Origin: Cupriavidus necator
GTDB taxonomy: Bacteria > Pseudomonadota > Gammaproteobacteria > Burkholderiales > Burkholderiaceae
Assembly: GCF_016127575.1 (NCBI RefSeq)
Contig: NZ_CP066018.1
Location: forward strand, 2,160,001-2,192,000
Length of the DNA: 32,000 bases
Reading direction: 5' to 3'
The notes under the pieces are model-generated. The model worked only from the letters and a program-made list of their open reading frames with translations. It searched no databases and was not told where the DNA came from. Numbering within the stretch: position 1 is the stretch's first letter; each line of letters starts with the position of its first letter. Positions 1 to 32,000 of this stretch are shown piece by piece. A program made the translations under genes and the position numbers.

Positions 1-635
1 CGCTGTTCGTGTTCACCCATGACTCGATCGGCCTGGGCGAAGACGGCCCGACCCACCAGTCGATCGAGCACGTTGCCAGCCTGCGCCTGATCCCGAACAT
101 GGATGTCTGGCGCACCGCCGACACCACCGAGACCGCCGTGGCCTGGGCCGAGGCGATCCGCCGCGAGAACGGCCCGAGCTGCCTGATCTTCAGCCGCCAG
201 AACCTGCCGTTCCAGCGCCGCGACGACGTCACGCGCGCCAATATCGCGCGCGGCGGCTACGTGCTGCGCGACAGCGTGAACCCGAAGACCAACCGTCCGG
301 ACGCCGTGATTCTGGCTACCGGCTCGGAAGTCGGCCTGGCCGTCGGCGCCGCCGATGCACTGGCCGCCGAAGGCGTGCACGTGCGCGTGGTGTCGATTCC
401 CGCGACCACCGTGTTCGACAAGCAGGACACCGCCTACAAGGCCAGCGTGCTGCCGGCCGGCGTGCCGCGCGTGGCGGTCGAGGCGGGCGTGACGGACTTC
501 TGGTGGAAGTACCAGGTCCAGGCGGTGGTGGGCATTGACACCTTCGGTGAGTCGGCCCCGGCCGGCGTGCTGTTCAAGCACTTCGGCTTTACCGTCGACA
601 ACGTTGTCCGAACGGTAAAGGACACCCTTATCTAA
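1..635 (+). CDS. tkt: Transketolase, C-terminal part (5' end lies upstream of the window)
   Basis: Reading frame is open from the window edge (same frame as ORF 9..635). [20 protein letters not shown]...FSRQNLP... is the conserved transketolase pyrimidine-binding/C-terminal region. TAA stop at 633-635. Confidence 0.9.
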
Positions 636-1718
<1,083 letters not shown>

Positions 1719-1741
1719 TCCGGCAGCTTCCGCAGTAAAGG

Positions 1742-1766
1742 AAAACGCGCCTTCGGGCGCGTTTTT
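1742..1766. terminator. Bidirectional intrinsic terminator between convergent gap and flavin reductase genes
   Basis: aaaacgcgcc-ttcg-ggcgcgtttt: 10-bp stem with an A-run on one side and a T-run on the other. Confidence 0.6.
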
Positions 1767-1787
1767 CATTTTCCGGCGCTGTGATAT

Positions 1788-2399
1788 TCAGCCAGCCGGG
1801 CGGGGCGCCAGTGGGCGCGCGTCGATTGCGTCGCCGTCCACCAGGAAATGGCCGCCAGCCACATGGTGGATGGTGCGCAGCGCATCATGGCCGTCGAAAT
1901 GCCAGCGCCCGTTGCTGAACACGCGCGAGTCCGCATGAGCGGCCACGACTTCGCCAAGGAACAGGTCGTAGGTCTGCTGCGTGGCCGGCTCCGGCAGCAG
2001 CCGGCATTCCAGCCAGGCCGCGCAGCCCTCCAGCAGCGGCGCGCCCACCGCCGTGCCGGCAAAGGTGCCAAGGCCGTAGGCGTCGAACTTGTCGGTGCCT
2101 TCCTGCTCCATCAGCGCCAGGCCCGAGCTGGAGCCCAGTGCCTCGGTCAGGTCGACCTGGCTGACGGTGGGGACCTGCAACACGAACTCGCCGCTGTCTT
2201 CCAGCAGGTGCCGGGTCCAGGTGCTCTTGTCCAGCACCACTGCCACCTTGGGCGGGGCGAAGTCGAGCGGCATGGCCCAGGCGGCGGCCATGATATTGCG
2301 CTTGCCGCCGGCGGCGGCGCTGACCAGCACAGTGGGGCCGTGGTTCAGCAAGCGGTAGGCTTTCGGGAGTGATACGGGCAGGCGGAAATGTTCAGGCAT
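1788..2399 (-). CDS. Flavin reductase-like (FMN-binding split-barrel) domain protein
   Basis: 203-aa ORF. LLNHGPTVLVSAA...NIMAAAWAMPLDFAPPKVAVVL fits the flavin reductase-like domain pattern. Codon third positions are GC-rich in this frame. Confidence 0.75.
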   Translation of the reverse strand: MPEHFRLPVSLPKAYRLLNHGPTVLVSAAAGGKRNIMAAAWAMPLDFAPPKVAVVLDKSTWTRHLLEDSGEFVLQVPTVSQVDLTEALGSSSGLALMEQEGTDKFDAYGLGTFAGTAVGAPLLEGCAAWLECRLLPEPATQQTYDLFLGEVVAAHADSRVFSNGRWHFDGHDALRTIHHVAGGHFLVDGDAIDARPLAPRPAG

Positions 2400-2534
2400 G
2401 ATGGCCGGGATGAGCCGTCAGAAAAGAATGATAAAAATGGGAACGGCGGACCCACTATACCCGGATGTACGAGTGCATGTTGCGGCGCGGGAAATGTTCA
2501 CATATGCGGTCAATTGTGGAAAAAGAGCGCAATT

Positions 2535-2571
2535 TTTCAGAAATATGGCGTAGACGGCCATTTCAGAAATG
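2535..2571 (+). promoter_or_regulatory. Two copies of a TTTCAGAAAT palindromic box upstream of the LysR (phcA-like) gene
   Basis: tttcagaaat occurs at 2535-2544 and 2561-2570. The second copy is a perfect CATTTC-A-GAAATG palindrome (2559-2571). Centres are 26 bp apart. The boxes lie in the AT-rich 2400-2694 intergenic region. Confidence 0.3.
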
Positions 2572-2694
2572 CCGAATTTGCTTTCCGAGCTTGTTTTTTC
2601 CTCTTACACTATTAAGACGCCGTTGAAATCTGATGTGCAGCCAGTGCAAGTGGTGGGGCCATCTAGCTAAGAATAATCTGACCGAGGCCTGATC

Positions 2695-3690
2695 ATGGTG
2701 AACGTAGACACGAAGCTTTTAGTGATCTTCACCGAACTACTGAGCAAGCGAAATGCCACTTATGTAGCGGAAAAGATGCATATGACCGCACCGGCCGTAT
2801 CGCACTCGCTGGGCAGGCTGCGTGAAATCTTTGACGATCCGCTCTTCATCCGCGTCCCGCATGGCCTGACGCCAACGCCGCGTGCGCTGGAACTGGGCCC
2901 GAAGATCCGCGACATGCTGGACTTGTGGTCGTCGATCAACGAGGGCGATGCCGACAATTTTGATCCGGCCATTGCCACCGGCACGCTGAGCATCGGCTTC
3001 GCTGCTGAACTGGGCGACACGGTATTCAACCGTTTTGTGCTGCGTATCAAGCAGCTGGCGCCGGACCTGCATATCAAGCTGGTCGAATCCCATTCGTGGG
3101 AAACGGACGTCGCCTCGATGCGCGCCAATGAACTTGACCTGGCCTTTTCGCCGTTCCCGACACGCCACCCGGAAATCGTCGAGGAAATGGTGACGTCGCT
3201 GAACCTGTGGGTTTGCGCGCGCAAGAGCCATCCGGTGCTCAAGAACCACTGCTCGCTGGAGCAATACCTGGATTGCGGCCATATCTTCATGGCGCATTCC
3301 GGCGGCTCCGGCCGCCCGGCGCCGTCGCTGATTCCGCTCGACTACGCGCTGCAGCAGCGCGGGCTCAAGCGCAATGCGACGCTGACGGTACATTCATGGC
3401 GTGCCCAGGCCGAACTGGCCTCGCAGACCGACATGATCTTCACCGTCAATGCGCTGACCAAGGACATGGCCTGCGAGACCTATGGCCTGAAGGCCTTCCC
3501 GCTGCCGTCGGAACTGAACACCATGCTCGGCCTGAACATGTTCTGGCACCGCAGCCGCAACACCCATCCGATGCTGGTGTGGGCGCGCAACCTGTTCCGC
3601 CAGGTGGTGGGCGAGTTTGTCGGACTGCCGCCGGCACGCCCGGCACGGGTGGTCACCGAACAGGACCTGCAAGACCTGCAGGCACCCTGA
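2695..3690 (+). CDS. phcA: LysR-type transcriptional regulator, probable PhcA orthologue
   Basis: 331 aa. ATG at 2695 with GAGG at 2684-2687. LysR winged HTH (TYVAEKMHMTAPAVSHSLGRLRE) followed by a LysR substrate-binding-length C-terminus. The N-terminus MVNVDTKLLVIF... matches my recollection of R. solanacearum PhcA, and a phcBSRQ-type operon is in the same window. The LysR call is secure; the PhcA orthology is unverified. Confidence 0.75.
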   Translation: MVNVDTKLLVIFTELLSKRNATYVAEKMHMTAPAVSHSLGRLREIFDDPLFIRVPHGLTPTPRALELGPKIRDMLDLWSSINEGDADNFDPAIATGTLSIGFAAELGDTVFNRFVLRIKQLAPDLHIKLVESHSWETDVASMRANELDLAFSPFPTRHPEIVEEMVTSLNLWVCARKSHPVLKNHCSLEQYLDCGHIFMAHSGGSGRPAPSLIPLDYALQQRGLKRNATLTVHSWRAQAELASQTDMIFTVNALTKDMACETYGLKAFPLPSELNTMLGLNMFWHRSRNTHPMLVWARNLFRQVVGEFVGLPPARPARVVTEQDLQDLQAP

Positions 3691-3718
3691 GCAGCATCCT
3701 GCGGCGAGCAGCCCAAAC

Positions 3719-3747
3719 AAAAAACCGGCGCCTGGCGCCGGTTTTTT
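3719..3747. terminator. Bidirectional intrinsic terminator between convergent phcA-like and fur genes
   Basis: aaaaaaccggcgcc / ggcgccggtttttt inverted repeat, with A-run and T-run flanks. Confidence 0.65.
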
Positions 3748-3783
3748 GTTGCCCGTCTGCGCTCCGCGGTGGAGCGTGCAGGC

Positions 3784-4215
3784 TTATCGTTTGGGTCTGT
3801 GGGGACAGTCTGTTTTGGTGCAATTGCCGTACAGCGACAGTGCATGTTCCTGCAGCGTAAAGCCGCGCTCGCGCGCGATGCTTTGCTGGCGGTGCTCGAT
3901 TTCAGAGTCGAAGAACTCCTCGACGCGGCCGCAGTCGAGGCACACCAGGTGGTCATGGTGCTTGCCTTCGTTGAGTTCGAAAATCGCCTTGCCGGATTCA
4001 AAGTTGTTGCGCGAGAGCAGGCCCGCCTGCTCGAACTGGGTCAGCACGCGGTAGACGGTGGCCAGGCCGATGTCCATATGCTCGTTCAGCAGGATACGGT
4101 AGACGTCTTCCGCGCTCAGGTGCCGCTGCTCACTGGTCTGAAAAATTTCAAGAATCTTCAGCCTGGGCACGGTCGCCTTCAGGCCGATGTTCTTGAGGTC
4201 CGCCGGACTCGGCAT
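3784..4215 (-). CDS. fur: Ferric uptake regulator
   Basis: 143 aa. [14 protein letters not shown]...[18 protein letters not shown]-binding domain. [11 protein letters not shown] metal-site motif. GGGAG RBS upstream of the ATG. Confidence 0.95.
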
Positions 4216-4461
4216 GTGGGTGACTCCCTAGAGTACAATGACTGGATAGTTGAATCATAAGGGTTTTGGCAGCAAAAGTCGCTCGCGGTAGTGATGTCCC
4301 AGGTCGACGTCACGCGCCCGGCACGGTTGCCGTCCCATGTGGTTGTCGCGGCAGGCGCAACAAGGCGTGTGTGGTGCAATCGGCGCATATTGCGCCGTTT
4401 TTGTGCCCGCTTTGCGGTACCGTGCCGCGGTACTTTTCTTTCCCTCCCGGAAGCGAGATAC

Positions 4462-5085
4462 ATGCGTTCTATCCGTTCGTCCGCCATGCGCCCGACGCTG
4501 GTTGTCCCCCTGCTGGCCGCGGCCCTGCTGGCCGGCGCCTGCTCAGCCTACGATTCCACCTCGCGCAAGGTAGCCAACGCCATCACGCCGTACCGGATCA
4601 ACATCGTGCAGGGCAATTTCGTCTCGCGCGAGGCCGTATCGCAACTGCGCGAAGGCATGACGCGCGACCAGGTCAAGTTCCTGCTCGGCACGCCGCTGCT
4701 GAATGACGTGTTCCACGCCAACCGCTGGGACTATGTGTTCTCGTTCCGCCGCGGCAATACCCCGGTGGTGCAGCAGCGCCGCTTCACGGTGTTTTTCGAA
4801 GGCGACCGGCTGGTCAAGTTCAGTGGCGATGAACTGCCGTCCGAGTATGAGCTGATTGCCGAGATCGACGGCATGAAAAAGGCGCTGAAGGACCAGACGC
4901 CGGGCAAGATCTCCACCGGCGCGACAGCCGCCGCGGCCGCCCCGGCCGAAGCGCAGACCACGGTGGAGAACTTTGTGCCGCGGCAGGCGCAGCAGCCGGA
5001 GGCGGCACCCGCCCCTGCGGCATCGCCGGCCGCTCCCACCGAGGCAGCGGCGCCGGCCCAGGCCCCCAAACCGGCCGCCAACTGA
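4462..5085 (+). CDS. bamE: Outer membrane protein assembly factor BamE (SmpA/OmlA lipoprotein) with Ala/Pro-rich C-terminal tail
   Basis: In-frame ATG at 4462 gives MRSIRSSAMRPTLVVPLLAAALLAGAC, a lipoprotein signal with a lipobox. The BamE core reads YRINIVQGNFVSREAVSQLREGMTRDQVKFLLGTPLL. The divergent fur-omlA arrangement is the classic one. ORF 4291..5085 adds an implausible N-terminal extension. Confidence 0.85.
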   Translation: MRSIRSSAMRPTLVVPLLAAALLAGACSAYDSTSRKVANAITPYRINIVQGNFVSREAVSQLREGMTRDQVKFLLGTPLLNDVFHANRWDYVFSFRRGNTPVVQQRRFTVFFEGDRLVKFSGDELPSEYELIAEIDGMKKALKDQTPGKISTGATAAAAAPAEAQTTVENFVPRQAQQPEAAPAPAASPAAPTEAAAPAQAPKPAAN

Positions 5086-5994
<909 letters not shown>

Positions 5995-6044
5995 GGCGCC
6001 GCGGGGCGCGCAGGGCCGAAACTGGCCTGCCGCCACGGTTATAA

Positions 6045-8798
<2,754 letters not shown>

Positions 8799-8832
8799 GC
8801 TGGCCCCGGAACCTGACAAGGAATCGCCAAGA

Positions 8833-9348
8833 ATGAAGCGACTGAACATGGGGCGCCGCAAGGTGCTCGCGGCAATGCTGGCAGTGCCGGCAACGGGCCT
8901 GCTGGCCGGTTGCGGCTTCCACATGCGCGGCAACGCGGATTTCGCCTTCAAGCGGCTCTATATCGGGATTCCGGCCAATTCGCTGATGGGCGCGGACCTG
9001 CGCCGCGCCATCCGCGGCGGTTCCGACACCCAGGTGGTAGCCGACCAGAAAGAGGCCGACGCCCTGCTGGACGTGCTGCAGGACACCCGCACCAAGTCGA
9101 TCCTGTCGATCACGACCGAGGGCGTGGTGCGTGAATACCGCCTGACGCAGCGTTTCACCTTCCGCCTGCGCGACCCCGCCGGCAATGAACTGATCGCGCC
9201 GTCGCAGCTGGTGCTGACCCGCGACCTGACCTACAACGAAGCCAACACGCTGGCCAAGGACTACGAAGAGCAGCAGCTGTACCGCGACATGCAGCGCGAT
9301 ATCGTGCAGCAGCTGATGCGCCGGCTGGCCGCCGTCAAGGCCATCTGA
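8833..9348 (+). CDS. lptE: LPS-assembly lipoprotein LptE (RlpB)
   Basis: ATG at 8833 gives MKRLNMGRRKVLAAMLAVPATGLLAGCGFHMRG (lipobox LAGC). Conserved position between leuS and holA. AAGGA RBS about 10 nt upstream. Confidence 0.85.
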   Translation: MKRLNMGRRKVLAAMLAVPATGLLAGCGFHMRGNADFAFKRLYIGIPANSLMGADLRRAIRGGSDTQVVADQKEADALLDVLQDTRTKSILSITTEGVVREYRLTQRFTFRLRDPAGNELIAPSQLVLTRDLTYNEANTLAKDYEEQQLYRDMQRDIVQQLMRRLAAVKAI

Positions 9349-9355
9349 TCACGGC

Positions 9356-10414
9356 ATGCAGCTCAAGCTCGACGGGCTCGACGCGCACCTGAGGCAGGCC
9401 AAGGCCAAGGGCCTGGCACCGCTGTACGTGGTACATGGCGACGAACACCTGCTGGTGCTGGAAGCCGTCGACCGCCTGCGCGCCGCGGCGCGCGAAGCCG
9501 GCTTCTCCGAGCGCGACGTGCTGGTGGCCGAGCGCGGCTTCCACTGGGGCCAGCTAGTCGAGGCGCAGCAGTCGATGTCGCTCTTTGGCGACCGCAAGAT
9601 CGTTGAACTCCGCATCCCGTCGGGCAAGCCCGGCAAGGACGGCGGCGAGGCGCTGCGCGCCGTGGCCGCCCAGCCGTCGCCCGACGTGGTGCTGCTGGTG
9701 ACGCTGCCGCGGCTGGATTTTGCCGCGTCCAAGTCGGCCTGGTTCCAGGCGCTGGAAGGCGCCGGCGTGTCGATCAAGGTCGACTCCGTGGACCGCACCC
9801 GGCTGCCGGCCTGGGTCGGCGAGCGGCTGTCGCTGCAGCAGCAACGCGTCGAAGGCGGCGAGCCGGGCCGACGTGCGCTGCAGTTCATCGCCGACAAGGT
9901 CGAGGGCAACCTGCTGGCGGCGCACCAGGAAATCCAGAAGCTGGGGCTGCTGTACCCGCCCGGCGAGCTCACCTTCGACCAGGTGCACGATGCGGTGCTG
10001 AATGTGGCCCGCTATGACGTGTTCAAGCTGTCTGAATCGATGCTCTCTGGCGACGTGCCGCGGCTGGTGCGCATGCTCGAAGGGCTGCGCGGCGAGGGCG
10101 AGGCCACGGTGCTGGTGCTGTGGGCGCTGACCGAGGAAATTCGCGTATTATCCAAGGTCCGGCAAGGGCTGGCGGCTGGCAAGCCGGCGGGTGTGCTGAT
10201 GCGCGAACTGCGCGTCTGGGGCCCGCGCGAGCGGCTGGTGCCGCAGGCCGCGCAGCGCCTGGCGCAGCCAAGGCTGGAAGCGGCGCTGGCACTGGCGGCG
10301 CGGCTGGACCGCCAGGTCAAGGGCCTGTCGGACCTGCCGCCACCGGGCGGCAGCCCGCTGCCGGCGGAACCATGGGACGGGCTGCAGCAGCTTGCCCTGA
10401 TGATCGCGCGCTGA
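9356..10414 (+). CDS. holA: DNA polymerase III subunit delta
   Basis: 352 aa. [11 protein letters not shown]...[12 protein letters not shown]... is typical of the HolA N-terminal domain. leuS-lptE-holA synteny. Confidence 0.85.
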
Positions 10415-10502
10415 ACGCGCAACTCCACAGGTTTGCTTCCCCCGCCGCGTGCGGCGGGGGGACGGAAAACACACTGACGGCCACCACCCCAGGGCCACTG
10501 AC

Positions 10503-11783
10503 ATGAACGAGCTCGACCTCAATCAATACATGGACCGCGTCGGCCGCCAGGCCCGCGCCGCGTCGCGCGCCATGGCGCGTGCCTCCACGGCCGACAAGAA
10601 CCGCGCGCTGCTGACCATCGCCGCGGCCATCCGCCGCGATGCCGACAAGCTCAAGGCGGTCAACGCGCGTGACGTTGAACGCGCCCGCGCCAACGGCCAG
10701 GACGCCGCCTTCATCGACCGCCTGACGCTGTCGGACAAGGCCATCGCCACCATGGCCGCGGGCCTGGGGCAGATCGCCGCGCTGGCCGACCCGATCGGCG
10801 AGATCTCGAACATGAAGTTCCGCCCGACCGGCATCCAGGTCGGCCAGATGCGCGTGCCGCTGGGCGTGATCGGCATCATCTACGAGTCGCGCCCGAACGT
10901 GACCATCGACGCCGCGGCGCTGTGCCTGAAGTCGGGCAACGCCACCATCCTGCGCGGCGGCTCCGAAGCAATCGAATCCAACACCGCGCTGGCGGCGCTG
11001 GTGGCCGAGGGCCTGTCCGCGGCCGGCCTGCCGTCCGAGGCGGTGCAGGTGATCGAGACCACTGACCGCGCTGCCGTGGGCCGGCTGATCACCATGACCG
11101 AATACGTCGACGTGATCGTGCCGCGCGGCGGCAAGAGCCTGATCGCGCGGCTGATGGAAGAAGCGCGCGTGCCGATGATCAAGCACCTGGACGGCATCTG
11201 CCACGTCTATATCGACGCCGATGCCGACCTGGACAAGGCCGTGCGCGTCTGCGACAACGCCAAGACGCAGCGCTATGCGCCGTGCAACACCATGGAGACG
11301 CTGCTGGTGTCGCAGGACATCGCCGCCGCCGCGCTGCCGCCGCTGTGCCGCATCTACCAGGAGAAGGGCGTCGAGCTGCGCGTGTGTCCGGCCACCCGCG
11401 CCACGCTGGAAGCCGCCGGCTTTACCGGCCTGGTCGATGCCGCCGAGGAAGACTGGCGCCTGGAATACCTGGCGCCGATCCTCGCCATCAAGACCGTGGC
11501 CGGACTCGACGACGCCATCGCCCATATCAACGAATACGGTTCGCACCATACCGATTCGATCATCACCGAGAACTACTCGGCGGGCATGCGCTTTATCCGC
11601 GAGGTCGATTCGGCCAGCGTGATGATCAATGCCTCGACCCGCTTTGCCGATGGCTTCGAGTATGGCCTGGGCGCGGAGATCGGCATCTCCAACGACAAGC
11701 TGCATGCACGCGGCCCGGTCGGGCTGGAAGGGCTGACCTCGCTGAAGTACGTGGTATTCGGGCACGGCGAGATCCGCACCTGA
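10503..11783 (+). CDS. proA: Glutamate-5-semialdehyde dehydrogenase (gamma-glutamyl phosphate reductase)
   Basis: ATG at 10503 gives [25 protein letters not shown]. Aldehyde dehydrogenase-type core with catalytic Cys context ([16 protein letters not shown]). C-terminus reads [12 protein letters not shown]. Confidence 0.95.
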
Positions 11784-11833
11784 CGCTCGCGCGCCAACAA
11801 CAATAACAATCGTTCTCGAACGTCTCTCTGCCG

Positions 11834-12256
11834 ATGCTCTGGGTCAAAGCGCTGCATATCGTCTTCGTGGTCTCGTGGTTCGCCGGCCTGTTCTACCTGC
11901 CGCGCATCTTCGTCAACCTGGCGCTGGAAACCGACGCCGCCAGCGCGCAGCGCCTGTTGCTGATGGCGCGCAAGCTGTTCCGCTTCATGACCATGCTGGC
12001 GGTGCCGGCGGTGGTGTTCGGTCTGTGGCTGTACCTGGGCTACGGCATCGGCCGCGGCGCGGGGCAGGGCTGGATGCACGCCAAGCTGGCGCTGGTGCTG
12101 GTGCTGATCGGCTACCACCATGGCTGCGGCGTGTTGCTGCGCAAGTTCGAGGCGGGGCGCAATACGCGCTCGCACAAGTTTTATCGCTGGTTCAATGAGC
12201 TGCCGGTGCTGGTGCTGCTGGCGGTGGTGATCCTGGTGGTCGTCAAGCCGTTCTGA
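11834..12256 (+). CDS. hemJ: HemJ-family protoporphyrinogen IX oxidase (UPF0093 membrane protein)
   Basis: 140 aa, 4 TM helices. N-terminus MLWVKALHIVFVVSWFAGLFYLPRIFV is the hallmark of the HemJ family. Confidence 0.8.
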   Translation: MLWVKALHIVFVVSWFAGLFYLPRIFVNLALETDAASAQRLLLMARKLFRFMTMLAVPAVVFGLWLYLGYGIGRGAGQGWMHAKLALVLVLIGYHHGCGVLLRKFEAGRNTRSHKFYRWFNELPVLVLLAVVILVVVKPF

Positions 12257-12301
12257 GCCTGGCGCCCGGTCTGTTGTTGCCAATCCTGTAGCGGAACCGA
12301 A

Positions 12302-12907
12302 ATGAGCAAGCTGGTTGACTATTACCTGACGCCGCAGTCGCCGTACGTCTACCTGGGCCATGCGCGCTTTGCCGCCATCGCCGAGCGCCATGGCGCGCAG
12401 GTGAACCTGAAGCCGTGCGACCTGGGCAAGGTGTTTTCCGTCTCCGGCGGGCTGCCGCTGTCGCAGCGCCCGCCCCAGCGCCAGGCCTACCGCCTGGTGG
12501 AGCTGGCGCGCTGGAGCGACTTCCTGGGCCTGCCGCTGCATCTGCAGCCGACGTTCTTCCCGGTATCGGGCGACGCGGCCAGCAAGCTGATCATCGCGGC
12601 GCAGCTGGCGCACGGCACCGCCCGCGCGATGCAGCTGACCGGCGCCATCGGCGCGGCAGTGTGGGCGCAGCAGCGCAATATCGCCGATGCCGCCACGCTG
12701 GCGCAGATTGCCGACGAGGCCGGCCTGGACGGCGCCAGCCTGCTCAGGGCCAGCGAGGCGCAGTCGGTGCAGGCGGCCTATGCGCAGAACACCCAGGACG
12801 CGATTTCGGCCGGCGTGTTCGGCGCGCCGTGGTACGTCCATGACGGCCAGCCCTTCTGGGGCCAGGACCGGCTGGATTTCCTCGAGCGCGCCCTGGCGGC
12901 GGCTTGA
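12302..12907 (+). CDS. 2-hydroxychromene-2-carboxylate isomerase family (DsbA-like thioredoxin fold) protein
   Basis: 201 aa. YLTPQSPYVYLG N-terminal motif and C-terminal GVFGAPWYVHDGQPFWGQDRLDFLE are typical of the HCCA isomerase/DsbA-like family. Confidence 0.8.
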   Translation: MSKLVDYYLTPQSPYVYLGHARFAAIAERHGAQVNLKPCDLGKVFSVSGGLPLSQRPPQRQAYRLVELARWSDFLGLPLHLQPTFFPVSGDAASKLIIAAQLAHGTARAMQLTGAIGAAVWAQQRNIADAATLAQIADEAGLDGASLLRASEAQSVQAAYAQNTQDAISAGVFGAPWYVHDGQPFWGQDRLDFLERALAAA

Positions 12908-12928
12908 GCTAAGCTTCGGATAGATCCC

Positions 12929-12955
12929 CGTCCGCTACGGCGGACGTTTTTGTTT
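12929..12955 (+). terminator. Intrinsic terminator after the HCCA-isomerase-family gene
   Basis: cgtccgc-tacg-gcggacg stem-loop followed by tttttgttt. Confidence 0.6.
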
Positions 12956-12971
12956 GCAGGAAACCCAACAC

Positions 12972-14225
12972 ATGACCCAAGCCTTCTTTGCCCCTTGCCC
13001 GCGCGGCCTGGAGAGCGCGCTCGCCGAAGAACTGCGCGAGATCGCCGCGATGCCGGGCATGGCCGCGCTGGCGCCGTTCACGGTGCACCAGGAGGTGCCG
13101 GGCGGCGTCAATTTCTCGGGCGAGATGGCCGCCGCCTATGCGGTCAACCTGCATTCGCGCATTGCCAGCCGGGTGCTGATGCGCGTGGCCGCGCGCGGCT
13201 ACCGGCATGAAGACGACATCTATACGCTGGCACGCGGCGTGCGCTGGGAGCAGTGGTTTTCGCCCGATGAATCGCTGCGCGTGGACATCACCTCGCACAA
13301 GTCGCCGCTGCGCAGCCTGAATTTCACCGCGCTGCGGGTCAAGGACGGGGTCTGCGATGCCCTGCGCGAGCGTGTGGGCGTGCGCCCGAGCGTCGATACC
13401 GCCAGCCCGGATGTGCGCATCTATGCCCACCTGACCGAGCGTGACTGCACGCTGTACCTCGACACCACCGGCGAGCCCCTGTTCAAGCGCGGCTGGCGCA
13501 CCGAGAAGGGCGAGGCGCCGCTGAAGGAAAACCTGGCCGCCGGCATCCTGCGCCTGGCGGGCTGGGTGCCGGGCCAGACCTTCCGGCCCTTCTACGACCC
13601 GATGTGCGGCAGCGGCACCTTCCTGATCGAGGCCGCGCAGGTGGCGCTGGGTATCGCGCCGGGCGGCAGCCGCAGCTTTGCCTTCGAATGGCTCAAGGGC
13701 ATGGACACCAAGGCCTGGCAGAAGCTGAAGTCGGACGCGCAGCGCGCCCGCATGCTGGCCTCGGCCGATGAGCTGCAGGTGGTGGGTTCGGACATCTCCA
13801 CCGACATGCTGGCGATCACGCGCGCCAACTGGGAGCGTGCCGGCCTGCCGGGCGAGGCGCGCACCAAGCAGGTGGATGCGCGCTTCGTGCAGCCGCCTTT
13901 TGATGAGCCGGGTTTGCTGTTGATGAATCCCCCGTACGGCGAGCGCATCGCGGTGCGCGGCCAGCGCCGCCTGCCAGAGGAAGCGATGCCGCGCGACGAG
14001 GTGGAGGAGGCCGCCGCCAACCAGTTCGCCAGTGCCTTCGCCACCACGCTCAAGCAGCATTTCGCGGGCTGGCAGGCGTGGGTGTTTACCGGCGACATGG
14101 GCTTCCCGCGCCGGCTGCGGCTCAAGGAGTCGCGCCGCACGCCGCTCTACAACGGCAATATCGAATGCCGGCTGTTCCGCTTCGACATGGTGCGCGGCGC
14201 CAACCGGGCGCCGCAGGCTGACTGA
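12972..14225 (+). CDS. THUMP-domain class I SAM-dependent RNA methyltransferase (RlmL/UPF0020-like)
   Basis: ATG at 12972 gives MTQAFFAPCPRGLESALAEEL. SAM motif I DPMCGSGTFLIEAA and catalytic NPPYGERI motif. N-terminal THUMP-like region. Confidence 0.85.
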   Translation: MTQAFFAPCPRGLESALAEELREIAAMPGMAALAPFTVHQEVPGGVNFSGEMAAAYAVNLHSRIASRVLMRVAARGYRHEDDIYTLARGVRWEQWFSPDESLRVDITSHKSPLRSLNFTALRVKDGVCDALRERVGVRPSVDTASPDVRIYAHLTERDCTLYLDTTGEPLFKRGWRTEKGEAPLKENLAAGILRLAGWVPGQTFRPFYDPMCGSGTFLIEAAQVALGIAPGGSRSFAFEWLKGMDTKAWQKLKSDAQRARMLASADELQVVGSDISTDMLAITRANWERAGLPGEARTKQVDARFVQPPFDEPGLLLMNPPYGERIAVRGQRRLPEEAMPRDEVEEAAANQFASAFATTLKQHFAGWQAWVFTGDMGFPRRLRLKESRRTPLYNGNIECRLFRFDMVRGANRAPQAD

Positions 14226-14243
14226 CGGCGCCGGGCCGCCGGG

Positions 14244-15290
14244 TCAGGGGCGCTTGCGCCCCGTCAGTGCGTCGGGATTGCGGCTGAAGTCCGCCAGGAA
14301 GCCCTGCAGGCTGACCACCGGCTCCTGCAGCAGGTGGCGCGGCAGGTCGAACAGCGCGTAAATGAATTCTTCATTGCCTTCGCAGCGCTCGGCCGGCAGG
14401 CAGTATTGTTCCCAGTCCACGCACGCCGGCGTGTACATGCCGTTGCCGGGCCAGAAGAACGGCACCAGCCGGCCTTCGCGCAGGCCTTCGATCAGTGCCG
14501 CCGGGGCATCGTAGGCCTCGGCCGATTCCACCTGGCTCATCAGCCCGGCGCGGGTCTCGATCACCATCAGCGTGGCGTGGCCCTGCGCGGTCAGCAGCAG
14601 GATGCCGGCCGGGTTGGGGTACAGGTAGTACTCGACAAAGCCATAGCGCGCGATCAGCTGGCGCACGCGCTCGGTGATGGCCGGATCGGACAGGAACGAA
14701 AAGGAATGCCGCGTCAGCAGCTCGCGCAGCGTGCGCGACAGCGTGGCAAAGTACGCCTGCTGCATGGCCTCGATTTCCTGGTCCAGCCGCTCGACCATAT
14801 TGCTTTCATGCTTCTTCACGTAGCGGTCGATCAGCCCGTGGTTGAAGCCCTGCACGGCGATGCTCTCGTCGGCGGTGCCGGTCAGCAGGATGGTCTTGCA
14901 GGGCAGGTCCTGCAGCGCCTGGCAGAATTCCAGCCCGTCCATCTGCGGCATCGAATAGTCGACCACCACCACGCCCGGCTGCAGGAAGCGCTTGAAATCG
15001 TGGATCTGGCGGTAGATGCGGTCGATGTCGAGCTGCACGGTGCGCCGCTCGGTCAGGAAGGTGAGGTCGTCGTGCGTCACGCGCACCGGCAGGAAGCCCG
15101 GGAAGCGGGTGGCATAGGCCTCGCGGATCCATTGCAGCGCTTCACGCGGGTCGGTGAAGGTGATCACCGCGCGCGAGGCATCCATCTGGAACGCCAGGCT
15201 GTCGATGAACGACTTGCTGTCATCGACCAGGACGGTCAGGACCGGGTGATGGAAGACCGACAGGTTCCTGTCGTGCGGGTTGAAGGTCAT
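14244..15290 (-). CDS. Orphan atypical response regulator: receiver domain with an internal insertion plus an approx. 190-aa uncharacterised C-terminal domain (LqsR-like layout)
   Basis: In-frame ATG at 15290 gives MTFNPHDRNLSVFHHPVLTVLVDDSKSF. Receiver landmarks are acidic pair DD (aa 23-24), phospho-acceptor-like D111 in VVVVDYSMPQMDG, T in LLTGTADE and K in RYVKKH. About 45 extra residues sit between the first strand region and the acceptor Asp. The rest has no motif I recognise. The 38 codons upstream (ORF start 15404) have poor third-position GC and overlap the predicted promoter. Confidence 0.7.
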   Translation of the reverse strand: MTFNPHDRNLSVFHHPVLTVLVDDSKSFIDSLAFQMDASRAVITFTDPREALQWIREAYATRFPGFLPVRVTHDDLTFLTERRTVQLDIDRIYRQIHDFKRFLQPGVVVVDYSMPQMDGLEFCQALQDLPCKTILLTGTADESIAVQGFNHGLIDRYVKKHESNMVERLDQEIEAMQQAYFATLSRTLRELLTRHSFSFLSDPAITERVRQLIARYGFVEYYLYPNPAGILLLTAQGHATLMVIETRAGLMSQVESAEAYDAPAALIEGLREGRLVPFFWPGNGMYTPACVDWEQYCLPAERCEGNEEFIYALFDLPRHLLQEPVVSLQGFLADFSRNPDALTGRKRP

Positions 15291-15371
15291 GGAGCGGCGG
15301 GCAGGGGTTCGGCGCAGTGGTTCGGCACGGGCGTGGCGCAAGCGGCAAGCCAGTGTGCGCATTCGCAGGCC

Positions 15372-15399
15372 AGTATAGCGCGCCACGGCTGCCTTGCAA
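15372..15399 (-). promoter_or_regulatory. Candidate sigma70 promoter of the orphan response-regulator gene
   Basis: On the minus strand: TTGCAA (15399-15394), 16-nt spacer, TATACT (15377-15372). This implies an approx. 75-nt leader to the ATG at 15290. A GC hairpin (15443-15466) lies between it and the pntB stop. Confidence 0.4.
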
Positions 15400-15486
15400 G
15401 GCACGCCTTGCAGCCAGGGCCGGCGGCGGGAGGCGCCCGCGGCAGGGCCGGGATGGCCCGGGCCTGCGCGCGGCGCGCGGACGGCC

Positions 15487-16959
15487 TTAGTCGACCGCCT
15501 TGAACATATCCTCGACCACCTTCTTGGCGTCGCCGAACACCATCATGGTCTTGTCCATGTAGAACAGCTCGTTGTCCAGCCCGGCGTAGCCGGCGGCCAT
15601 GGAGCGCTTGTTGACGATGATGGTCTTGGCCTTGTAGGCCTCCAGGATCGGCATGCCGGCAATCGGCGACTGGGGGTCGTTCTTGGCCGCCGGGTTGACC
15701 ACGTCGTTGGCGCCCAGCACCAGCACCACGTCGGCCTGGCCGAACTCGCTGTTGATGTCTTCCATCTCGAAGACCTGGTCGTACGGCACCTCGGCCTCGG
15801 CCAGCAGCACGTTCATATGGCCCGGCATGCGGCCTGCCACCGGGTGGATCGCGTACTTCACGGTCACGCCCTTTTCGGCCAGCTTCTCGGTCAGTTCCTT
15901 GAGCGCGTGTTGGGCGCGCGCCACGGCCAGGCCATAGCCCGGCACGATGATCACGGTCTCGGCGTTGCCCATCAGGAACGCGGCATCGTCGGCGGAACCC
16001 GACTTGACCGGGCGCTGCTGCTGGTCGCCGGTTGCCGCCGCCGCGGTCGCGCCGCCGAAACCGCCCAGCAGCACGTTGAAGAACGACCGGTTCATCGCCT
16101 TGCACATGATGTACGACAGGATCGCACCGGAGGAGCCCACCAGCGAGCCCGCGATGATCAGCATCGGGTTGTTCAGCGAGAAGCCGATGCCCGCCGCTGC
16201 CCAGCCCGAGTACGAGTTCAGCATCGACACCACCACCGGCATGTCGGCGCCGCCGATCGGGATGATGATCAGCACGCCCAGCACGAAGGCGATCGCCAGC
16301 ATGATCAGGAACGGCAGCCAGTCCTGCGACAGGAAGAAGATGACGCCGAAGCCCACCATTGCCACCGCCAGCAGCAGGTTCAGCCAGTGCTGGCCGGCAA
16401 ACACCACCGGCGCGCCCTGGAACAGGCGGAACTTGTAGCGCCCGGCCAGCTTGCCGAAGGCGATCACCGAGCCGGAGAACGTAATCGCGCCGACGAAGCA
16501 GCCGATGAAGAGCTCGATGCGGTTGCCCAGCGGGATCAGGTGCGAGCCTGCCGGGCTGATGCCGAACGCCGCCGGCTCGGCCACCGCCGCCACGGCGATG
16601 AAGACCGCGGCCAGGCCGATCAGCGAGTGCATCGCCGCGACCAGCTCGGGCATCTTGGTCATCTGCACCTTCTTCGCCACGTAGGCGCCGATGCCGCCGC
16701 CGACCACGAGCGCGGCGAAGATCAGCGCCAGGCCCGTGCCCACCGACGACTGGGCCGTGCCCGCCGCGAGGAATTCATTCTTCAGCTTGATGATCAGGAC
16801 CAGCGTGGTCACCACGGCAATGGCCATGCCGATCATGCCGAAGGCATTGCCCTTGCGCGCCGAGGCCGGGTGCGACAGGCCCTTGAGCGCCTGGATAAAG
16901 CAGACCGAGGCCACCAGGTAGAGCAGGGTGACAAGGTTCATGCTGACAAGACCGGTCAT
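15487..16959 (-). CDS. pntB: NAD(P) transhydrogenase subunit beta
   Basis: Polytopic N-terminal half plus C-terminal NADP(H)-binding domain (GYGLAVARAQH...AIHPVAGRMPGHMNVLLAEA). ATG at 16959 overlaps the TGA of pntAB (ATGA). Alternative starts are GTG 16962 and ATG 16941. Confidence 0.93.
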   Translation of the reverse strand: MTGLVSMNLVTLLYLVASVCFIQALKGLSHPASARKGNAFGMIGMAIAVVTTLVLIIKLKNEFLAAGTAQSSVGTGLALIFAALVVGGGIGAYVAKKVQMTKMPELVAAMHSLIGLAAVFIAVAAVAEPAAFGISPAGSHLIPLGNRIELFIGCFVGAITFSGSVIAFGKLAGRYKFRLFQGAPVVFAGQHWLNLLLAVAMVGFGVIFFLSQDWLPFLIMLAIAFVLGVLIIIPIGGADMPVVVSMLNSYSGWAAAGIGFSLNNPMLIIAGSLVGSSGAILSYIMCKAMNRSFFNVLLGGFGGATAAAATGDQQQRPVKSGSADDAAFLMGNAETVIIVPGYGLAVARAQHALKELTEKLAEKGVTVKYAIHPVAGRMPGHMNVLLAEAEVPYDQVFEMEDINSEFGQADVVLVLGANDVVNPAAKNDPQSPIAGMPILEAYKAKTIIVNKRSMAAGYAGLDNELFYMDKTMMVFGDAKKVVEDMFKAVD

Positions 16960-17300
16960 CACGCACCCTCCCTGGCCAGCGCCGGCTTGGACTCAGGCGC
17001 CTTGGCCTTCGGTTCCTTCTTCTTGAACATCTCCAGCATGCGCTGGGTGACCAGGAAGCCGCCGAACACATTGACCGCGGCCAACGCCACCGCCAGCGTG
17101 CCCATCACGCGCCCGACCCCGCCTTCGGTCAGGCCCGCGGCGAGCATGGCGCCGACGATGATGATCGCCGAGATCGCATTGGTCACCGCCATCAGGGGCG
17201 TATGCAGGGCTGGCGTTACCGTCCAGACCACGTGGTAACCCACGTAGATCGCCAGCACGAAGATGATCAGGTTGATCACCGTGTGGTTCACCATCTCCAT
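16959..17300 (-). CDS. pntAB: NAD(P) transhydrogenase subunit alpha, part 2 (membrane part)
   Basis: 113 aa, hydrophobic ([26 protein letters not shown]...[13 protein letters not shown]). GGAGGAG RBS at 17307-17313 (minus strand). Directly coupled to pntB. Confidence 0.9.
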
Positions 17301-17413
17301 CGACTTCTCCTCCGTTGCTTTGAATCCGGGATGCGGCGTTTTACTGAATTCTTATTGCTGCATTGCGGTCAGGGCACGTCAAGGTCCAGTGGCTCAGATC
17401 GACCCATTGCGTG

Positions 17414-17534
17414 CCCCCTCTCCCGCTTGCGGGAGACGGTTGGGGAGAGGGCAGGCTTGCCCACGAAGTCAGGCCGGCGGTATGCCAGCGCCTGCCCTCT
17501 CCCCCTGCCCCTCTCCCGCAGGCGGGAGAGGGGA
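17414..17534. repeat. Inverted pair of REP-type palindromic elements (GEG/PLP-type, typical of Burkholderiaceae)
   Basis: Copy A (17414-17455) is ccccctctcccgcttgcgggagacggttggggagagggcagg. Copy B (17491-17534) is its near-perfect reverse complement (cctgccctctccccctgcccctctcccgcaggcgggagagggg). Each has an internal tctcccgc/gcgggaga hairpin. The spacer is 35 bp. Copy B ends 8 nt from the panD stop. Confidence 0.7.
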
Positions 17535-17542
17535 GCAAACCC

Positions 17543-17905
17543 TCAGAACTTCTTGATTTCCTTGATGCCGTTCTTCTCGTTCACCAGGATGACCTTGGGC
17601 TTGTAGGCGGCGATTTCCTCGTCGCTCATCGGCGCGTAGGTGCAGATGATCAGCTGGTCGCCCAGGTGCGCGCGGCGGGCCGCGGCGCCGTTCAGCGAGA
17701 TCTCGCCGCTGCCGCGCTCGCCCTTGATGATGTAGGTGGAGAAGCGCTCGCCGTTGTTCACGTTGTACAGCTCGATCTTCTCGAACTCCTTCATGTCGGC
17801 AGCGTCCAGCAGGTCCTGGTCGATGCCGCACGAACCCTCGTAGTTGAGGTCCGCCTGCGTCACGGTGACGCGGTGGAGCTTGGCGCGGAGCATGATGCGT
17901 TGCAT
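17543..17905 (-). CDS. panD: Aspartate 1-decarboxylase proenzyme
   Basis: 120 aa. [29 protein letters not shown] carries the self-processing Gly-Ser site. Conserved along its full length. Confidence 0.95.
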
Positions 17906-17962
17906 GGGTGATACGTCCTTATATTTGATGCAAAAGCAGTGGGCGCATGGCGCCCGTGGAAA

Positions 17963-19084
17963 TTACGCCGCCTCTCGCACGACCTTGCCGTCCCTGCACA
18001 TCAGGCAGGCCGAGACGATGTCGTCTTCAAGGTTCAGCGTGAATTGGCCGTCCTTGTCGACGACCAGCTTGAGGAAGTCCAGCACGTTGCGGGCATAGAG
18101 CGCCGAGGCGTCGGCCGCGACCATGCTGGCCAGGTTGGTGTGGCCGATGATGATGACGCCGTTGTGGTTGACCACTTCGTCGGCCACCGTCAGCGGGCAG
18201 TTGCCGCCCTGTGCCGCGGCCAGGTCCACCACCACCGAGCCGGGTTTCATCTGCGCCACGGTGGTTTCCTGCAGCAGCACCGGTGCCTTGCGGCCCGGGA
18301 TCAGTGCGGTGGTGATGACGATGTCGGCCTGGACCGCGCGCTGGTGCACCAGCTCGGCCTGGCGCTTCATCCAGTCCGGCGGCATCGGGCGGGCATAGCC
18401 GCCCACGCCCTGGGCGATCTCGCGCTCTTCATCGGTGAGGAAGGGCACGTCGAGGAACTTGGCGCCGAGCGATTCGATCTGCTCCTTGACCGCGGGGCGC
18501 ACATCGGAGGCCTCGATCACCGCGCCCAGCCGCTTGGCCGTGGCGATGGCCTGCAGGCCGGCGACGCCCGCGCCCAGGATCAGCACGCGCGCGGCCTTGA
18601 CGGTGCCGGCGGCGGTCATCAGCATCGGCATGAAGCGCTGGTAGTGGTGCGCGGCCACCAGCACGGCCTTGTAGCCGGCGATGTTGGCCTGCGACGACAG
18701 CACGTCCATGCTCTGCGCGCGCGTGGTGCGCGGCGCGGCTTCCAGGGCAAAGGCGGTGATGTTCGCGGCGGACATGCGCGCGTTGTTGTCGGCGTCGAAG
18801 GGATTGAGCATGCCGATCAGCACGGCGCCCGGCTTCATCTGCGCCAGTTCGGCGGCGTCCGGTGCGCGCACCTTGAGCACCAGCTGGGCGCCCAGAGCTT
18901 CGGCGGCGGTGCCGATGGTGGCGCCGACCGCCTCATACGCGCCGTCGGGCTGGCTGGCGCTTACGCCGGCGCCGGCCTGCACGACCACCTTGTGGCCCTG
19001 GGCGACGTACTTCTTGACTGTCTCCGGGGTGGCGGCGACGCGAGTCTCGCCGGCCCGCGTCTCCTGCGGGATGCCGATGTACAT
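17963..19084 (-). CDS. pntAA: NAD(P) transhydrogenase subunit alpha, part 1 (soluble dI, alanine dehydrogenase-like)
   Basis: MYIGIPQETRAGETRVAATPETVKK N-terminus. Rossmann motif LILGAGVAGLQAIATAKRLGA. ATG at 19084 lies 9 nt after AGGAG (19094-19098, minus strand). The ORF track starts 2 codons earlier at a TTG. Confidence 0.93.
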   Translation of the reverse strand: MYIGIPQETRAGETRVAATPETVKKYVAQGHKVVVQAGAGVSASQPDGAYEAVGATIGTAAEALGAQLVLKVRAPDAAELAQMKPGAVLIGMLNPFDADNNARMSAANITAFALEAAPRTTRAQSMDVLSSQANIAGYKAVLVAAHHYQRFMPMLMTAAGTVKAARVLILGAGVAGLQAIATAKRLGAVIEASDVRPAVKEQIESLGAKFLDVPFLTDEEREIAQGVGGYARPMPPDWMKRQAELVHQRAVQADIVITTALIPGRKAPVLLQETTVAQMKPGSVVVDLAAAQGGNCPLTVADEVVNHNGVIIIGHTNLASMVAADASALYARNVLDFLKLVVDKDGQFTLNLEDDIVSACLMCRDGKVVREAA

Positions 19085-19371
19085 CGTCAATTTCTCCTTT
19101 AGCTGGCGTCTTGTGTGGTTGGGCGGACCGACGTCTGGCCCGTGCGCGCCGCAAGCTTAAGCCGCAGCGCAACAATTTTTTCGCAGCTTACAGGAATCTG
19201 ACGTTCAATGGTGACCGGCCGGTCGGCTTTTGCGGCGATCGCCAAAGAGGGAGTTGCAGCCGCCATTCCAGCACCAGCCTGGCTTACCGGCCGGGGGCCA
19301 TGGCGGGCCGGCGGCGCTGCACGATGGGCCCGCAACCGGTAGAATGCGGGATTGCCTAAAAATTGAGCATC

Positions 19372-19875
19372 ATGTCAAGTGACTGGAATGCCAGCGTGAC
19401 CGTTGCCGCCGTGATCGAGCGCGGCGGACGCTTCCTGCTGGTCGAAGAGGAAACCGCCGACGGGCTGCGCCTGAACCAGCCCGCCGGGCATCTGGACCCG
19501 GGCGAGAGCCTGATCCGCGCAGTGATCCGCGAAACCCTGGAAGAGACCGCACACACCTTTGAGCCGCGCGCGCTGCTGGGCTGCTACATGGGCCGTTCGC
19601 TGTCGTCGCGCACCGGCACCGATGTGACCTATGTGCGCTTTGCCTTTACCGGCGACCTGGGCTCGCTCGATGCGGGCCGCCAGCTCGACACCGGCATCGT
19701 GCGCACGGTCTGGATGAGCGCGGAAGAACTGCGCGCCTGCACGGAGCGTCACCGTACGCCGCTGGTGATGGCCTGTGTCAACGACTACCTGGCCGGCAAG
19801 CGCTTTGCGCTGGACGCCTTGTACACGCACCCGTCGGCGCTGGCCGCGGCCGTCCCGCTTGGAGCGCAGCCGTGA
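19372..19875 (+). CDS. NUDIX hydrolase
   Basis: NUDIX box [24 protein letters not shown] at 19372 (the ORF track starts at TTG 19363). The stop overlaps the mnmA start (GTGA). Confidence 0.85.
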
Positions 19876-20957
19876 GTGGTGCCGGAAAACGTGTCGTGGT
19901 GGGCATGTCGGGCGGGGTCGATTCGTCGGTCACCGCGTGGCTGCTCAAGCAGCAGGGCTACGAGGTCATCGGCCTGTTCATGAAGAACTGGGAGGACGAT
20001 GACGACAGCGAGTACTGTTCAACGCGCCAGGACTGGCTGGACGTGGTCTCGGTGGCCGACCTGATCGGCGTCGACGTGGAGGCGGTCAACTTTGCCGCCG
20101 AGTACAAGGACCGGGTCTTTGCCGACTTCCTGCGCGAATACTCCGCCGGGCGCACGCCCAACCCCGACGTGCTGTGCAATGCCGAGATCAAGTTCAAGGC
20201 CTTCCTCGACCATGCCATGTCGCTGGGCGCGGAAACCATCGCCACCGGCCACTATGCGCGTGTGCGGCAGAACGCGGCCGGCCGGTTCGAGCTGCTCAAG
20301 GCGCTCGACCATACCAAGGACCAGAGCTACTTCCTGCACCGGCTGAACCAGGCGCAGCTGTCGCGCACGCTGTTCCCGCTGGGCGAGATCCCCAAGACGC
20401 GCGTGCGCGAGATCGCCGCCGAGATCGGCCTGCCGAACGCGAAGAAGAAGGACTCCACCGGCATCTGCTTTATCGGCGAGCGTCCGTTCCGCGATTTCCT
20501 GAACCGCTACCTGCCGACCAAGCCGGGCCCGATGAAGACGCCCGAGGGCAAGGTCGTGGGCGAGCATATCGGCCTCGCCTTCTACACGCTGGGCCAGCGC
20601 AAGGGCATCGGCCTGGGCGGCAGCCGCGAGGGCAACGGCGACGCCTGGTATGTGGCGCGCAAGGATATGGCGAACAATACGCTTTACGTGGTGCAGGGCC
20701 ACGACCACCCGTGGCTGCTGACGCCGGTGCTGACCGCGTCGGACCTGTCCTGGGTGGCCGGCGAGCCGCCCGCCGCGGGCGCGGCGATGGCGGCCAAGAC
20801 GCGCTACCGCCAGAGCGATGCGGCCTGCACGGTGCAGGCGGTGGACGGCGACGCGCTGACGCTCCGGTTTGCCGAGGCGCAATGGGCGGTCACGCCCGGG
20901 CAGTCGGCGGTGCTGTATGACGGTGACATCTGCCTAGGCGGCGGCATCATCCAGTAA
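19872..20957 (+). CDS. mnmA: tRNA 2-thiouridine(34) synthase (tRNA-specific 2-thiouridylase)
   Basis: 361 aa. PP-loop [13 protein letters not shown], with NPDVLCN and KDQSYFL motifs. GTG start at 19872 overlaps the NUDIX stop. Confidence 0.95.
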
Positions 20958-20975
20958 GCGCTGCCGCTGCACGAA

Positions 20976-21002
20976 AAAACACCCGCTCGAGGCGGGTGTT
21001 TT
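20976..21002. terminator. Bidirectional intrinsic terminator between convergent mnmA and GST genes
   Basis: aaaaacacccgc-tcgag-gcgggtgtttt stem-loop with flanking A-run and T-run. Confidence 0.65.
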
Positions 21003-21020
21003 CTTGTCGGCCGCTGTGGA

Positions 21021-21635
21021 TCAGCCGCGCGGCGGTTCCGTATCGATAAACGACTGGCGCTTGGACAGCTTTTCCTCCAGCGCCGCCAGGTTGGGATGGC
21101 GCTCGCGCCAGGCGATCTCGGGGAAGCGGAAATCCAGGTAGGACAGCGCGCAGCCCACCGCCACGTCGGCCAGCGAATAGTGCGTGCCGGTGCAGAAGGG
21201 GCGGTCGGCCAGGCCGTGCGCCATGGCCACCAGCGCCGCATCGATCTTGCCGCGCTGGCGCTGCACCCAGCGTTCGCTGCGCTCATGCGGCTCGCGCTGG
21301 GTGGCCTCCAGGCGCACCAGCAGCGCTGCGTCGAGCAGGCCGTCGGCCAGCGCCTCCCAGCAGCGGACTTCCAGGCGCTCGCGCCCGCCCTGCGGGATCA
21401 ACCGGCTGACCGGCGTCAAGGTGTCGACATATTCGACGATCACGCGCGAATCGAAGATTGCGCCGCCGTCTTCCATGACCAGGCAAGGCACTTTGCCGAG
21501 CGGGTTGAACTGGCCGATCCTGGTCTCGGGCGACCAGACATCCTCTTCGATGAGCTGGCACTCGATCTTTTTCTCCGCCATCACCACGCGCACCTTGCGC
21601 GCGTAGGGACTGGTCCGGGATGCATACAGCTTCAT
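21021..21635 (-). CDS. Glutathione S-transferase family protein
   Basis: 204 aa. GST N-terminal thioredoxin-like domain (MKLYASRTSPYARKVRVVMAEK...LGKVPCLVMEDGGAIFDSRVIVEYV) plus a helical C-terminal domain. Confidence 0.85.
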   Translation of the reverse strand: MKLYASRTSPYARKVRVVMAEKKIECQLIEEDVWSPETRIGQFNPLGKVPCLVMEDGGAIFDSRVIVEYVDTLTPVSRLIPQGGRERLEVRCWEALADGLLDAALLVRLEATQREPHERSERWVQRQRGKIDAALVAMAHGLADRPFCTGTHYSLADVAVGCALSYLDFRFPEIAWRERHPNLAALEEKLSKRQSFIDTEPPRG

Positions 21636-21647
21636 ATTCTCCCCTTG

Positions 21648-23387
<1,740 letters not shown>

Positions 23388-23423
23388 CGCCACATTTCGC
23401 CCCTGAACCGGGGCGACGTGCTG

Positions 23424-23457
23424 CAAAAGCCATCCGCGAGGATGGCTTTTTGCTTTT
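23424..23457 (+). terminator. Intrinsic terminator after purB
   Basis: aaaagccatcc-gcga-ggatggctttt (11-bp stem) followed by tgcttttc. Confidence 0.7.
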
Positions 23458-23516
23458 CTGGCGCAGCGCGGCGGGCAGGTCACTGCGGCTTTGTGCCGCT
23501 TGCGACAGAATGTCAC

Positions 23517-23557
23517 TTCAAAGCATTTGAATAACTTAATGAAGGACTGTCCTTCAT
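23517..23557 (+). promoter_or_regulatory. Two adjacent palindromes in the AT-rich region upstream of the cytochrome b561-yceI-yceI cluster
   Basis: TTCAAA-GCA-TTTGAA (23517-23531) and ATGAAGGAC-T-GTCCTTCAT (23539-23557, perfect 9-bp arms). They lie about 115-155 bp upstream of the ATG at 23672. Confidence 0.35.
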
Positions 23558-23671
23558 CGGCGCACAGCCCGCCGCAATAATGCGAGAATCGTAAGCGCAC
23601 GGGCGGGCCAGCCCCCGCCGGTGCCTTCCCCAAAATTGTGAAACGCTCCTGCGCGGGGCGAGAGGAGTCCG

Positions 23672-24226
23672 ATGCGTTCTACCGCCAACGCCCCCACCGG
23701 CTACGGTGCCACCGCGATCGCCTTGCACTGGGTCATTGCGCTGGCGATCTTCGCCGCGTTCGGGCTCGGCCTGTACATGACCGGCATTCCGGGGCTGACG
23801 CCGACCAAGCTCAAGCTCTACTCCTGGCACAAGTGGCTGGGCGTGACGATCTTCGCGGTTGCCGTGCTGCGCGTGCTGTGGCGTGCAACCCATGCGGCAC
23901 CGCCGGTGGCGCCCGGCACGCCGGCCTGGCAGGCCAAAGCCGCGGCCGGCGCCCATCACCTGCTGTACCTGCTGATCGTGACCGTTCCTATCAGCGGCTA
24001 CCTGTACAGCTCGGCCGCGGGCGTGCCGGTGGTCTACCTGGGCCTGTGGAAGATGCCGGCGCTGCTGGAGAAGAACGACGAACTGAAAGAAATACTCAAG
24101 TTTGTCCATATCTGGCTGAACTACCTGATGGCGGCGGTGGTCGTTGTCCATGCGGCGGCGGCGGTCAAGCACCAGTTCGTCGACCGCGACGGCACGCTGG
24201 GCCGGATGCTGCCGTTCCTGCGCTGA
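23672..24226 (+). CDS. Cytochrome b561 family protein
   Basis: 184 aa, four TM helices with conserved His positions (ALHWVIA, SWHKWLG, HHLLYLL, HIWLNY). GAGGAG RBS at 23662-23667. Confidence 0.9.
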   Translation: MRSTANAPTGYGATAIALHWVIALAIFAAFGLGLYMTGIPGLTPTKLKLYSWHKWLGVTIFAVAVLRVLWRATHAAPPVAPGTPAWQAKAAAGAHHLLYLLIVTVPISGYLYSSAAGVPVVYLGLWKMPALLEKNDELKEILKFVHIWLNYLMAAVVVVHAAAAVKHQFVDRDGTLGRMLPFLR

Positions 24227-24294
24227 GGCGCCGCCCCGGCCAACTTTTTCCGTACCGCGGCGCGCTGCGCCGACCCTGACAGGAGTTTTTTGAG

Positions 24295-24864
24295 ATGAAA
24301 CGCAATTCCCGCCGCGGCTCGCTCGTCATCGCCGCCGTCCTGGCCGCCTCCGGCATCGCAGCCAACCTGGCCTGGGCGCAGGTTGACGCCGCCAAGAGCT
24401 CGGTGACCGCGGTCGCGCGCCAGATCGGTGTGCCGATGGAAGGCAAGTTCAGGAAGTTCGATGCCGCGGTCAGCTTCGACCCGGCCAAGCTGGCGACCTC
24501 GTCGGCCAAGGTCGAGATCGATGTGTCCAGCTTCGAGATCGGCGACGCCGAGACCACCAAGGAAGTGAAGGGCAAGGACTGGTTCGACGCCGCCAAGTAC
24601 CCCAAGGCCGTGTTCCAGTCCACCAGCATCAAGAACGGCACGCCGGGCAAGTACGACGTGGCCGGCAAGCTGACCATCAAGGGCAAGACCGTTGACGTGG
24701 TGGTGCCCGCCACCTACCGCCAGGAAGGCGCCGTGCAGGTGTTCGAGGGCGCGCTGCCGATCAAGCGCACGGTCTTCAATATCGGCGACGGCGAGTGGAA
24801 GGACACTTCCGTGGTGGCCGACGACGTGCAGATCAAATTCCGTATCGTGCTGGCCAAGAAGTAA
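24295..24864 (+). CDS. YceI-family periplasmic (polyisoprenoid-binding-like) protein
   Basis: 189 aa. Signal peptide ending ANLAWA. YceI-type pattern ([16 protein letters not shown]...[14 protein letters not shown]...GKLTIKGKT). AGGAG RBS. Confidence 0.9.
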
Positions 24865-24947
24865 CAAGCAAGGCCGGCATTCCGCTGACGTACCCAATCG
24901 GCGTTCGTGAGAACGTTCCGCCCCAACCTGATTTGTCGGGAGATTCC

Positions 24948-25538
24948 ATGAAACTGCGTTCCCTCGTTGCCGCCGTCGCGGCCATTTCCGCAACCGCCGC
25001 CTTCGGCGTGGCTTCGGCCAATACCGTGACCTACAACCTCGATCCGACCCACACCTACCCGAGCTTCGAGGCCGACCACCTGGGCGGCCTGTCGACCTGG
25101 CGCGGCAAGTTCGACAAGTCCAGCGGCGTGGTCACGCTGGACCGTGCCGCCAAGGCGGGCTCGGTCGAGGTCAAGATCGACCCGGCTTCGATCGATTTCG
25201 GCAATGCCAAGCTGAACCAGCACGCCAAGGGCCCGGACATGTTCGACGTGGAAGCCTTCCCCGAGGCCGTCTACAAGGGCAAGTTCTCCAAGTTCAAGGG
25301 TGACGTGCCGACCGAGGTTGACGGCATGCTGACGCTGCGCGGCGTGTCCAAGCCGGTCAAGCTGGAAATCCGCGATTTCAAGTGCATCCAGCACCCGATG
25401 CTCAAGCGCGAAGCCTGCGGCGCCGACGCCGTGGGCCATTTCAACCGTGCCGACTTCGGCCTGGACTACGGCGTGAAGATGGGCTTCAAGCCCGAGGTCA
25501 AGCTTGCCATCCAGGTGGAAGGCGTGCGCGCGGACTGA
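24948..25538 (+). CDS. YceI-family periplasmic protein (second paralogue)
   Basis: ATG at 24948 gives [24 protein letters not shown] (signal peptide). [29 protein letters not shown]...[10 protein letters not shown] is typical of YceI. The upstream part of ORF 24795..25538 overlaps the first yceI gene. Confidence 0.9.
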
Positions 25539-25574
25539 GCGTGCCAGCCCGCTGCGCCGGGCTTCCAGGCAGTC

Positions 25575-25599
25575 AAGGCCGGCAATGCCGGCCTTTTTT
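25575..25599 (+). terminator. Intrinsic terminator after the second yceI gene
   Basis: aaggccggc-aat-gccggcctt followed by a T6 run. Confidence 0.7.
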
Positions 25600-25638
25600 A
25601 TTGGCCGGTATGATTCAGGCGCCTGCCAGGGCACTTGG

Positions 25639-25668
25639 TTGTACGACCCCCGACGGGCACAGTACAAT
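25639..25668 (+). promoter_or_regulatory. Candidate sigma70 promoter or operator palindrome upstream of the phcB-like gene
   Basis: TTGTAC (25639-25644), 18-nt spacer, TACAAT (25663-25668). The same bases form the inverted repeat TTGTAC-N17-GTACAA. About 220 nt upstream of the GTG at 25888. Confidence 0.3.
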
Positions 25669-25887
25669 GGCCCGCGGCAATCCCTCCTTGATCGTGGCAT
25701 TGCTACTCCTGCCAAGGCGGGGGCAGCCATGCCCGCAACCGGCTAAAGCGCATCACTATGAGCATTCGCTGCATGTCCCGATACCGGTAGCCACCCCCGC
25801 GACCTCCTCGCCCCTCATGCTGTACCCGGCCGTTCTGCCCTGGCTGTATGGCCCGCAGCGTTTCTCGGTTTTCCCTGGCGCAATACC

Positions 25888-27291
25888 GTGTATTCCAAAA
25901 CGCAAATCGATCCGGTAGTTAGTTTCCGCAACTCGCAGGGCGAGCAGGTGCGGGGCACGATTGTCAATCTCCAGAGAAAGTCCCTGGTGATGGAGATCTA
26001 CAACCCGTATTCGATCGTGCAGGTCAGTGAGGTGCTGAGCGAACTCAGCGTCCGCATGGGCTCGAAGAATGCCTACCTCGGCAAGGCCGTGGTCATGAGC
26101 CTGGTGAACACCGGCCTGACCGCGGTGGTGTCGCTGACGCTGATCGACGAGTGGCTGGAGCTGAGCAACCTGGACAACGAGCCCAAGTCGGTCGCGCGCG
26201 AGTCGCAGCGGTTCGTGCAGGACTGGAATGAGCGCTTCAATATCCGGCCCGACTACCAGATCGTGGTCAATGAAATGCGCGCGTTCCTGTCCGAGGTGTC
26301 GCGCTGGGTGGAGCAGGTCGACATGACCAGCACGCTGCCCAAGGAAGGCGATACGCTGCGCATGGACGTGTTCGAGGAGCTGGCCACCCCGATCGCACTG
26401 AAGATCCGCGAATATTCCGCGCGGCTCGACGGCGAAGCCGCGCACGTGCCGGAAGAAGACACCGTGATGCACCGCACCTTCACGCAGGCGGCGCTGCATC
26501 CCTTGCTGCTGCGCTCACCGTTCGTGTTCCGGACCTATACCAAGCCGCTCGGCTATGCCGGCGACTACGAAATGGTCAACCAGATCCTGTCGGATCCGCG
26601 CCAGGGCCCCAGCACCTACTTCCAGATCGTCAACGCAACCTTCCTGCAGTCGTCCGTGGCCGCTGCCCACCGCAACCGCATCAACCTGCTGGTCGATTTC
26701 CTGGTGCGCATGGCCGAGCAGGCCCGGGCCGCGGGCAAGCCGTTCCGGCTGCTCAACGTGGGCTGTGGCCCGGCGGTCGAGATCAACCGCTTCATTACCG
26801 AATACCCCGAGCCGCACTGGCTGTCGTTCCAGCTGCTCGACTTCAGCCAGGAAACGCTGGACTACGCGCGCGGGCGCATCGAAGAGAGCTGCCGCAAGGC
26901 CAATGCGAAGGTCGAGGTGGAATATGTCCACCACTCGGTGCATGAACTGCTCAAGCGCCGGATCGACCACGATCCGTCGCTGCGCGAGTTCGACGGGGTC
27001 TACTGCGCCGGCCTGTTCGACTACCTGTCCGACCGCGTCTGCGCGCGCCTGCTGAGCTATTTCTCCACGCGCACCCATCCCGAGGGGCGCATCCTGGCCA
27101 CCAACGTCCACGTCGACAACCCGGAACGGTACAGCATGGAACATATGCTGGAGTGGTACCTGATCTACCGCGATGAGGCCGGCATGCAGTCTTTGCTGCC
27201 GGCCAATACGCGCGACGGCCGCACCTACGTCGACCCGACCGGCGTCAACGTGTTTGTGGAAGCGATCGTGACTGATCCGGCCAAGGCCTGA
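25888..27291 (+). CDS. phcB: PhcB-like SAM-dependent methyltransferase (predicted 3-hydroxy fatty acid methyl ester autoinducer synthase) with an extra N-terminal domain
   Basis: 467 aa. C-terminal class I methyltransferase has motif I (RLLNVGCGPAVE), an acidic loop (LLDFSQE) and motif II-like DGVYCAGLFDYLSD. N-terminal approx. 200 aa are non-catalytic. First gene of a four-gene block with phcBSRQ architecture. GTG start with no clear SD, so the start is uncertain. Confidence 0.78.
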   Translation: MYSKTQIDPVVSFRNSQGEQVRGTIVNLQRKSLVMEIYNPYSIVQVSEVLSELSVRMGSKNAYLGKAVVMSLVNTGLTAVVSLTLIDEWLELSNLDNEPKSVARESQRFVQDWNERFNIRPDYQIVVNEMRAFLSEVSRWVEQVDMTSTLPKEGDTLRMDVFEELATPIALKIREYSARLDGEAAHVPEEDTVMHRTFTQAALHPLLLRSPFVFRTYTKPLGYAGDYEMVNQILSDPRQGPSTYFQIVNATFLQSSVAAAHRNRINLLVDFLVRMAEQARAAGKPFRLLNVGCGPAVEINRFITEYPEPHWLSFQLLDFSQETLDYARGRIEESCRKANAKVEVEYVHHSVHELLKRRIDHDPSLREFDGVYCAGLFDYLSDRVCARLLSYFSTRTHPEGRILATNVHVDNPERYSMEHMLEWYLIYRDEAGMQSLLPANTRDGRTYVDPTGVNVFVEAIVTDPAKA

Positions 27292-27296
27292 CCACC

Positions 27297-28637
27297 ATGC
27301 TGAAACGGACTGCGAGCAGGTATTCCCCGTACGAGGCTGACCTGCGCGAGTTTCGCCTGGTCTCGAGCCGGGCCGGCGCGCTGACGGCCATCGTGCTGGT
27401 GATGGCCGGCGTCGGGCTCGACTACGGGATCTATCCCAGCCACCAGCTGCAGTTCTTTGTCGCCCGCCTGGTGGTCTCGGTCCTGATCGGGCTGATCTTC
27501 CTGCTGCTGGCCAACCAGGCCGGCCGGCGCTTCGTGCAGCCGCTCACGCTGGCCTGGCTGCTGCTGCTGCCGCAGATGATGATCACATGGATGATCGCCA
27601 CCACCGACGGCGCCTCGTCCATCTACTATGCCGGGCTGAACCTGGTCATCTTCGCGGTCGGCATCGCCATGCCCATGGGCCTGTGGCAGACCATCGGCTT
27701 TGGCGTGGTCACTTACCTGCTCTACCTCGGCGCCTGCCTGATCCACCCCGATGGCCTGGCGCAGCGCGCGCACTTCACCGTCAATTCGCTGTTCATCATG
27801 TTCTCGATCGTGGCCAGCGCGGTCTACACGTTCATGAACGAGCGCGGCCACTTCCACCTGATACGGCTCAAGGAAGAGCTGGCGCACAAGAACGACGAGC
27901 TTGCCGACATCAACCGCCGGCTGGCCGACATCAAGGGCCAGATGCTGCAGCAGGAGAAGATGGCCGCCATCGGTACGCTGGCGGCGGGGCTGCTGCACGA
28001 GGTGAACAACCCGGTCAACTTCTGCCTGATGGCGATCGAAGTGGCGATGGAAGAGCCACAGGCCAAGGAGAACCCTTCGCTGGAAGAGTGCCTGGTCGAC
28101 GCCAAGCAGGGGATGCAGCGCATCCAGCATATCGTCTCCGACCTCAAGACCTTTGCCTACCGCAAGCCGGGCGCCGAGGTGGAAGGCACGCCGTTCCTGT
28201 TCGAGAAGGCGCTCGATTCGTCGATCCGCCTGACCGCGCATGAGCTGCGCGGGGTCAGCCTCAGCCGCGAACTGCCTGCCGACACCCTGGTGCTGGGCGA
28301 CGAGGCGGCCATCATCGGCGTGCTGATCAACCTGTTCTCGAATGCCGCGCTGGCCATGCGCAAGGCGGGCACGGCCGCGCCCGCGATCCATACCACGGCC
28401 CGCTGGGACAACCACCGCCTGCACGTCATGGTGCGCGACAACGGCCCTGGCATCCCCCAGGAAAACCTGGCGCGCGTGTTCGAGCCGTTCTTCACCACGC
28501 GCGAGGTGGGGCAGGGGCTTGGCCTGGGCCTGTCGATCAGCTACGCGGTGGTGGAACGCCACGGCGGGCAGCTGTATGCCGAGAGCGAACTGGGCCAGTG
28601 GACCGCGTTCAGCTTCGACCTGCCGCGTGCGGAGTAA
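27297..28637 (+). CDS. phcS: PhcS-like polytopic sensor histidine kinase
   Basis: 446 aa. Six predicted TM helices in the first approx. 190 aa with almost no periplasmic loops. H-box LLHEVNNPVNF, N-box NLFSNAALAM, G1 DNGPGI and G2 GQGLGLGLS. Starts 5 nt after the phcB stop. Confidence 0.8.
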   Translation: MLKRTASRYSPYEADLREFRLVSSRAGALTAIVLVMAGVGLDYGIYPSHQLQFFVARLVVSVLIGLIFLLLANQAGRRFVQPLTLAWLLLLPQMMITWMIATTDGASSIYYAGLNLVIFAVGIAMPMGLWQTIGFGVVTYLLYLGACLIHPDGLAQRAHFTVNSLFIMFSIVASAVYTFMNERGHFHLIRLKEELAHKNDELADINRRLADIKGQMLQQEKMAAIGTLAAGLLHEVNNPVNFCLMAIEVAMEEPQAKENPSLEECLVDAKQGMQRIQHIVSDLKTFAYRKPGAEVEGTPFLFEKALDSSIRLTAHELRGVSLSRELPADTLVLGDEAAIIGVLINLFSNAALAMRKAGTAAPAIHTTARWDNHRLHVMVRDNGPGIPQENLARVFEPFFTTREVGQGLGLGLSISYAVVERHGGQLYAESELGQWTAFSFDLPRAE

Positions 28638-28643
28638 CCAGCC

Positions 28644-29789
28644 ATGAGCGAAGCGAAGCAGGCACGGCTTGCCGTCCTCTATGTCGACGACGAGGAGATG
28701 GCGCGCAAGTATTTCGCCCGGGCCGCCGGCAGCGACTATGAGGTGCTGGTGGCAGACAGCGCCGACGAGGCCCTGGCGGTGCTGCGCGCGGACCCCGCCC
28801 GCGTGGCGGTGCTGGTGACCGACTTCCGCATGCCCGGGCGCGACGGCGGCCAGCTGCTGCGCCAGGTGGCGCAGGAATACCCGCAGATCGTGCGCATCCT
28901 GGTCACCGCCTATGCCGACAAGGATGTGCTGCTGGAAACGGTCAACAGCGGCGAAGTCTTCCGCATCCTGGAAAAGCCGCTGAGCGTGGCCGACCTGCGC
29001 GAGGTGCTGGCAGGCGCCGCCGAGCGCCACCGCGAGCGCCACCGCGAGCGCACCCTGCGCCAGCACCGGCTGATGGCGATCGACGAGACCCTGGCCTTCC
29101 TGGCGCATGAGCTGAATACCCCGCTGGCTGCCATCGCCAACTTTGCCCACGGCATCCGCGGACGTGTCGCCGGCGAGTACAGTGCGCAGCGCCAGGCCGA
29201 GATCGGCCAGGCGGCCAGCGCCATGTACGACAACGCCCAGTATTGCCTGGCGGTGCTGTCGTCGTTCCTGCAGTCGGTGCGCAACAGTGCCGGCAGCACG
29301 CCGGCGCGGCCCGATGCCGGCGCCGAGGTCAGCGCCGGCTCGCTGGTCACTTCGCTGCTGGACAGCTACCCGTTCGCAGGCGACCAGCGCAGCTGGGTGC
29401 AGGTGGAGATGCACGGCGATTTCCCGGTGCAGACGCTGCCCAACTGCGTGGCGCTGGTGCTCTCCTCGGTGATGAGCAACGCGCTGCGGGCGCTGGGCAG
29501 TGTCGGCACGCCGGCGTTGCGCTTTGTGGTGGTGGCGCAGCCGCGCCCGGAAATCCGCATCTGCGACAACGGGCCGGGGATTGCGCCGGAAGTGATGGAG
29601 CGGTTGCTGGTCGACCCTGTCACCACCCACGCCAGTGCCGGCGGCAGCGGCCTGGGCATGATTTTCTGCAACCGCGTCATGCAGTCGTTTGGCGGCGGCA
29701 TCCGGATCGAATCCGCATCCGGTGCCGGCACGACGGTGACGCTGGACTTTCCAAGTTTCAAGAGTCGAAAGCATAGGAGTGACCGATGA
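28644..29789 (+). CDS. phcR: PhcR-like hybrid protein: N-terminal receiver domain fused to a histidine-kinase-like core
   Basis: 381 aa. REC landmarks are VDDEE, the acceptor Asp in VLVTDFRMPGRDG, and ILEKPL. The second half has H-box LAHELNTPLAAI, an N-box-like SSVMSNALRAL, G1 CDNGPGI and G2 GGSGLGM. Starts 6 nt after the phcS stop. Confidence 0.8.
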   Translation: MSEAKQARLAVLYVDDEEMARKYFARAAGSDYEVLVADSADEALAVLRADPARVAVLVTDFRMPGRDGGQLLRQVAQEYPQIVRILVTAYADKDVLLETVNSGEVFRILEKPLSVADLREVLAGAAERHRERHRERTLRQHRLMAIDETLAFLAHELNTPLAAIANFAHGIRGRVAGEYSAQRQAEIGQAASAMYDNAQYCLAVLSSFLQSVRNSAGSTPARPDAGAEVSAGSLVTSLLDSYPFAGDQRSWVQVEMHGDFPVQTLPNCVALVLSSVMSNALRALGSVGTPALRFVVVAQPRPEIRICDNGPGIAPEVMERLLVDPVTTHASAGGSGLGMIFCNRVMQSFGGGIRIESASGAGTTVTLDFPSFKSRKHRSDR

Positions 29790-30793
29790 CCGAACCGAAT
29801 GCCACGCAGGCACCACCCCCGGCGATTCTGTTCGTCGATGACGAAGCGACTGCAGTCAAGTATTTCCAGCGTGCCATCGGGGCGCTGGCACCGGTGGCCA
29901 CCGGCGGCTCCGTTGAAGAGGGCAAGGCCTTGCTCGACGCCCACGCAGACAGCCTTGCGGTGCTGGTGTCGGACCAGCGCATGCCGGGCGAGTATGGCAA
30001 CGAACTGCTGCGCTACGCGCGCGAGCGCTACCCGCATATCGTGCGCATCCTGACCACCGCGTATTCGGAGCTCGACCAGACCGTCGAGGCGGTCAACCAG
30101 GGGCAGATCCACCGCTACATCAAGAAGCCGTGGGACATCACCGCGCTGCGCATGGAGCTGAAGCAGGCGCTGGAACTGGCCGGCCTGCGCAAGGAACGCG
30201 ACCAGCTGCTGCGCGAGAAGCTGTCCGTGCTGCAGACCCAGACCGTGGCCTCGCGCATCGGCATGGTGCATGCGCTGTGCGCCAGCCTGATCGGGCCGGG
30301 CCGTTTCCAGCCGGTGGAGACCTACCTCGCGGCGGTCGACCTGGCCGGCGCGGGCAGCGTCGAGCCGGACTGGCAGCGCATGGACTACGCCGACCTGGTG
30401 CGGGCCGAGGCCGAGCGCAGCGGCAGCTTCGGCCATGCCGTCGGCACGCGCCTGGCGGGCCTGCGCAGCGCCAACGCGGGCAAGGGGGCGGCCGATGCCG
30501 TCGCGGTAATCGCCGACGCGCTGGGCAGCGAGGTGGTGCGCCGCGATGGCGATACCGTGGTCTGGACCGCGCCGGCCACGTTGGCCGAGTACCTGGTGCA
30601 GCCGGTGGGCGCGCCGGTGTCTGCCGCGCATGCGGCGTGGCTGGCCAGCCTGCTGTGGCTGGACGAGGCCGGCGGTGCGCTGCAGTTTGCGCGCGATGGC
30701 GACGCCATCCTGTGCCGTGCCGGCCAGCGTACCGAGTTCTTCGCGGCCGACCGGCTGGCGGCGTGGATCGAGCGCTTTGCCGAGCAACGTTGA
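29786..30793 (+). CDS. phcQ: PhcQ-like response regulator: receiver domain plus uncharacterised Ala/Gly-rich C-terminal domain
   Basis: 335 aa. The ATG overlaps the phcR stop (ATGA at 29786-29789), with AGGAG at 29775-29779. REC landmarks are VDDEA, VLVSDQRMPGEYG, ILTTAYS and RYIKKPW. This REC is a paralogue of the PhcR REC. Confidence 0.75.
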   Translation: MTEPNATQAPPPAILFVDDEATAVKYFQRAIGALAPVATGGSVEEGKALLDAHADSLAVLVSDQRMPGEYGNELLRYARERYPHIVRILTTAYSELDQTVEAVNQGQIHRYIKKPWDITALRMELKQALELAGLRKERDQLLREKLSVLQTQTVASRIGMVHALCASLIGPGRFQPVETYLAAVDLAGAGSVEPDWQRMDYADLVRAEAERSGSFGHAVGTRLAGLRSANAGKGAADAVAVIADALGSEVVRRDGDTVVWTAPATLAEYLVQPVGAPVSAAHAAWLASLLWLDEAGGALQFARDGDAILCRAGQRTEFFAADRLAAWIERFAEQR

Positions 30794-30831
30794 CATGGAG
30801 CCGGGCTGTAGCCGGTGAGGTGCAGGCTGAC

Positions 30832-31320
30832 ATGGCAAGCAAGACGATCGGTGCGGCCGCTGCCGTAGCCGCCAGGCGCAGGGGGCGGCCCGCGCGCTCC
30901 GCGCAGAACGTCGATACGCAGCGCGCAGCGATTGTCGAGGCGGCTCGAACCATCCTGGTTTCCGCGGGACTCGAGGCAGCGTCCGCCAGGCGGATCGCGT
31001 TGGCGGCCGGCATCGCCCCGGCGACCCTCTATCTGTATTTCGAGAACATCGAAGTCCTTTACGCCGCGGTGCTGGGCGAGTCCCTGCTCCAGTTGCAGCA
31101 ATACGTGCGCGCGGCCACCGGCGATGTCCCGCCCCCGGCAAAGCCCGCCGGCGACGCAACGCCGGCGCGGGCCCGCGCCGCGGCATCACGCGACATTCGC
31201 CCGAAGGGATCTGGTTCAAGGAGTATGCCGAGCGCTACGGTCTTGCCGCCGCCGTGGAATGGCGCGATTCCGGCCGCCCCATCCCCGAGCCCGAGCCGGG
31301 ACAGGACCGCGAGCCGCTGA
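30832..31320 (+). CDS. TetR-family transcriptional regulator (N-terminal HTH domain clear; 3' part probably frameshifted, see findings)
   Basis: ATG at 30832. GRPARSAQNVDTQRAAIVEAARTILVSAGLEAASARRIALAAGIAPATLYLYFENIEVLY is a typical TetR HTH. After about nt 31200 this frame uses rare codons (gga tct ggt tca agg agt), while another frame becomes GC3-rich and runs to TAA at 31368-31370. Confidence 0.5.
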   Translation: MASKTIGAAAAVAARRRGRPARSAQNVDTQRAAIVEAARTILVSAGLEAASARRIALAAGIAPATLYLYFENIEVLYAAVLGESLLQLQQYVRAATGDVPPPAKPAGDATPARARAAASRDIRPKGSGSRSMPSATVLPPPWNGAIPAAPSPSPSRDRTASR

Positions 31321-31390
31321 TGCCGGCCCCGCCCGCGGGAGCGCGCTCACGCTGGTCAGGCCAGGCATAACACCGGCCGGCCGCGGAAAA

Positions 31391-31419
31391 AAACAAAGGC
31401 GCCCGGGGCGCCTTTGTTT
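31391..31419. terminator. Bidirectional intrinsic terminator between the TetR-family gene and secF
   Basis: aaacaaaggcgcc-cgg-ggcgcctttgttt: 13-bp stem flanked by an A7 run and a T-run. Confidence 0.7.
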
Positions 31420-31436
31420 TCGTGGGCGGCAAGCCG

Positions 31437-32000
31437 TCAGGCCTGCGCGCCGTAGTTGGGGTCGTTGCGGTCGGTCGAGTCGGACTTCTTCTCGCCCTTG
31501 ACCAGATCCTCGCGCTTGACGCCCAGCCACATCGCCAGCGCCGCGGCCACGAACACCGACGAGTAGATGCCGAACAAGATGCCGACCGTCAGTGCCAGGG
31601 CAAAGTAGTGCAGCGTGGGGCCACCGAAGAAGAACATCGACAGCACCATCATCTGGGTCGAGCCGTGGGTGATGATGGTGCGCGAGATGGTGCTGGTGAT
31701 CGCGTTGTCGATGATCTCGTGGGTGCTCATCTTGCGGAACTTGCGGAAGTTCTCGCGGATCCGGTCGAAGATCACCACCGATTCGTTGACCGAATAGCCC
31801 AGCACCGCCAGGATCGCCGCCAGCACCGACAGCGAGAATTCCCACTGGAAGTAGGCGAAGAAGCCCAGGATGATGACCACGTCGTGCAGGTTGGCGATGA
31901 TGCCCGCCACCGCGAACTTCCATTCGAAGCGGAACGACAGGTAGATCACGATGCCGGCCACCACGCACAGCAGCGCGAGCAGGCCGTCGGTGGCCAGTTC
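31437..32000 (-). CDS. secF: Protein translocase subunit SecF, C-terminal part (5' end lies beyond the window)
   Basis: GYSVNESVVIFDRIRENFRKFRK...TISRTIITHGSTQMMVLSMFFFGGPTL is colinear with E. coli SecF. The frame stays open to the window end. Confidence 0.9.
   Translation of the reverse strand, partial: ELATDGLLALLCVVAGIVIYLSFRFEWKFAVAGIIANLHDVVIILGFFAYFQWEFSLSVLAAILAVLGYSVNESVVIFDRIRENFRKFRKMSTHEIIDNAITSTISRTIITHGSTQMMVLSMFFFGGPTLHYFALALTVGILFGIYSSVFVAAALAMWLGVKREDLVKGEKKSDSTDRNDPNYGAQA

Follow-up and report, generated by a model that had tools for sequence, protein, structure and literature searches.

The phcBSRQ operon of Cupriavidus necator H16, a quorum-sensing locus with a divergent synthase-sensor cassette

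[quoted passage not shown] Each of the two groups produces and perceives its own signal and activates the other little or not at all, and within the complex the PhcB/PhcS groups track signal type while phcB and phcS show signatures of balancing selection; an analogy with agr has already been drawn for the Ralstonia genes. At the protein level, autophosphorylation of PhcS on H230 (strain OE1-1) and a relay to PhcR and PhcQ have been described (PMC11960443), and PhcQ binds and stabilises PhcA.

In Cupriavidus, the five phc genes are reported to be conserved, and phcA of strain CH34 complements Ralstonia (Garg et al., 2000). The same study could not purify 3-OH PAME itself from CH34 and found PhcA phenotypes unlike those of Ralstonia, so that neither the signal nor the regulon can simply be copied from Ralstonia. 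The sequence-only reading had mentioned a functional Phc homologue in "R. eutropha"; such a homologue has indeed been reported, but the strain is CH34, now C. metallidurans, and not H16 (Garg et al., 2000). For C. taiwanensis LMG19424, a functional Phc system has been reported (Wakimoto et al., 2020, as cited in PMC10653808). For H16, two papers term the Phc system "putative", one of them (PMC10164946) naming H16_A3118 as PhcR, and the phc promoter is reported to give weak expression. The operon is thus already named in the H16 literature and is, in that sense, already known.

The phc operon of H16 and its upstream region

The window analysed, a 32,000-nucleotide stretch of DNA, contains four adjacent genes whose products are exact matches to CAJ94192-95 of chromosome 1 of C. 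necator H16:

25888..27291, plus strand: phcB (H16_A3120, CAJ94195), 467 aa, GTG start; SAM-dependent methyltransferase, putative signal synthase
27297..28637, plus strand: phcS (H16_A3119, CAJ94194), 446 aa; polytopic membrane histidine kinase, putative signal sensor
28644..29789, plus strand: phcR (H16_A3118, CAJ94193), 381 aa; REC-HisKA-HATPase hybrid without a DNA-binding domain
29786..30793, plus strand: phcQ (H16_A3117, CAJ94192), 335 aa; REC plus a C-terminal domain without a Pfam match

The tight packing of these same-strand ORFs was confirmed by direct reading of the junctions, every coordinate given in the sequence-only reading checking out: phcB and phcS are separated by 5 nt (TGA ccacc ATG), phcS and phcR by 6 nt (TAA ccagcc ATG, with GGAG upstream), and phcR and phcQ overlap by 4 nt in an ATGA at 29786-29789 (with AGGAG upstream). 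All four ORFs are intact, retain their catalytic His and Asp residues, and show a third-position GC of 0.85-0.91, as in the real genes of the window. Pfam recovers the domain order first proposed from the letters, namely a class I methyltransferase; HisKA and HATPase_c; REC, HisKA and HATPase_c; and REC followed by an unmatched C-terminal half. A PhcB scan of species-representative genomes returned 80 loci, nearly all of which carry the same B-S-R-Q block, and the four-gene arrangement is therefore no chance pattern. The order, single strand and tight packing are common to the Cupriavidus and Ralstonia loci, and the synteny purB-cytb561-yceI-yceI-phcBSRQ-secF is kept across the genus Cupriavidus, including C. 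metallidurans CH34 and C. taiwanensis. Compared with the loci of these two strains, H16 differs in 12 extra bp in phcR and in a ~640-nt insert with a TetR-like ORF 3' of phcQ.

PhcB is 65% identical (aa 1-464) to PhcB of R. pseudosolanacearum, and PhcS, PhcR and PhcQ are 64%, 55% and 53% identical to their Ralstonia namesakes, full-length and colinear. When the window was compared with one R. pseudosolanacearum phc locus, each protein and its namesake were reciprocal best, full-length matches within the two loci. Database relatives of the window proteins carry the names PhcB, PhcS and PhcQ, those of the 467-aa protein being annotated either as PhcB or as "3-hydroxypalmitic acid methyl ester biosynthesis protein". 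The earlier assignment to a known phcBSRQ-type family is borne out by these identities and by the prior use of the name PhcR for H16_A3118; the region is very probably the phcBSRQ quorum-sensing operon of H16, orthologous to the R. solanacearum Phc system. Gene order, strand and domain architectures are the same in the two, as are the phospho-accepting His in PhcS and the receiver Asp in each of PhcR and PhcQ. A difference is that H16 is not a pathogen.

The individual proteins preserve their diagnostic features. Among 18 PhcB family members at least 190 columns are invariant, as are the SAM motifs LNVGCGPA, DFS and YCAGLFDYL; the AF2 model shows a beta-barrel (aa 10-85), a linker (88-103), a helical domain and a Rossmann methyltransferase (286-461). 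PhcS has approximately six hydrophobic segments within aa 21-180, a precomputed MASE8 match for the exact protein, and a histidine, H234, that aligns with H230 of Ralstonia PhcS. PhcR retains both its receiver Asp (VTDFRMPG) and its H-box (FLAHELNTP), a kinase domain taking the place of a DNA-binding output. PhcQ likewise conserves its receiver Asp (VSDQRMPG); REC is its sole domain match, and no Pfam family was found for aa 131-335.

Upstream of phcB the following elements were recognised:

25575..25599, plus strand: intrinsic terminator of the upstream yceI gene (stem 25575-25595 of 9 pairs, 7 of them G-C, with a 3-nt loop, then TTTTTT)
25639..25668, plus strand: candidate promoter or operator, TTGTAC-N18-TACAAT, also an inverted repeat TTGTAC/GTACAA
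25669..25887, plus strand: leader of ~220 nt with conserved blocks in the alignment

The terminator stands just 3' of the yceI stop codon, 288 nt from the GTG of phcB, in agreement with the terminator and the leader region of about 290 nt noted from the sequence; in most other Cupriavidus loci a hairpin and T run align with it, and the phc transcription unit is bounded by it on the 5' side. The element at 25639..25668 is the most conserved upstream block (GTTGT ... CACAGTACAATG) in an alignment of 21 Cupriavidus loci, and the exact TTGTAC-N18-TACAAT pattern occurs once per locus at an identical offset in 15 loci. From this conservation it is predicted to act as a promoter or operator; a consensus promoter scan missed it, its -35 matching at 3 of 6 positions. 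The conserved blocks of the leader include ~40 nt directly 5' of the GTG, without a clear Shine-Dalgarno sequence. Searches of the leader yielded neither an Rfam family match nor covariation support for a structure, and 1-nt indels between species rule it out as coding.

A tandem duplication in phcR

The linker between the receiver and kinase regions of PhcR carries a feature peculiar to the H16 reference:

29028..29051, plus strand: perfect 12-bp tandem duplication (CACCGCGAGCGC x2, ERHR-ERHR) in the REC-to-kinase linker of phcR

For two such adjacent exact copies the chance expectation is 0.04. None of the 25 other orthologues aligned has the four extra residues, nor does one H16-derived assembly, the 377-aa form of PhcR being present in at least one public assembly of H16 descent. 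Both phcR and phcA mutate during laboratory evolution of H16, and 29028..29051 is the very site of a recurrent 12-bp deletion (PMC10164946); the published deletion restores the consensus length of phcR.

The four-residue insertion might impair signalling. In its strongest form this would mean that the locus is a true Phc orthologue that is functionally impaired in the H16 reference, the duplication mis-setting the relay such that quorum sensing is abnormal in wild-type H16. Such a reading draws on the uniqueness of the duplication among the orthologues aligned, its precise loss in 7 of 13 evolved isolates in a study that also recovered two mutations in phcA or upstream of it (PMC10164946), the 377-aa form in a public H16-derived assembly, and the weak expression from the H16 phc promoter. 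Against it stand the four intact ORFs with their catalytic residues kept and the reported attribution of most of the signalling in Ralstonia to PhcQ, with PhcR only partly involved. Moreover, because perfect tandem repeats are hotspots of slippage, recurrence alone is no proof of selection, and growth rate was not significantly altered when the 12-bp deletion was reconstructed (PMC10164946). As the full account of the locus, we regard impairment as rather unlikely.

The synthase-sensor cassette

What is new beyond the published H16 operon is a swappable segment, very divergent from the nearest relatives, that spans the phcB/phcS junction:

26155..27908, plus strand: synthase-sensor cassette of 1.75 kb, PhcB aa 90-467 plus PhcS aa 1-204

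Sliding DNA identity to the closest relatives drops from 92-97% to 61-79% in the cassette and recovers beyond it; at the protein level the cassette is 58-69% identical to these relatives, their flanking DNA being 94-98% identical, with protein boundaries that are abrupt, within a few codons, on both sides. Correspondingly, the cassette shows dN of 0.25-0.35 and dS of 0.60-0.78, as against dN of 0.005-0.03 and dS of 0.11-0.32 in the flanks. The tree of the cassette is discordant with that of the conserved parts: species relationships are reflected in the PhcB N-terminal barrel, in the kinase half of PhcS and in both PhcR and PhcQ, whereas H16-type cassette alleles are found in C. necator, C. 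taiwanensis, C. nantongensis X1 and C. yeoncheonensis, and common-type alleles are present in near-identical backgrounds, including the closest relatives of H16. The H16 cassette is 95-96% (PhcB part) and 92-93% (PhcS part) identical to that of C. taiwanensis. The catalytic part of PhcB and the sensor part of PhcS make up a single old allelic cassette, whose exchange or retention has been independent of the genome background.

It might be argued that the divergent segment arose in place by fast positive selection, with no exchange of old alleles and no need for a change of signal. Clerissi et al. (2018) reported that phcBQRS show excess diversity along the C. taiwanensis branch, with phcB and phcS under positive selection, and dN/dS is indeed 0.4-0.5 in the cassette against ~0.1 in the flanks. 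However, synonymous divergence is itself 3-5 times higher in the cassette, reaching the Cupriavidus-Ralstonia level of ~0.8, and the boundaries are abrupt to within a few codons on both sides. Further, the H16 cassette type is shared by C. yeoncheonensis, a member of another clade by the conserved gene parts, and there the dS of the cassette is similar to that of its flanks. Origin in place is, on these grounds, distinctly improbable.

An old, exchanged or retained cassette, the reading we prefer, also bears on how results from relatives can be applied to H16. CH34 carries the other cassette type, its PhcB being only 69% identical to that of H16 in the cassette part, and hence the CH34 experiments concern that other type. 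Since the H16 cassette is near that of C. taiwanensis, whose Phc system is reported functional, the question of signal chemistry is narrower than the sequence-only reading had stated; this likeness lends indirect support to a 3-hydroxy fatty acid methyl ester being made and sensed in H16. Two alleles of R. pseudosolanacearum differ between the very same cassette boundaries, and one of the two clusters with PhcB O07844 of the 3-OH PAME strain AW1. The H16-type cassette is specifically closer to neither Ralstonia type (63 vs 64% in the PhcB part and 57 vs 52% in the PhcS part), and the chain length of the signal is not readable from the sequence.

A precedent for this organization is offered by the staphylococcal agrBDCA and Bacillus comQXPA loci, where the hypervariable block likewise comprises the enzyme that makes the signal and the membrane sensor at the N terminus of the kinase, next to a conserved kinase domain and downstream regulators, with alleles independent of strain phylogeny. 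These loci have no sequence relationship to phc, and their signal is a peptide rather than the fatty acid ester of Phc. In Cupriavidus phc, too, the hypervariable block covers no more than the synthase and the input domain of the sensor, between conserved flanks, and the allele distribution is at odds with the species phylogeny. By analogy with the 3-OH MAME and 3-OH PAME groups of the R. solanacearum species complex, the two Cupriavidus cassette types may represent signal-specificity groups. Joining these strands, we tentatively propose, with somewhat less than even confidence, that Cupriavidus phc is a pherotype locus with at least two ancient 1.75-kb cassette types kept or exchanged across species; that H16, with the minority type, makes and hears a 3-hydroxy fatty acid methyl ester other than that of its nearest relatives and CH34; and that its phcR duplication is derived and mis-sets the relay, the "recurrent deletion" being a reversion to the ancestral functional form.

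phcA, phcX and the predicted circuit

The sequence-only reading had taken the operon to be the sole signalling system in the window, which does not hold, as two further phc genes are present:

2695..3690, plus strand: phcA, LysR-type output regulator with HTH_1 and LysR_substrate domains
14244..15290, minus strand: phcX, LqsR-family response regulator with a REC domain (described in PMC10653808)

Over aa 1-310 the phcA product shares 78% identity with its R. solanacearum counterpart; the gene adjoins fur (3784-4215, minus strand), as reported for C. metallidurans and R. solanacearum (Garg et al., 2000). Whereas the C-terminal tail of Ralstonia PhcA helps PhcQ binding, that of H16 PhcA is shorter and unalignable. 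PhcX is 68% identical over 341 aa to the product of the Ralstonia gene upstream of phcB. In Ralstonia the operon lies between phcX and rlmL, with phcX immediately upstream of phcB; in H16 phcX abuts rlmL, ~10.6 kb from phcB, and phcBSRQ lies between yceI and secF on the strand opposite to phcX. Adjacency of phcX and phcB is not essential to the Phc family, and H16 agrees with the looser linkage reported for Cupriavidus (PMC10653808).

That the genes are a generic methyltransferase and two-component cluster, unrelated to quorum sensing and phcBSRQ-like only in domain order, could appeal to generic Pfam domains with methyltransferase matches below the gathering cut-off and to NCBIfam and Pfam holding no phc-specific curated model for the 467-aa PhcB, yet this is practically inconceivable, being refuted by the full-length matches of 53-65% identity to the four Ralstonia proteins in unchanged order, and contradicted by the PhcA and PhcX orthologues nearby and by a literature that names these very genes phc.

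For the orthologous Phc system that we recognise instead, homology to Ralstonia suggests the following course. PhcB would methylate a 3-hydroxy fatty acid with SAM, yielding a diffusible methyl ester. The six-helix membrane domain of PhcS would sense the ester, with ensuing autophosphorylation on H234, and the phosphate would pass to the receiver domains of PhcR and PhcQ. PhcQ, and in part PhcR, are then predicted to raise the amount or activity of PhcA, encoded 22 kb away in the window, which would in turn reset a cell-density regulon.

C. necator H16 is a main chassis for CO2- and H2-based bioproduction. An intact circuit of phcA, phcX and phcBSRQ matters for strain stability and for the design of density-dependent expression in H16, the more so because its phc genes mutate repeatedly in laboratory evolution; the signal type of H16 and the atypical phcR allele of the reference matter for chassis use as well. 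The excess phc diversity reported along the C. taiwanensis branch acquires another reading, that of allele replacement rather than adaptation to symbiosis. More generally, the bounded synthase-sensor cassette carries the pattern seen in the R. solanacearum species complex over to the non-pathogenic Cupriavidus, making its phc locus a tractable non-pathogen system for the joint diversification of a fatty acid ester signal and its receptor.

An operon of the known phcBSRQ family

A phcBSRQ-type quorum-sensing operon of a known family had been proposed from the sequence-only reading, and this interpretation is right, the operon having been known before. The four ORFs were re-read and agree in every detail with the proposed coordinates, gaps and ATGA overlap, and the domain order claimed for their products agrees with the domain search:

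phcB, 25888-27291, + strand, 467 aa, GTG start
phcS, 27297-28637, + strand, 446 aa
phcR, 28644-29789, + strand, 381 aa
phcQ, 29786-30793, + strand, 335 aa

The junctions read TGA-ccacc-ATG (phcB/phcS), TAA-ccagcc-ATG (phcS/phcR) and an ATGA overlap (phcR/phcQ), with a Shine-Dalgarno-like GGAG before the third gene, phcR, and AGGAG before the fourth, phcQ. Third-position GC is 0.85-0.91 in all four ORFs, the value of real genes, in a window of 66% GC. The products PhcB, PhcS, PhcR and PhcQ exactly match CAJ94195, CAJ94194, CAJ94193 and CAJ94192 of C. necator H16 which, together with the naming in the literature, identifies the operon as the already named H16_A3120 to A3117.

When the window was compared in both directions with the fetched phc locus of R. 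pseudosolanacearum, PhcB, PhcS, PhcR and PhcQ showed 65, 64, 55 and 53% identity over about their full length with the order kept, and the best place in the window for each Ralstonia protein was its namesake ORF. The names given to relatives of the 467-aa protein, PhcB or '3-hydroxypalmitic acid methyl ester biosynthesis protein', place it in this family and not with other methyltransferases, and its SAM-binding motifs do not vary within the family. H234 of PhcS aligns with Ralstonia PhcS H230, the autophosphorylated His required for signalling in strain OE1-1 (PMC11960443). The receiver Asp is kept in both PhcR (VTDFRMPG) and PhcQ (VSDQRMPG), as is the H-box of PhcR. PhcS aa 21-180 comprise about six hydrophobic segments, and the precomputed annotation assigns MASE8 to the protein; our own Pfam search, run up to E = 1, gave no MASE8 match in the N-terminal part of PhcS. 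Neither NCBIfam nor Pfam holds a Phc-specific model, PhcB giving only generic, sub-threshold methyltransferase matches in them; searching PDB sequences with a PhcB profile gave no match, and Foldseek with its AF2 model retrieved only generic small-molecule and PKS methyltransferases.

The terminator proposed upstream is a textbook hairpin (25575-25595) followed by a T run, and serves the upstream yceI gene; from it to the phcB GTG there are 288 nt, close to the 290 nt claimed. In the alignment, upstream conservation within the genus is highest in TTGTAC-N18-TACAAT (25639-25668), an inverted repeat as well and a candidate promoter or operator; it emerged from the alignment alone, as the promoter consensus scan reported none. 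The remaining leader of about 220 nt (25669-25887) contains genus-conserved blocks reaching the GTG, including about 40 nt immediately 5' of this start codon, which has no clear Shine-Dalgarno sequence. Rfam gave no match at or near gathering scores in the leader or the whole window. RNAalifold on 14 Cupriavidus leaders returned a covariation term of +0.27 with one compensatory pair, so a structured RNA leader was rejected as unsupported.

A synthase-sensor cassette of two types in Cupriavidus

A PhcB scan of species-representative genomes recovered at least 590 stretches encoding relatives of PhcB, spread over Cupriavidus, Paraburkholderia, Ralstonia and Oxalobacteraceae, with 80 loci among the matches listed. 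The closest relatives of the H16 locus among them (Cupriavidus sp. TMH.W2, 'C. necator' SHC 2-3 and EM36, 'C. nantongensis' HB4B5 and C. neocaledonicus) share 93-99% identity with H16 in the flanking proteins, versus 74% in PhcB and 75-78% in PhcS. The divergence is confined to one segment: a sliding window shows 92-97% DNA identity on either side of a stretch from about 26150 to about 27950, and 61-79% inside it. Against TMH.W2, PhcB has a single differing residue in aa 1-89 and 69% identity in aa 90-467, whereas PhcS has 58% identity in aa 1-204 and 95.5% in aa 205-446. Within this cassette dN is 0.25-0.35 and dS 0.60-0.78, both at the Cupriavidus-Ralstonia level, as against a dN of 0.005-0.03 and a dS of 0.11-0.32 in the flanks. 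On the left, the breakpoint falls at the low-confidence linker (aa 88-103) of the PhcB AF2 model, which has an N-terminal beta-barrel on one side and the helical and Rossmann catalytic part on the other, while the right breakpoint lies past the last membrane helix of PhcS and ahead of the H-box.

C. yeoncheonensis is more distant from H16 in the flanks, yet has an H16-type cassette (90 and 87% identity) whose dS is about that of its flanks. In the tree of the conserved parts H16 pairs with TMH.W2, whereas in the cassette tree it joins C. yeoncheonensis in a group that is deeply sister to the remaining Cupriavidus cassettes together with those of the PhcR-containing Paraburkholderia. H16-type proteins, 95-98% identical in the cassette, are also found in C. 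taiwanensis, C. nantongensis X1, UYPR2.512 and others.

Ralstonia presents a parallel: two strains of R. pseudosolanacearum share 98-100% identity in the flanks and only 70-88% between about aa 100 of PhcB and about aa 225 of PhcS. One of the two alleles clusters with O07844, the PhcB of the 3-OH PAME producer AW1, and the other is the second widespread type of the species complex. In this complex PhcB and PhcS trees are known to divide strains by signal type regardless of phylotype, the two genes bear signatures of balancing selection, and a comparison with agr has already been published. Given the same boundaries and this grouping by signal type, the Cupriavidus dimorphism is best read as the same phenomenon, though deeper, and we infer that its two cassette types differ in signal. 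Clerissi et al. 2018 read the excess of phc diversity along the C. taiwanensis branch differently, as an adaptation to symbiosis; H16, a non-symbiont, has the same allele. Similarity to the two Ralstonia types did not discriminate between a MAME and a PAME type for the H16 cassette and gave no indication of the chain length. For C. taiwanensis the signal is reportedly (R)-3-OH MAME.

The N-terminal domain of PhcB (aa 1-89; 25888-26154) is predicted with moderate confidence to be a six-stranded beta-barrel. It is 97-100% identical over all Cupriavidus, whatever the cassette type, and has no Pfam, PDB or informative Foldseek match. R22 in this domain was the site of an adaptive mutation in evolved Ralstonia (PMC6989110).

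In the complete genome of R. pseudosolanacearum CP051171.1 (comparison locus L002, 11424-13846), a DDE_3/HTH transposase gene (12388-13373) splits phcS; here an insertion sequence has naturally knocked out the Phc sensor. An arrangement phcB-phcS-phcQ, without phcR, occurs in Paraburkholderia (loci L038-L047, L049 and L051, including chromosome 2 of P. xenovorans LB400) and at four loci from Janthinobacterium and a Burkholderiales MAG (L060, L061, L068 and L077). In the phcR-less Paraburkholderia loci PhcQ is 78-80% identical to that of H16 and the PhcB/PhcS cassette only 51-64%, a further case of mosaic ancestry inside the operon.

The phcR allele and the two receivers

The H16 phcR contains two exact tandem copies of a 12-bp unit, CACCGCGAGCGC, at 29028-29051, encoding ERHR-ERHR in the receiver-kinase linker. 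The four extra residues are missing in all 25 other orthologues aligned (Cupriavidus, Paraburkholderia and Ralstonia), and one public H16-derived assembly likewise encodes a PhcR of 377 aa without them. Thus, the '12-bp deletion' reported in phcR of 7 of 13 evolved isolates (PMC10164946) is a return to the consensus length. Slippage could by itself be enough for its recurrence; a reconstructed strain with the deletion showed no significant change in growth rate (PMC10164946).

The two receivers differ strongly in their evolution: against the closest relatives, that of PhcR (28644-29018) has 78-82% identity and a dN of 0.10-0.15, and that of PhcQ (29786-30175) 97-98% and 0.007-0.014.

The rest of the circuit

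PhcA is encoded by a LysR gene at 2695-3690 (78% identity to R. solanacearum PhcA over aa 1-310), adjoining fur (3784-4215, minus strand), an adjacency also published for C. metallidurans and R. solanacearum. The last 21 residues of H16 PhcA cannot be aligned with the longer Ralstonia tail, which contributes to the binding of PhcQ. Indirect evidence for the Phc system in H16 itself comes from evolved lines, which gather mutations in phcR as well as in phcA or upstream of it (PMC10164946). Locating phcA by these mutation coordinates was dropped in favor of homology: when Table 3 of that study was moved onto the window with the phcR deletion as anchor, the positions labeled 'phcA', 'upstream of phcA' and 'H16_A3140' fell at about 1279-2134 and 4731-6052, in a flavin reductase ORF, gapA and around bamE/dapB, none in or beside the LysR gene. 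The mismatch would come either from a different coordinate system in the table or from a shift in some of its gene labels.

The LqsR-family PhcX orthologue lies at 14244-15290 on the minus strand (68% identity). The Ralstonia order is pnt-phcX-phcBSRQ-rlmL(-)...leuS(-), whereas in the window leuS...rlmL runs straight into phcX and pnt, and phcBSRQ is elsewhere, on the other strand and about 10.6 kb away from phcX, flanked by two yceI genes and secF. This spacing agrees with the description of Cupriavidus phcX as near phc and not adjacent to it (PMC10653808), and the order purB-cytb561-yceI-yceI-phcBSRQ-secF is common to every Cupriavidus locus examined.

Between phcQ and secF lies a segment of about 640 nt (30794-31436) with a plus-strand ORF of 162 aa (30832-31320) that has a TetR_N helix-turn-helix without the normal TetR C-terminal domain and no match in any other Cupriavidus locus; another frame near 31210-31370 resembles a protein C-terminus. 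The phcQ-secF distance in C. yeoncheonensis is about 90 nt. The segment looks like an H16-lineage-specific insertion with a decayed regulator gene.

By homology to Ralstonia, where alone these steps are established, PhcB would produce a 3-hydroxy fatty acid methyl ester, and PhcS would detect it and autophosphorylate, with PhcR and PhcQ as the likely phosphate acceptors (PMC11960443). The main share of regulation would pass via PhcQ, which would also bind and stabilize PhcA, and PhcA would set the density-dependent regulon. Direct evidence within the genus comes from CH34 and C. taiwanensis. The phcA of CH34 (now C. metallidurans) complements Ralstonia, and a 3-OH PAME-like activity was detected in this strain, the compound not being purified and the phenotypes differing (Garg et al. 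2000). A phcA mutant of C. taiwanensis has lower fitness in planta (Clerissi et al. 2018), and PMC10653808, citing Wakimoto et al. 2020, reports the Phc system of this species as functional.

To the known operon, the present analysis adds that the whole circuit lies inside the window, that its synthase-sensor cassette is sharply delimited and that the reference phcR allele is atypical.
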